From: a phage
DNA: 64,000 nucleotides
Reading direction: 5' to 3' (one strand)
Sequence record: PZ452609.1
Shown here: one piece after another, positions 1-64,000 of the stretch
Layout: each line of letters opens with the position of its first letter
How positions within the stretch are numbered: position 1 is the first letter of the stretch
The notes under the pieces: generated by a model
The model's input: the letters and a program-made list of their open reading frames with translations, nothing else
Databases searched by the model: none
Told to the model about the DNA's origin: nothing
Translations under genes and position numbers: made by a program

Positions 1-777
1 CTCAAAAGTAGGTGCATGGAACTCTTCATTGTTCATCAGTTCATAAACCTGTTTCATATGGTTCTGATAAATCTGAGTATCTCCAAAGACACCTATCAAG
101 TACCGTGGAGTGTATCCAGTCATCTTACAAAGAACTTCTAAGATGAAACCATAAGACGCAATATTAAACGGAAGTCCTAAAAAGGTGTCTACTGAACGTT
201 GATACCACTGTAAGTCAACTTCACCCTCATTAGTGATATAAATCTGAAACAGAACATGACAAGGTGCTAAAGCCATTGAGTTTGCTGCAATATCTGCTGC
301 ATTCCAAGCATTAACAAGCATGTAACGGTCTGTGATATCACCCTTCATCTTCGTTACTAAGGCCTCTAGCTGGTCTACAACACAACCATTATGACCTTCA
401 AAGTTTCTCCACTGAACCCCATAGATTCTCCCACCTGCATCTTCTAACCAATCTTGTTCAGAAGAATAATTAGAACTTAACCAGCGTTTAAAATCATCTG
501 ACCAGATAGTCCAGCGTTCCCCATCATTTTCACCCCAAGTGCGATAACGGAGTTCACCAAGTTTATTCTCACCGTTCAGGAACCATAGAGCTTCCCCAAT
601 AACTTGCCGTGTAAACACCTGTTTAGATGTTAAAAGCGGGAAACCAGTTCGCATATCAAAACGAAACTTAGGTGGAGCAAATGCAGAGATAACATCTCCA
701 GTTCGTGTAGTACGCAGTTCACCGACTGATAAAACATGGTTCAGGATATTTTTATAACTTGAATCTGCTTGTGACAT
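1..777 (-). CDS. td: thymidylate synthase; truncated at window edge (C-terminal part missing)
   Basis: Minus-strand ORF starts MSQADSSYKNIL..., contains the ..MALAPCHVLFQ.. active-site Cys motif; runs off position 1. Confidence 0.85.
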   Translation of the reverse strand, partial: MSQADSSYKNILNHVLSVGELRTTRTGDVISAFAPPKFRFDMRTGFPLLTSKQVFTRQVIGEALWFLNGENKLGELRYRTWGENDGERWTIWSDDFKRWLSSNYSSEQDWLEDAGGRIYGVQWRNFEGHNGCVVDQLEALVTKMKGDITDRYMLVNAWNAADIAANSMALAPCHVLFQIYITNEGEVDLQWYQRSVDTFLGLPFNIASYGFILEVLCKMTGYTPRYLIGVFGDTQIYQNHMKQVYELMNNEEFHAPTFE

Positions 778-778
778 A

Positions 779-1324
779 TCAAAAGTGTCCTTTTACTTGT
801 GGAACATAAATCTCAAAGGTTGCTTTACCATCATCTGAGGGTCTTGACTGCACCTTTGCAAACACACGGCTATCATACAGTTTATCGAAGAAGTTTTCAA
901 AAGGTAAATACACAGTGGCCTCTTCAGTAACTTTATGGAAAACTGTATGGAAAACTACACCAGCATACGGCAAAGCATCGACAAGAACACCTGCACCACC
1001 AATTACAAAGACATCTTCATCAATAGAGCTATCAAGATACTTCAAAAATGCTCCAAAGGATTCTTTACTAGCCTTAGCATACATTACATCATCTTTGTCA
1101 AAGTCTATACCCAAATATGGAACAGAGTTCGTTAAGACGAGGTTTGTACGTTCTGGTAATGGTTTACTACCCAGAGTCTTAAAAGTTTCATTACCCATGA
1201 CTACCAAGTTGCCTTTAGTGAGTCTCTTAAACTCTTGCATATCCTGTTTATGTCGAGGCCACGGCATACCAGTTGGAGTACCGAACTCCCCATGTTCACC
1301 ACTTGCAAAGATTAATTTAATCAT
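779..1324 (-). CDS. frd: dihydrofolate reductase
   Basis: 181 aa; MIKLIFA..GMPWPRHKQDMQEF..VVMGNETFKTL DHFR-like pattern; directly upstream of td. Confidence 0.8.
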   Translation of the reverse strand: MIKLIFASGEHGEFGTPTGMPWPRHKQDMQEFKRLTKGNLVVMGNETFKTLGSKPLPERTNLVLTNSVPYLGIDFDKDDVMYAKASKESFGAFLKYLDSSIDEDVFVIGGAGVLVDALPYAGVVFHTVFHKVTEEATVYLPFENFFDKLYDSRVFAKVQSRPSDDGKATFEIYVPQVKGHF

Positions 1325-1581
1325 TTTGTAAATCCTTTCTTAATGAACCAGTTGATAACATTCTTCACAGCTTTATTGCTATGGTATATTAAGTGTGGTG
1401 TAGGTTGGTATGAACCATAAGCCCAGAAAGCAATGATTTCATTACACTCTGTACACCTTGTACTCTCTTCAGCGATATGACCGTTGACTATTTCACTTAC
1501 CTCGCCTTGCAAGTCTGTACACCCACAATGTGGACATCGGATAGGTGTTCCATCAGACTCATAGCAGTGTTCAATTTTCAT
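1321..1581 (-). CDS. small Cys-rich zinc-ribbon protein
   Basis: 86 aa, CPHCGC..CTEC motifs. Confidence 0.45.
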   Translation of the reverse strand: MKIEHCYESDGTPIRCPHCGCTDLQGEVSEIVNGHIAEESTRCTECNEIIAFWAYGSYQPTPHLIYHSNKAVKNVINWFIKKGFTK

Positions 1582-2097
1582 CTATTTAACCTCAAAAACT
1601 GGTTCAAGAACCAATATAAAGTCTACACAGTCATCTTCTTCATCCAGAATACCATCAAAGTTCTTAGGAACGAAGTCGAAGAGGCTCATCACAAAACAGT
1701 CAGAAGTAACCTTTATAGTTCCTCCCATGTTCTCTACAGTTAACACTGTACGACTTTCTTTTACCTCCCTCAGAAGATTACTCACAAAGTCATCTAAGAA
1801 GTACTTCATCAGTGACTTGAAACCTTTAGGGTAATCTGTACCAGAGTATGTTTCAATCTGAGGGACAAGCTTAACATTTATGCTAGTCTTTGTTAAGAAT
1901 GCACTAGAGAACATACTGTCAGGTAGTTTACAAACAATCTTTCCAGTACCTTCATGTTCAATCTCAACAAAACCAGCTTCATCGCCACATGTAACTATTT
2001 TAAAAGATGCTTCATTCTCATACTGTGAAGCCATAAACTTTTTAAGCATTTCTTTAAGGAAATCTGCATGAGCATCTTGTAAGTAGATATCAATCAT
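1582..2097 (-). CDS. hypothetical protein
   Basis: 171-aa ORF tightly packed with neighbours. Confidence 0.45.
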   Translation of the reverse strand: MIDIYLQDAHADFLKEMLKKFMASQYENEASFKIVTCGDEAGFVEIEHEGTGKIVCKLPDSMFSSAFLTKTSINVKLVPQIETYSGTDYPKGFKSLMKYFLDDFVSNLLREVKESRTVLTVENMGGTIKVTSDCFVMSLFDFVPKNFDGILDEEDDCVDFILVLEPVFEVK

Positions 2098-2110
2098 AGT
2101 TAATCACCTA

Positions 2111-2470
2111 TTAAGGGAACAAACACTTAATGTCATCGTTTTTGAAAACGAAACTTGTGTAGTTGTGACCGTCAACATCCAGCCAAACAGCCTGAACATC
2201 TACACCATCAAGATTTTGGTAAAGCTCTTTGATGAAGTGGTCTTTTACAATCTGACTGCTAGTTGTTTCCAGCTTAATGTTCGAGATTGCTGAACCTACA
2301 GCCATGTAGCCCATGACACGTTTCTTCTCAGTGTGCTTAATCTTACCATCTTTGTAAGCCATAATGAGATTGGAAAGAATTTTTACACCGTAGTACTTTT
2401 CAAGGTGAGTAGGTGCACCATAAAAGCCTAATGCGAAGTTTTCAGAGTGGATAATGTTTTCACGTTTCAT
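2111..2470 (-). CDS. hypothetical protein
   Basis: 119-aa ORF. Confidence 0.4.
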   Translation of the reverse strand: MKRENIIHSENFALGFYGAPTHLEKYYGVKILSNLIMAYKDGKIKHTEKKRVMGYMAVGSAISNIKLETTSSQIVKDHFIKELYQNLDGVDVQAVWLDVDGHNYTSFVFKNDDIKCLFP

Positions 2471-2471
2471 A

Positions 2472-2801
2472 TTAATCTGCCAACCTTAAATTGAAATTAA
2501 CACCAAATTTTTCACACACTTCCAACATATACTCAAGAGAGACATTCCCAGTGAGGTGGATTATGTTGGATACACGAGCTTGAGAGATACCACAAATTTT
2601 AGCGACTTGTTCTTGAGAAAGACCTCTGGATTTAATCTCTCTCTTAAAACGATGTGCAACGAAGTCTCTCATTTCGTCTACATCCATTGGACAAATATAA
2701 CTCTCCATTTCAGCCTCTCTATCAGCCTCCCAATCATCTTGTGGAGCATAAGGGTCAAAAACCTCATTCATCTTTCTTCTTCCGTTTACGTGAAGTATCA
2801 A
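2472..2801 (-). CDS. helix-turn-helix DNA-binding protein
   Basis: LSQEQVAKICGISQARVSNI resembles an XRE-type HTH; start may be an internal Met. Confidence 0.45.
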   Translation of the reverse strand: MILHVNGRRKMNEVFDPYAPQDDWEADREAEMESYICPMDVDEMRDFVAHRFKREIKSRGLSQEQVAKICGISQARVSNIIHLTGNVSLEYMLEVCEKFGVNFNLRLAD

Positions 2802-2976
2802 TTAATGAGTCTATGTTTGTAGCTCTGACCTTTTCACGTTCATCATTAAGATAATCATCAAGAGCCTTTTCAATCTGTGAATCATCTTGACAGATGACTG
2901 TAAAGACTGTAAAGCCGTCTGTATCGTCAATTATCTTACCATAACCGCTTCTGGGATGTAACTTTTTAAGAGCCAT
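2764..2976 (-). CDS. hypothetical small protein
   Basis: 70-aa ORF overlapping the 5' end of the HTH ORF. Confidence 0.3.
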   Translation of the reverse strand: MALKKLHPRSGYGKIIDDTDGFTVFTVICQDDSQIEKALDDYLNDEREKVRATNIDSLIDTSRKRKKKDE

Positions 2977-2977
2977 A

Positions 2978-3361
2978 TCAAATACCTGTGCAGCTTCTGT
3001 TTTCTAAGAAATACTCAACACCATACATAGCTTTTTGCATCAAATCTTCTTTAAACTGGATACGGTGGTTGAGCATCGCCTGTACATCAATATCATCATG
3101 GTGCTTCTCTTTAATATTTGCAGATTGCAGGAAATACTCTGCAAGAACGCGATATTGATAGTCAGTCACCTTATCAGTCATCTCTGTCAAAGACTCTTCA
3201 GAAATTGGTTTTAGTAGCTCACCATTAGCTAGAGCAACACCTTTTACAATCTGACAAGTATCCTCTGGGACACCTGATAAGTTCACATTTGGCAGTTCTG
3301 TTGCATTGACTGGTAAATTCATTGCCATAACCATTGCAGCAGCTAATAAAATCTTTTTCAT
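2978..3361 (-). CDS. secreted/periplasmic protein
   Basis: N-terminal signal-peptide-like MKKILLAAAMVMAMNLPVNA. Confidence 0.45.
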   Translation of the reverse strand: MKKILLAAAMVMAMNLPVNATELPNVNLSGVPEDTCQIVKGVALANGELLKPISEESLTEMTDKVTDYQYRVLAEYFLQSANIKEKHHDDIDVQAMLNHRIQFKEDLMQKAMYGVEYFLENRSCTGI

Positions 3362-3469
3362 AATGACCTCAAAGTTATATTAAATTTTGTATTACATTGA
3401 GTATAAAAATAAGCTATAACACCTGACTTGTCAACAGATTTTATAGCTTATTTGGCAGATTTTTTATAA

Positions 3470-3720
3470 GGCTACTGCCATCCTTCCATACCAAACCCGA
3501 CCTTACCTCACCTTATCTTACCTTACCCCACCCTACCAGACCTCATTAAAAGACCCTCTTCAAAGACCTTTTAAAAAGGTAAGTCTCATTTTAATGTAGC
3601 TGAGACTAACTACCCATACTGTACCGCACCTGACCCGACCTGACCAGACCTAACATTACCGTGCCACACCGTACCGAACAGAACACTGCCATACCTCACA
3701 TCACTTAAAAACCCTCTTAG
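3470..3720. repeat. strand-biased C/A-rich degenerate repeat tract (ccttacc/cctgacc/ccgtacc units)
   Basis: Noncoding region between the ligase stop and the upstream minus-strand gene; almost no G on the plus strand. Confidence 0.55.
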
Positions 3721-3952
3721 AAGACTCTTAAGTGATGCTGGTGAGTACCCGTTGGTTTATGCTGCTCAGTATACTCACCAAATTTTCTATGTCAACAACT
3801 TTTTATATAAAAGTCCTGATAGCTATATGTGTTACAAAACAGAATATTGTGAACAAAACACCCATTGCAAAAGATGTGTCCAAAAGCTTACTTGCAATGT
3901 ATGACAATACAAAGACAACCAGTATAAACAGAATGACTGTACTGAACATAGT

Positions 3953-5053
3953 TTACTCATAATCCCTAATAACTAGCCCTACAGGAAACTGTAAAGAACC
4001 CTTACGAGTCATCTTCTGGAACTGAACCGTTAAAGGTTTCCCGATAAACTCATCAGGATGCTCAGCAAGGTACTGTTTCTTCTCATGAGTAGTCTTCCAT
4101 GAGACATCTACAAAGACGTTAGGAAGAGTCTCTACAACGAACTTACCATGACCACGTTTATCAGTCTTTACACCAGTCACTTTAAACTCTTCAGTGTGCA
4201 TCTTCTTGTGCTTAATCAAGAAGTATGAACGGTGACAACACTCATAGAAGGAGTCTTCAGAGATTGAACGGTACATTGCACCTTCAAACTTAACTTCAAC
4301 CCACTTATCATGAGCTTCATCAAATTCTTCCCAAGAGTTTACACGACGAGACTTAACAGGGACAACTTTACAGCCATCTCCCAAGTCATTCAATGGTGAA
4401 GTCTCAATAATATCCCTACGTTCAGGCCACGTCTTAGTGCTATCACAGATGTCATACCAGTAAAACTTAAGAAGATGTCTGTCTGGGTTGTCTTCATTTT
4501 TAATCATGGAGACAATATCTTCTAAGTCCCACCCATGAGCATAAACCTCCCCGTCAAACTCATCAACGTCTGCATGGAGTCTTAACATAGTCATAATGTC
4601 AGGTGTTAGCTCAGTAGGTATTTTATAAACAGTATTCTCACGAGAATAAGCCGTGAAACTAACTGAATCATCACCTCTTGAAATTCTACAACGGACACCA
4701 TCAAGTTTTGGTTGAGCATCAGCAGGGAACTTCAGATACTTTGCATGGCTAACCTTTGCAGCATCATGAGCAAGCTGTACACCTACCTTCTCAGTATTCT
4801 GTGCAGACTCTTTTGTGTAAGCGTAACCTTTACGGTCTACTTGTTTCTTATACTTAGCAGAAACTTCAAAGAGAGCTTGCTGTTCAGCGTTACGCTCATT
4901 CTTTTTACCGATGTTCTTAGGCTCTGCTGTGTACTCTTCAAACATCATCTTGCCATTTTCTTTACCATAGGTTGTGATAACTTTGTCACCTACAGCAACA
5001 CATGACCAGACGTTGAAGGAACCATCTTTATTTTGTTTGTACAGAATTGTCAT
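3953..5053 (-). CDS. ATP-dependent DNA ligase
   Basis: KLDGVR adenylation motif; start moved to MTILYKQ with GAGG RBS upstream. Confidence 0.8.
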   Translation of the reverse strand: MTILYKQNKDGSFNVWSCVAVGDKVITTYGKENGKMMFEEYTAEPKNIGKKNERNAEQQALFEVSAKYKKQVDRKGYAYTKESAQNTEKVGVQLAHDAAKVSHAKYLKFPADAQPKLDGVRCRISRGDDSVSFTAYSRENTVYKIPTELTPDIMTMLRLHADVDEFDGEVYAHGWDLEDIVSMIKNEDNPDRHLLKFYWYDICDSTKTWPERRDIIETSPLNDLGDGCKVVPVKSRRVNSWEEFDEAHDKWVEVKFEGAMYRSISEDSFYECCHRSYFLIKHKKMHTEEFKVTGVKTDKRGHGKFVVETLPNVFVDVSWKTTHEKKQYLAEHPDEFIGKPLTVQFQKMTRKGSLQFPVGLVIRDYE

Positions 5054-5258
5054 TTTTAACCTCTGAGTGATACCAAGTGTCACAAGCATTACATGCGTAA
5101 AGCTCTAAGTCATTTTTATCTGGTTTATGGAAACAGTTTGACCCACAACGACACCGGAATAACTTACCATCAACACGAAGAATGAATGTTTCAAGCTCAC
5201 CCTCTTCTGTAAGGACGGCGTTATTATATTTGTTATCTTTATCCATTTGTACTCTCAC
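5028..5258 (-). CDS. small zinc-ribbon protein
   Basis: 76 aa, CRCGSNC..CNACD. Confidence 0.35.
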   Translation of the reverse strand: MRVQMDKDNKYNNAVLTEEGELETFILRVDGKLFRCRCGSNCFHKPDKNDLELYACNACDTWYHSEVKNDNSVQTK

Positions 5259-5402
5259 CTGTGTCAGATTTCATATAAGACCTGTCGCTAAACCTTTTAA
5301 TGAAATGTACAACGCATTTCGGTGTATCTTTTGCATCTTTGATGTGCAACCTTTCGAAACTGCGCACTGTGAAGGTTGCATCTGTCATTGTTTGCTTAGG
5401 TT

Positions 5403-5609
5403 TCATTTTCTCTTACCACCAATCTCTACGTCGATAACTTGAACATCACCAGCAACATCAAACTTATGAATGATGCTCTCAACAGTATAAGTCCAACCAT
5501 CAATGCGAACCAACTCACCTTCTCGTGGGACGATTGGATTACGTTGAGCTATGGTTGTAGTGGAGTGAACAACATCATAACGATAGGTATAGTTTACTAA
5601 TACTTCCAT
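5403..5609 (-). CDS. hypothetical protein
   Basis: Start moved to MEVLVNYT, which has a GAGG RBS. Confidence 0.35.
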   Translation of the reverse strand: MEVLVNYTYRYDVVHSTTTIAQRNPIVPREGELVRIDGWTYTVESIIHKFDVAGDVQVIDVEIGGKRK

Positions 5610-5619
5610 CGTGAAAACC

Positions 5620-5877
5620 TCACTCAATAACCGTAGTATGTGATTGACCATTTTTGCCATAGCTATAAGATGTTGTTGTTTGAGAGTTTGGGCATCTGAC
5701 AACAACAATATCTCTGCTTATAGCATCACCATTGAGTTTGTAGATTTTGCAGTCTTGCATCTCTGGAGGGAGGCTGTAAGAAGCATCTTTGTTTTCATAA
5801 GATGGGTTGCAGCCAGCCAGAAAAATTACTCCAAGTGCAACCATTGCTTTCACACAACTCTTAACCTTATTGTTCAC
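5620..5877 (-). CDS. putative lipoprotein
   Basis: Lipobox-like ..FLAGC.. after a hydrophobic N-terminus; GTG start with GAGAGG RBS. Confidence 0.45.
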   Translation of the reverse strand: MNNKVKSCVKAMVALGVIFLAGCNPSYENKDASYSLPPEMQDCKIYKLNGDAISRDIVVVRCPNSQTTTSYSYGKNGQSHTTVIE

Positions 5878-6009
5878 GATAGTCTACCTCTCTGTATGTT
5901 TTTAAATAGTGAGTGATGAGTTCTGGTAAGTCACTACGTTTAACGTTTGAACGAAGAAGTGTCCAGTCAAAACCTTTACCAACCCTTCCCCAGAGACTGT
6001 ACATTTTCT

Positions 6010-6243
6010 TCATAGCAACTCCAGAATATCAATACGTTCGCCTTTGAGTACTCCAGTACGGTCTTTTGCAATCTTACCGTCAACGATAAGGATGTGTGTA
6101 GACCTTAAAGCGTCGTTGTTAAAGGTTTTTACGAACTTGCTAGGCATGACTACAATGGACATCTCCTGAATTAACTCTGGAGTGTAGCAGTTATCATGAA
6201 GTTGCTGAATAACGTCTGCAAGTGTCATTTTTGATGTCTCCAA
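6010..6243 (-). CDS. hypothetical protein
   Basis: 77-aa ORF. Confidence 0.35.
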   Translation of the reverse strand: METSKMTLADVIQQLHDNCYTPELIQEMSIVVMPSKFVKTFNNDALRSTHILIVDGKIAKDRTGVLKGERIDILELL

Positions 6244-6434
6244 TATTCAATATCTACAAGTTCTTGTGCAATGCTTTTAAGGTTACTTTTAAGGAAAACT
6301 TTCTCACCACCAGACAGGGAAGTGTTATCAATGAGTCTACTCATTCTCTCAAACAACTTCTGCTTACGGTTCTTGATAGTTTCCTTTGAAGCACCTTTCA
6401 TCATCGCTGCGTGGGTTCTTCCACGATGGCTCAT
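6225..6434 (-). CDS. hypothetical protein
   Basis: 69-aa ORF. Confidence 0.3.
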   Translation of the reverse strand: MSHRGRTHAAMMKGASKETIKNRKQKLFERMSRLIDNTSLSGGEKVFLKSNLKSIAQELVDIEYWRHQK

Positions 6435-6495
6435 AAGCCCTCCTATATAAGATATAGTATAAGGTACTCTTCCATGAGAACCTTGTCAATACTAA

Positions 6496-9195
6496 TTAGT
6501 GAACCTCAAGCCAGCTTTTACCAACCTTACCAGTACCTGTAACAAGTGTTTCTTTCTTAAGACCTAAGTTTTTAGAAGCTTGTCCATAATACCAGTCAGT
6601 AACTGCTTTCACTTCTGCCGTCATACTTTCTGGACATTCCCAACTTGTTTCATCGTGATATGCGCAGAGCAAACGAGCACCAATAGCTGGTTGACGACCA
6701 TTCAATTTCATCAAACCTTCGTCAATCATACGACGACAAGCAAGGTTGATTGCCTCATTTTGAATCTGAGCCTCTGAACCCATCAAAAGGTAGTTCAACA
6801 GTTTGTGTGGAGATTTACACCACAACCAAGCTCCAGCAACCTTTACGAAGCCCCCTTTAGAGATTGCAGCGGTCTTACCAAACACCTCTTCAAGTGCCTT
6901 CTTAGTTGCTTTGTAGTCAGCTTCCAAGTTATCTAATAGTTTCTTAATCTTTGGCAAACGCACAAAGTAAGTCTGTTTAGTTAATGCACCTTCCTGAGTA
7001 GTGGCTGCCTTAATAGTTTTAGCAAACTTTTCATCACCTGCACCGAACAGTAGTGCATAGATACCATTCTTAGCTTTCTTACGACCTTTGCTAATCTCAT
7101 GAAGAAGATTCTCATCCTGAGTAGCTCGACAAGTCAAGATATCCTGCTCATCATTCAAGCTAAAGTAAATACTGTTCAGTGTATGTGCATCAGTCCCTGA
7201 ATAGACAACGTACAGGTCATTCTCAGAGTCATAGCGAAGGTACTTATCAATTTCTGGGTTTAGGTACTCATCAAAATGTTTGCAGTAATAGCGTCCATCT
7301 TCTTGACGAATAAACTCAATCTCTTCTTTACCTTGCGTTACCGCTTTGGTGAAGTCTTTGTCACCCATAAAGTTACAAAGGAGAACTAGCTGGGCTGAGT
7401 TCATGTCTACAGAGACAACATTAGTACCTTCTTCACAAATCCACACTGCCCTCATTGGTTCCCCATAGACAGCCGCACCAGACGGTACGTTTACAATACC
7501 ATATTGTGTCATACGTCCAGTTGAAGTACCAAATACCATTGCACCAGCACTAAGGCGACCATCTGGACGAATCTGGTTCAGCCAACCTTTCTCGTCATCC
7601 TTTGAGTTCTCAATAGTTCTGCGTCTGTGCATCAAAGTGTAGTACTTAGCAATCTTCTGTCCAAGCTCACCTTCAATCGTATCATAAGATGATTCAGTAA
7701 GTTTTGGTGAAGTACGGATTAAGCAAGGCTCAAGCAAATCTGTGTATTTCTTCACAGACCAGTTATGCTCAATGTACTGTACACCTTCATGCTCAACATA
7801 GCTCAAACCACACCGCTCAACCATTTCCTGCCACTTAGGATGCTTTGTAATCATCTTTTTATTGTCTTTGAAACGACAAACTTTGACAGGGCGACCATCT
7901 GAGTCTTTCTTGTAGTTCCAGTCATCTGGAATCCAACCAACTGATTTCAAGTAGTCTTTAACAACTGCTACCTGAGTCATACGAGAAACTTCAAACTCAA
8001 TTGGTGTATATGGTGCATCAATCAAACCTGTGTAGCGACTCGACTCAAGCTCAAAGTGGTTAACAACGTGGCTATTATAGTACTTCACAGTTTTGACTGT
8101 TTTTACTGGCTTCCAGTCTTTGCATTTCTTACCAATCTTTGCGTTCAACTCATTGCAAATTGCACGAGCATCCTTCATTGCTACAAAGCCTTCCTTGTAC
8201 TCTTCACCAGTTACAGAGTTGGTTGGTGTATAGCAATTTCTCTTTTCAATGTTAAAAATCTTTGTAGTTGGCTTACCAAATGGCTTGATTTCGTATGTCT
8301 GCATCTCACCGTTACGTACCTGTTGACGATACTTTGTTTTAGGGTACTTGGTAATTCTCTTCAGTCCATCTGCATGACCGAATGTTTCAACATACTCATT
8401 CCAAGCTTTTGCAAACTCTTCTCCAGTGACTTTACCTTTGGTCTTAATAGTTGGAGGTAGATGTGGTTCAACCTCTGAAGCAAGTTCATTAGTCAATTTG
8501 TCAAGCTCCTTTACATGGAACTCCATAAGCTCTTTATCAGCTTTCCAACCATTGATAGCCTGTTGGCTCATCCAGAAAGATGTCTCTTTAGCTCGCATGT
8601 AAGTTTCATAAGTGTCTATACCACACTTCTTAAGCTTGAGATACTCGTTATCAAGTGCCCGTTTAGTTTTGGCGTTAATACGGATATCTTCTACAACACG
8701 AGTGAAGATTTCTGCATTCCACACACCCCAATGCTCAATCTCTGGTTTACGAACACCAACACGAGCACCCCATGCAGCCAAACCATGAGCACCTTTATAA
8801 CCCTTTGGAGTTGGTCTATCCATCCACTGAACACGAGACTGGATAAGAGAGTCCTGAAAGAAATTACTCCACGGCTTACATTTTGGATTATCAAAGTTCC
8901 ATAAATCCGGTGCAATGTGATTGAAAACCCACCAGTCATAACCGAGACCATTATGGATACAAAGTCGTTTTGCCTTCAACGCAAACTCAATACCTTCACG
9001 TAATCCACCCTTGATGTACTTAGTGTACTTGTGACCGAGAATAGGCTCATCAGTAAAGACCCATACTGGTGGTTCTTCGTCGTCAGATTTGTAGTCTGCA
9101 AAAGCCATTACGTGAACTTTAGTGAACTCAAGGAGTAAACCATCAGTTTCTGTATCACCAACCAAATGTAAGTTTTTAAAATCTACGTTTTCCAT
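6496..9195 (-). CDS. DNA polymerase, family A (T7/PolI-like) with 3'-5' exonuclease domain
   Basis: Exo motifs GDTETDGL and HNGLGYDW; polymerase motifs K..KNGIYALLFGAG and YHDE; start placed at MENVDFKN with GAGGGA RBS. Confidence 0.85.
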   Translation of the reverse strand: MENVDFKNLHLVGDTETDGLLLEFTKVHVMAFADYKSDDEEPPVWVFTDEPILGHKYTKYIKGGLREGIEFALKAKRLCIHNGLGYDWWVFNHIAPDLWNFDNPKCKPWSNFFQDSLIQSRVQWMDRPTPKGYKGAHGLAAWGARVGVRKPEIEHWGVWNAEIFTRVVEDIRINAKTKRALDNEYLKLKKCGIDTYETYMRAKETSFWMSQQAINGWKADKELMEFHVKELDKLTNELASEVEPHLPPTIKTKGKVTGEEFAKAWNEYVETFGHADGLKRITKYPKTKYRQQVRNGEMQTYEIKPFGKPTTKIFNIEKRNCYTPTNSVTGEEYKEGFVAMKDARAICNELNAKIGKKCKDWKPVKTVKTVKYYNSHVVNHFELESSRYTGLIDAPYTPIEFEVSRMTQVAVVKDYLKSVGWIPDDWNYKKDSDGRPVKVCRFKDNKKMITKHPKWQEMVERCGLSYVEHEGVQYIEHNWSVKKYTDLLEPCLIRTSPKLTESSYDTIEGELGQKIAKYYTLMHRRRTIENSKDDEKGWLNQIRPDGRLSAGAMVFGTSTGRMTQYGIVNVPSGAAVYGEPMRAVWICEEGTNVVSVDMNSAQLVLLCNFMGDKDFTKAVTQGKEEIEFIRQEDGRYYCKHFDEYLNPEIDKYLRYDSENDLYVVYSGTDAHTLNSIYFSLNDEQDILTCRATQDENLLHEISKGRKKAKNGIYALLFGAGDEKFAKTIKAATTQEGALTKQTYFVRLPKIKKLLDNLEADYKATKKALEEVFGKTAAISKGGFVKVAGAWLWCKSPHKLLNYLLMGSEAQIQNEAINLACRRMIDEGLMKLNGRQPAIGARLLCAYHDETSWECPESMTAEVKAVTDWYYGQASKNLGLKKETLVTGTGKVGKSWLEVH

Positions 9196-9254
9196 TTTTA
9201 CTCCCTCTAAAATCATTAACCCCATACATTACTGCAAAAAATTATAAAAAGCAA

Positions 9255-9278
9255 GTTGACAATGTACTTGACAAGGTG
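9255..9278 (+). promoter_or_regulatory. conserved double TTGACA element (copy 1)
   Basis: gttgacaatgtacttgacaaggtg in the divergent region between the polymerase start and the plus-strand block. Confidence 0.5.
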
Positions 9279-9452
9279 TTAATCTTTGCGAAGTGGGTTT
9301 TTACTTAAAAGGTTACTTAACAGTTTAACTATACAGATACTTTAAAACTCTTAAAAGATTATTTAATAGCTTTTAAAAAGCTTTAAAGTATAACGTATAG
9401 AATACGTTAAGATAAAAGATTAAAACTTAATAGTTACTTAAAAGAGGCTTAC

Positions 9453-9875
9453 ATGCAGAAAATGTTTGTTCACCCAGACATAGCTGACTTTGTTAGAGCT
9501 TTGCAGAAGTTGGAAGAACTTGACATTGCTGCTCAACGGGAATATGCTCACCATCACAGGAGAATGGTTGATATACAACATGAAATAGAGTTATCAGAAG
9601 ACTATGAAGATGACTTAAAATGCTCTGTGTTCGAGCATATGAAAGACGTTGCTATAGCTAGACGTAAAGCTAAAGATACAGTTGCTTTACTAGATTCTCT
9701 TAAAAAGAGGTTGCAAAGTGGTACAGACCTGTGTAATCTAGCATCACTGATTAACGATGTTGAAACTTCTTGGGACAGGCATTACTATCCACGTTCTGAA
9801 AAGACACTTGACTTTTCTTCATCTGAAAACTTAAAATGCTCTAGAAAGAAACTTAACCAACTGAGAGAGAAATAA
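9453..9875 (+). CDS. hypothetical protein
   Basis: 140-aa ORF downstream of promoter-like element. Confidence 0.45.
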   Translation: MQKMFVHPDIADFVRALQKLEELDIAAQREYAHHHRRMVDIQHEIELSEDYEDDLKCSVFEHMKDVAIARRKAKDTVALLDSLKKRLQSGTDLCNLASLINDVETSWDRHYYPRSEKTLDFSSSENLKCSRKKLNQLREK

Positions 9876-9876
9876 T

Positions 9877-10677
9877 ATGAATACTACTGTAGACCAAATG
9901 CTTAAAGAAAAAGGTATTGATGAAGCATTTTTAATCAATGCTGTAGAAAGCATGGCTATGATTCTTCGTGGAAATAACTATACAGAACAGTTTATGCCAA
10001 AAAGCTATAACTTGCCTGAAGATAAAACTGATAACGGTGCTTTTGCAGAGCAGGTTAATATGATGTTGTCAGATACTACACTTGCCCTTGCATCTATTGC
10101 AGTCGGTGTTGATGCGCTTGCAGAGTTCATTTTTTATGAAATGCAAAAGAATGACTATATCAGGATGTCAGATGAAGAAAAGGAACTATTGCTGACTAAG
10201 GATACTGATTTCCTTATTGACACACTAATCTCATCAACAAGTGCTGTTATGGCAGTTCTTGAGAAGCGCATGGAAGAGAAACTTTCACGATATGAAAAAC
10301 TTGATTGGGGCGTAGAAGAGTTAAGCCCACGAATCAAAGAAATTATCCAGCAAACTAAAGAGTCTTTGGAAGAAGCTGTTGAAAATGACTCTGTAGCTAA
10401 TATAGAACCTCTTCAGGTGAAAGTTGCACTGATGATTCCAGCTATCTCTACGATGATGAATATCGTTGCACTAATCCAACTTTCACAGATGATGGGTGTA
10501 AGTATTGAGTTCATTGAAGAGATGACTGGTGGCGTTAGTATGCAAGCAATCAATGATGTTTTGGTGAACATCGGTGCTTCAATCATTGAAGAGAAACTAC
10601 GCATTAACTTCGGTGATGATTTTGTGAAGCAAATCTCAGCTATGGCTGAAAAAGAGTCTGCTGAGCAACTGCACTAA
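9877..10677 (+). CDS. hypothetical protein
   Basis: 266-aa ORF. Confidence 0.45.
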   Translation: MNTTVDQMLKEKGIDEAFLINAVESMAMILRGNNYTEQFMPKSYNLPEDKTDNGAFAEQVNMMLSDTTLALASIAVGVDALAEFIFYEMQKNDYIRMSDEEKELLLTKDTDFLIDTLISSTSAVMAVLEKRMEEKLSRYEKLDWGVEELSPRIKEIIQQTKESLEEAVENDSVANIEPLQVKVALMIPAISTMMNIVALIQLSQMMGVSIEFIEEMTGGVSMQAINDVLVNIGASIIEEKLRINFGDDFVKQISAMAEKESAEQLH

Positions 10678-10738
10678 GTCTTTATAAATCTTACAAGCCT
10701 CCTTAGTTGGGGGCTTTTTAGTAATTAAGGGAGATAAA

Positions 10739-11482
10739 ATGAGTAATATTATCGCATTTACTGGAAAGGCACGTTCTGGAAAAGACACCTCATGTTCTAT
10801 TGTGAAGAACATCTTAGAGGATGAGTACGGCTACAATGTTGCTGTAATGGCCTTTGCAGACAACCTTAAACTGTCTGCATCAAAGATATTTGACCTGACT
10901 TGGAATGACCTGTATGGTGAAACTAAAGAGACTCCACAAGTATTTGACTTATCATATCCTGAACTGATGTTTAAAGTTACGGAAGCTATGGAGTTCACCT
11001 TCAGAGATGAACGTTACCATATGGACTTCAAGCTTATGTCAGAGTTAACCGGACGATTAATCATGGAGCTTAAGAAGGTTGCTAAACCTACCCTATTAAC
11101 ACGTCTGGGATTTAGTAAAAAGTATAAATTCTCATCAAGACAAATTCAACAGATTTGGGGTACTGAAGTTGTCCGTAAAGTAATGGGCGACAAGTTCTGG
11201 TCTAAAGACCTTGAAAAAAGAATGGTTAGATTCCATGAAATGTGCTCACTTAGAAATCAATATGGTTTTGTCTTAATCAGTGATTTAAGATTTGACTCTG
11301 AAGCTGAATGGCTGAGTAGATTTGCACACCAAACTATTGAAGTAAAAAGAGACAATGTGGACAAGGTTTCATCACATGTTTCAGAAAATGGGATTTCTAC
11401 AAAATATGAGCGTGACATTATTCATAATAATGGTACTCTTGCAGACCTTGAGAACAAGCTAAGAGCCATCATTAAAGTTTAA
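10739..11482 (+). CDS. deoxynucleoside monophosphate kinase-like P-loop protein
   Basis: N-terminal FTGKARSGKDT resembles the T4 gp1 dNMP kinase P-loop GVKRSGKDT. Confidence 0.55.
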   Translation: MSNIIAFTGKARSGKDTSCSIVKNILEDEYGYNVAVMAFADNLKLSASKIFDLTWNDLYGETKETPQVFDLSYPELMFKVTEAMEFTFRDERYHMDFKLMSELTGRLIMELKKVAKPTLLTRLGFSKKYKFSSRQIQQIWGTEVVRKVMGDKFWSKDLEKRMVRFHEMCSLRNQYGFVLISDLRFDSEAEWLSRFAHQTIEVKRDNVDKVSSHVSENGISTKYERDIIHNNGTLADLENKLRAIIKV

Positions 11483-11490
11483 AAGAGATA

Positions 11491-11691
11491 ATGAAGATGA
11501 GAGTAAAAGACAATTTTAAAGTTATTGACCACCGTTTAGTGGAACTCTCATCTCTTTCCAATGAGGTAATGATTGAACGTCTTAAGAGAGTTGAATCACG
11601 AAGGAAAGAGATTGCAGATGAAATTCATGAACTGGACAAGATTGAAAATGGATTGAAGGCAGAACTACAACGAAGAGGTGCTAATGTCTAA
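11491..11691 (+). CDS. hypothetical small protein
   Basis: 66-aa ORF. Confidence 0.35.
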   Translation: MKMRVKDNFKVIDHRLVELSSLSNEVMIERLKRVESRRKEIADEIHELDKIENGLKAELQRRGANV

Positions 11692-13669
11692 AGGTCGTAA
11701 ATTGAAAGAGGCTGGTCAGTTTGTTGGTCATTGCGCATGTCCACGTTGTGGTTCATCAGATGCTGGTTCAATCTATCATCATGACGATGATTCTTATTCA
11801 ATGACTTGCTTTAGTTGTAACAAAGGTTTCCCAGAGTGGGATTTTGATAAAGGACAAATCGTGAGCACTTATTCTACTGGTTCAGACAATAAAAACCGTA
11901 CTTTCCGTGGAATGGATTTAGACGATGTAAAAGAAAACCTAGAAGCAATGGACTTGAAAGATAGGAAGATTCCTGCAAAAGTCCTTGAACGCTTAGGTAT
12001 CAAGGTTGACATTGACAGTGACGGTGAAATTGATGCGCACTTCTATCCAACTTACAAACGTAATGAAGATGGTAAGCTAGAACATGTTGGCTACCGTGTT
12101 CGTCACCGTTACCCAGAAGACCATCCAAAAGAGCACCTACGTGGTAAGCTAAAAGACTTTTCAGGTGGTGTTGGAGACATTAAAGGTGAACTGGCAATGT
12201 TCGGTTCATGGATTGCTCCAGAAGGTGGTAACCGTCTATTCATCTGGGAAGGTGAGATGGAATGTGCGACAGCAATCTATATGACCTCTCTTGCGATTAA
12301 AGACAAGTCTCGTCGTAAGAATTACTGTCATGTATCTGTTCCGTCAGGTGCAAACATTAAGTCTATCAAAGATAACTATCAGTACATCACATCATTTGAT
12401 GAAATTTACTTGTGCTTTGATAACGATGAAGCAGGTGCTAAAGCTACCAAAGAGGCTGCTGGTATCTTACCTATTGAGAAGGTTCGTTTATTCCAGTATC
12501 CAGAGGGTGTAAAAGACCTTAACGAATGGTGGACAAAGTTCTATAAAGAGAAAGACACAGTTCTGGAAGGATTTAAGCAGCGTATCTACAACGCACCTCG
12601 TTACTGTCCTGCTGGTATCAAGAACTTTGCAGATGGTTTTGAGGCAATGAAGAATCGTGGTCAGATTCCATTGATTCCTTTCCCAGAATCTTTCGGGGAT
12701 TTGAACAGACTGACTTACGGTGGTTATGGTTTGGGTGAGATTACAACTATTGCAGCACCATCTTCAGTAGGTAAGTCAGCTTACACTCGTGAGATGATTT
12801 ATTCAGCTTGGAAAGAAACTGATTACAATATCGGTGTAATTCCGGTTGAAGATACCTATGAAGAGTTGATGGAGATGCTCTGTGCAATCCACCTGAGCAA
12901 GCAGATTTCTGAGATTCCTTATGACGAACGTGATTGGGATGAATTGAAGGAGGCACACGCAGAACTGTCTAAAGGTCGTCGTATCCACATCGTTGACCAT
13001 CAAGGGGCAATTGACCAAGATAACTTGCTGGAATTTGTTGATTATCTGGTTAACAGTTTAGACTGCAAGATTATTATTCTTGACCCTATTACGTTGGCTC
13101 TGTCACGTTCAGATACGGATGAAGAGGAAGTTTTATCTGAGCTATTGCGTCGTTGCAAACGCTACCAGTATGCACAAGTGAACGTCTGTCACGTTCGTAA
13201 GAGTGCAGGTGGTCAGAAGGCTAACTCTGAAGGTGGGGATATCTCTGAAGAGGATATTAAAGGCTCTGGTGCGTATTTCCAGATTTCTATGAACAACATT
13301 CTGTTAATGCGTAACAAGGTTGACCCAGACCCTGTTAAGAAAAACTTGACAAAAATCAAGCTAACTAAATGTCGTCGTCATGGTAAGTCAACGGGTATTG
13401 CTGGTCATACTTGGTACAATCCAGATACAGGACGCCTCATCAAAGCATCTGGTTGCGGAGTTGACATTGATGGTGCAGCAGAAAATATTCGCCAACAGTT
13501 TGGTATTGGTGAAGCTGAAGACCATTATGATGACTCTTTGCCTCATTATGAGGATGAAGTGTTTGACCGTGAGACTGGTGAAGTCTATACTGAAGAGCAG
13601 CGTCAAAGCTCAACGATTCCACCTGTATTAAGTGAGGATGCAGATGACTGCCCATTCGAAACTGAGTGA
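11684..13669 (+). CDS. DNA primase-helicase (T7 gp4-like)
   Basis: N-terminal Cys4 zinc ribbon (CACPRCG..CFSCNKG), central primase-like region, Walker A AAPSSVGKSA; ATG start with GAGGTG RBS. Confidence 0.8.
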   Translation: MSKGRKLKEAGQFVGHCACPRCGSSDAGSIYHHDDDSYSMTCFSCNKGFPEWDFDKGQIVSTYSTGSDNKNRTFRGMDLDDVKENLEAMDLKDRKIPAKVLERLGIKVDIDSDGEIDAHFYPTYKRNEDGKLEHVGYRVRHRYPEDHPKEHLRGKLKDFSGGVGDIKGELAMFGSWIAPEGGNRLFIWEGEMECATAIYMTSLAIKDKSRRKNYCHVSVPSGANIKSIKDNYQYITSFDEIYLCFDNDEAGAKATKEAAGILPIEKVRLFQYPEGVKDLNEWWTKFYKEKDTVLEGFKQRIYNAPRYCPAGIKNFADGFEAMKNRGQIPLIPFPESFGDLNRLTYGGYGLGEITTIAAPSSVGKSAYTREMIYSAWKETDYNIGVIPVEDTYEELMEMLCAIHLSKQISEIPYDERDWDELKEAHAELSKGRRIHIVDHQGAIDQDNLLEFVDYLVNSLDCKIIILDPITLALSRSDTDEEEVLSELLRRCKRYQYAQVNVCHVRKSAGGQKANSEGGDISEEDIKGSGAYFQISMNNILLMRNKVDPDPVKKNLTKIKLTKCRRHGKSTGIAGHTWYNPDTGRLIKASGCGVDIDGAAENIRQQFGIGEAEDHYDDSLPHYEDEVFDRETGEVYTEEQRQSSTIPPVLSEDADDCPFETE

Positions 13670-14078
13670 TAGTTATAAAAGAGAGGGGTTCACACCCTTC
13701 TTTGAAGAAAAAAGTTTAAATAAATTTCAGGAAGAGTGTTTGACAAAGGTTGATAGGTTCTATAGAATGCTCTACATGAAATGTGATGGAGGTGTTGAGG
13801 TAGAAGAAAAGTTCCACCACAGTATTATCACAGTCACTATTACTATACCTCAGCATAATATTGGTTGGCTGTTTATAATGAAAGAAAATGTGTTTGAATA
13901 TCAAGTATATCGGAGAATATCATGAAACACTCTAAAGCATTTGAAAAAGTTTTTGGGGATTCCTTAAAAGCCACTGCTGGAAAACCAGCAAAGTACTATG
14001 AAGAGAAGCGTGTAAGAACTGGAAAAACTGCACGTAAAGCAGCTTCTAAAGATAAGCACAACTTCCAGTAATTAATCT

Positions 14079-14107
14079 TTGACAATAGAGTATCAACAAA
14101 TTAGAAT
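14079..14107 (+). promoter_or_regulatory. sigma70-like promoter upstream of the SSB-like gene
   Basis: TTGACA, 17-bp spacer, TAGAAT. Confidence 0.45.
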
Positions 14108-14143
14108 TGGTACTCTTCATAAATTGAGATAGAGGTTTAAATA

Positions 14144-15001
14144 ATGTCTAAAGTTGTTAAAATGAAAGCTCCGGTAGAGAAGTACAACGGTACTGAACGT
14201 CAAACTCTGCGTTACCTGCTGAAAGATGTATGGTTTTATTACCTGAATACTTCACCACGTCCGGGAAAAGGTAAGTCTATTGATAAGAAATTCCCAGGCA
14301 AAGACTGTAACTACAGCGTTTCAATTCTGGCAGAAGATGGTAACAAGCTGTTTAAAGAGTTTACTAAGTCTAAGAAAAACCCAGAAGGTTGGGATAAAGT
14401 TACTACTGAAGCAGTTGATGCAGATGACTTCGAAGAGAAGTTTGGTTGCAAACCACCATTTGAAGCAGACACTTACTACATCTTGAAAGTAAGTCGTGCA
14501 GCAGCTTATAAAGATGGTGCTGTATGGACAGCTAAACAGTCATTCCCTGTAATGCTGATTGAAGAAGTAAATGGTAAGCGTGTAGCTGTTAAGCAGCCGA
14601 TGAAGAAAATCAAAGCTCAAGCATCTGACAAACATGAAGATGATAAGAACTATGATGTAATTCATCCAGATATTGCAGTTGGTAACGGTTCTTTTGGTAG
14701 CGTGATTCTTTCTACTCACTTCTACACTTTTGAGAACAATGTTCTGACAAAACCTATTCAGGAACAGTTTATCATTGATACTCTTGTACCTTACACTGGT
14801 GGTAACGGTGCTAACGGTGAACCTGAACTGGATGAAGACGAACTGGCTATGCTTGGTCTTGATGGTGTCGAAGATAACGGTGAAATCACTGAAGAAGACG
14901 CAACAGACCATAAATCTTCGAATGATTCTGATGATGGCGATGACGAAGATTTGCCAGACCCAGATGACGAAGAAGATGAAGACTTCGATACAGAAGACTA
15001 A
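14144..15001 (+). CDS. single-stranded DNA-binding protein-like
   Basis: 285 aa with strongly acidic C-terminal tail (..DDGDDEDLPDPDDEEDEDFDTED) as in phage SSBs. Confidence 0.45.
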   Translation: MSKVVKMKAPVEKYNGTERQTLRYLLKDVWFYYLNTSPRPGKGKSIDKKFPGKDCNYSVSILAEDGNKLFKEFTKSKKNPEGWDKVTTEAVDADDFEEKFGCKPPFEADTYYILKVSRAAAYKDGAVWTAKQSFPVMLIEEVNGKRVAVKQPMKKIKAQASDKHEDDKNYDVIHPDIAVGNGSFGSVILSTHFYTFENNVLTKPIQEQFIIDTLVPYTGGNGANGEPELDEDELAMLGLDGVEDNGEITEEDATDHKSSNDSDDGDDEDLPDPDDEEDEDFDTED

Positions 15002-15063
15002 TCTCTAAAAGTTACTTTAAAGCCCTGTACTTAGTATGGGGCTTTTTCATATGGAGAGCCATA

Positions 15064-16104
15064 ATGGAGAAGTACACATTAACAAAGCTTCCCGATTCAG
15101 TTACACATGTCTTTATTGACTCTGACAGTATTGCCTATAAAGGTGCTTGTGTAGTTGAGAAAGCAAAGTATAAATACGTTAATAAACTCACAGCAGAAGA
15201 GTCTGAACCATTTGATAATGCGAAAGATGCTGCAAGATGGTTAGCAGACCAGAGAATCCTTGTGGAAGAGCTTGGCCTGACATTTGAGGAAGATGAATGG
15301 GAAAGACAAACTTGGAAAGAAGCTAAGAGTGAAAAAGAAGCTATCATGGCTACTCAACAGGTGCTTCAGGAATGGCTTAAGATTGTTGGTAAAGAAAGAA
15401 CTTGGGTAGGTTATTTAACAGAGAAGGGTGTGCATAAACATAAAGACATTAAAGGTCTTGAGCACCAATATCAAGGTAATCGTAAAGATGCTGTCACACC
15501 AACACACTTAGTCGCTTGTCGTGAATACCTTTTATCCAGACCAGAGTTCAAGCTCTTAAAGGGGGGCTTCGAAGCCGATTCAATCGTAATTGCTAAAGCT
15601 GAAAAGATGGGTAAGAAGGCTGCTCTTATGAGTATTGACAAAGACCTTCGACAAGCTGAAGGAACTTATTGTATTGATATGACTTATGAAAAATCACCAC
15701 TAATCTTTATTGCTGATAATAATGTTGGTGATATCTGGGATTGTCCTATCAAATCAAAACCAAAAGCTGCAAAAACAGTTGGTGTAGGTTTTAAATTCTT
15801 GTGCTATCAGGCTGTTGCTGGAGATAATGCAGACAACTACTTCGGACTTAAAGGTGCTGGTAAAGTGGCTGTGATGAATGCTTTAGATGGTAAAGAGACC
15901 TACAAAGAGTGTCTTGATGCTATCTATGAACTCTATGCTAAAAAAGACTCTTACACCTATGTATCATGGGATGGACAGACAGTTACAAAGACACCGTTAG
16001 AGCTAATGGAACAGCATTTCTGGATAGCTTATCAAGAAAGAAATCCAAAAGATAATTTCTCTTTTAAGAAATATAATTGGGAGCCGTGTATGAATGAAGA
16101 TTAA
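15064..16104 (+). CDS. 5'-3' exonuclease / flap endonuclease
   Basis: N-terminal VFIDSDSIAY and H3TH-like GLKGAGKVAV motifs. Confidence 0.5.
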   Translation: MEKYTLTKLPDSVTHVFIDSDSIAYKGACVVEKAKYKYVNKLTAEESEPFDNAKDAARWLADQRILVEELGLTFEEDEWERQTWKEAKSEKEAIMATQQVLQEWLKIVGKERTWVGYLTEKGVHKHKDIKGLEHQYQGNRKDAVTPTHLVACREYLLSRPEFKLLKGGFEADSIVIAKAEKMGKKAALMSIDKDLRQAEGTYCIDMTYEKSPLIFIADNNVGDIWDCPIKSKPKAAKTVGVGFKFLCYQAVAGDNADNYFGLKGAGKVAVMNALDGKETYKECLDAIYELYAKKDSYTYVSWDGQTVTKTPLELMEQHFWIAYQERNPKDNFSFKKYNWEPCMNED

Positions 16105-16591
16105 AGGATTTGGCAATTGCCCCACCTATGGTCATTGGGTGTCTTTATGTGGGGAAGTTGACCCCACTAAACATTTTGGTTTTGTCTATTTAGTACACTG
16201 TAAGAAAACCGGACAATATTATATCGGAAAGAAACAGCTTAATAGTGTGACTAAAAGAAAAGTTGCTGGCAAGACTCGGAAGAAGGTAGTCACTAAGGAG
16301 AGTGATTGGATGACTTATGAAACTTCTTCTGAGTATATTAAAAAAGATATTGAGAGCTTTGGAAAAGAATTTTTTGACTTTTACATTATTCAGACCTACT
16401 ACACAAAAGGTGGCCTAGTCTATGGTGAAGCAAATCTTCAACATAAATTCGATGTAATGACAAAAAGGATTGACTCTAAGCTCAGACTCTTCTACAATGC
16501 CAATATTGCAGCAATTAAGTTTATTACTAAAGAAACTTATGAAGATGCTGAAAAAAGAATCCATAAGGTAATGAAAGCAAACTGTGCTTGA
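16094..16591 (+). CDS. putative GIY-YIG endonuclease
   Basis: GFVYLV..GQYYIGKK matches GIY-(10 aa)-YIG spacing. Confidence 0.4.
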   Translation: MKIKGFGNCPTYGHWVSLCGEVDPTKHFGFVYLVHCKKTGQYYIGKKQLNSVTKRKVAGKTRKKVVTKESDWMTYETSSEYIKKDIESFGKEFFDFYIIQTYYTKGGLVYGEANLQHKFDVMTKRIDSKLRLFYNANIAAIKFITKETYEDAEKRIHKVMKANCA

Positions 16592-16597
16592 TAACTA

Positions 16598-16861
16598 TTG
16601 AGAGAGAATAAAATGTTTAATAAAAGCAAAGCTGTGAGTCATGTAGCAAAAGTTGACAGTAAGATTGAAGAACTTGAGCGCATTCTTGCAAATGCTAGAG
16701 AGTCGATAATTAAAGAAGTTGAAGCTGTTGAATCTCAAATGCAGCACCTAATGCTTAAACGCCAAGAGCTACGTGAACATCTGGAATATATTGAAACACG
16801 AGAGCTAAAGGTTAACAGATATTTTAAGGAGTCCAAATGTTTAACTCAAGAGAATCAGTAA
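16598..16861 (+). CDS. hypothetical coiled-coil protein
   Basis: 87-aa ORF. Confidence 0.3.
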   Translation: MRENKMFNKSKAVSHVAKVDSKIEELERILANARESIIKEVEAVESQMQHLMLKRQELREHLEYIETRELKVNRYFKESKCLTQENQ

Positions 16862-17592
16862 AAAACTGGAATCTTCGTTGCGGAAAAACTCAAAAACAAC
16901 CATACAGTAATGAGTATTGGGAGTCTTTGAAATCTCAATCTCTGTGTATGCTTGAAGAAGCAAAAGAGCTTGTAAAAGCGATTGAAGAGAAAGACCCCAT
17001 TGAGACACTGGATGCTCAGGCAGATTTGCAATATGTTCTTGACGGTTTGATTTACCTGTCACAACATGACCATAACGGTGCTATGAAAGCTGTTTGCCAT
17101 AATAATGACCTGAAATACACAGACGATTATGAAGAAGCTTTAAAACGTCTTGCAGATATTGAGAAGCGTACTGGTCAAGATTGTATTGTCAGAATGTCAG
17201 TAGTTGATGGTAAAGAGTGGTACGCAATTGTTCGTGTAGCCGATGGGAAGATTATGAAGCAATCGAATCTCCCAAAAGTACAGCTTGGTGAATACATTGT
17301 AGAACTTGAAAGCCAAGAACTTTTTGTGGTAGTATCTGAGACATGCGTTATCTGCAAAGGTATTGTAGGTAGCTTAAAGGATTTGGGTGTAGATGGTTTT
17401 GTAGAAGTTAATCCAATTACCTCTAAAGCAGATAAAGATTTCTGTAAAGAGAACGGACTATGGATTGCAGATATTGTCTACTATGATGGTGAGCAGTTCC
17501 ATGTAACCTCATACCCGAAACTGAATTATGATGCTAATAACCTGAAGTGCTGGTTAAAAGGGGTTGGTTATAATGGATTCACAGAACATTAA
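16837..17592 (+). CDS. hypothetical protein
   Basis: 251-aa ORF. Confidence 0.45.
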   Translation: MFNSRESVKNWNLRCGKTQKQPYSNEYWESLKSQSLCMLEEAKELVKAIEEKDPIETLDAQADLQYVLDGLIYLSQHDHNGAMKAVCHNNDLKYTDDYEEALKRLADIEKRTGQDCIVRMSVVDGKEWYAIVRVADGKIMKQSNLPKVQLGEYIVELESQELFVVVSETCVICKGIVGSLKDLGVDGFVEVNPITSKADKDFCKENGLWIADIVYYDGEQFHVTSYPKLNYDANNLKCWLKGVGYNGFTEH

Positions 17593-17896
17593 TAAAGAAG
17601 GTGTGGCTCAGAAGAGCCACTTCTCAAACTACAATATTTCTATGACGGTGTTTATGAATGACCCGTTACTAGAAAAATATGGTGAGACTCCAGATACACT
17701 TCTGGACAATGAACAAGTTTTAAAAGCAGTCCTGTACAAATACGGGATTGATATTGAGAAAGAATATTCTTTTGAAATCTGCCAACACAGGAATACTTTT
17801 GGTAAAGTTGTAATGGCTCCACTATTCATGGGTGTAGAAAGAACTGACTATGGTTGGTTATATCTAAAAAGAAACTTGGAGAAATACCGTGTCTAA
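17564..17896 (+). CDS. hypothetical protein
   Basis: 110-aa ORF. Confidence 0.35.
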   Translation: MVIMDSQNINKEGVAQKSHFSNYNISMTVFMNDPLLEKYGETPDTLLDNEQVLKAVLYKYGIDIEKEYSFEICQHRNTFGKVVMAPLFMGVERTDYGWLYLKRNLEKYRV

Positions 17897-18224
17897 AGCA
17901 AAAAAGCTATCTTATGATGACATTATCTCAGGTGCTAAATTAGGTGTTGATAGTATCGGACAAGATGTTAAGCACGGTGACACAGTTATGTACTGTGACG
18001 ACCGAAGAGGCAGAAGCGCAATCTTGTTTGGAAGAATTGTTTGCAAAATGCGAGGCAATTACGTTGTTGCAGACATGGATGTGAATGTCACACAAAAACT
18101 TGAAACAATTATGGATGATAGTACACCATCATGGTTCCTGAATTGTATGCACACCTCTTCAGTCACAAAGGTAAGTGATAAGTTTTACGATATGTGGCAG
18201 AATGAGCAAATTTTCAAGATTTAA
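17889..18224 (+). CDS. hypothetical protein
   Basis: 111-aa ORF. Confidence 0.35.
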   Translation: MSKAKKLSYDDIISGAKLGVDSIGQDVKHGDTVMYCDDRRGRSAILFGRIVCKMRGNYVVADMDVNVTQKLETIMDDSTPSWFLNCMHTSSVTKVSDKFYDMWQNEQIFKI

Positions 18225-18228
18225 ACTA

Positions 18229-18253
18229 GGGAGCCTCTTCGGAGGCTCTTTTC
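18229..18253 (+). terminator. rho-independent terminator (UUCG-type loop)
   Basis: gggagcctc-ttcg-gaggctc then ttttc. Confidence 0.55.
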
Positions 18254-18270
18254 ATCTGTAGGATTTAAAA

Positions 18271-20505
18271 ATGATTAAGACAATTAAAAAATCAAACGGC
18301 ACAGTAGTAAGCTTTGACCCAGAAAGACTGAATAAGTGGGCATCATGGGCAGACAAGCGTGGAATTATCTGGTCAGAAGTCACTATGGAAGCTATGAAAC
18401 GTGTCTATGAAGGTTGCACCACAAAAGAGATGCACCAAGCCATGATTGATGTTTGTGTTGATAAACAAACTCAAGAGTACTCAGATATGGCTGGACGGCT
18501 ACTTCTGGGTATTATCTACAAAGAAGCCTTTGGAGGCTTTACTAAGGTTCCTACGCTGATTACCTTCGTTAAAAATATGGAGAGAGCAGGACTTTGGGAG
18601 AAGATGGATTATTCACAGGAAGAGCTTGAATATCTGCAAGGTTACATCGTACACTCAAAAGATATCTCTTACGGCTATGCAGTATTGAAACAGTTCAGAG
18701 ACAAGTATGGTATCCGTGATATTAAAACTGGAAGACTTTTTGAGTCACCACAATTTATGTTTATGGGCATGGCTATGAAAGCCTTTGAGAAGCAACCAAA
18801 GCACCGTAGACTACAAGATGTTATCAAGCTGTACACTTACCTATCTGACCTGAAGATTAACGCTCCTACGCCTTATTTAAACGGTTTAAGAGCAACTAAA
18901 TCAGGCTATGCGTCATGCTGTTTGATTAAGGCAAATGATACTGCTGAATCACTTGGTATTGCTGCAAAGGTTGCTTATGATATGACTACAAAGCAAGCTG
19001 GTATTGGTATGCTGATGGAGACTCGCACTATTGGTGATGGTATCCGTCAAAATACGATTGAGCACATGGGTAAGCTACCTTATTACAAGCTTGTACGTTC
19101 ATCTGTAGAGGCAAACAAACAGAAGAGTCGTGGTGGTTCAGCTAATAACTTCTACACTGCTCTAGACCCGCAGATTGAAGATTTACTGCGTTTGAAGCAC
19201 CCTACAACGGTTCCTTCTAAACGTATTAATGAGATGGACTACTCATTCGGTACAAACGATTATTTCTGGCAGTGTGTTCAGTATGATACAGATTGGTTGC
19301 TATTCTCTTACAAAGATGCACCAAAACTCTATGACATGTTCTACACAGCATCTGCTGATGAGTTTGCTATGGCAGTTGGTCATGCAGTACATTCAGGTGT
19401 TAAACACAGACGAGTCAAGGCTCGTGAAATTGCTAAGCTGTTTATTCAACAGCGTTATGCTACAGGTCGTGTGTATCCATTCTTCACTAACAATGCAAAC
19501 ACACATACACCATTTAAAGAACCATTGAAGATGTCAAATCTTTGTATGGAAATTGTATTGCCAGTGTATGGTTTTGAGAAAGAGACAGACCTTTACAGAG
19601 ACGATGCTGTGAAAGAGGATGGTGAGGTAGCTCTTTGCTTCCTAGCTAGTTTGGTTGCAGGGAGAATTTCAGAAGATGAATACGCTGACGTTGCTTATTA
19701 TGCTCTTGCAATGGTTGACTCCGTTATTGACCTTATGGATTATCCGTATCCGTCGATGCGTAACCATGTTCAGAAGCGTCGTTCTGTTGGGATTGGCCTT
19801 ACAAATGTGGCTCATTACCTTGCGAAGAACTACGTGAACTATTCTTCAAGAGCAGGTAAGACGAAGCTTCATGAGCTTGCTGAAATGCACTCTTACTACT
19901 TACACGAAGCTTCTTTGAGACTTGCTAAAGAACGTGGTGTACCTGAGTATATGAAGTTCACTAAGTATCCTGAAGGGTGGGTTCCTCCAAAGACAGCTAA
20001 CAAGAAGATTGATGAAAAGCATGATGCGAAACTACGATATGATTGGGATGACTTAGCACAACGTATCAAAGAGAATGGTGGAATCCGAAACTCTGTATTA
20101 GAAGCTTACATGCCTAATGAGAGTTCTTCACTAGCAACTAATACGACAAATGGCTTGTACCCAATTCGTGACTTTATTTTAACTAAAAAGTCTGCAACTG
20201 GTAACGTACTGTTTATTGTTCCAGATTATGAAGAGTTGAAGTATGTCTATGAAATTGCTTGGGATATTGACACCTTTGATATGATTGATTGTTATGCAAT
20301 TGTTCAAAAGTTCACTGGTCAAGCTATCTCTTCAGACTTCTATGTTGACTATGCAAAGTCTAAGAAGGTATCATTGGCTCAAGCTCTGAAGTACATGATT
20401 TATGCCAACTCGGTAGGTATGAAAACCATGTACTACCTTAACAGTCGCATTGGTGTAGGTAAATCTGCACTGCAAGATGCTTATTGCGAGGGCTGCGGTG
20501 TTTAG
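18271..20505 (+). CDS. nrdA: ribonucleoside-diphosphate reductase alpha subunit (class Ia)
   Basis: 744 aa; N-terminal ATP-cone-like region; followed by nrdB and a redoxin. Confidence 0.85.
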   Translation: MIKTIKKSNGTVVSFDPERLNKWASWADKRGIIWSEVTMEAMKRVYEGCTTKEMHQAMIDVCVDKQTQEYSDMAGRLLLGIIYKEAFGGFTKVPTLITFVKNMERAGLWEKMDYSQEELEYLQGYIVHSKDISYGYAVLKQFRDKYGIRDIKTGRLFESPQFMFMGMAMKAFEKQPKHRRLQDVIKLYTYLSDLKINAPTPYLNGLRATKSGYASCCLIKANDTAESLGIAAKVAYDMTTKQAGIGMLMETRTIGDGIRQNTIEHMGKLPYYKLVRSSVEANKQKSRGGSANNFYTALDPQIEDLLRLKHPTTVPSKRINEMDYSFGTNDYFWQCVQYDTDWLLFSYKDAPKLYDMFYTASADEFAMAVGHAVHSGVKHRRVKAREIAKLFIQQRYATGRVYPFFTNNANTHTPFKEPLKMSNLCMEIVLPVYGFEKETDLYRDDAVKEDGEVALCFLASLVAGRISEDEYADVAYYALAMVDSVIDLMDYPYPSMRNHVQKRRSVGIGLTNVAHYLAKNYVNYSSRAGKTKLHELAEMHSYYLHEASLRLAKERGVPEYMKFTKYPEGWVPPKTANKKIDEKHDAKLRYDWDDLAQRIKENGGIRNSVLEAYMPNESSSLATNTTNGLYPIRDFILTKKSATGNVLFIVPDYEELKYVYEIAWDIDTFDMIDCYAIVQKFTGQAISSDFYVDYAKSKKVSLAQALKYMIYANSVGMKTMYYLNSRIGVGKSALQDAYCEGCGV

Positions 20506-20560
20506 TTTTAACAACTATGAGGGTCGTAAAAGACCCTCTAAAAATAACTTTGGAGAGAGT

Positions 20561-20818
20561 ATGAAGGACTTAATAGCAAATCATGAGTGGCCAATTTATC
20601 TGCTCTACAAACCTCGGAAAACGTTGTACTATGTAAGTAGCACAGATATGATGATAAAACAAAATGATGACTCATGGGTTGATGGTGTGTCATACATCTC
20701 TACAGCAGATGGTAAAATCTATGCAAGACCATATGAAATGTTCAATGAAGAAAATTGGGAAGTTCTAGACCGAAAACAAGCCTTAGAAATGATAAAGAAA
20801 GGAGAAATCACACTATGA
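20561..20818 (+). CDS. hypothetical protein
   Basis: Start moved to MKDLIANHEW with GGAGAG RBS. Confidence 0.35.
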   Translation: MKDLIANHEWPIYLLYKPRKTLYYVSSTDMMIKQNDDSWVDGVSYISTADGKIYARPYEMFNEENWEVLDRKQALEMIKKGEITL

Positions 20819-21888
20819 TTAACCAACACCCAATCTTTTTAGGTGGTGAGAGAAAGACATTTGACTCACTTAATAAGCACTACCCAAAAATCTTTGAGCT
20901 ATATAAACAACAAAAAGCGCAAGACTGGTCAGAAGATGAGTTTCCTTTTGAACAATCACGTCTTGATTTTGAGAGTGTGCCAGCATCAATGTCAGGTGTA
21001 ATGCTTGAGATTCTTAAGTGGCAGTGGGAAGCAGATACCCAAGTTGCTAAGAGCTTGGCATTCGCCTTTGCACCATTCATCTCTGATGACATCTATGCAA
21101 CTGCAATTATGAAGCAGTCTGAGATTGAAAACCTACATGCTCTTACTTACTCAGAGATTGTAAGGCAATGTATTAAAAACCCTGAAACAATCTTAGATGA
21201 GATTAACCAGAATGTTGCTGTACAAGACCGATTAAAAACTGTGAATCGTGTTCTTGAAGAATTACTGGATGAAGGTATAAACTATCGCCTGAGTTATGTC
21301 CGTGATTCACTTCTTGACAAAGACCCTTTACACTTCCATAAAGTGATTCTGAAAGGGCTGTTTGCAGTGACTGCACTTGAAGGTATATCTTTTATGGCAT
21401 CCTTTGCATGTACTTTTGCACTTGATGCTCAAGATAAATTTCAGGGTATTGCTCAAGCTGTCCAGAAAATTATGCTTGACGAAATCCTTCACACTAAAAT
21501 TGATATTGAAGTTTTAAAAGAAACTTTAAGAGATGATGAGTGGCAGAAAGCTTTTCAACAAATTCTTCCAGAGATTAAAGTAATCTTAGATGAAGTAGTT
21601 GAAAGTGAAGAGAAATGGTCGTATTATATCTTCTCTGAAGGACGTGCTGTAGTTGGGTTAAATACAAAACTTCTTCATGAGTGGGTTTACTATAATGCTG
21701 CCCCACTGTATGATATGTTTGGTATTCCCAGAGATTTTGTAGCTCCTAAAGAACCACCTTTGAAGTATATGATTAAGAAGATGGAAATTGATAAAGAGCA
21801 GAATGCTAATCAGGAGCAACAGAACGGTGCGTACCTGTTGAATACTGTTGTAGATGATTTGAATAGTGGATTTTTAGAGGTTCCTTAA
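20815..21888 (+). CDS. nrdB: ribonucleoside-diphosphate reductase beta subunit
   Basis: Ferritin-like ORF downstream of nrdA; start at MINQHPIF with AAAGGAG RBS. Confidence 0.8.
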   Translation: MINQHPIFLGGERKTFDSLNKHYPKIFELYKQQKAQDWSEDEFPFEQSRLDFESVPASMSGVMLEILKWQWEADTQVAKSLAFAFAPFISDDIYATAIMKQSEIENLHALTYSEIVRQCIKNPETILDEINQNVAVQDRLKTVNRVLEELLDEGINYRLSYVRDSLLDKDPLHFHKVILKGLFAVTALEGISFMASFACTFALDAQDKFQGIAQAVQKIMLDEILHTKIDIEVLKETLRDDEWQKAFQQILPEIKVILDEVVESEEKWSYYIFSEGRAVVGLNTKLLHEWVYYNAAPLYDMFGIPRDFVAPKEPPLKYMIKKMEIDKEQNANQEQQNGAYLLNTVVDDLNSGFLEVP

Positions 21889-22130
21889 TGACTTATGTGA
21901 TTTACTCCAAAACTGGATGCCCTCAGTGTGAGACTGCAAAGAATTTTGCAAAAACTCGTGGTATTGACCATGTTGTGAGAATGTTAGGGCAGGATTATGA
22001 ACTGTCAGACCTGATGGATATTGCACAGATGCCAGTTCGTCAGATGCCATTCATCATGAAAACTGATGGACAAAACCTAAAGCCTGTTGGGACGCTACAG
22101 AATTTTATGGCAGAGGTGAATAATGCTTAA
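21888..22130 (+). CDS. glutaredoxin/NrdH-like redoxin
   Basis: 80 aa with CPQC active-site motif near N-terminus, adjacent to RNR genes. Confidence 0.65.
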   Translation: MTYVIYSKTGCPQCETAKNFAKTRGIDHVVRMLGQDYELSDLMDIAQMPVRQMPFIMKTDGQNLKPVGTLQNFMAEVNNA

Positions 22131-22329
22131 ACGCATTTGGGAAGGTTTGGTTGTTGATGCACCAGCTATTGTGATTGGTATGCTGATTGTTAACCTATTT
22201 ACTGATTTTGAACAAGGTTCATTGTTTGGGGCCATGTTACTATGGGTTATCTTTGAAATATTAGAGATACAGTTAGGCATCACTGAAAAACTTAGAAAAC
22301 TCGTTTCTAAGTTTTCTAAAAAGATTTAA
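22123..22329 (+). CDS. small hydrophobic protein
   Basis: 68-aa hydrophobic ORF. Confidence 0.3.
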   Translation: MLKRIWEGLVVDAPAIVIGMLIVNLFTDFEQGSLFGAMLLWVIFEILEIQLGITEKLRKLVSKFSKKI

Positions 22330-22333
22330 AATG

Positions 22334-22359
22334 AAAGGGTCTCTTCGGAGACCTTTTTA
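22334..22359 (+). terminator. rho-independent terminator (UUCG-type loop)
   Basis: aagggtctc-ttcg-gagacc then ttttt. Confidence 0.6.
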
Positions 22360-22377
22360 GCATGTAAAGGGGCAATA

Positions 22378-24522
22378 ATGAACAAAGTACAGATTATTAA
22401 AAAGAACGGCTCACTTGAAGAACCCGATATCAAAAAAGTTTTAGCAGCAGTAGCTAAGTCAGCTAACAGGGTTGGATATAAAGAACTTCCACCAGATGTT
22501 ACCCAAGCTCTTGAGTCAGCATTTATGAGGATTTTGGTAAAGTCCACTAAGCAGAATAATTTGCTTATCTCGGTAAATGATATTCACAGTATTGTTGAAG
22601 GTGCTTTGGCAGAGGTCAATCACGAGATTTATGAGTCTTACTCAACATACAGAAATTACCGTAAAGAGGTTGCTCAAAATTGGGACGAACTCTACCAGAA
22701 GACTAAAGATACACTCTTCTTAGGTGACCGTGAAAATGCTAACTTTGACAGCAGTTTAATTTCTACGAAAGGTTCAATTATCCGTGGTTACCTGACTAAA
22801 GAAATCTTTAAACAGTATCATCTAACACCAGAGGAACTTGAAGCCATTGAGAAAGGCTTTATCTATATCCACGATTTGAGAGACCTGATTTTTGGTGGTA
22901 TTAACTGTTGCCTGTTTGACATTGGTAAAGTACTAAAAGGTGGCTTTGAAATGTCCGGCATTGAGTACTGTGAACCTAAATCTGTACTGTCAGCGTTGCA
23001 GGTTATTGGTGACGTAGTACTTTCAGCAACTGCACAGCAATTTGGTGGTTTTACTTTAGCAGAGATTGATAAGGTACTTGTACCGTATGCTAAGAAGTCT
23101 CTACGCTATCATGCTGAGAAAGCATCATCTTATGGTATTCCTAAAGAGCATTACCACAATTATGTAATGGAGCAGTTACAAATTGAACTGACTCAAGGTT
23201 TTCAGTCACTTGAGATGAAACTAAATACCGTACCTTGTAGCCGTGGTGATTTTGCATTCACAACTTTAACATTTGGTTTACTTGACTCAGATATGTCTAA
23301 TGAGGATAATCGACTACAATACATGATTGCAAGTACTCTCCTAGATGTTCGTATGAATGGACAAGGCAAGAGTAAAAAACCTGTTGTATTCCCTAAACTG
23401 GTTTATATTTATGACCAGAAGAGACATGATGAGAATATCTGTCAAGGTCACCTGTACAGTAAAGCTATTGAGTGTTGCTCTAAAGCAATGTACCCAGATT
23501 TCTTAAGTGTGTCTGGTCATGGTGCTGTAGCAGAGGCTTTTGAGCGTTCTGGTAAGGTAATTTCACCGATGGGTTGCAGAGCCTTCTTATCTCCATATTT
23601 TAATGAGGATGGGGAAGAGTTTTACGTTGGTCGTGCTAACATTGGTGCTGTATCTTTGAACTTGCCAATGATTTACCAGTACTCTAAAGAGAATGGTTTA
23701 GATTTCTGGAAAGAGCTTGATAAGTACCTAGAGATGATTCGCAACTTCCACAAGAAACGCTACGAAATGATTGCTAATATGCCAGCAAGTTCTAACCCTC
23801 TTGCGTTCACACAAGGTGGTCTGTACAAAGGAACTAAGAAACCTACTGACAAGGTTGGTTGGGATATTGTGAAGTCCTTCACAGCTTCTTTTGGTGTTAC
23901 TGCGCTTGATGAGTTGTCTGTTCTTGCTGAAGGTAAACGACTTCATGAAGTTGGAAGCTATAGTTTTGCATATGATGTTCTGGCATACATTAACATGAAA
24001 ACCGAAGAGTTTAAAAATGAAGATGGCTTCTTATATGCCGTCTATGGTACTCCAGCAGAATCACTATGTGGGACTCAGCTAAAACAGTTCAGAGATATGT
24101 TTGGGGTTATCAAAGGTGTTTCCGATAAGGAATACTTTACAAACAGTTTCCATATGAATGTTGCAGCAGACATCTCACCATTTGAGAAGCAGGACTTAGA
24201 AGAGCCATTCTTCCATATCTGTAGAGGCGGTAGAATCCAGTATGTAAGAGTAGCTAACCCAGAAAACTTATCAGCACTTAAGAGCTGTATTACAAGAGGG
24301 ATGTTGAAAGGTTTCTATCAGGGACTTAACTTTGACTTAGCAATCTGTGAACATTGTGGTAACAGGCCAAAGGCTGATGTTGAAGAATGTGAAGTTTGTC
24401 ACTCACATGATATCTCTGTGATTAACAGGGTGTGTGGGTATCTTGGATGGACTAAGATTAAAGGTGAATCCCGAATGAACGATGCAAAAATCGCTGAGAT
24501 TCGTGACAGAGTTTCTATGTAA
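22378..24522 (+). CDS. nrdD: anaerobic ribonucleoside-triphosphate reductase
   Basis: 714 aa; C-terminal Cys cluster and glycyl-radical motif RVCGYLG. Confidence 0.85.
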   Translation: MNKVQIIKKNGSLEEPDIKKVLAAVAKSANRVGYKELPPDVTQALESAFMRILVKSTKQNNLLISVNDIHSIVEGALAEVNHEIYESYSTYRNYRKEVAQNWDELYQKTKDTLFLGDRENANFDSSLISTKGSIIRGYLTKEIFKQYHLTPEELEAIEKGFIYIHDLRDLIFGGINCCLFDIGKVLKGGFEMSGIEYCEPKSVLSALQVIGDVVLSATAQQFGGFTLAEIDKVLVPYAKKSLRYHAEKASSYGIPKEHYHNYVMEQLQIELTQGFQSLEMKLNTVPCSRGDFAFTTLTFGLLDSDMSNEDNRLQYMIASTLLDVRMNGQGKSKKPVVFPKLVYIYDQKRHDENICQGHLYSKAIECCSKAMYPDFLSVSGHGAVAEAFERSGKVISPMGCRAFLSPYFNEDGEEFYVGRANIGAVSLNLPMIYQYSKENGLDFWKELDKYLEMIRNFHKKRYEMIANMPASSNPLAFTQGGLYKGTKKPTDKVGWDIVKSFTASFGVTALDELSVLAEGKRLHEVGSYSFAYDVLAYINMKTEEFKNEDGFLYAVYGTPAESLCGTQLKQFRDMFGVIKGVSDKEYFTNSFHMNVAADISPFEKQDLEEPFFHICRGGRIQYVRVANPENLSALKSCITRGMLKGFYQGLNFDLAICEHCGNRPKADVEECEVCHSHDISVINRVCGYLGWTKIKGESRMNDAKIAEIRDRVSM

Positions 24523-24676
24523 AACTTGACATGGTGGTGTGAGTCTTGATAGGCTTACATCACCTTTTTTATTGGATGTTAGATATGGCAGAGAGTATTA
24601 TTGGGTTGTTCATAGGTTCTGTCTTACTAGGGTTCTTTTTAGGACTCTCTTATTGTGAATTAAGAGGCAAGTTAAA

Positions 24677-24877
24677 ATGTTTAAAATATCAAAAGCGTTG
24701 ATATACATTCTCCACATTCTAATCTTCTTCTTTGGGGTTAGTGTTATGGTATGGGGTTTTTCAGACCCACAATGGAGTTTCGCATATCAGGGTCAGATGG
24801 ATTTATGGTCATGCTTCAAACCATTTTTAGGGTTAGTCATAGCATTCAGTGCATTGCCAACTAAGGTGAAATTATGA
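24677..24877 (+). CDS. small membrane protein
   Basis: 66-aa hydrophobic ORF. Confidence 0.3.
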   Translation: MFKISKALIYILHILIFFFGVSVMVWGFSDPQWSFAYQGQMDLWSCFKPFLGLVIAFSALPTKVKL

Positions 24878-25269
24878 TTAAGTTGAACAAAAAACAGTTA
24901 GAGTGGATTAAAGATTATGCCTCAGAGTGTGGCTCTTGCGAAAAGAATCACGTAAGATATTCAACATTCCATACGACCTTCACATTGTACATCAGCGACA
25001 ACGTTCTAAGTGATTCCGTAGAAGATGGCGTAGCGTTACCTAATGAATTGCTTGACAAATTAGCTGTAGTCTCTGGAACTTGGTCTGAAGAAGACGGTCA
25101 TGAATTATCTAACGATGTTGTCTTCTACACTCTTGAAAACATTATGAATCCAGAGTACATTATACTAATGACTTGTGCACAAGATTGTGTGCCATTACAA
25201 AACTTCATTAAAGAACACTGCGAAGAATTTATTACTAAACAGGTTCCTTGTCAGGTGGTGTTTGAATGA
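24874..25269 (+). CDS. hypothetical protein
   Basis: 131-aa ORF. Confidence 0.4.
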   Translation: MIKLNKKQLEWIKDYASECGSCEKNHVRYSTFHTTFTLYISDNVLSDSVEDGVALPNELLDKLAVVSGTWSEEDGHELSNDVVFYTLENIMNPEYIILMTCAQDCVPLQNFIKEHCEEFITKQVPCQVVFE

Positions 25270-25565
25270 GTAAAACAATTCGAAGAAAAGGTTTAAAGAA
25301 CGTTCATGGACTCTATGAGTGGAGAAATGAGGTACGTAACAGAGAAAATGCTTCAGATGTCTACTTCCATTCTGATATGATGTCCAGAAAAGGTGGCTCT
25401 TACGACTTCACAAGCCAGCCTTGTAGAGAGATTAAGAAGGCCACTAAACGTCTTACAAGAACACAAATAAGGCAGCTTTCTAAGACATCCTTCTTAGATG
25501 AAGATTTTGATATTGATAGCAAGTCTCCAAAGAAAGCCGCTAAGAACACTTATATGTATTGGTGA
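25266..25565 (+). CDS. hypothetical protein
   Basis: 99-aa ORF. Confidence 0.35.
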   Translation: MSKTIRRKGLKNVHGLYEWRNEVRNRENASDVYFHSDMMSRKGGSYDFTSQPCREIKKATKRLTRTQIRQLSKTSFLDEDFDIDSKSPKKAAKNTYMYW

Positions 25566-25574
25566 GGTAACTAG

Positions 25575-26060
25575 ATGAATTACATGGAGATTCGACCATT
25601 TGACACAGCTAATGGTGAAGGGGTTCGTGTAAGCCTCTTCGTAGCTGGTTGTAAGCATCACTGTGAAGGTTGCTTTAATAAGGAATCTTGGAAGTTTAAT
25701 GCTGGTAAAGAGTTCACTTATGCAAACCTTTATGGCATCATTAAGTTAATGGATGATAATGCCATCAGTGGGCTGTCAATACTTGGTGGAGAACCTCTAG
25801 ATGATAGAAATATTCAAGAGGTTACCAACATATGCAAACGTATTAAAACCGTTTACCCAGAAAAATCTATCTGGCTCTGGACAGGTTTTCAGTTACATGA
25901 AAAAATTCACCTTGATGTGATGAAATATGTTGACGTGGTGATTGATGGTAAGTATGATTCATCTAAACCAACAGTTAAACCGTATCGTGGTTCAGATAAC
26001 CAAAACCTCTGGAGAAAAGAGTACGGATGGCAAGGTGATTGTCAGTGGAGAGCAGAGTAA
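25575..26060 (+). CDS. nrdG: anaerobic RNR activating protein (radical SAM)
   Basis: N-terminal CKHHCEGC (CxxxCxxC) radical-SAM cluster motif. Confidence 0.8.
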   Translation: MNYMEIRPFDTANGEGVRVSLFVAGCKHHCEGCFNKESWKFNAGKEFTYANLYGIIKLMDDNAISGLSILGGEPLDDRNIQEVTNICKRIKTVYPEKSIWLWTGFQLHEKIHLDVMKYVDVVIDGKYDSSKPTVKPYRGSDNQNLWRKEYGWQGDCQWRAE

Positions 26061-26184
26061 ATCTCGTTATAAAGTAGGTTATCGGTAAAAGCCACTTTAC
26101 AATGTTCTACAGAACAAACTTAACCGTTGGTATCACTGAAGAAGAACTTAAAACATTTTGTGAAAAGATTGAGAGAGATATGAA

Positions 26185-26448
26185 ATGGGACTCTGGAATA
26201 GTTTTAAATCAAAAGTGAAAGCAGCACTAGCTTCATTAGGTATGCTCACTGGTGTTGATGTGACTCATCTTATGCAGAACTTCAAGATGGATGAGAAACT
26301 GGCTAATGAGATTATGAAAAGCATCTATGTAGGCCGTGGCAAAGGTGGTAAGAAGCAAGCCCATCGTCCGACTGGTGCAGCAGCAATTAAACGCGCAGCT
26401 AAGAAAGCTCGTAACCGTAACCGTAAACGTAATAAGAAGGCTAAATAA
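26185..26448 (+). CDS. small basic protein
   Basis: Lys/Arg-rich C-terminus (KRAAKKARNRNRKRNKKAK). Confidence 0.35.
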   Translation: MGLWNSFKSKVKAALASLGMLTGVDVTHLMQNFKMDEKLANEIMKSIYVGRGKGGKKQAHRPTGAAAIKRAAKKARNRNRKRNKKAK

Positions 26449-26450
26449 TC

Positions 26451-26771
26451 ATGAGCAAAGTTTATAACACTCGTAAATTACAGATTTTCTTACTGTGCCA
26501 GTTTATGGCTAGAGAACATAACTCCTACTATTGTGGTACAGGATTCATTAGTGATAATGATGGCTCATATCTCCCATTCAAAGAGGCTGTAAAACTCTTC
26601 AATGAAGAGAAAAGCTCTGAGAAAGATATTGAAAAGGTTAAATTAACCTATAGTAAGAAAGATAAGAAGATTATCTGCCTAGATAACTTTGTGAAAGTTA
26701 CCAAAGAAACTAAAGAGTTAATGGAAGAAAGTGAAATTCCATTCACAAGAATCTTGAAAGTAGCTCAGTAA
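26451..26771 (+). CDS. hypothetical protein
   Basis: 106-aa ORF. Confidence 0.35.
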   Translation: MSKVYNTRKLQIFLLCQFMAREHNSYYCGTGFISDNDGSYLPFKEAVKLFNEEKSSEKDIEKVKLTYSKKDKKIICLDNFVKVTKETKELMEESEIPFTRILKVAQ

Positions 26772-26822
26772 ACAGATACTATAAGGGGACTGTAAAGGTT
26801 CCCTTTTTATTTTGGAGGTAAA

Positions 26823-27338
26823 ATGTATCTGTCAAACCTGAAACGTTCGGTTGCAATGTCAGTTCTAAGACTCAGCTTTGATGAGCGTCAAGAGTTTATA
26901 GACTCCCACAAATATGACCCTTCAAATTCTAATCACATGGTTCTTTGGAATCGTGGTAACTTACGTGAAAGAGCACTTGTCCGTTATTACCCACACTACA
27001 CAATAGATAACCTGTATGAATGGTGTGTTGTGAAGAACACCATTGCAACACTGAACAATCTTTGCAGGTATACGGGTAAGCAAATATTTACATTAGGTCA
27101 TCACAAACCTGTTACAAAAGGTGGTGAACATCACTGTGCAAACTGGTTTATCCAAACTAAAGCTGATAACCAGAAGCAAGGAGATAGCCTCCTAAGTATC
27201 CCTAAGATGACCTATGAAGAGCAAGAGAAATATATCAAAAATAATATGCCAGATGTGCTTGACAACAACTATACAGATTTGGCAATATCTCTCCTGTTGA
27301 AGTTCGAGACAGTTTATAGGGCAACTTATAATGACTAA
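26823..27338 (+). CDS. putative HNH endonuclease
   Basis: GHHKPVTKGGEHHCANW..N HNH-like motif. Confidence 0.4.
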   Translation: MYLSNLKRSVAMSVLRLSFDERQEFIDSHKYDPSNSNHMVLWNRGNLRERALVRYYPHYTIDNLYEWCVVKNTIATLNNLCRYTGKQIFTLGHHKPVTKGGEHHCANWFIQTKADNQKQGDSLLSIPKMTYEEQEKYIKNNMPDVLDNNYTDLAISLLLKFETVYRATYND

Positions 27339-27609
27339 AGAAAAGTGGGAGATTTTACCATTAGTCAGTGAAGGAGGTAATGGTTGTGAAATGTACATGA
27401 TACGTGGTCATGTTCCAGAGCCAATTGCACTTGAGATGGTAAACAACTTTACAGATGGTTCTTACAAAGACTTAGGCGAACCAACTGTCAAGCAACAATG
27501 GGTTAAACCTGTACCAGACAGCACAGGTAACTGTAGTGTACTTTATCACGTTGTAGACCCTGCAAAATGCAAATCTGCAATGGCAGTAACAAACGTAACT
27601 TTTGATTGA
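27331..27609 (+). CDS. hypothetical protein
   Basis: 92-aa ORF. Confidence 0.35.
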   Translation: MTKEKWEILPLVSEGGNGCEMYMIRGHVPEPIALEMVNNFTDGSYKDLGEPTVKQQWVKPVPDSTGNCSVLYHVVDPAKCKSAMAVTNVTFD

Positions 27610-27620
27610 GAGAGAAAACT

Positions 27621-28502
27621 ATGAAAACATCTATCCGTGTTACAGTTCATTCACCAACTAAAGGGACTCATGAAGAAGAGTTTAACATCGTCCAATTCCC
27701 TTCTGGTGAGATTGGTGGACACTTTTCGCCAGAGTTTGTTGATTTTACTGCTTATGCAGCATCATCCATCAACAATGTGATTATGATTGTAAAAGGTTAT
27801 GACAAGGACACATTGTTTGCTGTGGCACTTGCTAAAGAAGCAATTGATGATTTAATTCCTCATGATTATGCTTTAAAGACTGTCATCTTTTACTACTTAC
27901 CAAATGCACGATATGACCGTCACATGTTTAAAGGTGACGCAGCAGCTTTAAAGGTTTTTGCTAAACAGATTAATGCAATGGGATTTGGCGCAGTCTGTGC
28001 AGTTGACCCTCACAGCTATGTACCAGATAACCTGTTTAACTGCTTCCAGAGTATTCCTCAAAAGGAGATTGCAGTCCACTATGCAAATGACCCACTGGTT
28101 GATTACTTAGTAGCCCCAGATGCAGGTGCTGCTAAGAAGGTTGCAGAGACCGCTAAAGAGGTGGATAAACCATATATCACAATGTCTAAGGTGCGTAACC
28201 TTAAGACTGGTGAAATTACTGGTATGCGAATCCTTGATGATGTTGATTTGACAGATAAAACCGTCATGATTCTGGATGATATCTGTGATGGTGGTCGAAC
28301 CTTCATAGAAGCAGCTAAGCATCTCCGTGAAGCAGGTACAAAACGTGTGGAACTCTATGTAACACATGGTATCTTCTCTAAAGATGTTGAAAACCTTCTT
28401 GACAATGGTATTGACCATATCTACACTACAAACTCTTTAGGGGAAGCTAAAGACCGTGGCTTAACACATTATGGTCAAGTTACTGTAGCAAACCTTGATT
28501 GA
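27621..28502 (+). CDS. ribose-phosphate pyrophosphokinase (Prs)-like enzyme; candidate ADP-ribose pyrophosphokinase
   Basis: PRPP-binding-loop-like ILDDICDGGRT; ATG start with GAGAGAG RBS; immediately upstream of the Nampt-like gene. Confidence 0.7.
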   Translation: MKTSIRVTVHSPTKGTHEEEFNIVQFPSGEIGGHFSPEFVDFTAYAASSINNVIMIVKGYDKDTLFAVALAKEAIDDLIPHDYALKTVIFYYLPNARYDRHMFKGDAAALKVFAKQINAMGFGAVCAVDPHSYVPDNLFNCFQSIPQKEIAVHYANDPLVDYLVAPDAGAAKKVAETAKEVDKPYITMSKVRNLKTGEITGMRILDDVDLTDKTVMILDDICDGGRTFIEAAKHLREAGTKRVELYVTHGIFSKDVENLLDNGIDHIYTTNSLGEAKDRGLTHYGQVTVANLD

Positions 28503-28511
28503 AACTTTATA

Positions 28512-28532
28512 GGGGCTTAAAAGCCCCATTTT
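28512..28532 (+). terminator. rho-independent terminator
   Basis: ggggcttaaaagcccc then atttt. Confidence 0.5.
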
Positions 28533-28547
28533 GAGAGAGATTAAAAG

Positions 28548-30329
28548 ATGACTAAATCACTTTATGCAGTACCAGCAGGTTTAAATGCAGATGCTTACAA
28601 ATCTGGTCATGTTTACCAGTATCCTAGTGCAACAGAATACTTGATGTTCAACCTGACACCACGTAGTGATAAATGGTTTAACAGCCCTTTAGCAATTGAC
28701 GGTGTAGTGGCTTTTGGTATTCAACGTTTTGTTAAAGATTACTTGATAGACCACTGGAATGCCACTTTCTTTGAACGTGATAAAAAAGAAGCCATTGATG
28801 AAATCTTAGAAGTCATGAATGGTGTTCTGGGTAAAGATGCTATCGGTCGAGAGCATTGGGAAGCACTTCACGACTTAGGTTATCTACCAGTTGAAGTATA
28901 CGCTGTAGAAGAAGGCACAGTTGTTCCAATGCGTGTCCCGATGATTGTCTTTCAGAACACTGTTTCAGGTTTTCATTGGGTAGCAGGTTATCTGGAAGAT
29001 GCTTTCTCTGCTGAAATTTGGAAGGCTTGCACCATTGCAACTATTGCATTGCATTACAAACGCATCTGTAAGAAGTGGGCTGACCTTACTTGTGACAATG
29101 ACTTACATTTACCTTATCAGTGCCATGATTTTGCTATGCGTGGTATGTCCGGCTTTACTGATGACGCATTTAACGCTGTAGGTCACTTAACCAGCTTTAA
29201 AGGGACTGATAGCTTCCCTGCTGTATACACGGCTAAACGAATCTATGGACAGTCCTACCCAATCTCTGATATTGGTAGCTCTGTACCAGCCACTGAGCAC
29301 TCTGTAATGTGTGCAAACATTGCTTGGGAAGGTGGTAATGAGTTGATTGAAGAAGAAAGACGCTTTAAAGGTGAGTTACAAACCTTCCGTCGTTTCTTAA
29401 CAGAAACTTACCCAACAGGTATTGCAAGTATTGTTTCAGATACTTATAACTTCTGGAGAACTGTGTCAGAAATCTTACCAGCACTTCGTAAAGAAATTAT
29501 GGAACGTGATGGCAAACTGGTAATTCGCCCTGACTCTGGAGACCCTGTACATATTGTCACAGGTTATAAAGCAATCCACTTAGAATGTGCTAAGAAGGCT
29601 TATTACGAGCACCTAAGCAAGCTGGAAGTCAGTGACACAATGTTGAATGCTGTTCTTAACATGAAGCTTGAAAACATCAACTATGGTATTGCTGGATGGC
29701 TACTGTCAGAAGGCTACGAAATGGTTGTTGACAGAGAAGACTTTGAAGTTGCTGATACAGTGATGTTGAAGAACGCTTATATGGTTGGTTCTGCAAACGT
29801 TGTAACACGCCCTGTAGCAGAGATTGATGGAGCTATTAAGACCTTGTATAACATCTTTGGAGGAACTATCAACTCTAAAGGTTTTAAGGTACTGGATGAG
29901 CACATTGGACTTATCTATGGCGACTCTATCACGTTGGAACGTGCAAACGAAATCCTGAAGCGTCTGTATGAAATGGGGTTTGCAAGCTCTAACGTGGTGT
30001 TTGGTGTAGGCTCTTACACTTACCAGTACATGACTCGTGACACCTTTGCATTTGCTGTCAAAGCAACTCTTGCAAGCATTGGTGGCAAAGAGATTATGCT
30101 TGCAAAAGACCCTAAAACAGATAGTGGTGTTAAGAAATCTGCCTTTGGTGGTGTAGCACCTATGTGGGATGGTGAGAATTTGAAAGCTGTAGATGGCTAT
30201 GGATTCCAGAGCTTTGCAGATGCACTTGAACATCCAGCTTGTGCTTTACGTTTAGTCTTTAGCGACTCTGAGCAGTACGGTTACACAACTCTTGGTGATA
30301 TTCGAAATAATATTGACAAGCAGCTTTAA
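28548..30329 (+). CDS. nicotinamide phosphoribosyltransferase (Nampt/NadV) family enzyme
   Basis: N-terminal NADAYKSGHVYQYP matches the Nampt DSYKxxHxxQYP signature; 593 aa. Confidence 0.8.
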   Translation: MTKSLYAVPAGLNADAYKSGHVYQYPSATEYLMFNLTPRSDKWFNSPLAIDGVVAFGIQRFVKDYLIDHWNATFFERDKKEAIDEILEVMNGVLGKDAIGREHWEALHDLGYLPVEVYAVEEGTVVPMRVPMIVFQNTVSGFHWVAGYLEDAFSAEIWKACTIATIALHYKRICKKWADLTCDNDLHLPYQCHDFAMRGMSGFTDDAFNAVGHLTSFKGTDSFPAVYTAKRIYGQSYPISDIGSSVPATEHSVMCANIAWEGGNELIEEERRFKGELQTFRRFLTETYPTGIASIVSDTYNFWRTVSEILPALRKEIMERDGKLVIRPDSGDPVHIVTGYKAIHLECAKKAYYEHLSKLEVSDTMLNAVLNMKLENINYGIAGWLLSEGYEMVVDREDFEVADTVMLKNAYMVGSANVVTRPVAEIDGAIKTLYNIFGGTINSKGFKVLDEHIGLIYGDSITLERANEILKRLYEMGFASSNVVFGVGSYTYQYMTRDTFAFAVKATLASIGGKEIMLAKDPKTDSGVKKSAFGGVAPMWDGENLKAVDGYGFQSFADALEHPACALRLVFSDSEQYGYTTLGDIRNNIDKQL

Positions 30330-30344
30330 AAGTATATGATAAGA

Positions 30345-30365
30345 GGCTCCTACGGGAGCCTTTTT
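30345..30365 (+). terminator. rho-independent terminator
   Basis: ggctcc-tacg-ggagcc then ttttt. Confidence 0.6.
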
Positions 30366-30382
30366 AATTTCTGGAGAATGCT

Positions 30383-30727
30383 ATGGACAACCTTTCCATA
30401 TGGTTTAACAATAAACCTGTACAACCGAAATACTTACAAGTTGCCTATACAGACATCCTTAAAGTTCTCGGTAAAGAAAAGTTTGAAAAGTTTTGTGAAG
30501 GTATCTACAATCACCACTGCCAATTTGCTACAAAAGAAGGTATGTTTGTCATAGAACAGTTCTTTGGCAGAGACCCAGATGACTACGAAGAGATTAGCTT
30601 TGTAATGAAATACATGATAGAGTATATTGAAAATCGTGGATTCGAAGTTAATCCTGAATTTTATGAACATGAGGGTGTACCTTTAGCAAAAGGTTTCGAT
30701 GGCATACTCATTAACTGGACTTGGTGA
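30383..30727 (+). CDS. hypothetical protein
   Basis: 114-aa ORF. Confidence 0.4.
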   Translation: MDNLSIWFNNKPVQPKYLQVAYTDILKVLGKEKFEKFCEGIYNHHCQFATKEGMFVIEQFFGRDPDDYEEISFVMKYMIEYIENRGFEVNPEFYEHEGVPLAKGFDGILINWTW

Positions 30728-31068
30728 AAACTATGAAAATCAAAGAGATGAACATCAACATTATCTTAGAAGAACGTTGGGAGAACATTAAGAAACCTGA
30801 AGATGGTAAAAAGTTCCTTAACAAAATTTTAGTAGCAGCTAAAGAAGAACTGACTGGCAAGATTGCAGCAGCAATCACAATAAAAGTTTGTGTAAAAGGT
30901 CTTCCAGACCATCACCAATTTGCACTTGACGAGTTTAAAAAAAGCTTCTACAATCCAAACAAACAGATGCTTGAAAGTAACTTTGCAGTATCTACAAGTA
31001 TCGTCCATGACAGAAGCTTTATCCTTTACAAAAACATGAGGGGTGAGTCATGCAAGCATATTGGGTAG
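30721..31068 (+). CDS. hypothetical protein
   Basis: 115-aa ORF. Confidence 0.4.
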   Translation: MVKTMKIKEMNINIILEERWENIKKPEDGKKFLNKILVAAKEELTGKIAAAITIKVCVKGLPDHHQFALDEFKKSFYNPNKQMLESNFAVSTSIVHDRSFILYKNMRGESCKHIG

Positions 31069-31226
31069 AAATTTTACTGTCACTTGGTAGTGTAGCAGTC
31101 CTTGTTTATCTTCTTTGTAAGTACTTTGCAGAACACAAGAAGTGTGACTACTGTAACGGAGAAGGGTATACAAGAGCAGGTTGTTGCCCTATGTGTGGTG
31201 GTTCTGGTAAAATGTTTAATAAGTAA
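31050..31226 (+). CDS. small membrane-anchored zinc-ribbon protein
   Basis: 58-aa ORF not in the track (MQAYWVEILLSLGSVAVLVYLL..CDYCNG..CPMCGG) with GAGGGGTG RBS. Confidence 0.4.
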   Translation: MQAYWVEILLSLGSVAVLVYLLCKYFAEHKKCDYCNGEGYTRAGCCPMCGGSGKMFNK

Positions 31227-31254
31227 TTTAACAGTAAACTAAGAGGAAAGTATT

Positions 31255-33621
31255 ATGCGCATGGTAAATGACCACGCAGAAGTGATTAAGAGTTCAACTT
31301 CTTTAGAGACGTCTCAAGCACAGATTACAATGACACCTGAGATGTTCAGCCTTTTGAGTTCTGGTGTATATACCTTTAAAGAAAGGGCAGTGATTCGTGA
31401 ACTGTCATGTAACGCAGTAGATGCTCAGAAAGAAGCTGGAAAAGAGAACATTCCGTTCCATGTGCATTTACCTACTCGTTTTGAGCCTTACTTTGAAGTT
31501 CGTGATTTTGGAACTGGATTGACTCATGATAAAGTTATGAGTTTGTACCTAAACTACGGGGCTTCTACGAAGAATGACTCTAATGACTACATTGGTGCAA
31601 TGGGTATCGGCTCAAAATCCCCATTTGCAATTGCTCAGTCATTCACAGTATCTAGCTATGTTGATGGTGTTGTTAATAAGTACTCTGTTTATCTTGAGAA
31701 TGGTATCCCTCAAGTAACTAAGCTGACCACTAACCCAACAAAAGAACCTAATGGTTTAGCTGTACGTGTGGCAGTTGCTGACCACCGTATCTCAAAGTTC
31801 TTTGAAGAAGCTGGAAATGTGTACTCATACTTCACTGTAAAACCAGAAAGTAATATTGAGTACGACGATGTATTAGCAGATATGAACGTCATTGCCCGTG
31901 AAGAAGGTGTTTATGATGCCATGATTCATAAGCAAAGCTGGCGTTCTAGTGGTAACAGGACAGAGTTTAATGTGGTGATGGGTAATATTGCCTATCCAGT
32001 GAACATGGAAGCATTACTTGGTGATGATTTCTTCAAAGTCTTGCCAGAGTTTTTCCGTAGGAGCGTAGACCTTGTAAACATCTACATGCCTATTGGTTCA
32101 GTTGCTATAGCAGCTTCTCGTGAAGCATTGCAGATGAATGATACGACAAAAAATGTTATCATCGAGGCTACCAAAAAGATAACTGAAGCAATTACAAAGG
32201 ATGTTATCAAGAAAGTTAATAGCCAACCTACACTCATGGATGCTGCACAGGCTTATGCAGAGCTACGTTTGAACTCACGAGAGATGTTTAATGCTGTGTG
32301 TCCAAAGCTAGAGTGGGGAGGCATTAAGCTTGATTCTCTGGAAGAAGAATTGTTAAACATTCGTCGTGGAATTATCTACGCAGAAGACGGCTCAGTCATT
32401 TATGAACGTGACGGTAAAGGCAATATTAAGGTTGATAGGAACGGGAACAATATCCCTAAAGTAGATTATCTTTATGACCCAGTTGCTTATGTCAAGTTCA
32501 ACTCTTTAGAGAGTAAGATTCGTGCAACAGCACTTTCCTACACTCAAGAGGCAAGCATGTTCAATATCTTTGGTGCAATGCGTAAAAGCCAAATTGAACA
32601 GTTTTTGTTCGTGATTAATGACCGTCGCAATAAAAACGGTACTGAGAAGACTGTAGGACGCAATCAAATTTTGCGTGGTGCATGTCGAGACTACGCCAGT
32701 GAGTCAAATCTGTTTCACAGATACAATGGTATTGTCTTTGTATTCTCGACTGAAAAAGAGTTAGATGATTTAATCAATCTACACAAACTTGATAAAAGCT
32801 TGTTAAAGATTGTGAAGATGTCTGATAAGGAACACCACTATCAGCGTAAAGAAGCTGTAAGGGGTGTTGTAAAACTCTGGAAAGCTGTTCCAGCAGAAAC
32901 TAAAGCTTCATACAAAGAGGTGTCAGAAGACTTAGACACAATTGAAGAGCCTCAGCTTTATATTAAGGCAGTAGGTGACACAGTTGATGGTAGATGTTTT
33001 TGCTCATCTCCAGAGGATGTAGCTAAGTCAGTTGCTAATGTTACAGGCAAGACAGTCTATGTTTTCCGAAAAGCAAATTGGAAAAAGATACCAGAAGACT
33101 GGATTGAAGTAGATGAGAAGCTCTTGAACGACAGCTTAACTGATGTTCATTGGATTAACCATAACAGGTATATGACACGCATCTACATGGATGGTGTCCT
33201 CGACCTTACAAGCAGTTGGATTATTGCCAGAAACTTTACGTTCAATAACAGGAAGATTTCTCGCGGGTATTGTTATTCAAGGGATACTATTAAGACAATC
33301 TTCTTAGAAGGGAATGAAGATGCTGTTGAGGCAATGTTCGGTAAGATTCAGTATGTGGCTGCACCGTTTGCATACACTTACACTATCAGTGTTCTTCAGG
33401 ATTTGAAGTCATGCCTTGATAATGACACAAAACTGTACAAAAAGATTAAAAAAGCAGGTGACCGCATGGTTATCAAGCTGACAAACTATCTTTCAAAAAG
33501 AAAACAAGAAAACTTCTTGCTTTCACACTTAGATTGGAATAAAGTATCACCTATCGAAGTGAGTAAGTTTTTAGGCTTTAATGTGAAATGTGTTCCAGAA
33601 GGTACAACAATTTACGATTAA
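31255..33621 (+). CDS. rIIA: rIIA-like protein (ATPase-fold)
   Basis: AVIRELSCNAVDAQ, RDFGTGL and NDYIGAMGIGSKSPF match T4 rIIA N-terminal motifs. Confidence 0.8.
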   Translation: MRMVNDHAEVIKSSTSLETSQAQITMTPEMFSLLSSGVYTFKERAVIRELSCNAVDAQKEAGKENIPFHVHLPTRFEPYFEVRDFGTGLTHDKVMSLYLNYGASTKNDSNDYIGAMGIGSKSPFAIAQSFTVSSYVDGVVNKYSVYLENGIPQVTKLTTNPTKEPNGLAVRVAVADHRISKFFEEAGNVYSYFTVKPESNIEYDDVLADMNVIAREEGVYDAMIHKQSWRSSGNRTEFNVVMGNIAYPVNMEALLGDDFFKVLPEFFRRSVDLVNIYMPIGSVAIAASREALQMNDTTKNVIIEATKKITEAITKDVIKKVNSQPTLMDAAQAYAELRLNSREMFNAVCPKLEWGGIKLDSLEEELLNIRRGIIYAEDGSVIYERDGKGNIKVDRNGNNIPKVDYLYDPVAYVKFNSLESKIRATALSYTQEASMFNIFGAMRKSQIEQFLFVINDRRNKNGTEKTVGRNQILRGACRDYASESNLFHRYNGIVFVFSTEKELDDLINLHKLDKSLLKIVKMSDKEHHYQRKEAVRGVVKLWKAVPAETKASYKEVSEDLDTIEEPQLYIKAVGDTVDGRCFCSSPEDVAKSVANVTGKTVYVFRKANWKKIPEDWIEVDEKLLNDSLTDVHWINHNRYMTRIYMDGVLDLTSSWIIARNFTFNNRKISRGYCYSRDTIKTIFLEGNEDAVEAMFGKIQYVAAPFAYTYTISVLQDLKSCLDNDTKLYKKIKKAGDRMVIKLTNYLSKRKQENFLLSHLDWNKVSPIEVSKFLGFNVKCVPEGTTIYD

Positions 33622-33700
33622 AGTGTTTGACAAGGGGCTTTGAAGCCCCTTAGAATAGCCTCACAAATTGATTGATTAACTAACAAGAGAGAGTAATAAG

Positions 33701-34810
33701 ATGACTACTAAAACTAAAGCACAGATTGACGCAGAAATTTACAAACTGGTTAAAGAAGGTAAGCTGACTAAAACAGCTATTGCACAGAAGTTCAATACTT
33801 CAACCCGTTCAGTTGGTCGTGCTGTAGAGCGTCATGAAGCAACCTTAAAAGGCAAGAAGAAGGCAACTTCTACACCAGCTACGAAGACTTTGAAACAATT
33901 TGCTAAGACTTTTAAAAAGAAAGCTGGCAAACCAGTTGAAAAGGTCGTTAAAGACACTGTACAGAAAGCTCCAGTAAATAAACTGCACGAAGCTATGCAG
34001 AAAGATGACAAGATTGAGTACATGATTACTGGTGATTCTGTAATTATGACTTATGGTTCAGAATCTGAAATTGTTGAGTCTACTCATCCGAACTATCAAG
34101 AGATTGTAGTTCATGTTGTGAAAGGTCAGTTCAAGAAAGCATTTGAACTGATGAACATTCGTAAGTCTATCGAAAACTTCACTCAGGGTGCTATCACAAT
34201 CAAAGGCGACAAGCTATTCTACGGTGCTGTTGAGATGCGTTCTACTCTGGTTGACCGTATTCTTCACATGATGAAAACTGGCGATAAAGGTTTTGAACGA
34301 CTTGTAATGTTCTTCGAAAAACTGATGGAAAACCCATCTAAAGATTCTGTAGAACAACTTTGGGGATTTGTATCTCACCTTGATGTTGAAATTGATGAAG
34401 AAGGCTACATCATTGGTTGGAAGAAAGTCTCTACTCGTGAAGGCAAGCTGGTTGACTCTCACACCTACAAAGTGCCTAATGATTTGGGTAACATTGTAGA
34501 AATGCCACGTTGGATGGTTGATAATAACCGTAACGTAACTTGCTCTCAAGGTCTTCATGTTGGTGCTTGGGATTATGTTCGTTGCTTCTCAGGTGATACA
34601 ATCCTGAAGGTTCGCGTACATCCACGAGATGTTGTATCTGTTCCAACTGATTACAATGATATGAAGATGCGTTCCTCTCGTTATGAAGTTGCAGCAATCG
34701 TTGATAATCAACGTAAAGTGCTGGAAGCATGGGACGGTAAGACTGAAGCTTTGCATGTCATCGTTGGCACTGCTGGTGAACTCATCTCTCAACGTAAACG
34801 TGAAATCTAA
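33701..34810 (+). CDS. rIIB: rIIB-like protein
   Basis: LFYGAVEMRSTLVDRIL, IVEMPRWMVD and VHPRDVVSVPTDYNDMKMRSSRYEV match T4 rIIB. Confidence 0.8.
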   Translation: MTTKTKAQIDAEIYKLVKEGKLTKTAIAQKFNTSTRSVGRAVERHEATLKGKKKATSTPATKTLKQFAKTFKKKAGKPVEKVVKDTVQKAPVNKLHEAMQKDDKIEYMITGDSVIMTYGSESEIVESTHPNYQEIVVHVVKGQFKKAFELMNIRKSIENFTQGAITIKGDKLFYGAVEMRSTLVDRILHMMKTGDKGFERLVMFFEKLMENPSKDSVEQLWGFVSHLDVEIDEEGYIIGWKKVSTREGKLVDSHTYKVPNDLGNIVEMPRWMVDNNRNVTCSQGLHVGAWDYVRCFSGDTILKVRVHPRDVVSVPTDYNDMKMRSSRYEVAAIVDNQRKVLEAWDGKTEALHVIVGTAGELISQRKREI

Positions 34811-34826
34811 TAAGTAATTTCTTAAA

Positions 34827-34849
34827 AGGCTGCTTCGGCGGCCTTTTTT
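34827..34849 (+). terminator. rho-independent terminator (UUCG-type loop)
   Basis: aggctgc-ttcg-gcggcct then tttttt, after rIIB. Confidence 0.6.
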
Positions 34850-34910
34850 ATTTGTATTTTGTGCAGAGTGCTGTATAATTGATGTCACGATAAACTAAAC
34901 AGGAGAACCA

Positions 34911-35459
34911 ATGAAGAAATTGATTCTAGGTTTGTGCTTAATGTTTACAGCACACTTATCTTATGCAGTTGACTGCCCAGAACTATCAATTAGCCAAAAA
35001 GTGAACATGTTAAAAGCTTACCAGTATGGTGAGAATAACATGGGTAAAGGTTGGGGTATCACTCTAGCAGCTATAGCCTTACAAGAGTCAGAGTTAGGTC
35101 TGAAGGTAGAAAATAAAAAGACCCATGACTATGGTATCTTCCAGAATCACTTGAAGACTGTTGTAAAGCGTAACAAAATTAGTCCTAATGTTGCTAAAAA
35201 GAAACTCTTAAAAGATTTTGACTATGCCGCAAAAGAAACACATAAAGAGCTTGAGTTTTGGACGAAGGTGCATGGTCACCCAAAGTCAAAGAAGACTTTA
35301 CAAAAAGTTTTAGCATCATATAATGCTGGGTATTCGTACAGAATCCCTAAAGCTAAGAAATATTCTCAAGATGTCTATAACAACATGAAAGTTATTGCTC
35401 AATGTGAATTTGCAACAAACATTTCTAAGGTAAACCATGAAAAAATTAAAAAAGTCTGA
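34911..35459 (+). CDS. secreted protein
   Basis: Signal-peptide-like MKKLILGLCLMFTAHLSYA. Confidence 0.45.
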   Translation: MKKLILGLCLMFTAHLSYAVDCPELSISQKVNMLKAYQYGENNMGKGWGITLAAIALQESELGLKVENKKTHDYGIFQNHLKTVVKRNKISPNVAKKKLLKDFDYAAKETHKELEFWTKVHGHPKSKKTLQKVLASYNAGYSYRIPKAKKYSQDVYNNMKVIAQCEFATNISKVNHEKIKKV

Positions 35460-36132
35460 TGAAGTCCTGTGCCACGCTTATGACTTACATCCTCATGAGT
35501 TAGGTCTTGATTCCTGTGTATGGACTCCAGAACAGTGTAGGGATTTTGAAGACACTGCAAGAGAAGTTGTATGTTCACTGGAAGAGTTCCACACATCAGA
35601 ACCAATTGTGAACGTTGTGGACAAAGAGACTGGACAAACTATAGGTGTAAGGCGCGATAGTTTAGTCATAGTCAATAAAGACCTTGTAGAAAAAGGTAAC
35701 CTCATCTTAGCAGATATTGATGGTGTTCTTACAAATTTTAATCACGAAGATTGCTCAACGGAATTGACTGATGGTTCATTCTCACAGTACACTAATCTTC
35801 TTGATTCTGTAAGAGCAAAGCCAACATATGTTTTCAACATTATTGATGCAATTGCAAATCATGCAGCAGTTGGACTCTTGACAGCAAGAGGTGAATCTCA
35901 GAGAATACCTACTGAGATGTTTTTAAGGCACAATATAGAGCATGATTACTTGCTTTTTATGCGTGGTTTTGGAACTAACTCTATAAGTGCAGAAAGTTTG
36001 AAAGTGAGGATGATTCAGTCTTGCATTCTTCCTTACTTTAATATAGTATGCTTTATAGAAGATACAGAGAATAATGTTCAGAAGGTAAACAGAATCCTTC
36101 CACACATTAAAACTATGTTAGTTAAACATTGA
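35437..36132 (+). CDS. hypothetical protein
   Basis: 231-aa ORF. Confidence 0.4.
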   Translation: MKKLKKSDEVLCHAYDLHPHELGLDSCVWTPEQCRDFEDTAREVVCSLEEFHTSEPIVNVVDKETGQTIGVRRDSLVIVNKDLVEKGNLILADIDGVLTNFNHEDCSTELTDGSFSQYTNLLDSVRAKPTYVFNIIDAIANHAAVGLLTARGESQRIPTEMFLRHNIEHDYLLFMRGFGTNSISAESLKVRMIQSCILPYFNIVCFIEDTENNVQKVNRILPHIKTMLVKH

Positions 36133-36143
36133 GAGAAGAACTT

Positions 36144-36608
36144 ATGAACAATATTATTACGGTAGCACTGGACGATACGGCAAACAAATCTGAAGTAGTT
36201 CGTAAAATGATTCAAGGTAACTTTGAAGGTAAAATTTTCCGTGCTGTTAATGTAAAAGCTGATGGTAGCATTCGTGAATATCGTGCATTGTTGAACGTTA
36301 AGAAGCACGTAAAAGGTGTTGGTTCAACGACTGCACACAAAGAAAACCTGATGACTATCTATGATATGGGTAAGGCTTCAGAGTTAGGTGCTGAAGGTAT
36401 CGTTAAAGAAGGTGCTCCGTATCGCTCTTTCAATCTGGAAACTACTCTTATGCTTTCCTTTACAAGTGGTTCCAAAACAATCACTTATCTCTTTACTGAT
36501 GCTGCAACGGTATCTGCTATTAAGGATAGCACTGTCAAAGCTGGCGTAGTTGCTGCTGCAAAAGCTTCTTCGATGGCTGCAAATATCCTTGCTAAAGTCC
36601 TCGGTTAA
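36144..36608 (+). CDS. hypothetical protein
   Basis: Start moved to MNNIITV with GAGAGAAG RBS; followed by terminator. Confidence 0.45.
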   Translation: MNNIITVALDDTANKSEVVRKMIQGNFEGKIFRAVNVKADGSIREYRALLNVKKHVKGVGSTTAHKENLMTIYDMGKASELGAEGIVKEGAPYRSFNLETTLMLSFTSGSKTITYLFTDAATVSAIKDSTVKAGVVAAAKASSMAANILAKVLG

Positions 36609-36620
36609 GGTTAAGATACA

Positions 36621-36641
36621 GGCTCCTTCGGGAGCCTTTTT
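36621..36641 (+). terminator. rho-independent terminator (UUCG-type loop)
   Basis: ggctcc-ttcg-ggagcc then ttttt. Confidence 0.6.
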
Positions 36642-36660
36642 CATTTCAGGAGATTGTTAA

Positions 36661-37008
36661 ATGACATTTAAAGAGTTCTGTCAAGCTACTTTCATAATTG
36701 TTTTCTTAGTTGGGGCAGGTGTCTGGGGAGGATACTCTTACAGAGACTACCAAGTTGCTGAAACTGAGCTAAACAACCAGAAGCTAATAAGTGTTGCTAA
36801 AGATGCTTATCAGGAAGGATTAGCTACACTGAGCACCAATTACAAAAATGATTTGAAAGACGTGCTTGCTAAGAATAAGCACACAAAAGAGGTACTGACA
36901 TATGAAAAGACTAAGCCAGAGTTTTATAATGTTTGTGTTACTGATAACTATGTCAGGGTGTTCAACGAACAAAGTGAGCAATACATTCAAAAACTCCCAA
37001 GTAAGTGA
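36661..37008 (+). CDS. membrane protein; possible i-spanin
   Basis: N-terminal TM segment FIIVFLVGAGVWGG, then coiled-coil-like region; 3' end overlaps the next ORF. Confidence 0.35.
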   Translation: MTFKEFCQATFIIVFLVGAGVWGGYSYRDYQVAETELNNQKLISVAKDAYQEGLATLSTNYKNDLKDVLAKNKHTKEVLTYEKTKPEFYNVCVTDNYVRVFNEQSEQYIQKLPSK

Positions 37009-37168
37009 AAGTGATAAGTACACTCAGGAAGATGTAAGATATGCTGTCAAAGGTAACACTGGTGCAGACTTATCAGAAGCCCTTGAGTTTTATCGTGACG
37101 GGTACTATCAGTGTACTATGAAAGCTAACAACTTGATTGATATGATTTTATTAGGGAATAAGCAGTAA
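36902..37168 (+). CDS. lipoprotein; possible o-spanin
   Basis: Signal + lipobox FVLLITMSGC; out-of-frame overlap with upstream membrane protein. Confidence 0.35.
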   Translation: MKRLSQSFIMFVLLITMSGCSTNKVSNTFKNSQVSESDKYTQEDVRYAVKGNTGADLSEALEFYRDGYYQCTMKANNLIDMILLGNKQ

Positions 37169-37440
37169 TGACACAAAGTAATGATGAAACTTTCTACACA
37201 GAAGGTTACTTACTTCTACCGAGACCGAAAGATACTTACATGAGGATTGATTTCTTACCTACGATTATGGATAATGTAATGTGTCACATCTTTATGCAAG
37301 GTATCACAGCACAGCTTAAGCATGTTGGTAAAGAGTGCAAAATAAAGGTTGACACTCATCCAGAAATCAAAGAGAATCACTACACATGGTTCCTACCAGA
37401 CTCTAAAGAAATCTTAGCAGTTCTTAAAACGAGGAAATGA
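37168..37440 (+). CDS. hypothetical protein
   Basis: 90-aa ORF. Confidence 0.35.
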   Translation: MTQSNDETFYTEGYLLLPRPKDTYMRIDFLPTIMDNVMCHIFMQGITAQLKHVGKECKIKVDTHPEIKENHYTWFLPDSKEILAVLKTRK

Positions 37441-37751
37441 TTATGCAATTCCAGCCAACAAATCGTGGATTTTCTTATGCAGAATTTAAAGATGCTAAAG
37501 GGGAAATTTGTACTTTACAAGAGAGTTCATCATACGAACCATGTATCTGGTTAGGTGCTAAAGAGGTCTCTGTTCAGTACCTAGATAATGGCTGGAAAAC
37601 ACTTGATATCCCAGCATTAGTTGGTAAAGATTTTATAGGTAATCAAAGAATGAAGCTCAATCAAGAACAGGTAAAAGAGTTGTTGCCGTACCTTCAATAC
37701 TTTGCTGAAAATGGTGAATTACCAACAGAGGAACTTACAAATGCAGATTAA
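37437..37751 (+). CDS. hypothetical protein
   Basis: 104-aa ORF. Confidence 0.35.
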   Translation: MIMQFQPTNRGFSYAEFKDAKGEICTLQESSSYEPCIWLGAKEVSVQYLDNGWKTLDIPALVGKDFIGNQRMKLNQEQVKELLPYLQYFAENGELPTEELTNAD

Positions 37752-38067
37752 TGGAAGAGACTTTGTAGCCGTTTACTACGAGAAAGGTAAAGAAGTTGGC
37801 GTAGCGCAAGTATCTTATGGCAATGGTGGGTGGCTATATGGAACAATCGCAGTAGTTGGAACGAGAAGTGATACAAAAACTTTTAAAGATTGTGTTGACC
37901 TTCTTGAAGAATCCATTCAGAATCATTGGTGTCTGATATGGATGACTGACAACGAAGTGATAGAACGCTTCAAAAAGATTGATATCAACATTGATAGTAT
38001 TGAGCATGTTGATTTATATGAGCTAACTGAGAAGGTAAACTATGAGAGTAATTCTAGCCAGAGATAA
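37741..38067 (+). CDS. hypothetical protein
   Basis: Start moved to MQINGRDF with GAGGA RBS. Confidence 0.35.
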   Translation: MQINGRDFVAVYYEKGKEVGVAQVSYGNGGWLYGTIAVVGTRSDTKTFKDCVDLLEESIQNHWCLIWMTDNEVIERFKKIDINIDSIEHVDLYELTEKVNYESNSSQR

Positions 38068-38269
38068 AAAGACACGGAAACTCATCCGGTCAGCAGTATT
38101 CATTGGAAGAAATGAAGTCATCCCGTTTACAGCAAACGATGTGATAGCCTACAGGAAAAACTTAGTGTTTAGTGATTGCTTGCGTGGCTTCATCTCCCAA
38201 CCGTTGGAAGATTTTAAAAGCCGTTGTGGTAAAGGTATCATCATTCAAGAGGCAATTATCAATGGCTGA
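38042..38269 (+). CDS. hypothetical protein
   Basis: 75-aa ORF. Confidence 0.3.
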   Translation: MRVILARDKKTRKLIRSAVFIGRNEVIPFTANDVIAYRKNLVFSDCLRGFISQPLEDFKSRCGKGIIIQEAIING

Positions 38270-38462
38270 CTTCTGCAAAGACTGTTCTATCGAAATGTTC
38301 GGACGTGATACAGGTGACTTAAAAGGTCTTATCACTGAAGATGACTTTAAAGCTGGTTATGCAATGCCAGTAATCTGTGAAGGTTGTGGGTGCATCTGGG
38401 TAGACCACGAAGGACAACGTGTAAAACCTTCAGAAGACAAAGAATCTTGGGAGAGATGTTAA
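38263..38462 (+). CDS. small zinc-ribbon protein
   Basis: Start at MADFCKDCS; CKDCS..CEGCGC. Confidence 0.3.
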
Positions 38463-39248
38463 ATGGGTATTGTAAAAATAATTAATGGTGATATCTTTGC
38501 CGCATTTGATAAAGGTAAGTTTGACATCATCGGTCACGGTTGCAACTGTATGAATTTAATGGGTGCAGGTATCGCTGACAAGATTTCTAAACTTTACCCA
38601 AAAGCATATGAGACCGATACAGAAGTTTATCTGTATGCAGGTGGTATAGGACACAAACCCTGTGAAAATTTACTGGGTAATTTCTCTGTAGCACGTTTAA
38701 AACAAGGTCGTATAGCTAACCTTTACACTCAGCTTAAGACTGGTAAAGATGCCCGATACAGTGCTTTAGAGTCATCTTTGAAACAGCTTAACAGATACTG
38801 TGAAGTTAATCAGTTGAAGAAGGTTGGTTTACCTATGATTGGTGCAGGTATCGGTGGACTTGACCCTCAAGCCGTCACAGTTATCATTAATCAGGTGATG
38901 AAGAGTGTAGATGTTTATCTGTATGTCTACGAAGGAGAGATGTACCACAAGTTACGCTCAGGTTGGAATAACTACTGTGAACCAGAATACTTTGCAGGTG
39001 TAGTAACGTTCAAAGATGATACAGTTACCCTCTTCAGACGAAGAAAAGGTAAGATACATCAAAGTAACCCTCCGGTTGAGAAGATGTCTCTAAGTAACGC
39101 TCTAGTTACCCACCTGTCGAAGAGCAATCACAGGATAGCCGTAACATTTGGCAGTGATGCAGATACATATATTTATGCAAGAACTGATGAGGATATCGAG
39201 ACGGTCTTCTCTTCACCAGAAGTTACCTTCTTAGACGCAAAGAACTAA
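38463..39248 (+). CDS. macro-domain protein (ADP-ribose binding/processing)
   Basis: GHGCNCMNLMGAGIA and a second GAGIGG glycine-rich motif typical of macro domains. Confidence 0.7.
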   Translation: MGIVKIINGDIFAAFDKGKFDIIGHGCNCMNLMGAGIADKISKLYPKAYETDTEVYLYAGGIGHKPCENLLGNFSVARLKQGRIANLYTQLKTGKDARYSALESSLKQLNRYCEVNQLKKVGLPMIGAGIGGLDPQAVTVIINQVMKSVDVYLYVYEGEMYHKLRSGWNNYCEPEYFAGVVTFKDDTVTLFRRRKGKIHQSNPPVEKMSLSNALVTHLSKSNHRIAVTFGSDADTYIYARTDEDIETVFSSPEVTFLDAKN

Positions 39249-39317
39249 GAAACTCTGTATAATATTCACAATAGACTAAGCCTTCTTTATCTGGTAAATT
39301 TTTCAGGTAAGGAGGGC

Positions 39318-39501
39318 TTTTTCATTTCAGGATTGTGCAGGTAGAGTTCTGTAGAGAAATCTGTAGAGAGAATTTTGAACTCCAAAGAGAAAATTCATTT
39401 TCAAACTGTGCAGGTAATCTCCAAAGAGCTTTTTCATTTTCAAAACGTGCAGACCCCGCTCAGGTCGGGCAAGAAAAATCATTTTAGAATCGTGCAGGTA
39501 G
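39318..39501. repeat. four direct repeats of about 22 bp (tcatttYcaNaaYYgtgcagg), iteron-like
   Basis: Copies near 39318, 39391, 39428 and 39474, followed by a polypyrimidine tract 39524-39553. Confidence 0.6.
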
Positions 39502-39676
39502 GTTTTTATAGAGAGCCAGACCAACCCCTCTCCCCCTCTTACTCCACCTCTCCCCAAAAGTCAAGAGAAAAATTTGTAGCGGGTTGAAAAATAATTCTTG
39601 ATTTGTGTTCTGTTTTGTGGTAGTCGTGCGCGCCCGTTCATTTCCCAACCTTACAAAAAATATTTAATAAAAACCG

Positions 39677-39705
39677 TTGACACGCCAAACAAGTTTACGT
39701 ACTAT
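39677..39705 (+). promoter_or_regulatory. sigma70-like promoter heading the small-ORF array
   Basis: TTGACA, 17-bp spacer, TACTAT. Confidence 0.5.
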
Positions 39706-39754
39706 TTGCATCAGACGGGCAAGCAAGCCCACTTCCTAAACTGGAGAATCGAAA

Positions 39755-39961
39755 ATGCTTTATAGTCGTGAATTGATGGTTACAACTAACGTTAACACAA
39801 AGGTAAAACGTTTTTACATGCAAGTATGTGGCGCATGGTCTAGAATATCAGAGGCTGACTATTGCAACTATGTAGAAACAGCTATAAACTCTAATTGCTA
39901 CCTTACAAGAAATACAAGAAAGTACATAAGACAGACAGCAGTTTATTACTACGATGCCTAA
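39755..39961 (+). CDS. small hypothetical protein (array member 1)
   Basis: Preceded by conserved leader ..ctaaactggagaatcgaaa-ATG. Confidence 0.5.
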   Translation: MLYSRELMVTTNVNTKVKRFYMQVCGAWSRISEADYCNYVETAINSNCYLTRNTRKYIRQTAVYYYDA

Positions 39962-40052
39962 TAAAGTACTTTACAAGGGGCTTAAAAGCTGATATCTTAA
40001 GCCCCAGATAAAGAGCTTTACCAAATCAACCCTTAAACTAGGAGATTCAAAA
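39962..40052 (+). promoter_or_regulatory. intergenic cassette type A (conserved-stem hairpin + conserved leader/RBS)
   Basis: taaagtactttacaaggggcttaa..ttaagccccagataaagagctttacc..ctaaactaggagattcaaaa. Confidence 0.6.
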
Positions 40053-40433
40053 ATGGCATATCGTGCACCTAAATTCATCAACAAAGACAACTTTCGCAAC
40101 GCACTGGAGAAGTCACTTGATGAGAATTTTAAAGGTAACGTTATTGTTGTTCACTCGTTTAATTTTAAGTATGATATCAATGGGAATAAAATTAACCATT
40201 ACACGGCGACAATGCTAGATGGTACTCTTTCAAGTGAAAAAGCCATTTTACATGCACTTGCTGGACGTGGTAAAAACCTGATAAGATGCGATAAGAGACG
40301 TTATCAGGGTGGCGCATATGGTTACGATGATGCTGTTTATCATCTTGAAAATATGGGCTATCAAGTAGAAAAAGCTGGAGTGTCTCAAATAATCGGTAGT
40401 GATGGTTATGTAACAATCTTCAAAATTAACTGA
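40053..40433 (+). CDS. small hypothetical protein (array member 2)
   Basis: Conserved leader with GGAG RBS. Confidence 0.5.
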   Translation: MAYRAPKFINKDNFRNALEKSLDENFKGNVIVVHSFNFKYDINGNKINHYTATMLDGTLSSEKAILHALAGRGKNLIRCDKRRYQGGAYGYDDAVYHLENMGYQVEKAGVSQIIGSDGYVTIFKIN

Positions 40434-40521
40434 TAAAGTACTTTACAAGGGGCTTATAGTTCGATAAAGTAAGCCCCAGATAAAGAGCTTTACCACTAAA
40501 TCCTAAATTGGAGATTCAAAA
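40434..40521 (+). promoter_or_regulatory. intergenic cassette type A
   Basis: Same stem as other type A copies, different loop sequence. Confidence 0.6.
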
Positions 40522-40812
40522 ATGGCTACTATCAAAAACGTTGTAATTCCTGTAAAAACTCGTGATGACGCTCGCATCATGGCGAAAAAGTTAGGCGGGA
40601 AAGTGGTTGACAACGGAAAACAATCTGCTGTAAGATGGGGTGTGAAGGCTGATAAACAGTTGAAGTTAAAAAATTCACCAATAAATCTTTTTACATGTGT
40701 AAACACTATCGGAAAGACAAATGTATACACGAAAAAGGCATATATTAGACGCGTAGCCTTAACATCTCCAATTCGTACAATGAGAGGTTATGCAAAGCTG
40801 AAAATTAACTGA
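40522..40812 (+). CDS. small hypothetical protein (array member 3)
   Basis: Conserved leader with GGAG RBS. Confidence 0.5.
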   Translation: MATIKNVVIPVKTRDDARIMAKKLGGKVVDNGKQSAVRWGVKADKQLKLKNSPINLFTCVNTIGKTNVYTKKAYIRRVALTSPIRTMRGYAKLKIN

Positions 40813-40900
40813 TAAAGTACTTTACAAGGGGCTTAAAAGTTGGTATCTTAAGCCCCAGATAAAGAGCTTTACCACTCAATCCTAAACTGGAGATTCAAAA
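40813..40900 (+). promoter_or_regulatory. intergenic cassette type A
   Basis: Same stem, different loop. Confidence 0.6.
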
Positions 40901-41197
40901 ATGAAATTATCAAATAAAGTTCGTGAAAATCTAAGCAAATTACTCAACAAAATTGATTTCATTGAAACATCAAGAAATAGCCATGATGTTATGGAATGGT
41001 TACACGGCAAAATAAAAGGTCGTCGTGTAGTGATTTGCTTATGGAATAGTTGCAGGGAGTATAAAAAACCTGTATTGCAAGTTAATATCTATGATGATAC
41101 TCTTAAAAGTCCTGTCAAATCTAAAAGCGATTTACTAGATTCTTATGAGATAACTGTAAATGGCAAAGTATCACGTAAAGAGGAAGCACCATGTTAA
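40901..41197 (+). CDS. small hypothetical protein (array member 4)
   Basis: Conserved leader with GGAG RBS. Confidence 0.5.
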   Translation: MKLSNKVRENLSKLLNKIDFIETSRNSHDVMEWLHGKIKGRRVVICLWNSCREYKKPVLQVNIYDDTLKSPVKSKSDLLDSYEITVNGKVSRKEEAPC

Positions 41198-41523
41198 TGA
41201 CTGGTATCACTGCAATCATTGCCATTTTCGCGCTCTATAAGGCATATAAAGCCTATAATCTAGCAAATAAGGCAATCACACAACAGGTTAGCAATAGCCT
41301 TGTAATGAGCTTTCTAGAGCGGTTGAGCGATGAACAATTAAAGCGGTTAGAAATGAGCTTCAGATTCAGGGCGAGAACTTATCAAATCAGCGACATTTTC
41401 AAAGATGATTTTCAATTAGTCGATGATTATAATTCTCTGATAAATGCTTTAAATATTAGTGACTTAAAAGACTATCATACTGTAATTGTTCAAGAGTTGA
41501 GCAAACGAAAACAAAACTGTTGA
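41191..41523 (+). CDS. small hypothetical protein (array member 5)
   Basis: Overlapping start with upstream ORF; N-terminal hydrophobic segment. Confidence 0.4.
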   Translation: MLMTGITAIIAIFALYKAYKAYNLANKAITQQVSNSLVMSFLERLSDEQLKRLEMSFRFRARTYQISDIFKDDFQLVDDYNSLINALNISDLKDYHTVIVQELSKRKQNC

Positions 41524-41612
41524 CACTGATTTTTAGATAGATTAAATTACACATCAACGGGGAGGCAATAAACACCCCACTAAATAAAGTCCTTAAACTA
41601 GGAGATTCTAAA
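41524..41612 (+). promoter_or_regulatory. intergenic cassette type B (TTGACA promoter-like box + GGGGAGG hairpin + conserved leader)
   Basis: ttgacactgatttttagatagattaaattacacatcaacggggagg..cccc..taaagtccttaaactaggagattc. Confidence 0.6.
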
Positions 41613-41885
41613 ATGTATACTACTAACAACGGTCGCACTTTAAATGTCACTCTACGTCACTATGTAGACGGTGTGATGCACTTTGAGGATTTACAGGCTG
41701 AGCAACATATCTTAGATTGGCAAGTCGCAGGACTCCAAAAAACTGCTACCGGATACGGCAAAAAGATTCCAACTAGCTGGAAAGTATACTATGAAGGACG
41801 TTTGCGCAGAATTTATCAGGATGTATGTAGCAATAGCACATCAAGTTACATCATAGTAAAAGGTAAAAAACTGCATTTAGTATAA
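41613..41885 (+). CDS. small hypothetical protein (array member 6)
   Basis: Conserved leader with GGAG RBS. Confidence 0.5.
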   Translation: MYTTNNGRTLNVTLRHYVDGVMHFEDLQAEQHILDWQVAGLQKTATGYGKKIPTSWKVYYEGRLRRIYQDVCSNSTSSYIIVKGKKLHLV

Positions 41886-41970
41886 AGTACTTTACAGGGG
41901 GCTTATTAGTCTGTACAGTAAGCCCCAGATAAAGAGCTTTACCACTCAATCCTAAATTGGAGATTCTAAA
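41886..41970 (+). promoter_or_regulatory. intergenic cassette type A
   Basis: Same stem, different loop. Confidence 0.6.
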
Positions 41971-42375
41971 ATGGCTATTAATAATCGTGAGTTGTCAATC
42001 TTAAAAGCACGTTTAACCGTTAATCGAATCAATGTTATTACATCATCAGCACCGGATGAAACATTGCACAACATTATCGGAAAGATTCAAAGCGTTATCT
42101 TAGACGTTGAAAACGTAAAAAACTCATTGGCTGACGTTGCAGCAGGTATCACGCTAGACGGTGCACAATATGAAATGGTCGACATGTTAGGCAAATCTAA
42201 GGTAATGAATAAAGAGTTAGACTTGAAAATGTTTAGATTTGCCGTGAAAGTGTGGCTATCTGTTGAGTATGATGCTAATTTTGCAATCGCTGATTTCTTT
42301 GCCACTTGGTTACAACGTAATTTGGCAAATCATGACTTTCGTGACATCTGCGACGCAATTTATGCAGAACTCTAA
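41971..42375 (+). CDS. small hypothetical protein (array member 7)
   Basis: Conserved leader with GGAG RBS. Confidence 0.5.
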   Translation: MAINNRELSILKARLTVNRINVITSSAPDETLHNIIGKIQSVILDVENVKNSLADVAAGITLDGAQYEMVDMLGKSKVMNKELDLKMFRFAVKVWLSVEYDANFAIADFFATWLQRNLANHDFRDICDAIYAEL

Positions 42376-42476
42376 AAATTTTATTGACACTGATTTTTAG
42401 ATAGATTAAATTACACATCAACGGGGAGGGAATGACCTTCCCCACTAAGTAAAGTCCTTAAACTAGGAGATTCAAA
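42376..42476 (+). promoter_or_regulatory. intergenic cassette type B
   Basis: Near-identical to the 41524 copy including the TTGACA box. Confidence 0.6.
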
Positions 42477-42674
42477 ATGGCTATTATCAACGGTTTAACC
42501 ATTGAAACCACGCACATCAAAGACATTAAAGTTGGTGATGTAGTTCTTTCCCACGGCGTAGAAAAAACAGTCACTGCAAAGGATATCAAAGATGATTCTT
42601 TCATGGGTAGAACTCTCTTCGGTGATTCTTATTGCTTAGGTTATCTTGCAGTTTTAAAAGTTGTCAAAAATTAA
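42477..42674 (+). CDS. small hypothetical protein (array member 8)
   Basis: Conserved leader with GGAG RBS. Confidence 0.45.
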   Translation: MAIINGLTIETTHIKDIKVGDVVLSHGVEKTVTAKDIKDDSFMGRTLFGDSYCLGYLAVLKVVKN

Positions 42675-42767
42675 CTGATAAAGTACTTTACAAGGGGCTT
42701 ATAGTTCGATAAAGTAAGCCCCAGATAAAGAGCTTTACCACTAAATCCTTAAACTAGGAGATTCAAA
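42675..42767 (+). promoter_or_regulatory. intergenic cassette type A
   Basis: Same stem, different loop. Confidence 0.6.
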
Positions 42768-43310
42768 ATGAAATGCTTTCACGGTACTACTCAAGAAAAC
42801 TTTATCAACCTGATTAATAACGGTGATAAACCATCAGGTGTATGGAATTGTTCGGATATGGACGGCAATTTTTACGTGTACCCAGAAAATAAACTCTATG
42901 GTGATGATGAGGAAGAGATAGCATCGGAAGGTATCCAGCAAGCTCTAGGAAATGCCACTATCACGGCAGCTTTTCAGATGAAAACTCAAAATATTGTTAT
43001 CTTAGAACTTGACATTCCAGAGGATGAGCTAAATGATGATTATTCTTGTGATAACATGTCAAATATAGCAAGCTTTACAGAGTACTTTGATGTAAATTGG
43101 ATTAAAAAGGTCTATACAACAGAGTTCAACGCTATGTATTCACCTTTTTGTCTCCCTTCACTGGATAACCCAAATTTAAATTATCTTGATGAAACATTGG
43201 AGCTACTTGCTAAAAGTATCCAACAATCCGACAGTATTCAGGTTTTTTGTGACATCATGGATACACTGACAGAAAACATTGTAGAGAGTGATTTAAAGGT
43301 CTTTTTCTAA
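42768..43310 (+). CDS. hypothetical protein (array member 9)
   Basis: Conserved leader with GGAG RBS. Confidence 0.5.
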   Translation: MKCFHGTTQENFINLINNGDKPSGVWNCSDMDGNFYVYPENKLYGDDEEEIASEGIQQALGNATITAAFQMKTQNIVILELDIPEDELNDDYSCDNMSNIASFTEYFDVNWIKKVYTTEFNAMYSPFCLPSLDNPNLNYLDETLELLAKSIQQSDSIQVFCDIMDTLTENIVESDLKVFF

Positions 43311-43376
43311 AAACCTATACATTCACCTTATAAACACTGATTAACCCCTTACAGGGGCTTTTAGAGGGCTTAAATC

Positions 43377-43610
43377 ATGCTTACAACCATTTATCTCATC
43401 CTTTCCATTTGTAACGGCCATTCATGTGACTTTAAAGGGCTTGAAGAGTTTACAGGAAGTAAAGAAAATGCTATTCAAGTTTGCCAGATAGCAAGACAAG
43501 ACTACCCCGCCAGTGATGATATACAATGTTACTTTAAGACAGAAGATGACGAAGGAATCTATTTCGACAGTGTCGATGGTCAATATGAAATTATCATTGA
43601 AAAAGACTAG
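43377..43610 (+). CDS. small hypothetical protein (array member 10)
   Basis: 77-aa ORF after a hairpin+T-run. Confidence 0.4.
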   Translation: MLTTIYLILSICNGHSCDFKGLEEFTGSKENAIQVCQIARQDYPASDDIQCYFKTEDDEGIYFDSVDGQYEIIIEKD

Positions 43611-43703
43611 ACAAGCCTGATAAAAGTCTGTAAATTATCAATCAACGGGGAGGGAATGACCTTCCCCACTAAGTAAAGTCCTTAAACTAGGAGATTCCAA
43701 AAA
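43611..43703 (+). promoter_or_regulatory. intergenic cassette type B
   Basis: caacggggagggaatgaccttccccactaagtaaagtccttaaactaggagattc. Confidence 0.6.
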
Positions 43704-43952
43704 ATGTATACTAAAACTCAACTAAAAAACATGGTTAGCAATGGCTTAATGGATGAAGTCTATAAAGAGTGTAGACGCTACGGGGAAATTAAGGATAAGA
43801 CTAGTTATGAGTATACCCACACAATAGACTTTAAAACCAATGAGAAGAGGACTGACCTTGTTACTGTAGTAGTGATTGAGTATAAACGAATTATTTGGAC
43901 CTTTGAGCTAGTAAAAGGTGAGTGCACAGAGATAGAATATAAAGACGCTTAA
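43704..43952 (+). CDS. small hypothetical protein (array member 11)
   Basis: Conserved leader with GGAG RBS. Confidence 0.5.
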   Translation: MYTKTQLKNMVSNGLMDEVYKECRRYGEIKDKTSYEYTHTIDFKTNEKRTDLVTVVVIEYKRIIWTFELVKGECTEIEYKDA

Positions 43953-44037
43953 AGTACTTTACATGGGGCTTATTAGTCTGTATAGTAAGCCCCAGATAAA
44001 GAGCTTTACCACTCAATCCTAAACTGGAGATTCTAAA
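43953..44037 (+). promoter_or_regulatory. intergenic cassette type A
   Basis: Same stem, different loop. Confidence 0.6.
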
Positions 44038-44379
44038 ATGGCTTATGTAACCGTAATTACCGATAAAGCTGGCTCATCTTGGTCAACTCAAGTAAGTGAT
44101 AAGATGTCACCTATGCAGTGCCTAAAATACTTTGAACAGTGGAACAAAGGCGAGGGTGTAAGCCCCTTTCAAGTGATGCAAATCATCCATACAGATAACG
44201 AAGGGAATAAAACGACCTTGAACAGTGAATACTACGCAAGCCGTTTTGAAACGAGAAGTAAAACAATGAAGCTTTTACGTGAATCCGGTTATGCACATAT
44301 TGCCGCTTTAATCTGGGATGACCTGCTAAAAAGTCAGCGTATCAGCTATGTAAAGCCTGAAAAAATCTTCATAAGTTAA
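44038..44379 (+). CDS. small hypothetical protein (array member 12)
   Basis: Conserved leader with GGAG RBS. Confidence 0.5.
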   Translation: MAYVTVITDKAGSSWSTQVSDKMSPMQCLKYFEQWNKGEGVSPFQVMQIIHTDNEGNKTTLNSEYYASRFETRSKTMKLLRESGYAHIAALIWDDLLKSQRISYVKPEKIFIS

Positions 44380-44519
44380 TCAATAACTTACAAAAAACTT
44401 TTAAAAAAGTGTTGACAATACCCATTGACATTGGTAACTTTGTTCGAGGGGGTTATCTAAAAGGGATTCACTTAATAGATTCTTTATAGATAAACTTAAA
44501 AAATTGCTTGCAAAGGCAA

Positions 44520-44600
44520 ATCAAAACAAGTATAGTACTAAACAACGGGGAGGGAATGACCTTCCCCACTAAGTAAAGTCCTTAAACTAGGAGATTCAAA
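44520..44600 (+). promoter_or_regulatory. intergenic cassette type B
   Basis: Same core; preceded by a double-TTGACA region at about 44410-44440. Confidence 0.55.
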
Positions 44601-45131
44601 ATGAACAAGTTTCAAGCTATCAACTACATTCGCTCATCTAACGTTATGACTAAACCCGTTAAAGATACCTTCGAATTTCGTTGCAACGGTGTACACTTTG
44701 CAACTATCACTAAATCAGAAAACGGGGCTTATTATATACATCGTCGTAATGTTTCTACTGTTGTAGTATCTCACTTTATGCAAGCTGTAGCAGAACTGTT
44801 ACCGCTATTCTTAGGTATTTACTTAGATGAGTGTAAAAACGTTCGCAACCACGTTAAAGACCTTTTAAATGGTTATAAAATGGCTTATGAACGTTCTATC
44901 AAGAATCTTAACAAGTTCTATAAAGCCCCTGAAAACACCGTATCAATAGCTTATGATGTAAGCGGTGAAATGGTCAACCTCTCCAATGTAGAACAAATTG
45001 GCCTTTATGATTTACGTCCTAGCGGTTATTCTAAGACTCTCGGTGAAGGCTTATCCTTCAATATCAAGAACTTAGAAAAAACTTTAAAAGATATTGAAAA
45101 AGATATTGACGAGACAATCAAAAGTCTGTAA
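44601..45131 (+). CDS. hypothetical protein (array member 13)
   Basis: Conserved leader with GGAG RBS. Confidence 0.5.
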   Translation: MNKFQAINYIRSSNVMTKPVKDTFEFRCNGVHFATITKSENGAYYIHRRNVSTVVVSHFMQAVAELLPLFLGIYLDECKNVRNHVKDLLNGYKMAYERSIKNLNKFYKAPENTVSIAYDVSGEMVNLSNVEQIGLYDLRPSGYSKTLGEGLSFNIKNLEKTLKDIEKDIDETIKSL

Positions 45132-45198
45132 ATTGTCAATCAACGGGGAGGGATTAACCTTCCCACTAAGTAAAGTCCTTAAACTAGGAGATTCAAAA
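45132..45198 (+). promoter_or_regulatory. intergenic cassette type B
   Basis: Same core hairpin and leader. Confidence 0.6.
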
Positions 45199-45462
45199 AT
45201 GGAACACGTAGAATTAACCACACTATTGCAGATTGCAACTGACAAAGAAGACGTAGCGTTGTTTCACCGTATCGAAAGTGATTTGTTCAATGGTGAAATC
45301 ATTAAAGAATCTTACGAAGTTGTCGGATTCAAAGATGGTAAAGCATTTGGCTTTTTTGACCTCGACAAAAGCAAAGCGGTTACAATGTACGATGTTCTAT
45401 CTTGTGAAATTCTGACAAAATACAACGAAAAAAGGCTTGCAACCTACGCCAATATGCAGTAA
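45199..45462 (+). CDS. small hypothetical protein (array member 14)
   Basis: Start moved to MEHVELTT directly after the conserved leader; the track ORF begins upstream inside the cassette. Confidence 0.45.
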   Translation: MEHVELTTLLQIATDKEDVALFHRIESDLFNGEIIKESYEVVGFKDGKAFGFFDLDKSKAVTMYDVLSCEILTKYNEKRLATYANMQ

Positions 45463-45530
45463 ATTACTAAACAACGGGGAGGGAATGACCTTCCCCACTA
45501 AATAAAGTCCTAAACTGGAGATTCTAAATT
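45463..45530 (+). promoter_or_regulatory. intergenic cassette type B
   Basis: Same core hairpin and leader. Confidence 0.6.
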
Positions 45531-45779
45531 ATGTCAACTATCCGCGTAACTGTTAATGCTTATGGCTGCCACCAACTTGATGCAAAATTCGATATCGGTG
45601 GAACAGATAACACCTTTGACCTTATCAAAATGCTGATTCAGCAGGTGATACCAGATTATAACCCTACTGATGACTTCTGGAAAGATGCCGTAAAAGAAGC
45701 CATAAACGAGGAATCTCACTACCATTATTGGGGTGACTTGATTGTCTCTCTGTACTACAGCAAACAAGGTTACAACTAA
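45531..45779 (+). CDS. small hypothetical protein (array member 15)
   Basis: Conserved leader with GGAG RBS; followed by terminator hairpins. Confidence 0.5.
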   Translation: MSTIRVTVNAYGCHQLDAKFDIGGTDNTFDLIKMLIQQVIPDYNPTDDFWKDAVKEAINEESHYHYWGDLIVSLYYSKQGYN

Positions 45780-46478
45780 TCGACGCAGCGGGGCTAAATA
45801 GCCCCAGATACCTGAAAAGCTCCTTCTCATAGGGGCTTTTTTACGTCTATAAAGAGACTCTATACAATCCCTTTCCTTTCCTTCCTAGAATCTATCCCGT
45901 ACCTTAAAAGCAATAACTCTATAGCTTACTCTATAACCCCTTATCAAATCAACTTAAATATAAGCCCATAACCCGAAAGGGAAGGGCAACCATTTAAACG
46001 CTCTATAAAGCCCTATAACAGCCTTATCAACCTAACTTAAGCAATCATATTAACCCACTCTAAAAAGCCCTTTATAGAGCTTTCTAGAGCCTTAAAAGAA
46101 TCTTATAAGGGTGTGAGCTTTATCATCTCGTTAGCTATCTTGTGAACTACTAAAAAGGGCTTGTTAGTGTCTTAAAAGTATGTTATAGGGGCTATAAAGT
46201 TACTTTGAAGTAGCTTAAAAGTTACGTAAATGCTAGCCCCCTTAACATTTTCTTAACAATTTCTTAACAATCCCTACATAGTTATGCTTTTAAGGCACTT
46301 GTTAGCAACTTGTTAGCCCCTTGTTAAATCTCTGTTAAGACCACGTAAAAGCCTTGTAAGAACCTTTGACATAGCCTTAAAAGCTCCTGTAAAGCCCTAT
46401 AAAGAGCTATCCATACAGTTGAGGGGTAGATACTAGGAAGAGGCTTAAAAGAGCTTACAAGGAGCTATAGAGAGCTTT

Positions 46479-46599
46479 TAAAAGGTATGTTTAGAGAATC
46501 ACTAAGAGAGAAAGGGAACGATAAGAAAAGAGATAGTGACCATGTTAATAGCTTGTTAAAAAGATTAAACACTTGTTAGGAACTTGTTAATTATCTTAA
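46479..46599. repeat. direct repeat copy 1 flanking the N gap
   Basis: About 120 bp identical to 46700-46818. Confidence 0.8.
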
Positions 46600-46699
46600 N
46601 NNNNNNNNNNNNNNNNNNNNNNNNNNNNNNNNNNNNNNNNNNNNNNNNNNNNNNNNNNNNNNNNNNNNNNNNNNNNNNNNNNNNNNNNNNNNNNNNNNN
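46600..46699. other. assembly gap (100 N)
   Basis: Run of exactly 100 n. Confidence 0.95.
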
Positions 46700-46818
46700 T
46701 AAAAGGTATGTTTAGAGAATCACTAAGAGAGAAAGGGAACGATAAGAAAAGAGATAGTGACCATGTTAATAGCTTGTTAAAAAGATTAAACACTTGTTAG
46801 GAACTTGTTAATTATCTT
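46700..46818. repeat. direct repeat copy 2 flanking the N gap
   Basis: Identical to 46479-46599. Confidence 0.8.
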
Positions 46819-47652
46819 AACAAAATAACTCTTTAAAATTAACTTGTTAGCTCTTGTTAGTTATCTGTTAAGATTCTGTAAAGCCCTACCAAAGCTTGTT
46901 AGAAAACTGTTAAGTTCTTGTTAGTTCTGTTAAGAAACTGTTAAGACCTTTGAAGAGATGTTAAGAGCTTGAGAGAGTTGTTAAGATGTTGTTAAGGATA
47001 TTTTAAAATTTTGCAAAGTACTTGTAAGGGAGCTGTTAAGGGCTACCAAGCAGATATACATCTTCTACAGATATTTTTGAGTTCCTTCAAAGACCCTAAA
47101 AAATGACTTGACAGTCTTATTTTATAAAAATTTTAAAATTCTGAATAATTACTTATACAGTCTTTTAAAAATACAGGTAGAAACAGGCTTATAAGATACC
47201 TTGTTAGTACCGTGTTAGACCTTGTGAGATAAGGTCTGTAAAGATATTCCTGTTAAGTTTGTTAAAACAGTCTATATAGAGGCTTAGTAGTGCCTAGTGA
47301 ACACCTATAGAGAGTATCATAGCTGACATAGAGATTAAGGGGTGTATAGAGGCTTCTAAGAGCGTATAGAGAGATGGTTAAGGTGATTGTATAGGTTGTT
47401 AAGAAGGCTTGTTAGAAGAGTGTTTAGAGGGCTATTTAGAAGGGTTATACAGAGGGGCTATTAAGACCACTAGATAGTTACTAAGACACTATATAGTACT
47501 ATATAACTATATATAGAGAGTAAGATTAAGAAGGTTGTTAAGAAGGATAGATATTTTATTCACATATGATGGTGACCCAGAGGTTGGAACAACCGATAAA
47601 ATTTTTATAAAAATTAAAAAAAGCCCCCAATTAAGGAGGCTCTTAAGATATT

Positions 47653-48276
47653 TTAAATCAGTGTTTCCAGAACTGTTTTTAGTGATGACTTGGTTGTCTG
47701 ATAAAAATGAGTAAAGCCGTTGTTATTATCGAATACCTGCATCATGATATCATCTCCCTTGATTGGGTACACTCGGATATCATAGTGAAAACCATTAAAG
47801 ACACAAGAGCCATTACAGAATGCACTAAAGTCATCCACTGAGATATACTCTTCATGTCCTGTGATTTTTATACAGATACCTTTACTCGGTCTCTTAGGAT
47901 TAATATCTTCCATCACAGACATATTCTGTCCACCAAGAGATACCATAGTGACCACTTTACGGTTCTTCTGTCTAAAGTACATCTTAACTTTCTGCAAAGT
48001 GTCTTCATAGAATGGATAAGACCTATCTACAAAGATTCCTTCAAGTGGCTCTTTACCATTTTCAACTTCTCGGTTATGCCGTACTGCAAAGATAATTTGT
48101 TCGAACCAGTCAAGATTTTCTTCGGAGAGTGCTTCCCGAACATCCTTCCAGTCAAGGACTAGATAGTTACCTTCAACATCTTTTAAGTTATCTTTTTCCA
48201 TATCTATCACACCATTATCGTAAAACTTGATATTCTGGTACTGCGAATTTATTACTATTGTTCTTGATGAGGTCAT
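47653..48276 (-). CDS. hypothetical protein
   Basis: 207-aa ORF. Confidence 0.45.
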   Translation of the reverse strand: MTSSRTIVINSQYQNIKFYDNGVIDMEKDNLKDVEGNYLVLDWKDVREALSEENLDWFEQIIFAVRHNREVENGKEPLEGIFVDRSYPFYEDTLQKVKMYFRQKNRKVVTMVSLGGQNMSVMEDINPKRPSKGICIKITGHEEYISVDDFSAFCNGSCVFNGFHYDIRVYPIKGDDIMMQVFDNNNGFTHFYQTTKSSLKTVLETLI

Positions 48277-48679
48277 CCTCTGAAACTAAAAATGTAATAC
48301 CACATAAGTGTCTGTAACGACTATCATACTCGAATATCTTAAACAGATATTTACCATCATGATAAACCTGTTGCACTTCACCTTCTGCAACAATCTCGCC
48401 TGTAATAAAATTTTTTAGTTTATACACATTACCGACCTTAGGTACTGTTTTCATCTCAGGCTCTTTTAGTGCTACACCTATTTTTACATCACCGAGTAAA
48501 TGAGAACTCTCAAAAGCTACGTGTTTCATATAGGCTTCTGAGCATTCCCAAATAAAACAATGTACAAGAACCTTAGCAGCATGTCTTGAGCAGTTCAACT
48601 TATCACAAATTTCTGTGTACATCTCATCTTTAGTAGAATTATCAAGCATTGCTCTTTGCACTACTTCTTTAATTTTCAT
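48215..48679 (-). CDS. hypothetical protein
   Basis: 154-aa ORF; 3' end overlaps downstream ORF. Confidence 0.4.
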   Translation of the reverse strand: MKIKEVVQRAMLDNSTKDEMYTEICDKLNCSRHAAKVLVHCFIWECSEAYMKHVAFESSHLLGDVKIGVALKEPEMKTVPKVGNVYKLKNFITGEIVAEGEVQQVYHDGKYLFKIFEYDSRYRHLCGITFLVSEDDLIKNNSNKFAVPEYQVLR

Positions 48680-49091
48680 AAGCTCTCCGAATAATCCTAT
48701 TAAGCATCTCTAAAGTCAGCTTTCCAGATTCTAAATGCGGCATAACAAGCTTTAAAGCTTTTTCAACATCATGCACAATATCAATTATACCTTCTTCATA
48801 GGCTTCTACGAGGATATCTTTTACACCGATATAGCCTTCATTGATAATGATTTGCATATCAAAATCTTCTGATTGCTTGTTTAACTTACCTCTCCAATAC
48901 CCATCAGCATTAAAAGATATCACTTCACACTCTTTAAAATCCATATCATCTGCATGGAATGGAGTAATTATTGTGCATTGGATTGGGTACTCTACACCAG
49001 TGGTGTCAACATCAAAGACCTTCACAGAAGTAAGTGGTTTCTTTGTTTTAGAGCAGTAAACTGTCAATCTTTTACCAATAAGCTCTTTCAT
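48669..49091 (-). CDS. hypothetical protein
   Basis: 140-aa ORF. Confidence 0.45.
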   Translation of the reverse strand: MKELIGKRLTVYCSKTKKPLTSVKVFDVDTTGVEYPIQCTIITPFHADDMDFKECEVISFNADGYWRGKLNKQSEDFDMQIIINEGYIGVKDILVEAYEEGIIDIVHDVEKALKLVMPHLESGKLTLEMLNRIIRRAYEN

Positions 49092-49143
49092 TTCGCTACC
49101 TTCTAAGTTCTACAAAGGGGCTATCAAGTAACCCCTCAAGCTA

Positions 49144-49368
49144 CTACTCAGACTTTTCAGTCTTCTTATCGGATTTCTTACTAGTCTTCTTCTCAGCTTT
49201 CTGTTCAGGTTCCTTCTCAGAAGTTGCCTTGATAACCATATCAAGAAGCTCTGATAAGTCACTCTTCAGCAAAGTAACAGGTTGCTCGTTGTAGAAGTTT
49301 TTGTCAAGGTAAACTTTGAACTCTTCTATAGAAGGAAATCCAAAAATTGGTACAGGCGTCTTAATCAT
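49144..49368 (-). CDS. hypothetical protein
   Basis: 74 aa with Lys/Glu-rich C-terminus. Confidence 0.35.
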   Translation of the reverse strand: MIKTPVPIFGFPSIEEFKVYLDKNFYNEQPVTLLKSDLSELLDMVIKATSEKEPEQKAEKKTSKKSDKKTEKSE

Positions 49369-49444
49369 TACTTAGTCTCTCCATAGGCATCTTTTAAGAT
49401 TGCCTTGTTAATCATTTCAGCGATTGCAAAACGAACACATACAG

Positions 49445-49978
49445 CTATAATTGTAGGTTGCATTCTTTACTTACCTCTTCAAGTTTAACCTCGGAATCCT
49501 TAAGTCGTTTCTTATGAACTCTGAATCTTATTAGTGAGATGATAATACCAGCTAAAGGAACAGTATACAAGTACCAGATATCATGTAGCTTTGCAGTAAT
49601 CTGTGTAATTGTCAAATCTTGAGCTATGCAGCTAATTGCTGATACTGCCAGTAACATTGCTAAGAAGAAAGCCAGTATCATAACAATATTCAGACAACCT
49701 CTGGCATGGTATTCATGCTTAATGCACTTATTCTTTTCGTCAACAACCCTGTTGTAGTCGTTTGTAAAGTCTCTGTAGAAAGCTTTCAAGTATTCTTGAG
49801 TGTAGCCTTCAAAGCAACCTGTACCATACCAATAATCACCACCAAAATGTGCTATGATACCGGTATCTCCATTTGGTTTGGTTACTCTTAAAGAGACATG
49901 ATGACCAGTCTTCTGGTAATCTATCTTATATCTTTCTTCGTAAATCATTTTCCAACCCCTCTCAATCTCTTGTTCCAT
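49445..49978 (-). CDS. membrane protein
   Basis: Internal hydrophobic segments (NIVMILAFFLAMLLAVSAISCIA). Confidence 0.45.
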   Translation of the reverse strand: MEQEIERGWKMIYEERYKIDYQKTGHHVSLRVTKPNGDTGIIAHFGGDYWYGTGCFEGYTQEYLKAFYRDFTNDYNRVVDEKNKCIKHEYHARGCLNIVMILAFFLAMLLAVSAISCIAQDLTITQITAKLHDIWYLYTVPLAGIIISLIRFRVHKKRLKDSEVKLEEVSKECNLQL

Positions 49979-50163
49979 TCAAGGTCAACAAATCTTTGCA
50001 GAACTTTTCCTCTAGGTGTTACACCTTTTAAATCTGCATCGTAACAATGGTAAAAGTCACCTTCAGCGTGTTTACCATAGCATTTTCTGATATTCTGGCT
50101 TCTGCGATACTGTTCTAACAAGGACAGTTTGTAGTAATCTTCAACTGTAGTTAGTTTTTTCAT
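49945..50163 (-). CDS. hypothetical protein
   Basis: 72-aa ORF. Confidence 0.35.
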   Translation of the reverse strand: MKKLTTVEDYYKLSLLEQYRRSQNIRKCYGKHAEGDFYHCYDADLKGVTPRGKVLQRFVDLEWNKRLRGVGK

Positions 50164-50705
50164 TCTTTCACCATAGCGTTTCTGAACTGGCGTTGTGTTT
50201 CTCTTGTAATTTCGTTTGGGGTAAACCCTGCTTTTAGCATATCTCTGAAAAGAACTTCTAAGTGGTCCCTCTCAATGATGTAAATAGCATTCTGAATAGC
50301 TGTTTTACGCTCCTTCAGGTCGCTGCTAATCTCTTCGCACTTGCTTGTAAGTTCTGTGTCAACTTTCTTATAGACTGGCATAACATGTGCATAACAGCCT
50401 TTATTGGTCTCCATGAAGAATTTAAAAGATTCCTCAGAGTCCTTTAAAGCAATCCCTATAAAGTTTTTGTAAGCACCTGTGAAAGATAAGGACTCAATCT
50501 CAGCAGTCGAGTATACAGTTCCAGCACACAGTCTTGCAGAAGTACTAAATGTGTGGTTTGGTGTTGTGTCAAAGTCTAAGTTCTTCAGTGGTTGAAAATA
50601 AACTGTTCCATTGTGTGAGATGTGTGTTACAACAGCCTCAACACTCTTTGAAGGATTCTGTTTAACATACAAAATAATTTTATCGTGTTCTTTCACTTTA
50701 GCCAT
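50160..50705 (-). CDS. hypothetical protein
   Basis: 181-aa ORF. Confidence 0.45.
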   Translation of the reverse strand: MAKVKEHDKIILYVKQNPSKSVEAVVTHISHNGTVYFQPLKNLDFDTTPNHTFSTSARLCAGTVYSTAEIESLSFTGAYKNFIGIALKDSEESFKFFMETNKGCYAHVMPVYKKVDTELTSKCEEISSDLKERKTAIQNAIYIIERDHLEVLFRDMLKAGFTPNEITRETQRQFRNAMVKE

Positions 50706-50777
50706 ATCTATTCTCCAGAAACTAAAAAGGGAACTACCTCTCGATAGCTCCCATCATAATCAATATTGTATACTCGG

Positions 50778-51359
50778 TCAAGAGTATTTTTTAGGCAGTA
50801 ATGCACTGCGCTTGTTACTCTCTTCACTCAACAGTGCGATAAATTCATCACCTTTACCCTTCCACGGACTAAATGTAGGGATGTGTTCTCTGATAGCATC
50901 AATCACTGTTTTCAGGGCGTTATTTTTTAACCACCAATCAGACACTGCCGAAGCTACAATATAATAAGCACCATCATCTGTGAAGATTGGCTCAGAGATA
51001 CATGGTGAAATCATAGTGGTAATGATAGAGCCATTATTCATGTAGTATGTTCTTTTTTCAACCTTATCAAGAAGCTTATGTAGGTCTGCAAAGAGACTCA
51101 CAACCTCTTTATGGTCAATATCTTTTTCAAGATTTGCTCTGTATTTCAGTAGTGCAGCATCAACCTCTTTATCATTGAATTTGAAGTATTGTACTTCTTC
51201 ATTCACGCATACACTGATGTTGTTAGTGTTTATCGTCAATTTGCACAGTTTGACTGGAGAATTGATGTTAGTCTGAAAAAGTGCTACACAGCCTTCTACA
51301 TTTCCGAAATGTTTTACTAATGTAACTTCTGGTTGGATATGCTCATGTTCTTCTGACAT
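50778..51359 (-). CDS. hypothetical protein
   Basis: 193-aa ORF. Confidence 0.45.
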   Translation of the reverse strand: MSEEHEHIQPEVTLVKHFGNVEGCVALFQTNINSPVKLCKLTINTNNISVCVNEEVQYFKFNDKEVDAALLKYRANLEKDIDHKEVVSLFADLHKLLDKVEKRTYYMNNGSIITTMISPCISEPIFTDDGAYYIVASAVSDWWLKNNALKTVIDAIREHIPTFSPWKGKGDEFIALLSEESNKRSALLPKKYS

Positions 51360-51703
51360 TACAGTTTCCTCATTAAATACTTTTTAAGTTGTGTGTTAGG
51401 TTTCTCAAAAACTTCTATAGAAGATATCTTAACAGATTCACCACGCATACCAGTATGTTTGAATATGTAGTACTCTAACATCCCTATATACTTTGCTGGT
51501 AAGTCATGCTTGACATACACCGTCACAGAATCTTCAAACTCAACAACCTTTGTACCATCTTTGTAGTTAAACTCTTTAGGATGGTTGTAGTTGTCTATGT
51601 CATACATTAAAAAGAGTCTTTTACGTTGTAAGTCAAGCTTATTTGTTAAAGACTCTTTGATATCTGAGAAGTTTTTGTAAACTGTGACATGGAGCTTACT
51701 CAT
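51359..51703 (-). CDS. hypothetical protein
   Basis: 114-aa ORF. Confidence 0.4.
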   Translation of the reverse strand: MSKLHVTVYKNFSDIKESLTNKLDLQRKRLFLMYDIDNYNHPKEFNYKDGTKVVEFEDSVTVYVKHDLPAKYIGMLEYYIFKHTGMRGESVKISSIEVFEKPNTQLKKYLMRKL

Positions 51704-51989
51704 CGTTAAACTCTCTGACGAAGAAATAGTTGACTTTGTTATTACCTACCATAAGGTCAAAGCAGGTATTTTCAAAAGGCTTGTTGTAGGCATCGTATGA
51801 AACATATGGGTCAGCTACTTGCTTAGTGCTTAACTTCTTACTTGATGGATTTAAGAGGCCACCATACAGCTTCTTGATAGCCTCTTCTACAACAGACCAG
51901 ATAATTTCGTCAGTAATTTCTTCGTACAGGTCAAGTTCACGCTCTAGTGAGAAGTCACAAATAGGGAAAACAACCTGTACTTTACTCAT
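51696..51989 (-). CDS. hypothetical protein
   Basis: 97-aa ORF. Confidence 0.4.
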   Translation of the reverse strand: MSKVQVVFPICDFSLERELDLYEEITDEIIWSVVEEAIKKLYGGLLNPSSKKLSTKQVADPYVSYDAYNKPFENTCFDLMVGNNKVNYFFVREFNDE

Positions 51990-52378
51990 TAACGAATAAC
52001 CTGTGAGACTTGAATTGCTTCAGTTACAGACAAATCACCAACTTTCTCTTCTTTGATAAAAGTGAATGTGAGTTCAACAGGCTCTTGCTCTTCTTGCTCA
52101 ACTGGAATGCCATTAAGCTCATCGCGGATTGATTGAGTTGTCCAGTCTTCTCCACCATCTGGATAATGGATGGCGTAAAGAGGAAACTCCATGTCATACC
52201 AGCCAAATACAGGGCAACCATCTGCATCATCTCGCATTCTGCGAAGGGTGCTACCTGAGCCTGTAAAGCGAAGACTAATATTTCCATTACACTCAAAAAT
52301 CACTGCGTCAGCAAGTCCAGCATCTTCTCGACCATCATGGCCAAAGGTGTCAACTTTTACTTGAATCTCTTTATTCAT
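51989..52378 (-). CDS. hypothetical protein
   Basis: 129-aa ORF. Confidence 0.4.
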   Translation of the reverse strand: MNKEIQVKVDTFGHDGREDAGLADAVIFECNGNISLRFTGSGSTLRRMRDDADGCPVFGWYDMEFPLYAIHYPDGGEDWTTQSIRDELNGIPVEQEEQEPVELTFTFIKEEKVGDLSVTEAIQVSQVIR

Positions 52379-52769
52379 AAAAACCTCTCTCTGCTTGTTC
52401 TATTTTTGCTCTTAAAGCTTCGCAATGTTGTAAATGATAGTTAGCTTCTTGTTCATGTGTTGCTAACTGCCTTTCCAGAACAGTTTTATAATAACTTGCG
52501 AGTTGCTCTTTTGTCAATGGGTGCTCTGAAATAATATCAAGTCCACTTTCACCAAGAGGGTTGAATTGTCCATGTTCGTTGACATTGTAAGTCTCAAACT
52601 TGAACAGGCCATTGTTCACAGACTCAATAGGTGACAGCTCAACAAGCTCTACAGTAAACCGTGTATATACCTTGTCACCTCTTGAAACCACATTGTTCCC
52701 GACAATGCGTACAAGCGAGCCATTACGAGTGTACTTAAAAGTTCCAAAGTCACTAGCCCAAAGTTTCAT
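52371..52769 (-). CDS. hypothetical protein
   Basis: 132-aa ORF. Confidence 0.4.
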   Translation of the reverse strand: MKLWASDFGTFKYTRNGSLVRIVGNNVVSRGDKVYTRFTVELVELSPIESVNNGLFKFETYNVNEHGQFNPLGESGLDIISEHPLTKEQLASYYKTVLERQLATHEQEANYHLQHCEALRAKIEQAERGFYE

Positions 52770-52783
52770 AGCTTTCTCCTTAG

Positions 52784-52810
52784 AAAATAAAAAAGGCTCC
52801 CGAAGGAGCC
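52784..52810 (-). terminator. rho-independent terminator on the minus strand downstream of lysozyme
   Basis: Minus-strand reading ggctcc-ttcg-ggagcc then tttttt. Confidence 0.55.
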
Positions 52811-52820
52811 TATGAAGATA

Positions 52821-53285
52821 TTACTTTGGGTATACACTGTCAAGATAAATGTCAGCTTCCATTCTACGTCTGTTTTTCAGACCGTTTGAAGTGACCTTCT
52901 TACCTTTGACTGTAACCTTGTTCCACCACTGCATAGCTTCTGCACAACCTACCTTATTACCAGCATTGTGGCGCTTGATAAATGTGGAATCCTGCATAGC
53001 TGTGATACCGATGTTGTATGTTTCACTTACAAGTGCATCGAACTCATTCTGAGTAGTTGGAACCTTGATAGCTTTGTTCACTGCTGCAACAAACTTCTCA
53101 ACATCCGCGAGAAGATACTGTTCAGCTTGTTCAGCAGTAATTTTCATACCCATCTTAACAGGTTTTCCGTCAATACGGATTGTCCCATACCCGATTGTTG
53201 GGATTCCGGCAGAATCTTCGTAAGCCTCTAACTCCAGACCTTCGAAGAACTTAATAGCATCTAAACCTTTTCTTGAGAGTTGCAT
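52821..53285 (-). CDS. endolysin, T4-type lysozyme (GH24)
   Basis: N-terminal FEGLELEAYEDSAGIPTIGYG..T contains the catalytic E-(8 aa)-D-(5 aa)-T spacing of GH24 lysozymes. Confidence 0.75.
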   Translation of the reverse strand: MQLSRKGLDAIKFFEGLELEAYEDSAGIPTIGYGTIRIDGKPVKMGMKITAEQAEQYLLADVEKFVAAVNKAIKVPTTQNEFDALVSETYNIGITAMQDSTFIKRHNAGNKVGCAEAMQWWNKVTVKGKKVTSNGLKNRRRMEADIYLDSVYPK

Positions 53286-54166
53286 TACGCCTCCCCTGCT
53301 GGGTTAACTGTAACTGTTGCTGCATTGGATGTTACAGAGCCACCTGCACCAGTAACTACACAGGTGTAGCTTCCTGCATCAGCAGCGGTCGCACCTTCTT
53401 TGGTGTAAGTTGCAGTAGTTGCATCAAGGATGTCTTCCTCACCTTTCTTCCACTGGTAACCTGTCGCACCTGTTGCCACAACATTCAGCGTTAAGGTCTC
53501 ACCTTCATTGATTTCTTGATTGGTTGGCTGTTGAGTGATTACCGGAAGTGCGTTAACAGTAACCGTTGCAGGGCTAGAAGTGACAGAACCACCTGCACCT
53601 GTTACAACGCAAGTGTATGAACCTGCATCAGAAGGTTCTACAGACTGTTTTGTGTAGGTTGCAGATGTGGCGCTAGTGATATCCTCACCATCCTTTTTCC
53701 ATTGATATCCAGTGGCATTAGTTGCAATAACGCTTAGGGTAAGTGTACCACCTTCATTTACTGTTTGATTGGTTGGTTGCTGAGTGATTGATGGTGGCTT
53801 GATAGCGTCCTTCAACTTAGCATTCAACATTGAGAATGGTTTAACTCTTGCCAGCCATTCACAATAAACTGTATCAACGTCTTTACCATTGATAATTGCA
53901 TATTGTAAGTCCATGAAGAAGTCAGAAGTTCTCATTTGAGCACCAACACTGTAAAGCAACTCATCACTAAATGGGACTTTATAGTCTGGTTTATAGTCAA
54001 ACTTCTCAACTTCTGCAATATCAGCTTCAGGCCAATACGAGCTATAGGTAAGTGGTAAAATAGCCTCTTGATATGTTCTAAAATCATACCTCTTACCAGC
54101 CTTTACGTTTGCAATGAAGCCCTTCACAAACTCTTTGAAGTCTGGGTAAGTCTTTGCTTTAATCAT
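53285..54166 (-). CDS. protein with two tandem Ig-like domains fused to a paralog-type N-terminal domain
   Basis: Two about 88-aa repeats (PxITQQPTNQ..NEG.TLTL.V.ATGATGYQWKK..GSYTCVVTGAGGSVTS); N-terminal 120 aa resemble the adjacent 123-aa ORF. Confidence 0.55.
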   Translation of the reverse strand: MIKAKTYPDFKEFVKGFIANVKAGKRYDFRTYQEAILPLTYSSYWPEADIAEVEKFDYKPDYKVPFSDELLYSVGAQMRTSDFFMDLQYAIINGKDVDTVYCEWLARVKPFSMLNAKLKDAIKPPSITQQPTNQTVNEGGTLTLSVIATNATGYQWKKDGEDITSATSATYTKQSVEPSDAGSYTCVVTGAGGSVTSSPATVTVNALPVITQQPTNQEINEGETLTLNVVATGATGYQWKKGEEDILDATTATYTKEGATAADAGSYTCVVTGAGGSVTSNAATVTVNPAGEA

Positions 54167-54534
54167 TTCTTTTCAGCCTCTAAATGTGCGTTTAGCCTAA
54201 AATAACCTTTGTGATTCGGAGATACATCACCAACAACAATACCTTTAACCTTATAACCTTTACCAATTATATACTGGATATCCATAAGGAATCTTCCAAG
54301 ACCAACAATATGGAACATTGGATATAATAGATTCTCAGAGTCTGGAATATTGATTTCGGGTTTGTAGGTGCATTGTTCGATTGTTGGTGTAATATCTTCT
54401 TCAGGCCATTTACTGAGTCTCCATGTCAAAGGTGTTGGGATAACATCATTAAGGTTGTACCTTTCACCATTTTGCACGGAATTGATATAGGATTGTAGGA
54501 AGCAATAAAAGTCTTTTGCACTCTTAGCTTTCAT
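54163..54534 (-). CDS. paralog of the N-terminal domain of the Ig-like protein
   Basis: MKAKSAKDF..NGERYNL..FLMDIQYII..LNAHLE parallels MIKAKTYPDF..AGKRYDF..FFMDLQYAI..LNAKLK. Confidence 0.5.
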   Translation of the reverse strand: MKAKSAKDFYCFLQSYINSVQNGERYNLNDVIPTPLTWRLSKWPEEDITPTIEQCTYKPEINIPDSENLLYPMFHIVGLGRFLMDIQYIIGKGYKVKGIVVGDVSPNHKGYFRLNAHLEAEKK

Positions 54535-54581
54535 TAAATATCCTTATAAATAGTTAAAGGGGCATCAGCCCCTATTCACAC

Positions 54582-55172
54582 TTAAGCTTTGGTCTTAAGT
54601 AGGTTCTTAAGTTTTTTAAGATTCATACTCTCATCAAACTTAAAACCAAATCCATTGACATAATCAATGAACTCGGATTTCTTACTAAGTGACAATGCGT
54701 AACTCATATCAAAGTTCTTACTTGTTTCTGCGTCTGGACTAGAGTTCACATCAAATGAAATTTCCGTAGGCTCTTGCTTACTTTTTCTCATATTATCAAC
54801 CAACAAACATGTATAGTTTGCTGGATAGAAATTTACACTACCATCAACGTAGCTGTACTTATTATTATGGATAAGGTTGGAAAAGACCTTAAGGAATGTT
54901 TCTGAGTCGTGGCAAACAAGTTTGAATTGGCTGCTCTCTCCAAGCGCAACTAATGAGTACGGACTTTCACTATCAAAGTCATAATTTGGATTCGATGCCG
55001 TTACTGTTACACGCATCAAGTTATTAGCAATAGTCTTCTGTTTAAAAGAATTTTGAACATAGTGAAGACCTCTATCACACTGATTGACTAGCTCTTTAAG
55101 TAGGTCATTTGCATATGGTGAATTAATTGATACAGAGCCATCACTATTGTAATTAAAACTTACTGTTAGCAT
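54582..55172 (-). CDS. hypothetical protein
   Basis: 196-aa ORF. Confidence 0.45.
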   Translation of the reverse strand: MLTVSFNYNSDGSVSINSPYANDLLKELVNQCDRGLHYVQNSFKQKTIANNLMRVTVTASNPNYDFDSESPYSLVALGESSQFKLVCHDSETFLKVFSNLIHNNKYSYVDGSVNFYPANYTCLLVDNMRKSKQEPTEISFDVNSSPDAETSKNFDMSYALSLSKKSEFIDYVNGFGFKFDESMNLKKLKNLLKTKA

Positions 55173-55399
55173 TTTTCAGTTCTCCTGCGATTTATAATTT
55201 TGCTGCAATAGAGAAACGAAGTAAACTCACTGGAAGAAACCATTAAGTGTTGTTCACTAGATTGAGCCATTGCCCTGAAATACATTCCAGTCAAAGCATC
55301 ATAGTGACTATTCTTTCCAATTGAGGTTATATAGCCATGACTCTTTGCAGTTTGATATAAATCTATAATATCTGCGATTTCTAATTGGGAACTACACAT
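55166..55399 (-). CDS. hypothetical protein
   Basis: 77-aa ORF. Confidence 0.35.
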   Translation of the reverse strand: MCSSQLEIADIIDLYQTAKSHGYITSIGKNSHYDALTGMYFRAMAQSSEQHLMVSSSEFTSFLYCSKIINRRRTEKC

Positions 55400-55563
55400 A
55401 GATAATCCTCTTGTCTTCTGTAATTTTGAAAGAACAGGTACAGACCAATTTCAGAGGATGAATAGTAGATTAACTCTACCCTTTTGGATTCCTTACAGTG
55501 ATTGGTATTCTTACCTTTCTTCGGTTTATTTGATTTTCTCATTAAGTCTCCTTTGTAGAACAA
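55381..55563 (-). CDS. small basic protein
   Basis: 60-aa ORF; first gene of the minus-strand block. Confidence 0.3.
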   Translation of the reverse strand: MFYKGDLMRKSNKPKKGKNTNHCKESKRVELIYYSSSEIGLYLFFQNYRRQEDYLCVVPN

Positions 55564-55640
55564 GGCAGACCTACAGCTTTAAGTAAGATGGTACAGTAAT
55601 CCATACAACAAGTCAAGAACTATTGCAAGTTAAAAAAGTT

Positions 55641-55664
55641 GTTGACAAAGTACTTGACAAGGTG
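55641..55664 (+). promoter_or_regulatory. conserved double TTGACA element (copy 2)
   Basis: gttgacaaagtacttgacaaggtg, 23 of 24 identical to copy 1, in the second divergent region. Confidence 0.5.
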
Positions 55665-55791
55665 TAGGCTTATAAATACTTAGAAGATAACTTAAAAGGT
55701 TCCTCTAAAAAGGCTATTTAAACAGATATCTTTCTGGATATCTATCTTTTATCTTAAAAGCCTTTTAAGAGGTCTTATAAGAGGCATACCA

Positions 55792-56163
55792 ATGAAAAAC
55801 AGAACAAACAAAGGCCAGTTTAAAAAAGGCCAGTCTGGAAACCCATCTGGAAGACCAAAAGGCTCTCGTAACAAAAGCTCACTTGTAAAAGCTCAACTGA
55901 CCATTGATAATTCTGCTGAGTTTGCTGCAAAGTTGTTTGAGGCGATTGTTACAAGGGACGCTGCTAAGCTTGCAGAGTTCGGGTTAAACACAGACGATGT
56001 AACCATCAAGAGCATGATTGAAGTCGGTAAAACTATCATGACCCACTCAGCAGGTGAGATGAAAGCAATTGCAGCAGACACTAAGAAGACTCCTGATAAC
56101 GGTGGTCAGTCTCAGACAGATAACAAACCAACGTTCTCTGCTGTTGCAACCCTTAAAAAATAA
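55792..56163 (+). CDS. hypothetical protein with basic GNPxGRPKG-type N-terminus
   Basis: KKGQSGNPSGRPKGSRNK motif. Confidence 0.45.
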   Translation: MKNRTNKGQFKKGQSGNPSGRPKGSRNKSSLVKAQLTIDNSAEFAAKLFEAIVTRDAAKLAEFGLNTDDVTIKSMIEVGKTIMTHSAGEMKAIAADTKKTPDNGGQSQTDNKPTFSAVATLKK

Positions 56164-56244
56164 TTTTAAAAGATGTTGACAGACTCTATAAAGTTGCTCT
56201 AAAGTCTGTCACATCAAACAACAAATGAGAGAAGAGAGTAAAAT

Positions 56245-57660
56245 ATGAGCGAGTTATTTAAACATGCGCACCTTCATGCAGGTCGAACTGAAAATGGTGC
56301 TGTAAACCATACTTCATCAATGTCTGCTCTTGTAGACTTTTACAAAGCTGCTGGTTCAAGCCGTAGCAATGTAGAAATCTTACCAGACCTGTTCTACAAA
56401 GCTTTGCGTGAGGATGTTGATGTTGCAGTTCGTATTTTACTGCATATGCGAGATGTACGAGAAGGTATGGGTGAGCGTAAAGCCTTCAGAGCTGTTTTAC
56501 TTCAAGCGATTGAAGACAAAGTTTTAGAGTCTACGCAGGTTCTTCGCATTATGGATAAGATTGCAGAACTTGGTCGTTTTGATGACTTCAAAATCTTCGT
56601 AGGTACTCGTTTCGAGACAGATGCCTTCAAACATTTAGAAGCAGCATTACTAGACCCTGCAACAGCAGGTTTGGCGGCTAAGTGGTTACCACGAGTCAAA
56701 CCACGTCATAAGCAGTTTGTAAAACGTTTCTGCAAGTTTGCCAACTTGAGTGAGAAAGAGTACCGCACACTGTTGTCTGCACTATCTGATACAGTTGAGC
56801 AAAAAATCTCTGCTAATGAGTTTGGTAAGATTGACTACAGTAAGATTCCTTCACTTGCTGCTGCACGTTACCAAAAACTGTTTAACCGTAAAGATGGAGA
56901 GCGTTACAAAGCTTACATCGAGTCCTTATCAAAAGGTGAGACTAAGATTAACGCTGGTGCTGTTTACCCATACGATGTGATTAAATCTGTCAAGTATGGT
57001 AATGCAGATGTTGCTAATGAGCAGTGGAAAGCACTACCAAACTGGATGGCAGAAGGTGAAAACATCTTGTGTATGTCTGATGTATCAAGTTCAATGTCTT
57101 GGGTGAATTTTGGCTCCATTACTGCTCTGGATATTGGTGTATCACTTGCCTTGTATGTAGCAGAACGCAATACAGGTTGCTTTAAGAATGAGTTGATGGT
57201 TTATTCAACAAACCCTCACTTCATCGAACTGAGTGGTGATTTACGAAACCGTCATCGTCAGGTGATGCGACACGTTGAATATGGCTCAACTAACTTACAA
57301 GCAGCTTTTGACCGCATTCTTGAAACAGGTAAAAGAAACAACTTGACTCAGAAAGATATGCCAAGTAAGCTTATCATCTTCTCCGATATGGAGTTTAATC
57401 AGGTTGATGGAGCTAACGGTCGTACAAACTTTGAAGCAATTCAGAGTAAGTACAAAAAAGCTGGATATGAGATGCCACAACTGGTATTCTGGTACTTAGC
57501 AAACCGTAATGGTACTTGCGAAGTATCTGTTAAGGATAACGGTGTAGCAATGGTATCAGGGTTCTCTCCAGCCACTTTAAAAGCTCTGCTTGGTGGTGAG
57601 AAGTTTGACCCAATCAGTGTAATGCTCAAAGCAGTAATGATTGACCGTTATATCTGGTAA
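56245..57660 (+). CDS. Ro60-like protein (TROVE-like N-terminal region + von Willebrand A domain)
   Basis: C-terminal MIDAS-like DVSSSM..STNLQ..FSDMEF (vWA); N-terminal NGAVNHTSSMSALVDFYKAAGSS follows the Ro60 TROVE pattern G.V...T....L..F...GS; immediately upstream of the tRNA cluster. Confidence 0.5.
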   Translation: MSELFKHAHLHAGRTENGAVNHTSSMSALVDFYKAAGSSRSNVEILPDLFYKALREDVDVAVRILLHMRDVREGMGERKAFRAVLLQAIEDKVLESTQVLRIMDKIAELGRFDDFKIFVGTRFETDAFKHLEAALLDPATAGLAAKWLPRVKPRHKQFVKRFCKFANLSEKEYRTLLSALSDTVEQKISANEFGKIDYSKIPSLAAARYQKLFNRKDGERYKAYIESLSKGETKINAGAVYPYDVIKSVKYGNADVANEQWKALPNWMAEGENILCMSDVSSSMSWVNFGSITALDIGVSLALYVAERNTGCFKNELMVYSTNPHFIELSGDLRNRHRQVMRHVEYGSTNLQAAFDRILETGKRNNLTQKDMPSKLIIFSDMEFNQVDGANGRTNFEAIQSKYKKAGYEMPQLVFWYLANRNGTCEVSVKDNGVAMVSGFSPATLKALLGGEKFDPISVMLKAVMIDRYIW

Positions 57661-57678
57661 AAAGTTTTAAAAAGGGTA

Positions 57679-57707
57679 TTGACAATGTGTTTAATACCCT
57701 TTAATAT
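57679..57707 (+). promoter_or_regulatory. sigma70-like promoter upstream of the tRNA cluster
   Basis: TTGACA, 17-bp spacer, TAATAT. Confidence 0.45.
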
Positions 57708-57825
57708 GTTCTACATAGAAACGAAATGAGAGCTTTTCTAAGATGCTGAAAAATATTTTAAAAAAGTTCTTGACAACCACTAAAAAATAATGTTAAAGTG
57801 GTTACATAAAGTTTGAAAAGTTTAT

Positions 57826-57905
57826 CTCCGTTTAGCTCAGTCTGGTTTAGCAGCACTTGCTTTGGGAGCAAGGGGTCGAGGGTTCAAATCCTTCAACGGA
57901 GACCA
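57826..57905 (+). tRNA. tRNA-Pro (anticodon TGG)
   Basis: Hand-folded cloverleaf, anticodon loop ttTGGga, T-loop ggttcaaatcc, 3' CCA encoded. Confidence 0.7.
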
Positions 57906-57912
57906 AATTAAT

Positions 57913-57990
57913 GTTCCAGTAGACAAAATGGTAAAGTCACCACTCTTTCAAAGTGGATATTTGAGGGTTCAAATCCCTTCTGGAACGCCA
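57913..57990 (+). tRNA. tRNA-Glu (anticodon TTC)
   Basis: Anticodon loop ctTTCaa; acceptor gttccag/ctggaac. Confidence 0.7.
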
Positions 57991-58080
57991 GTTTTGACAG
58001 AAGACCAATTACAGCAAACTTAATCTACTCATCTGAAAGTTAATCGGACAAAGAAGATATTTGGTCTGGTCATTAAGAAT

Positions 58081-58157
58081 TGCGGGTATAGAGAAAGGGC
58101 GTCTCACATGTCTCATTAGCATGGTATCGGCAGGTTCGACTCCTGCACCCGCCTCCA
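58081..58157 (+). tRNA. tRNA-Met (anticodon CAT); possible 1:72 mismatch (initiator-like) or register ambiguity
   Basis: Anticodon loop ctCATta; T-arm gcagg-ttcgact-cctgc. Confidence 0.6.
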
Positions 58158-58241
58158 AATTTACAGAAGACCGTTTACAGCAATATTTATTAAATTTTTA
58201 GCGGAAAAAATTGAAATATACGGTCTGGTAATACTAAACAT

Positions 58242-58318
58242 GGTTAGGAAGCACATAAGGTATGTGCGGTCGCCTGTTAAGCGAATGGCACAGGGTTCGA
58301 ATCCCTGACTAACCGCCA
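58242..58318 (+). tRNA. tRNA-Asn (anticodon GTT)
   Basis: Anticodon loop ctGTTaa. Confidence 0.65.
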
Positions 58319-58387
58319 AATTTAGGAGAGAAGCGATTGCTCACCGATTTGTAAGGTACAAGTCCTTAGCCTGAATAGAAATTAAAT

Positions 58388-58475
58388 GTGTCGTTATCCC
58401 GTAGATGGTAGCGGTGGGGACTGTAAATCCCTTGTCATTGAGACTCGGTAGGTTCGACTCCTACACGGCACACCA
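58388..58475 (+). tRNA. tRNA-Tyr (anticodon GTA), long variable arm
   Basis: Anticodon loop ctGTAaa; about 14-nt variable arm. Confidence 0.7.
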
Positions 58476-58480
58476 ATAAA

Positions 58481-58558
58481 GGTTATGTAGTTTAATTTGG
58501 TTAAAATACTCCCCTGTCACGGGAGATGATGAGGGTTCAAATCCCTTCGTAACCGCCA
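58481..58558 (+). tRNA. tRNA-Asp (anticodon GTC)
   Basis: Anticodon loop ctGTCac. Confidence 0.65.
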
Positions 58559-58705
58559 ATTTTGAGAGGGCTATTTAGCCCCTCCCTTAAAGGGTTCTTA
58601 CGAGTATTCTTTAAAGGAGCAGAAGACCAAATACAGCAAGTTATTTAAAATTTCAAGCCAATTTAATTTTGAAAAATTTAAAACTTGGTCTGGCTCAACA
58701 AATTT

Positions 58706-58838
58706 ACAGAAGACCGTTTACAGCAAAACTTAAACAATCTATTTCTCCGGTAAAGAAAAGGCGAAGGTTCGATTCCTTCACTCGGCAGATGTCGAGTTGG
58801 TGTAATGGTAGCACTTAAGATGATAAACAACGGTCTGG
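58706..58838 (+). ncRNA. permuted tRNA-like element, candidate Y RNA-like (YrlA-type) RNA
   Basis: Order is anticodon-like stem-loop, T-arm gaagg-ttcgatt-ccttc, acceptor 3' strand actcggc, short loop, acceptor 5' strand gtcgagt, D-arm tggtgtaatggtagcac; enclosed by an 8-bp helix agaccgtt/aacggtct. Confidence 0.45.
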
Positions 58839-58840
58839 TA

Positions 58841-58982
58841 ATTATCTTTGTAGATAAGTTATTAAGCTTACCTGTGAGTATGCGACCACAAAGGGTGAAA
58901 GGGTAAATTCTAGATTTAAACCCAAAAAGGCACATCGCTACAGACCTTAAGCAAGTCTGGGTAGCTTATCTACAAAGATAAT
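58841..58982. repeat. 19-bp perfect inverted repeat enclosing about 100 nt
   Basis: attatctttgtagataag at 58841 and cttatctacaaagataat at 58963. Confidence 0.7.
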
Positions 58983-58987
58983 TTAAT

Positions 58988-59063
58988 GGAAGTGTAGCAG
59001 AATGGTGATGCGGCAGACTTTTAATCTGACAGGCGATGGGTTCGAATCCCTCCACTTCTACCA
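58988..59063 (+). tRNA. tRNA-Lys (anticodon TTT)
   Basis: Anticodon loop ctTTTaa. Confidence 0.65.
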
Positions 59064-59141
59064 AATTCACCCTTAACTAAGAAACACCTGCGCGGCTGGA
59101 AACACCCACTCAACAGTTTCTCTAACTAGGGTACTTATTCT

Positions 59142-59218
59142 GGTTCAGTCGCAGATAAGGTAATGCAAGGGTCTCATAAGCCCTATGAATGTGGGTTCGA
59201 TTCCCATCTGAACCTCCA
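59142..59218 (+). tRNA. tRNA with CAT anticodon (Met or lysidine-type Ile2)
   Basis: Anticodon loop ctCATaa. Confidence 0.65.
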
Positions 59219-59219
59219 A

Positions 59220-59295
59220 GCTGGTATAGTTAAGAAGGTTATAACACTCCCCTGATAAGGGAACATCGGTGGTTCGATTCCACCTACCAGTACCA
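59220..59295 (+). tRNA. tRNA-Ile (anticodon GAT)
   Basis: Anticodon loop ctGATaa. Confidence 0.65.
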
Positions 59296-59310
59296 ATTTC
59301 AATAAAGTTG

Positions 59311-59339
59311 TTGACATTGAGATGTGACTACTTTATAGT
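59311..59339 (+). promoter_or_regulatory. strong sigma70-like promoter inside the tRNA cluster
   Basis: TTGACA, 17-bp spacer, TATAGT. Confidence 0.55.
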
Positions 59340-59570
59340 AACCTTAGTTTTCGTTGCGTAGCGTCTATTTTGCAAATTTAAAATAAATGCAAACGACAAT
59401 GTTTTTCTGGCAGTAGCTTGATAGGCTAAACACCAGTGAGGTCTTCCAATCCCTCATCAAAGAATTTGGCGTACTAGCCCACGGTATGATTAATAAGGTG
59501 GGCAACATTCTAAAGGGTATCCCTTATGGGGCTTGGCTTAAATGCAATGAGTACCCTTTAAAATGTTAAT

Positions 59571-59647
59571 GCACCCTTAGTTCAATTGGATAGAGCAACG
59601 GTCTTCTAAATCGTTAGTTACAGGTTCGAATCCTGTAGGGTGTGCCA
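59571..59647 (+). tRNA. tRNA-Arg (anticodon TCT)
   Basis: Anticodon loop ctTCTaa. Confidence 0.7.
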
Positions 59648-59795
59648 ATTAGTTAGCAGATTACTTAGACGACCTAAGCGGGTCTTCCTGTAGGGAGGTG
59701 GTCTGTATCTCATGTTTTCCAGAACATGTAAATAATCTGAGAAGGGGCTTTACAGTGTTGAGATAATACGGTAAGCTTCGAATTATAGTTTTAAT

Positions 59796-59866
59796 AGGGG
59801 TGAGCTATGGCAGCAATAGAGTCTCCAAAATTCTTGATTAGAGTTCGAATCTCTACACCCCTGCCA
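59796..59866 (+). tRNA. tRNA-Trp (anticodon CCA) with shortened D-arm
   Basis: Anticodon loop ctCCAaa; T-arm tagag-ttcgaat-ctcta; only about 71 nt. Confidence 0.5.
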
Positions 59867-59880
59867 GAAAAGGTGCTTGT

Positions 59881-60285
59881 ATGAAACTTTGTAGAAAATG
59901 TTCTCAAGAGAAGCCTTTAAGTTGCTTTCATAAAAGAGGGAATGGCTATCAGTCTGCTTGCAAAGATTGTAAAGCTAAGTACTCAGCAAAGAGATACAAA
60001 GAAGACCCTACTTATAAAGCAAAAAGGAAAGTTAGAGCAAAATATGACAAAAAGAGAAACAGAGAGTTCCTTAGTAGATATAAAAAGTTTTGCAAATGCA
60101 GAATATGTGGTGAATCCGAGCCAGTAGCTTTAGATTTTCATCACTTAGACCCTAAAGAGAAAGATTTTGCTCCAAGCAATCTTAAGACTTACTCTAGGGG
60201 AACTATTAAGCGTGAAGTTCGTAAGTGTGTTGTGCTTTGCTCAAACTGTCATAGGAAAGTTCATGCAGGACTGTTAAGTATTTAG
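59881..60285 (+). CDS. HNH endonuclease embedded in the tRNA cluster
   Basis: Cys-rich N-terminus plus FHHLDPKEKDF..CSNCHRKVH HNH motif. Confidence 0.7.
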   Translation: MKLCRKCSQEKPLSCFHKRGNGYQSACKDCKAKYSAKRYKEDPTYKAKRKVRAKYDKKRNREFLSRYKKFCKCRICGESEPVALDFHHLDPKEKDFAPSNLKTYSRGTIKREVRKCVVLCSNCHRKVHAGLLSI

Positions 60286-60298
60286 CAGTCTTATTAGG

Positions 60299-60388
60299 GG
60301 TAGGTAGCGGCTAATGGTAGCCAAACTGTCTTGAAAACAGTTGCCACTGTAGAGATACGGTGAGGGTTCGACTCCTTTACTTACCGCC
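60299..60388 (+). tRNA. tRNA-Ser (anticodon TGA), long variable arm
   Basis: Anticodon loop ctTGAaa; variable stem-loop gccactgtagagatacggt. Confidence 0.7.
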
Positions 60389-60642
60389 TAATAAGATTTA
60401 AAGCCAAGCTTCATTCGGATGTTGCTTTGGTATACCGCGTGTATTGTTGTACACACTGATAAAACACCTAGTAGGTGTCACGGAGAAGAGATAATATCAA
60501 GCTCTCCAAAGGTTCTAGTCACCGGATTAAACAAGACTATGCAAAGGCCTTTTTAGGTCTTTTAGAGGGCTTCTAAGGTCATTACAGCTTGTTGTGGAAC
60601 CTTGTTGCTTAGGTTCTTAGAAGTTCTCTAAAAAGGTTTAAT

Positions 60643-60721
60643 GGGAGATTGACGGCAACTTGGTAGACCTATCTCGCTTAGAACGAGATGCTTGAGGGTT
60701 CGAATCCCTTGTCTCCTACCA
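60643..60721 (+). tRNA. tRNA with TAG anticodon (Leu-type) but short variable arm
   Basis: Anticodon loop ctTAGaa; T-arm gaggg-ttcgaat-ccctt; irregular D-arm. Confidence 0.5.
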
Positions 60722-60728
60722 AATTAAT

Positions 60729-60804
60729 GCAGGTGTAGCAAAATGGTTATGCGGCTGACTCTTAATCAGTAAGACGATGGGTTCAATTCCCTCCACCTGT
60801 ACCA
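60729..60804 (+). tRNA. tRNA-Lys (anticodon CTT)
   Basis: Anticodon loop ctCTTaa. Confidence 0.65.
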
Positions 60805-60810
60805 AACAAT

Positions 60811-60886
60811 GGGGTCATAGTTTATATGGTTAAAATTCGAGTTTTGCAAACTTGGGAACTGAGTTCAATTCTCAGTGACTCCACCA
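60811..60886 (+). tRNA. tRNA-Ala (anticodon TGC)
   Basis: Anticodon loop ttTGCaa; G3:U70 wobble pair in acceptor stem. Confidence 0.75.
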
Positions 60887-60892
60887 ATTAGT

Positions 60893-60967
60893 GCATCCAT
60901 AGTTTAAACGGGAAAATTACAGTCTTCCAAACTGAGGTTGAGGGTTCGATTCCCTCTGGATGCTCCA
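60893..60967 (+). tRNA. tRNA-Gly (anticodon TCC)
   Basis: Anticodon loop ctTCCaa; discriminator U. Confidence 0.65.
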
Positions 60968-60974
60968 AATTAAT

Positions 60975-61050
60975 GCTCCTATCGTATAATTGGTTATTAC
61001 GGTTGCCTTGTAAGCAACTTATCAGGGTTCGAGTCCTTGTGGGAGCACCA
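60975..61050 (+). tRNA. tRNA-Thr (anticodon TGT)
   Basis: Anticodon loop ctTGTaa with perfect 5-bp anticodon stem. Confidence 0.7.
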
Positions 61051-61146
61051 ATTCAGAGGTCAAGTGAAAGACCGCTTTGAGTCAACTGAAGACCGTAACA
61101 AATTCCACGAAGTTGAGTTAGCGGCACAACTTCAGACCTCTTTCAT

Positions 61147-61221
61147 ACTCGCTTAGTTTATATGGTAAAACATCACCCTTACAAGATGAAGAAAAAGGTT
61201 CAAGTCCTTTAGTGAGTACCA
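61147..61221 (+). tRNA. tRNA-Val (anticodon TAC)
   Basis: Anticodon loop ctTACaa. Confidence 0.6.
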
Positions 61222-61222
61222 T

Positions 61223-61300
61223 GTTCCAGTATCCCAATTGGCAGAGGATGCAAGCTCAAACCTTGTATTAGTGACGGTTCGAATCCGTCTTGGAACACCA
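61223..61300 (+). tRNA. tRNA with CAA anticodon (Leu-type) but short variable arm
   Basis: Anticodon loop ctCAAac; T-arm gacgg-ttcgaat-ccgtc. Confidence 0.5.
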
Positions 61301-61305
61301 ATTTT

Positions 61306-61381
61306 GCAGGATTAGTTCAAATGGAAAGAGCAACAGTCTACGAAGCTGTTAATAGGGGTTCGAATCCCTTATCCTGCGCCA
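61306..61381 (+). tRNA. tRNA-Arg (anticodon ACG)
   Basis: Anticodon loop ctACGaa. Confidence 0.7.
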
Positions 61382-61398
61382 GATAAAAAGGTGATACT

Positions 61399-61641
61399 AT
61401 GCAAACATTAACAGTAGTTGAACATGAAAACTGTGAGAGTATTGAGTTTGTCAGGGTCATTGGTGTTGAACACCACATTTTCTTAAAAGTGGGATACTTA
61501 TGTGACCCCGCTAGAGTAGAAAGCTTTATACGTGATTGTTTTGGTGGTAGACATCTGAAGAGTGTTATTTTTGAGACAGTTTTACCAGAAGGTTTAGAAA
61601 CGAATAATAACATTTACCTCCTTACGAGGATTAGACAATGA
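61399..61641 (+). CDS. hypothetical protein (inside tRNA cluster)
   Basis: 80-aa ORF with AAGGTGA RBS. Confidence 0.45.
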   Translation: MQTLTVVEHENCESIEFVRVIGVEHHIFLKVGYLCDPARVESFIRDCFGGRHLKSVIFETVLPEGLETNNNIYLLTRIRQ

Positions 61642-62195
61642 GATACTTAAAGTATGCTTCATGGATTTTCTTAGCTTTGTTAGAGCCATTTGCAGCAATC
61701 TTAGCAGTTATCTTAGCACCTTTTGTAGTTCCATTCTACAGTGAGAAGAAAGGACACTTACCTTTCGGGTTCAGATGGATGGAGACTTATGACAACCCAA
61801 TTGATGGTGATGCAGGTCATATCAAACGATGGGCTAAGATTAGAAAGATTGGTAAGCTTGGTGTCTACATGCAGAGAGTTGGATGGCTCTGGAGAAACAA
61901 AGCTTATAACTTCTCTTACCATGTATTAGGAAGAGATGTAAAAGATGTTACTAAGTGGAAAGGTAATATCAACGTAAGTTCTAACCCTGAAGATAATCAG
62001 ACTGGTTATCTCCTAATGTGGAACAGTAATGCTTGGGGATTATTCGCTTTTGTGCCGTCAATCAAAATCTTTGGTAAACAATTTTACTGGAGAATTTATG
62101 TTGGGTGGAAACTTAAAAGTGTTGTCCCAGAAGAAAGAGCATTTTCAAGGGAAAGAGTTATGTTGGCATTCTTTATTCATCCACTAAGAAAGTAA
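61638..62195 (+). CDS. membrane protein (inside tRNA cluster)
   Basis: 185 aa with N-terminal TM segment. Confidence 0.45.
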   Translation: MRYLKYASWIFLALLEPFAAILAVILAPFVVPFYSEKKGHLPFGFRWMETYDNPIDGDAGHIKRWAKIRKIGKLGVYMQRVGWLWRNKAYNFSYHVLGRDVKDVTKWKGNINVSSNPEDNQTGYLLMWNSNAWGLFAFVPSIKIFGKQFYWRIYVGWKLKSVVPEERAFSRERVMLAFFIHPLRK

Positions 62196-62203
62196 AGATT
62201 TAA

Positions 62204-62279
62204 AGGGGATTAGTTTACAAGGTTAAAACCTCGGTCTTTGAAATCGAAGAAGTTGGTTCAATTCCAACATCCCCCGCCA
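62204..62279 (+). tRNA. tRNA-Gln (anticodon TTG)
   Basis: Anticodon loop ctTTGaa. Confidence 0.6.
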
Positions 62280-62281
62280 AT

Positions 62282-62360
62282 GCTCCATTACTCCAATTGG
62301 CAGAGAGGCCAGACTTAAAATCTGTGTTATGTATCGGTTCGAATCCGATATGGAGTACCA
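62282..62360 (+). tRNA. tRNA with TAA anticodon (Leu-type) but short variable arm
   Basis: Anticodon loop ctTAAaa; T-arm atcgg-ttcgaat-ccgat. Confidence 0.5.
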
Positions 62361-62365
62361 AATTT

Positions 62366-62441
62366 AGCGGTATAGCATAACTGGCAATGCAGCAGTCTCT
62401 GAAGCTGTCCTATTAAGGTTCAAATCCTTATGCCGCTGCCA
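62366..62441 (+). tRNA. tRNA-Gln (anticodon CTG)
   Basis: Anticodon loop ctCTGaa. Confidence 0.55.
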
Positions 62442-62472
62442 CTTCTAAGGATTCTTACGAGAGTCCTTAAAT

Positions 62473-62548
62473 GTGGCCTTATCATAAATGGTAATGACCC
62501 ATGCTGTGAACATGGTCTATACGGGTTCAAATCCCGTAGGTCACCCCA
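62473..62548 (+). tRNA. tRNA-His (anticodon GTG)
   Basis: Anticodon loop ctGTGaa with perfect anticodon stem. Confidence 0.7.
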
Positions 62549-62553
62549 ATTTA

Positions 62554-62630
62554 TAGTCCAAGTAGCTTATATGGTTAAAGCGCGTGTCTGAAAAACATGA
62601 GAAGAGGGTTCAAATCCCACTGGACTACCA
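62554..62630 (+). tRNA. tRNA-Phe (anticodon GAA), irregular acceptor register
   Basis: Anticodon loop ctGAAaa; D-stem gctt/aagc. Confidence 0.55.
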
Positions 62631-62646
62631 ATTTCAAAGGTGCTTA

Positions 62647-63381
62647 ATGAAAGAGATGACAGAACAAGGTAAGGAGATTTTCAATCTCTTAAAAACCGGT
62701 AAAGGGTTTTCTAACCCCCTTATTACTGGTGCAGCAGTTCTCGGTGGAACCGTAGCTGCCTCTACATCACTTGTAAGCTCTATTAGTTCTGTATCAGACC
62801 CTACAGTAAAGGATAAGATTGTTGCTGCTGGACTTACAACAGTTCTGCTTAACAGCTTTACCACGAGTCTGACAAGCACTACATCAACTACCAAAACACT
62901 AACAGATTACGGTCAAAAGTCCATTGATGAGTTTTCATCACGTATGCAGGTAGCAAAAGGTTACTCTAATGTTATGGGTGCAGCAGGTGAACAAGTTGGC
63001 TGTACACCATTTAGTGGTATTATGGGTGTTGCTACAGAGTATGGTCAAAAAGCTATTGATACGATTAACAGTGCACTAGATAGTGTTAATGGTGTGTTAA
63101 GTGACTTACAAGATGCTATTGACAAAGGTCTTGATACTATTTCTGATTTAGCTGAGCAAGCTGTTAGTAAGATTAATGAAGGTATTTCAAAAATTACAGC
63201 TTATGCAGATGAAGTTGTGCAGATGATTGAAGAAGAAGCTGCTCTTATTGCAGAGTACCTTAAAACGAATATCAATGGGTTCTTAGCAGGTATCTTACCA
63301 GACTGGTTTGATGATGCTTGTAAAACTGGTGTAATTGACACTATTGCAACACCAGAAATGAAGAACGCATTACAGAAATAA
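62647..63381 (+). CDS. hypothetical protein, Ser/Thr/Ala-rich
   Basis: Start moved to MKEMTEQ (AAAGGTG RBS) because the track start overlaps tRNA-Phe. Confidence 0.5.
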   Translation: MKEMTEQGKEIFNLLKTGKGFSNPLITGAAVLGGTVAASTSLVSSISSVSDPTVKDKIVAAGLTTVLLNSFTTSLTSTTSTTKTLTDYGQKSIDEFSSRMQVAKGYSNVMGAAGEQVGCTPFSGIMGVATEYGQKAIDTINSALDSVNGVLSDLQDAIDKGLDTISDLAEQAVSKINEGISKITAYADEVVQMIEEEAALIAEYLKTNINGFLAGILPDWFDDACKTGVIDTIATPEMKNALQK

Positions 63382-63383
63382 AT

Positions 63384-63476
63384 GGAAGATTAACCCTAAA
63401 AGGTAAGGGAGCAGTTTGCTAAACTGCCAGTAGCTGAGAAATCGGTGTACCAGTTCAAGTCTGGTATCTTCCTCCA
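63384..63476 (+). tRNA. tRNA-Ser (anticodon GCT), long variable arm
   Basis: Anticodon loop ttGCTaa; long variable stem-loop. Confidence 0.7.
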
Positions 63477-63480
63477 ATTT

Positions 63481-63556
63481 GAATCCGTGACAGAAACGGC
63501 TATGTGCCTGTCTGCAAAACAGGTTTATAAGGGTTCGAGTCCCTTCGGATTCTCCA
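63481..63556 (+). tRNA. tRNA-Cys (anticodon GCA)
   Basis: Anticodon loop ctGCAaa; discriminator U. Confidence 0.7.
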
Positions 63557-63593
63557 AGTTATTTTACTCTCTCTCAATTAAAATAATAATAAT

Positions 63594-63654
63594 GCCCTGC
63601 TATAAGTATTCTTCCTTTCGCTACCGAAGAGTATTTTTAGACAGGGCTTTTTTA
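63594..63654 (+). terminator. rho-independent terminator closing the tRNA cluster
   Basis: Long imperfect hairpin gccctg...cagggc followed by tttttt. Confidence 0.6.
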
Positions 63655-63778
63655 CAGAGTTATACTTTATAGGAAGACTTATACAGTATGTCTCTGACGT
63701 ACATTGTGGTTTCTCCTTGACGGTCTCTGTGCCGTCTTTTTTAAGGGGAAACATGGTTAACTATTTGGAGAAAACATA

Positions 63779-63979
63779 ATGAGCGAGACCGTTTATAAAG
63801 AACTTTATGAAGCTAATAAAAAGCTAGAATTTATGCAGAATACTATCATGGCAATTGCAGACAGATTGTCTGTAGCAACAGGTATTGATATTAAAGAAGC
63901 ATCTATGGATGCACTTCTTGATGCTGTTGATGCAAAGTTCGAAGTTAAGAAAGAAGAGACTGCTACAGACTCTGAATAA
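63779..63979 (+). CDS. hypothetical small protein
   Basis: 66-aa ORF. Confidence 0.4.
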   Translation: MSETVYKELYEANKKLEFMQNTIMAIADRLSVATGIDIKEASMDALLDAVDAKFEVKKEETATDSE

Positions 63980-64000
63980 TTCTATTTGCGGAGGTGCTTA

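What the first reader, a model, noticed from the sequence alone, without database searches (positions are those of the whole stretch)
38463..39248. Macro-domain protein in the same region as the NAD+ genes
GHGCNCMNLMGAGIA and a second glycine-rich motif indicate a macro domain, which binds or hydrolyses ADP-ribose derivatives. Together with the NAD+ module 8 kb upstream, this suggests the phage handles ADP-ribose products, possibly reversing ADP-ribosylation or removing NAD-derived defence signals.
Basis: partly seen in the sequence, partly recalled or inferred. Interest (0 to 1): 0.5.

Follow-up and report, generated by a model that had tools for sequence, protein, structure and literature searches.

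The report
Phage macrodomain enzyme with orphan tail
This FelixO1-like phage gene does encode an ADP-ribose-processing macrodomain enzyme from a family that phages use to undo bacterial ADP-ribose/NAD+-based immunity; it is already annotated, its relatives were recently characterised, and its one unusual feature is an extra 100-residue domain of unknown fold.

Summary
Window 38463-39248 (+) is a 261-aa ORF whose residues ~3-157 form a macro domain: Pfam 32.3 bits against a cut-off of 22, AlphaFold pLDDT 90.7, TM 0.82-0.85 to TARG1 and DarG. The window is Escherichia typing phage 1 (Felixounavirus), where the gene is already annotated "macro domain protein" or "phosphatase". It is 97% identical to Bas63 gp95.

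It belongs to the phage Tk.4/Adpp (Poa1p-like) macro family, for which two counter-defence roles were shown in 2025-26:
- T4 Tk.4 (AdfM) counters DarTG2, a system that ADP-ribosylates DNA.
- Vibrio phage Gary Adpp dephosphorylates ADPR-1''-phosphate so that NARP1 can rebuild NAD+ despite aRES.

The "NAD+ module" 8 kb upstream is NARP1 itself (77% and 98% identical to the Bas63 enzymes), but hairpin terminators place it in a separate transcription unit. The protein is nearer Tk.4 (35%, 82 bits) than Gary Adpp (27%, 53 bits). Those two are themselves 35% identical, so substrate cannot be assigned from sequence.

The whole family has Gln where TARG1 and DarG have the catalytic Lys. Residues 158-261 form a domain restricted to Ounavirinae-like phages, under purifying selection (dN/dS 0.19), with no relative by sequence or fold. 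Interest is moderate: a variant of a known kind.

The parts
38463..39248 (+). Complete gene for the 261-aa two-domain macro protein (orthologue of Bas63 gp95 and FDI04_gp093)
   Evidence: ORF listing and translation; 100% identical to KP869100/NC_041979 'macro domain protein'/'phosphatase'; 97% identical to bas63_0095; phrog_335 E=4e-113.
38469..38933 (+). N-terminal macro domain (aa ~3-157), Poa1p/TARG1/DarG class, phage Tk.4/Adpp family. Motifs: GD (9-10), HGCNC (25-29), MGAGIA (33-38), NLYTQ (86-90), PMIGAGIGG (124-132)
   Evidence: Pfam Macro; NCBIfam and PADLOC DarG partial hits; PDB profile hits; fold match to TARG1, DarG and Poa1p; invariant residues; dN/dS 0.066.
38934..39245 (+). C-terminal orphan domain (aa 158-261): helix, six beta-strands, helix. 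Found only fused to this macro domain in Ounavirinae-like phages
39278..39319 (+). Terminator-like hairpin 30 nt after the stop codon; probable end of the transcription unit
   Evidence: Consensus scan; a promoter-like site at 39677-39705 precedes the next gene. A pattern match only.
27621..30329 (+). NARP1 NAD+ reconstitution operon (Adps 27621-28502, Namat 28548-30329). This is context, possibly a functional partner, in a separate transcription unit
   Evidence: Pfam Pribosyltran/Pribosyl_synth and NAPRTase/NAMPT_N; 77% and 98% identical to Bas63 gp79/gp80, which were shown to be NARP1 (bioRxiv 10.1101/2024.02.11.579819); terminator-like hairpin at 30341-30364.

Best explanation
The gene encodes an accessory counter-defence enzyme that is dispensable in the laboratory. 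Its N-terminal macro domain belongs to the phage Tk.4(AdfM)/Adpp branch of the Poa1p/TARG1/DarG class. It binds ADP-ribose through its two glycine-rich loops and hydrolyses the bond at C1'' of the distal ribose, releasing free ADP-ribose.

I judge the most likely physiological substrate to be ADP-ribosyl-thymidine placed on phage single-stranded DNA by DarT2-type toxins. That would make it an AdfM-like orphan antitoxin that restores replication. The ADP-ribose it releases is also the input of the phage's own NARP1 pathway.

The C-terminal orphan domain is inferred, by analogy with the second domain of DarG, to supply target recognition, binding either DNA or a host defence protein.

Shown here: the fold, the family membership, the conserved ADP-ribose-binding and catalytic His/Asn residues, purifying selection on both domains, and dispensability of the 97%-identical Bas63 orthologue. 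Inferred: the substrate, the direction of the arms race, and the role of the C-terminal domain.
For: - Macro fold and family.
- The closest experimentally studied relative is T4 Tk.4/AdfM: 35% identity, 82 bits, against 27%, 53 bits for Gary Adpp.
- In NJ bootstraps the Felix-type clade is monophyletic in 200/200, is nearer Tk.4 than Gary Adpp in 146/200, and is never the reverse.
- A Tk.4 knock-out sensitises T4 to DarTG2 (10.1101/2025.11.20.689424). [quoted passage not shown]
- The best NCBIfam and PADLOC hits are DarG.
- The Asn equivalent to DarG N22 / PhiKZ N23 (N28 here) and His25 are invariant.
- The gene is not part of the NARP1 operon: 16 genes and three terminator-like hairpins lie between them.
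- The layout of macro domain plus extra C-terminal domain parallels DarG.
- Bas63 g95 is non-essential on four hosts and a 33-system defence panel, as expected for a conditional anti-defence gene; 'DarT' does not occur in the PhageMaP text.
Against: - The catalytic Lys of TARG1 (K84) and DarG (K80) is Gln90 here, and TARG1 D125 aligns with Gly131. The only enzymes I know to cleave thymidine-linked ADP-ribose use that Lys (my knowledge of Jankevicius 2016 and Schuller 2021; PhiKZ AdfM also has K78).
- Tk.4 shares the Gln, but its anti-DarTG2 evidence is genetic only.
- Tk.4 is just as similar to the validated phosphatase Adpp (35%, 77 bits) and is closer to Poa1p than to DarG.
- Bootstrap support for excluding all NARP1-operon macros from the Felix+Tk.4 clade is only 118/200.
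- The C-terminal domain resembles no solved structure, so nothing ties it to the DarT-binding domain of DarG.
- No DarTG2 data exist for any Felixounavirus.
Confidence: 0.4

Rival explanations
1. Adpp-like: the macro domain is an ADPR-1''-phosphate phosphatase acting in trans with the phage's NARP1 (Adps + Namat). When a RES-domain defence (aRES) phosphorolyses NAD+ to nicotinamide and ADPR-1''-P, which Adps cannot use, the enzyme removes the 1''-phosphate so that NARP1 can rebuild NAD+. This is essentially the first reader's idea.
For: - It is the same macro family as the validated Adpp of Vibrio phage Gary, sharing the H-x-C-N-C, N-x-Y-x-Q and IG[AC]G motifs.
- The Adpp residue whose mutation abolished function (H24A) is His25 here, which is invariant.
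- The genome carries a bona fide NARP1.
- The order NARP1 - rIIA/B - PNK - macro is retained in relatives whose macro proteins are only 33-43% identical.
- aRES occurs in E. coli, Klebsiella and Enterobacter.
- A small-molecule substrate needs no gene adjacency.
- The aRES survey scanned only +/-2 genes around NARP1, so it would have missed this gene.
- A related macro protein is fused to a cyclic-phosphate-processing cREC domain (P0026).
- Lys-independent chemistry fits Gln90.
Against: - Sequence and tree place it nearer Tk.4 than either cluster of NARP1-operon macros.
- It lies in a different transcription unit from NARP1.
- The co-occurrence is inherited synteny, not independent association.
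- The same macro family is abundant in T-even phages, which as far as I know lack NARP1; this was not checked here.
- A 100-residue extra domain is not needed for a small-molecule phosphatase, and the Adpp-type macros are about 148-165 aa.
- No Escherichia or Salmonella phage appears in the Adpp table.
Confidence: 0.3
2. It removes ADP-ribose from proteins or RNA rather than DNA. The target could be a host mRNA/protein ADP-ribosyltransferase defence such as CmdTAC, or a phage-encoded ADP-ribosyltransferase for which it acts as an eraser.
For: - TARG1-class macrodomains de-MARylate proteins and nucleic-acid ends (PMC9503650; my knowledge of TARG1).
- A protein 3.5 kb downstream (window 42768-43310, 91% identical to Bas63 gp107) was reported to resemble faintly the NAD-binding domain of RNA 2'-phosphotransferase. 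It begins MKCFHGT, like an ART H-G-[ST] motif.
- CmdTAC is an mRNA ADP-ribosylating defence (PMC11618068).
Against: - The TARG1 catalytic dyad K84/D125 is absent.
- gp102/gp107 has no Pfam or PDB sequence match, so its ART nature is unsupported here.
- No member of this phage family has been shown to act on protein or RNA.
Confidence: 0.1
3. It has the classical Poa1p housekeeping role: clearing ADPR-1''-phosphate (Appr-1''-p) made during RNA repair by a Tpt1/KptA-type 2'-phosphotransferase, as part of a phage RNA-repair set that includes the nearby polynucleotide kinase.
For: - Poa1p-like motif H-x-C-N-C and a fold match to Poa1p.
- A polynucleotide kinase gene lies 2.3 kb upstream.
- Bas63 gp107 has a reported faint Tpt1-like similarity.
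- A survey notes that phage macro genes often sit among early RNA-repair functions (PMC9503650).
Against: - T4-type Pnkp/ligase repair leaves no 2'-phosphate (my knowledge).
- No 2H or cyclic phosphodiesterase gene was identified near the macro gene.
- The Tpt1 similarity is unverified.
- Poa1p Ser30 is Leu32 here (Poa1p sequence shown).
Confidence: 0.07
4. It is a non-catalytic ADP-ribose reader or sponge that sequesters ADPR-derived molecules or targets the C-terminal domain to ADP-ribosylated substrates.
For: The Lys/Asp dyad of TARG1 is missing. Some macro domains act only as binders (PMC9503650).
Against: The same Gln-containing motif set occurs in Gary Adpp, which is catalytically active in vitro. 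The His and Asn needed for activity in Adpp and AdfM are invariant, and constraint is very strong (dN/dS 0.066).
Confidence: 0.05

Closest known systems
T4 Tk.4 = AdfM (anti-DarT factor macrodomain; bioRxiv 10.1101/2025.11.20.689424)
   Same: Same macro family: 35% identity over 160 residues. Identical motifs HGCNC, NLYTQ and P-x-IGAGIG, including Gln at the TARG1 K84 / DarG K80 position. Both are early accessory genes of large E. coli myoviruses.
   Different: Tk.4 is a single 155-aa domain, whereas this protein has an extra 104-aa C-terminal domain. As far as I know T4 has no NARP1 (not checked here). Anti-DarTG2 activity is untested for any Felixounavirus.
Adpp of Vibrio phage Gary (NARP1-AP pathway; bioRxiv 10.64898/2026.01.28.702374)
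   Same: Same family and motif set (AHQCNC / NVYGQ / PLIGCGLAGG). The catalytic His (H24) is conserved as H25. Both phages encode NARP1.
   Different: Only 27% identical (53 bits). Adpp sits between Adps and Namat in one operon, whereas this gene is 8.1 kb and 16 genes away in another transcription unit. Adpp-type macros are about 148-165 aa with no C-terminal domain. The tree puts the Felix-type clade outside both NARP1-operon clusters.
DarG2 antitoxin macrodomain (Taq/Mtb DarG, PDB 5M3E/5M3I) and PhiKZ gp104 AdfM (PMC13309987)
   Same: Same structural class (TM 0.76-0.82). The Asn (DarG N22) is conserved. The architecture is also a macro domain followed by a second domain.
   Different: The catalytic Lys (K80; K78 in PhiKZ) is replaced by Gln. 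The NCBIfam DarG score is 47.5 bits against a cut-off of 250 and covers the macro part only. The C-terminal domain resembles no solved structure. There is no adjacent DarT.
Human TARG1/OARD1 (PDB 4J5R) and yeast Poa1p (PDB 6LFQ)
   Same: These are the best structural and profile matches. The H-x-C-N-C His is shared with Poa1p H23.
   Different: TARG1 K84 aligns with Gln90 and TARG1 D125 with Gly131; Poa1p S30 aligns with Leu32. Identity is 22-25%.

Membership tests
Macro domain superfamily (Pfam PF01661) | Sequence score above the curated Pfam gathering threshold | tested here: met
   32.3 bits against a cut-off of 22, aa 25-141.
Macro domain superfamily (Pfam PF01661) | Macro fold (three-layer alpha/beta/alpha) on structure prediction | tested here: met
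   pLDDT 90.7. Foldseek against the PDB gives TARG1 TM 0.85, DarG 0.82, Poa1p 0.75, all at probability 1.00.
Macro domain superfamily (Pfam PF01661) | Two glycine-rich ADP-ribose/diphosphate-binding loops | tested here: met
   MGAGIA (33-38) and IGAGIGG (126-132). G36, G127 and G129 are invariant in 30 sequences.
Phage Tk.4/Adpp (Poa1p-like) macro family (phrog_335) | Significant full-length profile match | tested here: met
   phrog_335 E=4e-113 over aa 1-260.
Phage Tk.4/Adpp (Poa1p-like) macro family (phrog_335) | Shared motifs H-x-C-N-C, N-x-[YH]-x-Q and IG[AC]G | tested here: met
   Alignment with T4 Tk.4 and homologues, and with Gary Adpp and other NARP1-operon macros.
AdfM (anti-DarTG2 macrodomain) | Homology to a validated AdfM | tested here: met
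   35% identity, E=3e-24 to T4 Tk.4.
AdfM (anti-DarTG2 macrodomain) | DarG-type active site (Asn22 + Lys80) | tested here: not met
   The Asn is present (N28) but the Lys position is Gln90. T4 Tk.4 has the same substitution, so this feature does not define the Tk.4-type AdfM.
AdfM (anti-DarTG2 macrodomain) | [quoted passage not shown] | not testable with these tools
   Needs a plaque assay or biochemistry. No literature data exist for Felixounavirus.
Adpp / NARP1-AP | Macro gene within the Adps-Namat operon (within two genes) | tested here: not met
   16 genes and 8.1 kb downstream, with terminator-like hairpins between.
Adpp / NARP1-AP | NARP1 (Adps + Namat) present in the same genome | tested here: met
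Adpp / NARP1-AP | Catalytic His (Gary H24) conserved | tested here: met
   H25 is invariant.
Adpp / NARP1-AP | ADPR-1''-phosphate phosphatase activity | not testable with these tools
   Requires an enzyme assay.
DarG antitoxin (NCBIfam NF048014 equivalog) | Score above the equivalog cut-off, with full-length architecture including the DarT-binding C-terminal domain and an adjacent darT | tested here: not met
   47.5 bits against a cut-off of 250, macro part only. The C-terminal domain has no PDB relative. No darT is annotated nearby.
TARG1/OARD1 | Catalytic dyad Lys84/Asp125 | tested here: not met
   These positions are Gln90 and Gly131 in profile and pairwise alignments.

The most novel reading that the evidence does not exclude
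The Felix-type protein is a two-mode, DarG-like counter-defence factor. First, its Gln-type macro domain is a promiscuous C1''-hydrolase that both erases DarT2 DNA marks and dephosphorylates ADPR-1''-P, in each case yielding ADP-ribose for NARP1. That would make one enzyme answer two unrelated defences by a Lys-independent mechanism distinct from TARG1 and DarG. Second, its lineage-restricted orphan C-terminal domain directly binds and blocks a host defence enzyme such as DarT2 or aRES.
Probability: 0.12. Interest if true: 0.7.

Novelty: new variant of a known kind. Interest (0 to 1): 0.42.

Why it matters
Phage macrodomains are among the commonest ADP-ribose-handling genes in large phages, and functions were assigned to them only in 2025-26. 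Three points from this locus deserve follow-up.

1. The genetically validated anti-DarTG2 factor (T4 Tk.4) and the biochemically validated ADPR-1''-P phosphatase (Gary Adpp) are 35% identical members of one family. Both lack the catalytic lysine of DarG and TARG1. Either the family is bifunctional or specificity is set by features not yet identified.

2. FelixO1-like phages, which include therapeutic and diagnostic phages and the NARP1 archetype Bas63, carry such a macro gene outside the NARP1 operon. The published NARP1-AP survey would have missed it. If the enzyme works in trans, resistance to aRES is more widespread than reported.

3. The fused orphan domain may be a new recognition module.

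Bas63 is genetically tractable, so all three points can be tested directly.

Tried and rejected
- Weak hits of the C-terminal profile to giant proteins were repeat artefacts (PQQ beta-propellers, internally repeated sequences) and were rejected.
- I first concluded that the Erwinia (Kolesnikvirus) orthologue carries a different C-terminal domain (hhalign probability 0.06%). Its C-terminus then matched the same columns of phrog_335 (E=1e-12). I now call this inconclusive.
- Positive selection on the C-terminal domain is not supported: dN/dS is 0.19 overall and at most 0.49 in aa 158-190.
- A conserved partner gene upstream: the abutting 66-aa CxxC protein has a vaguely similar counterpart in one distant relative but not another, so it is not a robust association.
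- A hidden RNA in the 500-bp gap after the gene: nothing found in Rfam.
- The RefSeq 'NAD synthetase' as a further NAD+ gene: rejected, because it is a GIY-YIG endonuclease.
- gp102/gp107 as an ADP-ribosyltransferase: no sequence-level support.
- Co-occurrence of the macro gene with NARP1 as functional evidence: set aside, because it reflects conserved synteny within one lineage.

Full report
**1. The observation.**

Window 38463-39248 (+) is an uninterrupted ATG-to-stop ORF of 261 aa. The quoted motif GHGCNCMNLMGAGIA is residues 24-38. The second glycine-rich motif is PMIGAGIGGLD, residues 124-134.

The macro-domain call is sound:
- Pfam PF01661 scores 32.3 bits against a cut-off of 22.
- A profile of 30 family members hits TARG1 (9e-17), M. 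tuberculosis DarG (2e-16) and yeast Poa1p (3e-14) among solved structures.
- An AlphaFold2 model built on that alignment has mean pLDDT 90.7 and pTM 0.89.
- The model superposes on TARG1 (TM 0.85), T. aquaticus DarG (0.82) and Poa1p (0.75).

**2. Provenance and prior annotation.**

The gene is 100% identical to Escherichia (O157) typing phage 1, a Felixounavirus, where it is annotated "macro domain protein" (KP869100) or "phosphatase" (NC_041979, FDI04_gp093). About 200 FelixO1-like records carry it at 90% nucleotide identity or more. About 2,800 phage records carry a relative of the macro part only, including genes annotated Tk.4 in T4-like phages. It is 97% identical to gp95 of the BASEL phage Bas63.

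**3. The neighbourhood.**

The "NAD+ module" consists of a PRPS-like gene (27621-28502) and a NAMPT-like gene (28548-30329). These are 77% and 98% identical to Bas63 gp79 and gp80. Bas63 gp79/gp80 are the archetype of NARP1: Adps pyrophosphorylates free ADP-ribose, and Namat joins the product to nicotinamide to rebuild NAD+. This overcomes NAD+-depleting defences such as Sir2-HerA (bioRxiv 10.1101/2024.02.11.579819; PhageMaP).

Between NARP1 and the macro gene lie 16 genes, among them rIIA, rIIB, a polynucleotide kinase and a spanin. Three canonical GC-stem, tetraloop, T-run hairpins also lie on the coding strand, at 30341-30364 (immediately after Namat), 34824-34847 and 36620-36637. A further terminator-like hairpin follows the macro gene at 39278-39319. 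These are pattern matches, not proof, but they place the macro gene in a different transcription unit from NARP1.

**4. What is known about the family.**

Two recent lines of work bear directly on this protein.

(i) AdfM. A transposon screen found that T4 tk.4 is needed only in the presence of DarTG2, and a clean knock-out sensitised T4. The gene was renamed AdfM, and its mechanism (removal of ADP-ribose from DNA) was described as likely rather than shown (bioRxiv 10.1101/2025.11.20.689424). [quoted passage not shown] (ii) Adpp. RES-domain defence proteins (aRES) split NAD+ into nicotinamide and ADPR-1''-phosphate, which NARP1 cannot use. In 15% of NARP1 phages a Poa1p-like macro protein sits within two genes of the operon. 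The one from Vibrio phage Gary dephosphorylates ADPR-1''-P in vitro, and the three-gene operon overcomes aRES (bioRxiv 10.64898/2026.01.28.702374). The inactivating Adpp mutation was H24A.

**5. Where this protein falls.**

BLASTP comparisons:

| Pair | Identity | Bits |
|---|---|---|
| This protein vs T4 Tk.4 | 35% | 82 |
| This protein vs Gary Adpp | 27% | 53 |
| This protein vs operon-embedded macro of Vibrio phage K460 | 28% | 50 |
| T4 Tk.4 vs Gary Adpp | 35% | 77 |

All of these proteins share H-x-C-N-C, N-x-[YH]-x-Q and IG[AC]G motifs.

I built a neighbour-joining tree of 27 sequences. The two-domain Felix-type proteins are monophyletic in 200/200 bootstraps. They lie nearer Tk.4 than Gary Adpp in 146/200 and never the reverse. 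The clade joining them to Tk.4 excludes every NARP1-operon macro in only 118/200. The protein is thus on the Tk.4 side, with moderate support. The validated AdfM and Adpp enzymes form a continuum rather than two cleanly separated families. T4 Tk.4 is itself closer in sequence to Poa1p (3e-6) than to DarG (5e-4).

**6. Active site.**

Invariant or nearly invariant residues in the 30-sequence family alignment include G9, H25, G26, N28, C29, M33, G34, G36, A38, N86, L87, T89, Q90, P124, G127 and G129.
- H25 corresponds to Adpp H24 and Poa1p H23.
- N28 corresponds to DarG N22.
- The catalytic lysine of TARG1 (K84) and DarG (K80) aligns with Gln90, and TARG1 D125 aligns with Gly131.

The Gln is present in every phage family member examined, including both T4 Tk.4 and Gary Adpp. 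Three things follow:
- This protein is not a DarG or TARG1 equivalog. The NCBIfam DarG score of 47.5 bits against a cut-off of 250 agrees.
- The Gln cannot discriminate between the two candidate activities.
- If Tk.4-type proteins really cleave thymidine-linked ADP-ribose, they do so without the lysine used by the enzymes known to do it. That last statement rests on my knowledge of the DarG/TARG1 literature.

**7. The C-terminal domain (aa 158-261).**

Prediction is confident in the full-length context: pLDDT is 86-93 over most of the domain, and a pTM of 0.89 suggests a fixed orientation relative to the macro domain. Modelled alone it is less confident (pLDDT 78). The fold is a helix, six strands and a helix.

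A profile search of 1.84 billion representative proteins found it only fused to this macro domain, or in fragments of such genes. Other hits were repeat-protein artefacts.

Carriers are Felixounavirus, Mooglevirus, Suspvirus, Si3-like phages and a few unnamed relatives down to 33% overall identity. Those relatives retain the order Namat - rIIA - rIIB - PNK - macro. The Erwinia Kolesnikvirus orthologue has a C-terminal extension of the same length, whose relationship is unclear.

Across 20 distinct Felixounavirus alleles, dN/dS is:

| Region | dN/dS |
|---|---|
| Macro domain (aa 1-157) | 0.066 |
| C-terminal domain (aa 158-261) | 0.188 |
| Linker and first hairpin (aa 158-190) | 0.49 |
| Rest of the C-terminal domain (aa 191-261) | 0.105 |

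. The domain is therefore real and constrained, evolves about three times faster than the macro domain, and shows no gene-wide positive selection. Its function is unknown. The analogy with DarG, whose second domain binds DarT, is suggestive only.

**8. Direct experimental data on this gene.**

In PhageMaP, Bas63 g95 ("putative phosphatase") has high fitness scores, meaning it is non-essential, on four laboratory hosts and across a panel of 33 defence systems. It was not reported as a counter of any of them. "DarT" does not occur in the PhageMaP text. In particular, g79-80 but not g95 were needed against Sir2-HerA. That is expected, because Sir2-HerA yields plain ADP-ribose. The gene is thus a dispensable accessory gene whose condition of need has not yet been tested.

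**9. Verdict.**

It is a genuine macro-domain enzyme of the phage Tk.4/Adpp family and almost certainly a counter-defence hydrolase acting at C1'' of ADP-ribose.

My confidence in each reading:

| Reading | Confidence |
|---|---|
| AdfM-like (reversal of DarT2 DNA ADP-ribosylation) | 0.40 |
| Adpp-like (ADPR-1''-P phosphatase feeding NARP1 in trans) | 0.30 |
| Protein or RNA de-ADP-ribosylation | 0.10 |
| RNA-repair by-product clearance | 0.07 |
| Non-catalytic binder | 0.05 |

The AdfM reading rests on closest kinship, the DarG-like two-domain layout and the gene's position outside the NARP1 operon. The first two readings are not mutually exclusive. A bifunctional enzyme with a toxin-binding C-terminal domain is the most novel reading not excluded (about 0.12).

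The macro domain itself is already annotated and its family already characterised. What is new is the fused orphan domain, and the observation that FelixO1-like NARP1 phages keep a Tk.4-type macro gene that the published NARP1-AP survey could not have counted. I rate it a new variant of a known kind, of moderate interest.

Noticed in passing
window 16094-16591 (+): RefSeq annotates this 165-aa ORF (FDI04_gp057) as 'NAD synthetase', but it is a SegE-type GIY-YIG endonuclease (PF19835, E=9e-28). It is a misannotation and not part of any NAD+ pathway.
   Followed up: yes
window 42768-43310 (+): This 180-aa protein is 91% identical to Bas63 gp107. PhageMaP reported gp107 as conditionally essential on E. 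coli S17-1 and faintly similar to the NAD-binding domain of RNA 2'-phosphotransferase. It begins MKCFHGT, like an ART H-G-[ST] motif. It has no Pfam or PDB sequence match, falls in phrog_3303 (unknown function) and is found only in Ounavirinae. It is a possible NAD+-using enzyme 3.5 kb from the macro gene.
   Followed up: partly
window 38262-38462 (+): A 66-aa protein with CxxC...CxxC spacing (zinc-ribbon-like, phrog_2210, unknown function) has a stop codon that directly abuts the macro ATG, suggesting translational coupling. A vaguely similar small CxxC protein precedes the macro gene in one distant relative (L005) but not in another (L004).
   Followed up: partly
window 39249-39754: About 500 bp after the macro gene have no annotated gene in TP1. 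The stretch holds a 17-bp-stem terminator-like hairpin (39278-39319) and a promoter-like site (39677-39705). Bas63 annotates two tiny minus-strand ORFs in the equivalent gap. No Rfam family matches.
   Followed up: partly
window 30341-30364, 34824-34847, 36620-36637 (+): Three near-identical GC-stem hairpins with TACG or TTCG tetraloops and T-runs sit exactly at gene ends (after Namat, rIIB and gp085). They appear to divide the early region into short transcription units.
   Followed up: no
protein P0026 (metagenomic, 339 aa; not in the window): A Tk.4-like macro domain (34% identical to this one) is fused to a cREC_REC 'cyclic-phosphate processing receiver' domain (PF20274). This fusion points to small-molecule ADPR-phosphate processing within the family.
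   Followed up: no
L002:4923-5390 (T4 tk.4) compared with Vibrio phage Gary Adpp: The anti-DarTG2 factor T4 Tk.4/AdfM and the ADPR-1''-P phosphatase Adpp are 35% identical (77 bits). Both have Gln at the position of the DarG/TARG1 catalytic Lys. Two papers use the name AdfM for proteins with different residues at this position: Lys (K78) in PhiKZ gp104 and Gln in T4 Tk.4.
   Followed up: partly
L007:12998-13780 (Erwinia phage vEam_W_25, Kolesnikvirus): This orthologous 260-aa macro protein has the same synteny as here. Its C-terminal 105 residues show no similarity to the domain in this window by hhalign (probability 0.06%), yet they match the same columns of phrog_335 (E=1e-12). It is either a highly diverged or a replaced domain.
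   Followed up: partly

Follow-up and report, generated by a model that had tools for sequence, protein, structure and literature searches.

By sequence comparison, the 506-bp non-coding gap between a macro-domain gene and a block of small open reading frames (ORFs) holds a deeply conserved, previously undescribed set of DNA sites that lies ahead of the first early promoter in Felix-O1-like phages. The stretch of DNA analyzed here, referred to as the window, comprises 64,000 nucleotides from a phage (record PZ452609.1), and its source is a Felixounavirus genome. Over the 2.1 kb around the sites, identity is 99.6% with Escherichia coli O157 typing phage 1 and ~91% with about 180 further Felix-O1-like phages. 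Felix O1 and related phages are classic agents of typing and biocontrol. Our searches retrieved no literature on the Felix-O1 origin, its early regulator, its transcriptome or the array motif, and according to the Felix O1 genome paper of 2010 the temporal regulation of transcription is not known. The array is the most conserved non-coding element that we found at the head of the early-gene block, and none of the annotations or papers found describes it.

The macro-domain gene is the end of a long rightward operon containing nrd genes, NAMPT, rIIA/B, a kinase and spanins, and it lies on the same strand as the array. Downstream of the gap, the small-ORF block extends from 39755 to ~46200 (~6 kb, ~17 small ORFs) and terminates at the terminal repeat; each small ORF has its own promoter-terminator cassette. 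The features of the gap and its surroundings are as follows, in window coordinates.

38463–39248, plus strand: macro-domain ('phosphatase') gene (Pfam Macro, E=1e-7; annotated as macro domain or phosphatase in relatives)
39249–39754: non-coding gap with the repeats, 506 bp
39278–39319, plus strand: predicted intrinsic terminator, hairpin and T-run (terminator scan)
39322–39343, plus strand: repeat 1, TCATTTCAGGATTGTGCAGGTA
39349–39369, plus strand: two CTGTAGAG words in the double-length gap (73 bp) between repeats 1 and 2
39380–39416, plus strand: unit 2, the lineage-specific 5' element CTCCAAAGAG followed by repeat 2 (39395–39416, TCATTTTCAAACTGTGCAGGTA)
39419–39455, plus strand: unit 3, CTCCAAAGAG followed by repeat 3 (39434–39455, TCATTTTCAAAACGTGCAGACC)
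39479–39500, plus strand: repeat 4, TCATTTTAGAATCGTGCAGGTA
39524–39554, plus strand: C-rich pyrimidine tract, a variable module
39555–39623, plus strand: AT-rich block, nearly invariant (AAAAGTCAAGAGAAAAATTTGTAGCGGGTTGAAAAATAATTCTTGATT...TCTGTTTTGTGGTAG; column conservation in 27 distinct sequences, and alignment)
39626–39643, plus strand: GC island as a composite GTGCG-N7-TCATTT, with both half-site words in swapped order
39677–39705, plus strand: predicted leading early promoter TTGACA-17-TACTAT (promoter scan 10/12; -35 and -10 align across genera)
39755–39961, plus strand: first small ORF of the block, 68 aa, PHROG 5293, unknown function
46236–47047, no strand assigned: equivalent of the 581-bp direct terminal repeat of Pr103Blw, placed by mapping the PhageTerm-defined repeat that is annotated at both ends of that record

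The four direct repeats of ~22 bp described in the original prediction were borne out. When both strands of the 64 kb were searched with TCATTT-N4-A-N2-GTGCAG, exactly four matches were obtained, all of them on the plus strand and within 180 bp, compared with a mean of 0.13 and a maximum of 1 in shuffled sequences. The start-to-start spacings are 73, 39 and 45 bp, and repeat 3 ends in GAC, not GGT. Since the unit spacing elsewhere is 35–47 bp, the double-length gap between repeats 1 and 2 is probably the site of a lost ancestral unit. No further copy of the core TCATTT-N7-GTGCA was found, either in the 64-kb window or in those 24 kb of the nearest relative's genome that lie beyond it. The array is therefore not a promoter class, and a general phage promoter motif was ruled out, there being no second copy genome-wide.

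We next consider the conservation of the array. It was found in eight lineages, namely the four Ounavirinae genera Felixounavirus, Suspvirus, Mooglevirus and Kolesnikvirus and the lineages L044, L110, L111 and L113, which were retrieved via a pattern scan of IMG/VR and macro-protein homologues (33–45% identity). Each lineage carries 4–6 copies. When ten phages of the genera Felixounavirus, Suspvirus and Mooglevirus are aligned, all four repeats are kept and the spacers vary; over 27 distinct sequences, variation is almost absent from the repeats and the AT-rich block, and the promoter and the 5'UTR are less conserved. Across 36 units from the eight lineages, positions T1, A3, T4, G14, T15, G16 and A18 are invariant, C2 is present in 35/36 and C17 in 34/36. 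The N7 spacer has the same length in all 36 units, and the flanks and spacers between units differ. The cross-lineage core is TCAT[T/A]T-N7-GTGCA, an asymmetric, two-part word that is not palindromic. A ~10-bp word particular to each lineage precedes the core on its 5' side (CTCCAAAGAG in the window); this word could result from concerted evolution of the units or could serve a second, lineage-specific factor.

The position of the array is conserved as well. The Erwinia phage Ea_Tu10 (Kolesnikvirus) is barely alignable with the window, yet it carries four copies of TCATTTT-N6-GTGCATAG with a spacing of 37–39 bp, and its elements follow in the order macro gene, terminator, four repeats, C-rich tract and UP+TTGACT promoter. 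In all eight lineages a terminator precedes the array, and the first UP+TTGAC promoter of the small-ORF block follows it at a distance of 150–300 bp. L110, L111 and L113 have 1–3 genes intervening between macro gene and array, with the linkage to terminator and early promoter kept; the constant partner of the array is therefore the head of the early block and not the macro gene, and a strict functional link to the macro-domain gene was ruled out by these intervening genes. A two-repeat pattern scan of 185,579 species genomes for a host chromosomal counterpart returned unrelated repeats only, none of them in Enterobacterales.

Several records place ORFs over the array. Those annotated as 'hypothetical protein' at 39327–39642 and equivalent positions, on either strand, include bas63_0096/0097, FO1a gp14, Mordin gp014, Sf13 gp58 and ECTP8_01444. 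Hidden ORFs over the array were rejected, as indels among genera (2, 4 and 2 bp) disrupt all frames, and the array-spanning ORFs are spurious for this reason.

The elements around the repeats were compared among the same phages. The terminator, which the original prediction had not included, is strong, and its T-run leads directly into repeat 1. The same terminator is annotated in phages Barry and AYO145A, and its stem is retained in Mooglevirus and Suspvirus despite sequence changes. A tract consisting only of C and T had been proposed downstream of the repeats. The 30-mer from 39525 is indeed the most pyrimidine-rich of the window (28/30), but it contains two A interruptions, and the longest pure pyrimidine run, 16 nt, is not longer than expected by chance (shuffle mean 16.7). 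In C600M2, Alf5, AYO145A, finno and Bas63 the pyrimidine tract is replaced by a G-rich segment. This alternative module (GGTAGGTGGGTGCAGGTGGGG...; Bas63 64312–64370) occupies the same position on the same strand, so that the strand asymmetry is reversed. The first 49 bp of the adjoining AT-rich block (39555–39603), also absent from the original prediction, are almost invariant among relatives.

The GC-rich island and the consensus-like promoter that had been predicted next are both present, the former at 39624–39637 and the latter as TTGACA-17-TACTAT with a score of 10/12, preceded by an A/T-rich UP-like stretch at 39650–39676. The GC island is not credible as a terminator (-4.4 kcal/mol, z +1.3). 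The composite word GTGCG-N7-TCATTT, spotted post hoc, has 2 matches in the window compared with 0.21 expected per strand. The centre of the composite site lies ~78 bp upstream of the predicted start, just before the UP-like stretch, and a related element is present in the divergent L113. The composite at 39626–39643 is suggestive of a promoter-proximal site, a candidate that is imperfect and was recognized post hoc. Further downstream, promoter-plus-terminator cassettes of ~100 bp recur between the small ORFs (39958–40055, 40423–40539, 40802–40914, 41882–41973, 42668–42772 and 43950–44040); they appear to match the 57-bp direct repeats of the Felix O1 genome paper.

The layout had been likened to either a replication origin or a multi-site operator. 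An operator fits best, since the array travels with the first early promoter in every lineage, and the origin reading has been weakened. We tentatively read the array as a set of landing sites for one DNA-binding protein through which the leading early promoter is controlled, an assignment that we regard as possible rather than probable. The single locus, the one orientation, the invariant core bases, the fixed internal spacing and the deep conservation argue for the behavior of protein-binding sites, and the array as a whole is under strong selection. We infer that it acts on the level of DNA rather than RNA and through protein binding, most likely of one regulatory protein, and that its target may be the promoter. 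In the proposed mechanism, the array would sit in a short non-transcribed island, with an operon-ending terminator upstream and a near-consensus sigma-70 promoter downstream. A single sequence-specific protein, contacting DNA through two reading heads or two subunits spaced by about one helical turn, would load cooperatively on the array and, via the composite site at 39626–43 beside the UP element, would set the activity of the leading early promoter. Because the promoter is already near consensus, shut-off or timing would be likelier than activation.

To place the array among known control regions, it was compared with several of them. It resembles the phi29 p4/p6 early-promoter shut-off sites and looping operators in which distal sites are strong and proximal ones weak in having several sites upstream of a strong early promoter and a possible weaker proximal site. 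Such control regions also share with the array that they are dispensable when the regulated genes are dispensable. They differ from it in that the array sites are asymmetric two-part words, not inverted repeats, and in that the core has stayed frozen over a divergence deeper than operators usually show. A monomer with two helix-turn-helix (HTH) heads reads two short words separated by about one helical turn. The MarA/SoxS/Rob marbox is an asymmetric 20-bp site with GCAC and an A-rich element, and the reverse strand of the array likewise reads as two words about one helical turn apart, TGCAC-N7-AAATGA. In a hand alignment with the marbox consensus, the A-rich element of the array is one base closer to GCAC and several positions fail, and membership is not claimed. 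Judged by hand comparison with consensus sequences, which we take as a lead only, none of IHF, Fis, CRP, Lrp, sigma-54 and the marbox fits all copies.

A candidate binder is the Cro/C1-type HTH protein encoded at 2472–2801 on the minus strand (Pfam HTH_3, E=6e-10). Proteins of this type usually bind palindromes, which counts against the candidate, as the array sites are not palindromic. The Bas63 orthologue of the HTH_3 protein, gp35, is important for fitness (PhageMaP). For a simple operator, the strong sites lie far from the promoter, 180–350 bp away from the -35 hexamer. The motif is missing from the other small-ORF promoters, so that the array could control the first promoter only. Operators usually co-evolve fast with their regulators, whereas the array core is frozen across barely alignable phages. 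This conservation of the core across very distant phages suggests that the partner is a very conserved phage core protein or a host protein.

The effect of insertions in the array can be read from PhageMaP data for phage Bas63 (JohannRWettstein), in which short barcode insertions were scored in the hosts S17 and MG1655 (bioRxiv 10.1101/2024.10.10.617714). In this phage the array occupies 64137–64311, and the spurious ORF 'gene 96' (64142–64297) begins within repeat 1 and ends where repeat 4 starts. Its insertion scores are +0.24 to +0.65 in S17 and +0.65 to +0.93 in MG1655; those of DNA polymerase and primase-helicase insertions are -0.8 to -1.5 and -2.1 to -2.6, respectively (bioRxiv 10.1101/2024.10.10.617714). 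Most of the downstream small ORFs likewise score as non-essential, and terminase insertions are strongly deleterious (bioRxiv 10.1101/2024.10.10.617714). The array scores come from small insertions at at least two sites within 'gene 96' and do not extend to 'gene 97', an ORF drawn over repeat 4, the variable tract and the AT-rich block. As insertions at more than one site are neutral, the integrity of the array is dispensable for laboratory growth. This is the expectation for a regulator of dispensable early genes, and it would equally fit a redundant origin or a function needed solely outside the laboratory.

A redundant origin is the first alternative to such a regulator, and we consider it rather unlikely. 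The origin would be of the iteron type or transcription-activated, with an initiator on the 4–6 repeats, melting in the adjacent tract or AT-rich block and assistance from the strong promoter. What the array shares with iteron origins (ori-lambda with its four O-protein sites and AT region, plasmid Rep iterons and T4 oriE) is a unique genomic locus, direct repeats of 18–22 bp in one orientation, an AT stretch and a nearby promoter. Its position in a transcription-free island from terminator to promoter and the strand-asymmetric C-rich tract and invariant AT-rich block that adjoin the repeats also favor an origin. Likewise, the phage has a T7-like replisome, whose Toprim+DnaB_C primase-helicase is of the T7 gp4 kind, and origins of the T7 type, none of them indispensable individually, combine a promoter with an AT-rich segment. 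Unlike in iteron origins, however, the units are not contiguous but 35–47 bp apart and there is no recognized initiator. The flanks encode the macro-domain protein and small ORFs of unknown function, and no Rep, O or DnaA-like initiator was found among the 16 distinct proteins scanned or beside the array. DnaA boxes are absent from the gap, with 0 matches to TTWTNCACA on either strand of 39249–39754.

Base composition and duplex stability also speak against an origin at this site. Neither the GC skew nor the AT skew shows an inflection at 39.5 kb. Cumulative GC skew had been named as a check in the original prediction: the skew is positive from 10 to 44 kb and its cumulative minimum lies elsewhere, at ~10 kb, which formally contradicts an origin at the array, but the test is a weak one because skew tracks gene orientation here. 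The duplex around the repeats is of ordinary stability (at best the top 1.35% for 30-bp windows and 11.6% for 100-bp windows), and the lowest values in the window are found at ~9.3 kb and 47.1–47.5 kb. A better generic candidate is offered by the least stable DNA together with the divergent DNA-polymerase and primase promoters at 9.23–9.45 kb. Finally, the insertions in the Bas63 array were tolerated in both hosts and those in the polymerase and primase-helicase genes were deleterious. Taken together, the evidence leans against an essential replication origin.

The AT-rich divergent intergenic region at 9226–9452 separates the minus-strand DNA polymerase gene from the plus-strand primase-helicase operon and contains the least stable 100-bp window. 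Being close to the cumulative GC-skew minimum (~10 kb), it is a generic origin candidate in its own right.

Further alternatives depend on where the genome ends. The repeat of Pr103Blw maps to 46236–47047, and about nine other records begin at this position. At ~46600–46699 the window contains a run of 100 N with one and the same ~120-bp sequence on each side, a scaffold join in the terminal-repeat region. The surrounding stretch (46150–47250) is non-coding, has 32% GC and contains 28 TGTTA words, mostly plus-strand TGTTAA/TGTTAG, with a dominant spacing of 11 bp and its multiples; this spacing we take to be the geometry of ArcA direct-repeat boxes. In conflict with this placement, Bal31 digestion and run-off sequencing of UAB_Phi87 gave a 542-bp terminal duplication corresponding to 61863–62404, in the tRNA cluster. 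The 27 tRNA genes of the window are clustered on the plus strand at 57826–63556. As the terminal repeats map to 46236–47047 or 61863–62404, the array itself was ruled out as a genome terminus. The break of the phage TH10 record at 39606, with a 74-bp overlap, was dismissed as an assembly artefact.

On the Pr103Blw placement (581-bp repeat, record starts and 100-N join), the array bounds the terminal ~8% of the genome on its inner side, 6.7–7.5 kb from the right end, and the small-ORF block fills the interval. L113 repeats this layout, with the array, ~6 kb of small ORFs and a TGTTAA-rich contig end. An improbable explanation is a boundary or entry checkpoint like that of T5, at which a bound protein would hold DNA entry, the replication fork or read-through until early proteins are made. 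In T5, too, conserved non-coding repeats make up the stop signal, which lies at 7.9% of the genome (bioRxiv 10.1101/866236). This injection-stop region (Repeat Region 3 in the left terminal repeat) resembles the array in having conserved non-coding repeats that are better kept than the adjacent ORFs and in lying ~8% from the end (bioRxiv 10.1101/866236). It differs in its length of 1.2 kb and its palindromes, large inverted repeats and paired DnaA boxes; the array consists of ~300 bp of direct repeats without DnaA boxes, and its inverted repeats are short and imperfect. Against a checkpoint also stand the neutral array insertions in Bas63, the UAB_Phi87 duplication, which contradicts the end placement, and the literature, in which no reports of two-step DNA transfer in Felix-O1-like myoviruses were found. 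By analogy with T5, a specific form of such control in a contractile-tailed phage, with the terminal ~8% delivered or expressed first and a deeply conserved factor holding the rest, would be more improbable still. If true, it would amount to a T5-like two-step programme in an unrelated phage subfamily, using different sequence signals.

Recognition of the array in packaging or at the terminus, for example as a landing pad for the terminase small subunit, is very improbable. Terminase recognition sites are often direct-repeat arrays, and in L110, L111 and L044 a small TGTTA/TTAACA cluster lies within ~100 bp of the array, the same motif that fills the terminal repeat. However, in the window and in L113 the array is 6–7 kb from the terminal repeat, 39249–39754 contains no TGTTA word, and the array insertions were neutral in contrast to the strongly deleterious terminase insertions.

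Least probable of all, to the point of being barely credible, is that the region functions at the RNA level, whether as small RNA, protein sponge or read-through element, or that tandem duplication has left a neutral relic here: the repeats do share flanks within each genome, as duplication and concerted evolution predict, but no promoter is predicted on either strand from the terminator to 39677, folding is no better than in shuffled sequences on both strands (six of seven segments at z +0.3 to +1.4, one at -1.9), no Rfam family covers the region (only tRNAs reach the thresholds in the window), and neutrality is ruled out by the invariant core and fixed N7 across lineages with unalignable flanks.

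Knowing the protein that binds the array would open a way into the early switch of the subfamily, or into its replication or entry. It would also provide a compact orthogonal DNA-protein pair for phage engineering, along with corrected annotations.

Two observations concern other records. The IMG/VR contig L029 (10 kb), apparently from an unrelated virus, has two 50-bp direct repeats at 6254–6321 upstream of a promoter-like site, each of which contains a perfect TCATTTTAACATAGTGCAG; these repeats may be a coincidence or a distant analogue. The record GU169904.1 (Staphylococcus phage SA1, 147 kb) holds this Felixounavirus region at ~90–92% identity, which, judged from the sequence match, suggests a chimeric or contaminated record.

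What the first reader, a model, noticed from the sequence alone, without database searches (positions are those of the whole stretch)
39755..45850. Array of 15 small ORFs separated by two alternating families of conserved hairpin+leader cassettes
Each small gene (65-180 aa) is preceded by an almost identical leader (ctaaactaggagattcaaaa-ATG). The genes are separated by one of two cassette types: type A, a 9-bp-stem hairpin ggggcttaa...ttaagcccc whose loop sequence differs in every copy; or type B, a GGGGAGG...CCTTCCCC hairpin, in some copies with a TTGACA-17-TAAATT promoter-like box. Stem conservation with variable loops implies selection on structure. The layout resembles mobile regulatory cassettes that shuffle small early genes in hyperplastic phage regions, where host-takeover and anti-defence genes often reside.
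Basis: seen in the sequence. Interest (0 to 1): 0.75.

Follow-up and report, generated by a model that had tools for sequence, protein, structure and literature searches.

The report
Promoter-hairpin gene cassettes in Felix O1-like phage
In this Felix O1-like coliphage, 15 small genes of unknown function are each preceded by a conserved unit of promoter, RNA hairpin and ribosome-binding leader, and related phages have gained, lost and swapped single genes by recombining between these units, as described for "PeSL" cassettes in T4-like phages.

Summary
The window is Escherichia typing phage 1 (Felixounavirus) and holds 15 ORFs, 6 type A cassettes, 6 type B cassettes and a B-like head of the array. 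No matches are expected by chance.

Three details are wrong:
- The two types do not alternate.
- The loops are not all different (A2 = A5).
- Every cassette carries a sigma-70-type promoter, not only some B copies.

In type A the "variable loop" is the -10 box. All 75 copies from 14 phages of four genera read T(T/C)TACA, 17-18 nt, TAnnnT. In type B the hairpin starts 10 nt after the -10 box in 66 of 67 copies, so it lies at the 5' end of the transcript.

The type A stems covary (95.5% paired against 32-55% in slid controls) and show frequent U·G pairs. Type A cassettes evolve about 5 times slower than synonymous sites of the neighbouring genes. Copies are homogenised within each genome.

Where one phage lacks a gene, its junction cassette is a chimera of the two cassettes that flank that gene in a relative.

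Best reading: PeSL-like promoter/stem-loop/leader modules that drive and shuffle early genes. This is a new member of a known kind. The repeats were already listed as direct repeats for Felix O1 and wV8, without interpretation. Promoter activity and the RNA role of the hairpins are inferred.

The parts
39278..39319 (+). Intrinsic terminator after the macro-domain gene; upstream boundary of the array
   Evidence: 17-pair stem followed by TTTTCATTT. Equals Felix O1 terminator t13 (PMC3185647, Table 2).
39677..39754 (+). Head-of-array unit: TTGACA-17-TACTAT promoter, weak GGGC/GCCC hairpin, leader CCTAAACTGGAGAATCGAAA
   Evidence: In wV8, Phi87 and VpaE1, which lack g1, a canonical B hairpin plus leader sits here.
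39755..39961 (+). g1, 68 aa, unknown function (phrog_5293)
   Evidence: dN/dS 0.14. Absent in wV8, Phi87 and VpaE1.
39962..40052 (+). Cassette A1: TTTACA-17-TATCTT promoter inside a bipartite hairpin, then the leader
   Evidence: z -3.9.
40053..40433 (+). g2, 126 aa, unknown function (phrog_4495)
40434..40521 (+). Cassette A2 (-10 TAAAGT); core identical to A5
   Evidence: z -5.0.
40522..40812 (+). g3, 96 aa, unknown function (phrog_5089); two allele types among relatives
   Evidence: Absent in Wec177 and Felix O1.
40813..40900 (+). Cassette A3 (-10 TATCTT)
40901..41197 (+). g4, 98 aa, unknown function (phrog_4401)
41191..41523 (+). g5, 110 aa, overlaps g4 by 7 nt and has no cassette; its TGA stop lies inside the -35 box of B1
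41520..41612 (+). Cassette B1: TTGACA-17-TAAATT, degenerate hairpin GGGGAGGCAATAAACACCCC, leader
41613..41885 (+). g6, 90 aa, unknown function (phrog_3436)
41886..41970 (+). Cassette A4 (-10 TACAGT); the TAA stop of g6 forms the first bases of the cassette
41971..42375 (+). g7, 134 aa, unknown function (phrog_4327)
42384..42476 (+). Cassette B2: TTGACA-17-TAAATT, hairpin GGGGAGGG/CCTTCCCC, leader
42477..42674 (+). g8, 65 aa, unknown function (phrog_3623); an unrelated gene (x12) occupies this slot in Mordin and SUSP1
42675..42767 (+). Cassette A5 (-10 TAAAGT)
42768..43310 (+). g9, 180 aa; weak ADP-ribosyltransferase-fold matches; homolog of Bas63 g107
43311..43376 (+). Non-cassette junction: CCCCTTACAGGGG hairpin followed by CTTTT, with its own GAGGG Shine-Dalgarno
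   Evidence: Annotated as a Rho-independent terminator in wV8.
43377..43610 (+). g10, 77 aa, unknown function (phrog_4640); its TAG stop lies in the -35 box of B3
43608..43703 (+). Cassette B3: TAGACA-17-TAAATT, hairpin, leader
43704..43952 (+). [not shown]
43953..44037 (+). Cassette A6 (-10 TATAGT; 12-bp upper stem)
   Evidence: z -6.8.
44038..44379 (+). g12, 113 aa, unknown function (phrog_4318)
44508..44600 (+). Cassette B4: TTGCAA-17-TATAGT, hairpin, leader. It follows 128 nt of extra spacer that contains TTGACA twice.
44601..45131 (+). g13, 176 aa, unknown function (phrog_4725); its 3' end encodes the -35 box of B5 and its TAA stop starts the -10 box
45106..45198 (+). Cassette B5: TTGACG-17-TAAATT, hairpin GGGGAGG/CCTTCCC, leader
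45199..45462 (+). g14, 87 aa, unknown function (phrog_7022); present in 5 of 11 related genomes
45437..45530 (+). Cassette B6: TTGCAA-17-TAAATT (8 of 12 consensus positions, below the scan threshold), hairpin, leader
45531..45779 (+). g15, 82 aa, unknown function (phrog_4559); the most divergent gene of the array
45790..45846 (+). End of the array: remnant cassette hairpin GGGGCTAAATAGCCCC followed by AGATACC, then a terminator-like stem ending in TTTTTT
   Evidence: z -4.6. Same position as Felix O1 terminator t23 and the terminator annotated in Mordin. Not flagged by the scan.

Best explanation
The array is the plastic early-gene block of a Felix O1-like phage. Almost every small gene in it is a self-contained expression module. 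The whole intergenic space, from the stop codon to the ATG, is a conserved cassette made of a host-type (sigma-70) promoter, a G/C-rich stem-loop and a standard 5' leader with a GGAG Shine-Dalgarno.

Type A:
- The promoter is embedded in a bipartite hairpin of about 20 bp.
- The -35 box (TTTACA) lies in the 5' arm of the lower stem. The -10 box (TAnnnT) lies in the apical loop and the 3' arm.
- The predicted start site is the first base after the upper stem.
- The hairpin therefore exists only in RNA that reads through from upstream. There it would attenuate, be processed, or protect the 3' end.

Type B:
- The hairpin starts 10 nt after the -10 box, which is 2-4 nt from the predicted 5' end.
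- It would act as a 5'-terminal stabiliser for its own transcript and as a barrier or 3' end for read-through RNA.

Both types share their last 35 nt or so (ACTAAAT...CCTAAACTGGAGATTC...ATG). The cassettes therefore also give 35-90 bp of portable homology. Recombination between two cassettes deletes, inserts or replaces one gene plus one cassette without breaking the expression of neighbouring genes. This is the PeSL principle described for T4-like phages.

Shown here: the sequence anatomy, conservation, covariation, within-genome homogenisation and chimeric junctions. Inferred: promoter activity, early timing, what the hairpins do in RNA, and the recombination pathway.
For: Promoters:
- An independent scan flags all six A copies and five of the six B copies.
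- In 14 loci from 4 genera, 75 of 75 A copies read T(T/C)TACA, 17 nt (72 copies) or 18 nt (3 copies), then TAnnnT, with 13 different hexamers.
- 67 of 67 B copies read T[TA]Gnnn-17-TAnnnT, and the hairpin starts 10 nt after the -10 box in 66 of 67.
- In 39 distinct A sequences, CTTTACA and positions T1, A2 and T6 of the -10 box are invariant while positions 3-5 vary.

Structure:
- z-scores are -3.9 to -6.8 for A and -2.2 to -2.8 for B.
- 95.5% of cells are paired, against 32-55% in slid controls.
- Compensatory changes are GC to UA at 19-45 and at 6-58, and five pair types at 26-39.
- U·G at 21-43 occurs in 22 of 39 sequences, which favours RNA pairing.
- There are 35 distinct B hairpins, nearly all with 6-8 bp G/C stems.

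Selection:
- A cassettes have a JC distance of 0.09 between TP1 and LinBro, against dS of 0.2-0.65 (1.2 for g15) in the genes.
- The A core is on average about 88-90% identical (best-matching copy) to genera whose genes are 50-80% identical.

Recombination:
- Cassettes occur only in the array.
- Indels are units of one gene plus one cassette. There is also a slot replacement and a translocated gene.
- Junction cassettes are left/right chimeras in four independent cases, including one B-left/A-leader chimera.
- Paralogs within a genome are more alike than different-slot copies across genomes, with 0 of 500 permutations reaching the observed difference.
- Mordin carries a tandem A-A scar.

Timing and boundaries:
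- Felix O1 ORFs 16, 20, 21 and 22 peak at 5 min, and terminators t13 and t23 bracket the array.

Concept:
Against: - No transcript data exist for these phages in the searched literature. Promoter use, start sites and early timing are therefore predictions, and the Felix O1 RT-PCR table is crude.
- Neither hairpin is followed by a U-tract, so strong intrinsic termination is not expected.
- Some -35 and -10 boxes are weak. B6 matches 8 of 12 consensus positions, and TAAATT matches 4 of 6.
- The covariation rests on few independent events. The GC to UA change at 19-45 is a single lineage.
- Because nearly every junction holds a cassette, whole-gene indels would be cassette-bounded anyway. Only the chimeric junctions and the homogenisation discriminate.
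- The neighbouring cassette-free block also shows indels: 5 of 10 families are universal there, against 7 of 25 in the array.
Confidence: 0.75

Rival explanations
1. The type A hairpin is chiefly an RNase III processing site, as in the T7 early region. It would cut a polycistronic early transcript into monocistronic mRNAs with protective 3' hairpins. This is compatible with the main explanation and could be the RNA role of the hairpin.
For: - The hairpin has about 20 bp in two stems of 11 and 9 bp, separated by a 3x3 internal loop.
- Both stems covary and use U·G pairs.
- There is no U-tract.
- A cut on the 3' side of the internal loop would give about the same 5' end as the embedded promoter (inference).
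- The general shape of T7 RNase III sites is taken from my own knowledge.
Against: - There are no cleavage data.
- The invariant TTTACA and TAnnnT at 17 nt are not explained by an RNase III site.
- Type B hairpins (6-8 bp) are too short for RNase III.
Confidence: 0.3
2. The conserved palindromes TAAAGTACTTTA (overlapping the -35 box) and TAAAGAGCTTTA (at +5 to +16) are DNA operators for a phage or host repressor that shuts off the early promoters. On this view the apparent lower stem is a by-product of two copies of a palindromic site.
For: - TAAAGTACTTTA is a perfect 12-bp palindrome, and a second near-palindrome follows the start site.
- GATAAAGA is invariant beyond what pairing requires.
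- A degenerate copy, TAAAGTCCTTAA, sits in the B leader.
Against: - The GC to UA compensation at 6-58 links the left half of site 1 to the right half of site 2. This is expected for a hairpin and not for independent operators.
- No candidate regulator was identified.
- This view does not explain the upper stem.
Confidence: 0.12
3. The cassettes are only transcript-end elements (terminators or REP-like 3' stabilisers) on one long transcript from the head promoter at 39677. The -35/-10 matches would then be incidental.
For: - wV8 annotators called two of the hairpins terminators.
- In T4-like phages a PeSL stem-loop reduced downstream lacZ expression like a strong terminator (PMC2839356).
Against: - There is no U-tract.
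- Loop positions T1, A2 and T6 are invariant at a fixed 17-nt spacing from an invariant TTTACA across four genera.
- B hairpins sit at a fixed 10 nt after a -10 box in 66 of 67 copies.
Confidence: 0.08
4. The hairpins are sites for a dedicated site-specific recombinase or a selfish mobile element, like integron attC sites or MITEs.
For: The array of small ORFs separated by hairpins with a conserved fold looks superficially like an integron cassette array. The PeSL authors also speculated about a GGGG...CCCC-binding protein.
Against: - No integrase or transposase is annotated within 12 kb.
- Crossover points differ between cases, lying in the loop-to-leader interval or in the shared leader. This fits general homologous recombination.
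- U·G pairs would be T·G mismatches in DNA.
- The cassettes are confined to one locus of Ounavirinae-sized genomes.
Confidence: 0.04

Closest known systems
PeSLs (promoter-early stem-loops) of T4-like phages (Arbiol et al. 2010, PMC2839356; Comeau et al. 2014, PMC4122927)
   Same: - Intergenic repeated units made of a sigma-70-like promoter, a GGGG/CCCC stem-loop, a Shine-Dalgarno and a start codon.
- The stem-loop lies between or over the -35 and -10 boxes (our type A) or downstream of the -10 box (our type B).
- The units are concentrated in a plastic block of small genes of unknown function.
- Indels between relatives are explained by recombination between cassettes.
   Different: - The host lineage is Ounavirinae, not T4-like.
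- There are only two sharply conserved architectures in one locus, kept across four genera.
- Type A is a bipartite hairpin of about 20 bp that encloses the whole promoter.
- The full 5' leader is standardised.
- Promoter activity, terminator activity and mini-circles are not shown here.
RNase III processing sites of the T7 early region (from my own knowledge)
   Same: Irregular hairpins of about 20 bp with an internal loop lie between small early genes transcribed by host RNA polymerase, with no U-tract.
   Different: T7 sites carry no embedded promoter. Cleavage is untested here. Type B hairpins are too short.
5'-terminal stabilising stem-loops such as the ompA 5' UTR (Emory, Bouvet and Belasco 1992; from my own knowledge)
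   Same: The type B hairpin is predicted to begin 2-4 nt from the 5' end, which is the geometry reported to protect mRNA from 5'-end-dependent decay.
   Different: The start site is predicted, not mapped, and half-life was not measured.
Integron attC gene-cassette arrays
   Same: A tandem array of small ORFs, each associated with an imperfect inverted repeat, with gain and loss of single ORFs.
   Different: - No integrase is present.
- Each unit has its own promoter.
- The sequence is conserved, not only the fold.
- Crossovers lie at variable points within homologous sequence.

Membership tests
PeSL (promoter-early stem-loop cassette) | Repeated intergenic motif containing sigma-70-type -35 and -10 boxes | tested here: met
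   75 of 75 A copies and 67 of 67 B copies. CTTTACA and T1, A2, T6 of the -10 box are invariant.
PeSL (promoter-early stem-loop cassette) | Stable stem-loop with G and C tracts, placed between or over the promoter boxes or just downstream of the -10 box | tested here: met
   folds, z -2.2 to -6.8; covariation; 35 B variants; fixed 10-nt offset.
PeSL (promoter-early stem-loop cassette) | Runs from the upstream stop codon (in an AT-rich stretch) to the Shine-Dalgarno and start codon of the next gene | tested here: met
   the stop codons abut or overlap the cassette starts (TGATAAAGT; the TAA of TAAATT). GGAG lies 8-9 nt before the ATG.
PeSL (promoter-early stem-loop cassette) | Clustered in a hyperplastic region of small genes of unknown function | tested here: met
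   array only; 7 of 25 families universal; all of unknown function.
PeSL (promoter-early stem-loop cassette) | Indels between close relatives have junctions formed by recombination between two cassettes | tested here: met
   four chimeric junctions; homogenisation within genomes.
PeSL (promoter-early stem-loop cassette) | Measured promoter and terminator/attenuator activity; excised mini-circles | not testable with these tools
   This needs reporter fusions, transcript-end mapping and inverse PCR.
Intrinsic (Rho-independent) terminator | G/C-rich hairpin immediately followed by a U-tract | tested here: not met
   flags none of the 12 cassettes. The tails are AGATAAAG (A) and ACTAAGTA (B). Only the flanking elements (39278-39319 and about 45820-45846) and the g9/g10 junction have T-runs.
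RNase III processing site (T7 type) | Irregular duplex of about 20 bp with an internal loop on a polycistronic transcript | tested here: inconclusive
   Type A has this shape. Whether read-through transcripts exist, and whether they are cleaved, is unknown.
Integron attC cassette array | Adjacent tyrosine-recombinase integrase (IntI) and promoterless cassettes | tested here: not met
   No integrase is annotated within 12 kb. Every cassette has its own promoter-like boxes.
Any Rfam RNA family | Covariance-model match | tested here: not met
   there is no match in the array at E <= 1 except one chance snoRNA-like hit below threshold.

The most novel reading that the evidence does not exclude
The type A unit may be a true dual-code element. 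The same 62 nt would act as a promoter in DNA and, in read-through RNA, as a processing hairpin (RNase III-type). Cleavage of that hairpin would yield the same 5' end as initiation at the embedded promoter. Each gene would then get an identical, standardised mRNA whether it is transcribed from its own promoter or from upstream.

Together with the B units, this would form an integrase-free gene-cassette system. It would be kept uniform by gene conversion and conserved across the subfamily Ounavirinae, letting the phage plug small host-takeover or anti-defence genes in and out.
Probability: 0.2. Interest if true: 0.65.

Novelty: new member of a known kind. Interest (0 to 1): 0.5.

Why it matters
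- Felix O1-like phages are used for Salmonella and E. coli typing, food safety and therapy, yet their early transcription is undescribed. The Felix O1 paper found few promoters and left open how transcription is organised.
- These cassettes would supply about 13 early promoters per genome.
- They would explain why the repeats listed for Felix O1 and wV8 exist.
- They show that the PeSL way of shuffling small genes is not peculiar to T4-like phages.
- The cassettes mark a defined, non-disruptive landing pad for engineering, and a place to look for host-takeover or anti-defence genes.

Tried and rejected
1. RegB idea. The Mordin record calls the gene after rIIB "similar to T4 RegB", which cuts GGAG in early Shine-Dalgarno sequences. 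The TP1 homolog has no RegB Pfam match, only a sub-threshold SLT hit, and no PDB sequence match. I dropped the idea.
2. Genome end. The N-run at 46600-46699 with duplicated flanks looked like a terminal repeat. The GenBank record is continuous there, so it is an assembly gap.
3. Rfam gave nothing.
4. Pfam and PHROGs place all 15 proteins in unknown-function families.
5. Literature. No paper in the library interprets these repeats. The Felix O1 paper lists them as 57-bp and 39-bp direct repeats, and the wV8 record annotates DR_1 to DR_9, although the wV8 paper text does not mention them.
6. Spread beyond the subfamily. A degenerate type A pattern hit 48 stretches in IMG/VR, all on contigs of 54-94 kb typical of Ounavirinae. 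BLAST hits fell in Ounavirinae-type records of Escherichia, Salmonella, Shigella, Citrobacter, Erwinia and Cronobacter phages.
7. Integron, MITE and plain-terminator readings were rejected (see the rivals).

Full report
**Identity and observation**

Window bases 39600-45900 are 100% identical to Escherichia typing phage 1 (KP869100; Felixounavirus, Ounavirinae) and 99.7% identical to wV8. The region holds 15 + strand ORFs of 65-180 aa.

Pattern searches give six GGGGCTTA-N13-TAAGCCCC hairpins, five exact CAACGGGGAGG...CCCCACTAA hairpins (a sixth has a 1-nt deletion) and seven exact-type leaders. About 0-1 matches are expected in shuffles. Profile searches find the two cassette types nowhere else in the 64-kb window.

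The order of junctions is A A A (overlap) B A B A (other) B A B B B, so the types do not alternate. The loops fall into three near-identical pairs, so they do not all differ. The wV8 GenBank record already annotates these repeats as DR_1 to DR_9. The Felix O1 paper lists a 57-bp and a 39-bp direct repeat, with no interpretation. The wV8 paper text does not mention them.

**Anatomy of type A**

An independent consensus scan flags every A copy as TTTACA-17-TAnnnT.

The RNA fold is a bipartite hairpin:
- a lower stem of 11 bp (TAAAGT.CTTTA with TAAAG.GCTTTA);
- a 3x3 internal loop;
- an upper stem of 9-12 bp;
- free energy of -21 to -28 kcal/mol and z-scores of -3.9 to -6.8.

The -35 box lies in the 5' arm of the lower stem. 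With the usual spacing, the start site is the first base after the upper stem (AGATAAAG...). Transcripts from this promoter therefore lack the hairpin. Only read-through RNA from upstream contains it. This last step is inference.

**Anatomy of type B**

All six copies have a -35-like box (TTGACA, TAGACA, TTGCAA or TTGACG), a 17-nt spacer and TAAATT or TATAGT. The stop codon of the upstream gene often lies inside the -35 or the -10 box.

The 6-8 bp hairpin GGGGAGGG/CCTTCCCC follows 10 nt after the -10 box, which is 2-4 nt from the predicted 5' end. Then comes ACTAAGTAAAGTCCTTAAACTAGGAGATTC and the ATG. A and B share the last 35 nt or so. A similar unit heads the array at 39677-39754. Terminator-like elements bracket the array at 39278-39319 and about 45820-45846, matching Felix O1 terminators t13 and t23.

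**Comparative evidence for function**

I fetched the homologous locus from 13 further phages of four genera: Felixounavirus, Mooglevirus, Suspvirus and Kolesnikvirus. The cassettes occur only between the macro-domain gene and a non-coding stretch of about 1.7 kb. There are 75 A and 67 B copies, and Kolesnikvirus has A only.

Promoter boxes:
- Every A copy reads T(T/C)TACA, 17 nt (72 copies) or 18 nt (3 copies), then TAnnnT, with 13 different hexamers.
- Every B copy reads T[TA]Gnnn-17-TAnnnT.
- The B hairpin starts 10 nt after the -10 box in 66 of 67 copies.

In 39 distinct A cores, CTTTACA, positions T1, A2 and T6 of the -10 box, and GATAAAGA are invariant.

On the bipartite structure, 95.5% of cells pair, against 32-55% when the partners are slid. 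Compensatory changes are:
- GC to UA at 19-45 (Kolesnikvirus);
- GC to UA at 6-58 (two slot lineages);
- five pair types at 26-39.

U·G occurs at 21-43 in 22 of 39 sequences, which fits RNA rather than DNA pairing. The number of independent events is small.

B hairpins come in 35 variants that nearly all keep a G/C stem.

All 15 ORFs have dN/dS of 0.04-0.24, so they are real genes. Their dS against LinBro is 0.2-0.65 (1.2 for g15), while A cassettes differ by a JC distance of 0.09 and B cassettes (-10 box to ATG) by 0.23. Against Mooglevirus and Suspvirus, the A core is on average about 88-90% identical (best-matching copy) while the genes are 50-80% identical.

**Evidence for recombination**

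Gene maps show collinear arrays that differ by single units of one gene plus one cassette (x4+A, g11+A, g14+B, g3+A and g1). They also show:
- a slot replacement (g8 against x12);
- a gene found in two different slots (x18);
- a B-to-B deletion in Felix O1;
- reshuffled order in Kolesnikvirus.

In four cases the junction cassette of the shorter genome is a chimera. Its left part matches the left-flanking cassette of the longer genome and its right part matches the right-flanking cassette. One case joins a B left part to an A leader, with the crossover in the shared leader. Mordin carries two A cassettes joined head to tail at a CTTTAC microhomology.

Copies within a genome are more alike than different-slot copies in other genomes: 0.855 against 0.821 for A, and 0.797 against 0.748 for B, with 0 of 500 permutations reaching the observed difference. 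Lineage-specific stem variants are shared by all copies in a genome. This indicates gene conversion.

The array is more variable than the cassette-free block upstream. Seven of 25 families are universal in the array, against 5 of 10 upstream, and nucleotide identity is 85-92% against 95-98%. The numbers are small, and indels also occur without cassettes.

**Comparison with what is known**

The PeSLs of T4-like phages are defined as intergenic sigma-70-like promoters with a GGGG/CCCC stem-loop. The stem-loop can lie between or over the boxes or just downstream of the -10 box. PeSLs end in a Shine-Dalgarno and start codon, cluster in hyperplastic regions and mediate indels. Every sequence-level feature is met here. 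The experimental features (promoter and terminator activity, mini-circles) cannot be tested with these tools.

I found no paper that applies this idea to Felix O1-like phages. The cassettes are not canonical terminators, because they lack a U-tract. They match no Rfam family. There is no integrase nearby. The type A shape fits an RNase III site, which would be a compatible RNA-level role.

**Gene functions**

All 15 proteins fall in unknown-function families.

- lower-scoring matches to ArtA, DarT and PARP.

This agrees with a remark on the Bas63 homolog g107, which is conditionally important in strain S17-1 (PMC11482910). The scores are low, so this is a lead and not an assignment.

Felix O1 RT-PCR places ORFs 16, 20, 21 and 22 of the array among the transcripts that peak at 5 min.

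**Verdict**

The feature is real and under selection. It is best read as PeSL-like promoter/stem-loop/leader cassettes that drive and shuffle early genes across Ounavirinae. It is a new member of a known kind, of moderate interest. The open questions are what the hairpins do in RNA and what the genes do.

Noticed in passing
window 45850-47640: This non-coding stretch of about 1.8 kb lies between the array and the convergent minus-strand genes. It holds 32 copies of TGTTA[AG] on the + strand against 4 on the - strand, or 17.9 per kb against 0.7 per kb elsewhere. Many copies are 10-11 nt apart (for example 46300, 46311, 46322, 46333). It may be a phased protein-binding array, an origin or a packaging region. 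About four copies are counted twice because of the duplicated gap flanks.
   Followed up: partly
window 46600-46699 (flanks about 46479-46599 and 46700-46820): A run of 100 N is flanked by a duplicated segment of about 121 nt. KP869100 is continuous here, so this is an unmerged assembly gap and not a genome end. The window also carries one extra 11-nt unit near 46245 relative to KP869100.
   Followed up: yes
window 39320-39600: The untranslated leader region before the head promoter has four copies of a motif of about 30 nt (TCATTTTCAAA.. GTGCAGGTA), followed by a polypyrimidine tract CCCCTCTCCCCCTCTTACTCCACCTCTCCCC. Some relatives annotate small minus-strand ORFs here.
   Followed up: no
[not shown]
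   Followed up: partly
L007 (Citrobacter phage Mordin) 8473-8621: Two type A cassettes lie in tandem with no gene between them, joined at a CTTTAC microhomology between the 3' arm of the first and the 5' arm of the second. This looks like a deletion scar. SUSP1 and Wec177 have an extra gene (x23) near this position.
   Followed up: partly
window 44380-44507: The g12/g13 spacer is 221 nt, the longest in the array. Ahead of cassette B4 it contains GTGTTGACAATACCCATTGACATTGG with two TTGACA boxes. It may be the remnant of a lost gene or an additional promoter.
   Followed up: no
(phages collection): One record labelled Staphylococcus and one labelled Campylobacter carry these Ounavirinae cassettes. 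This is probably mislabelling or contamination in the database.
   Followed up: no
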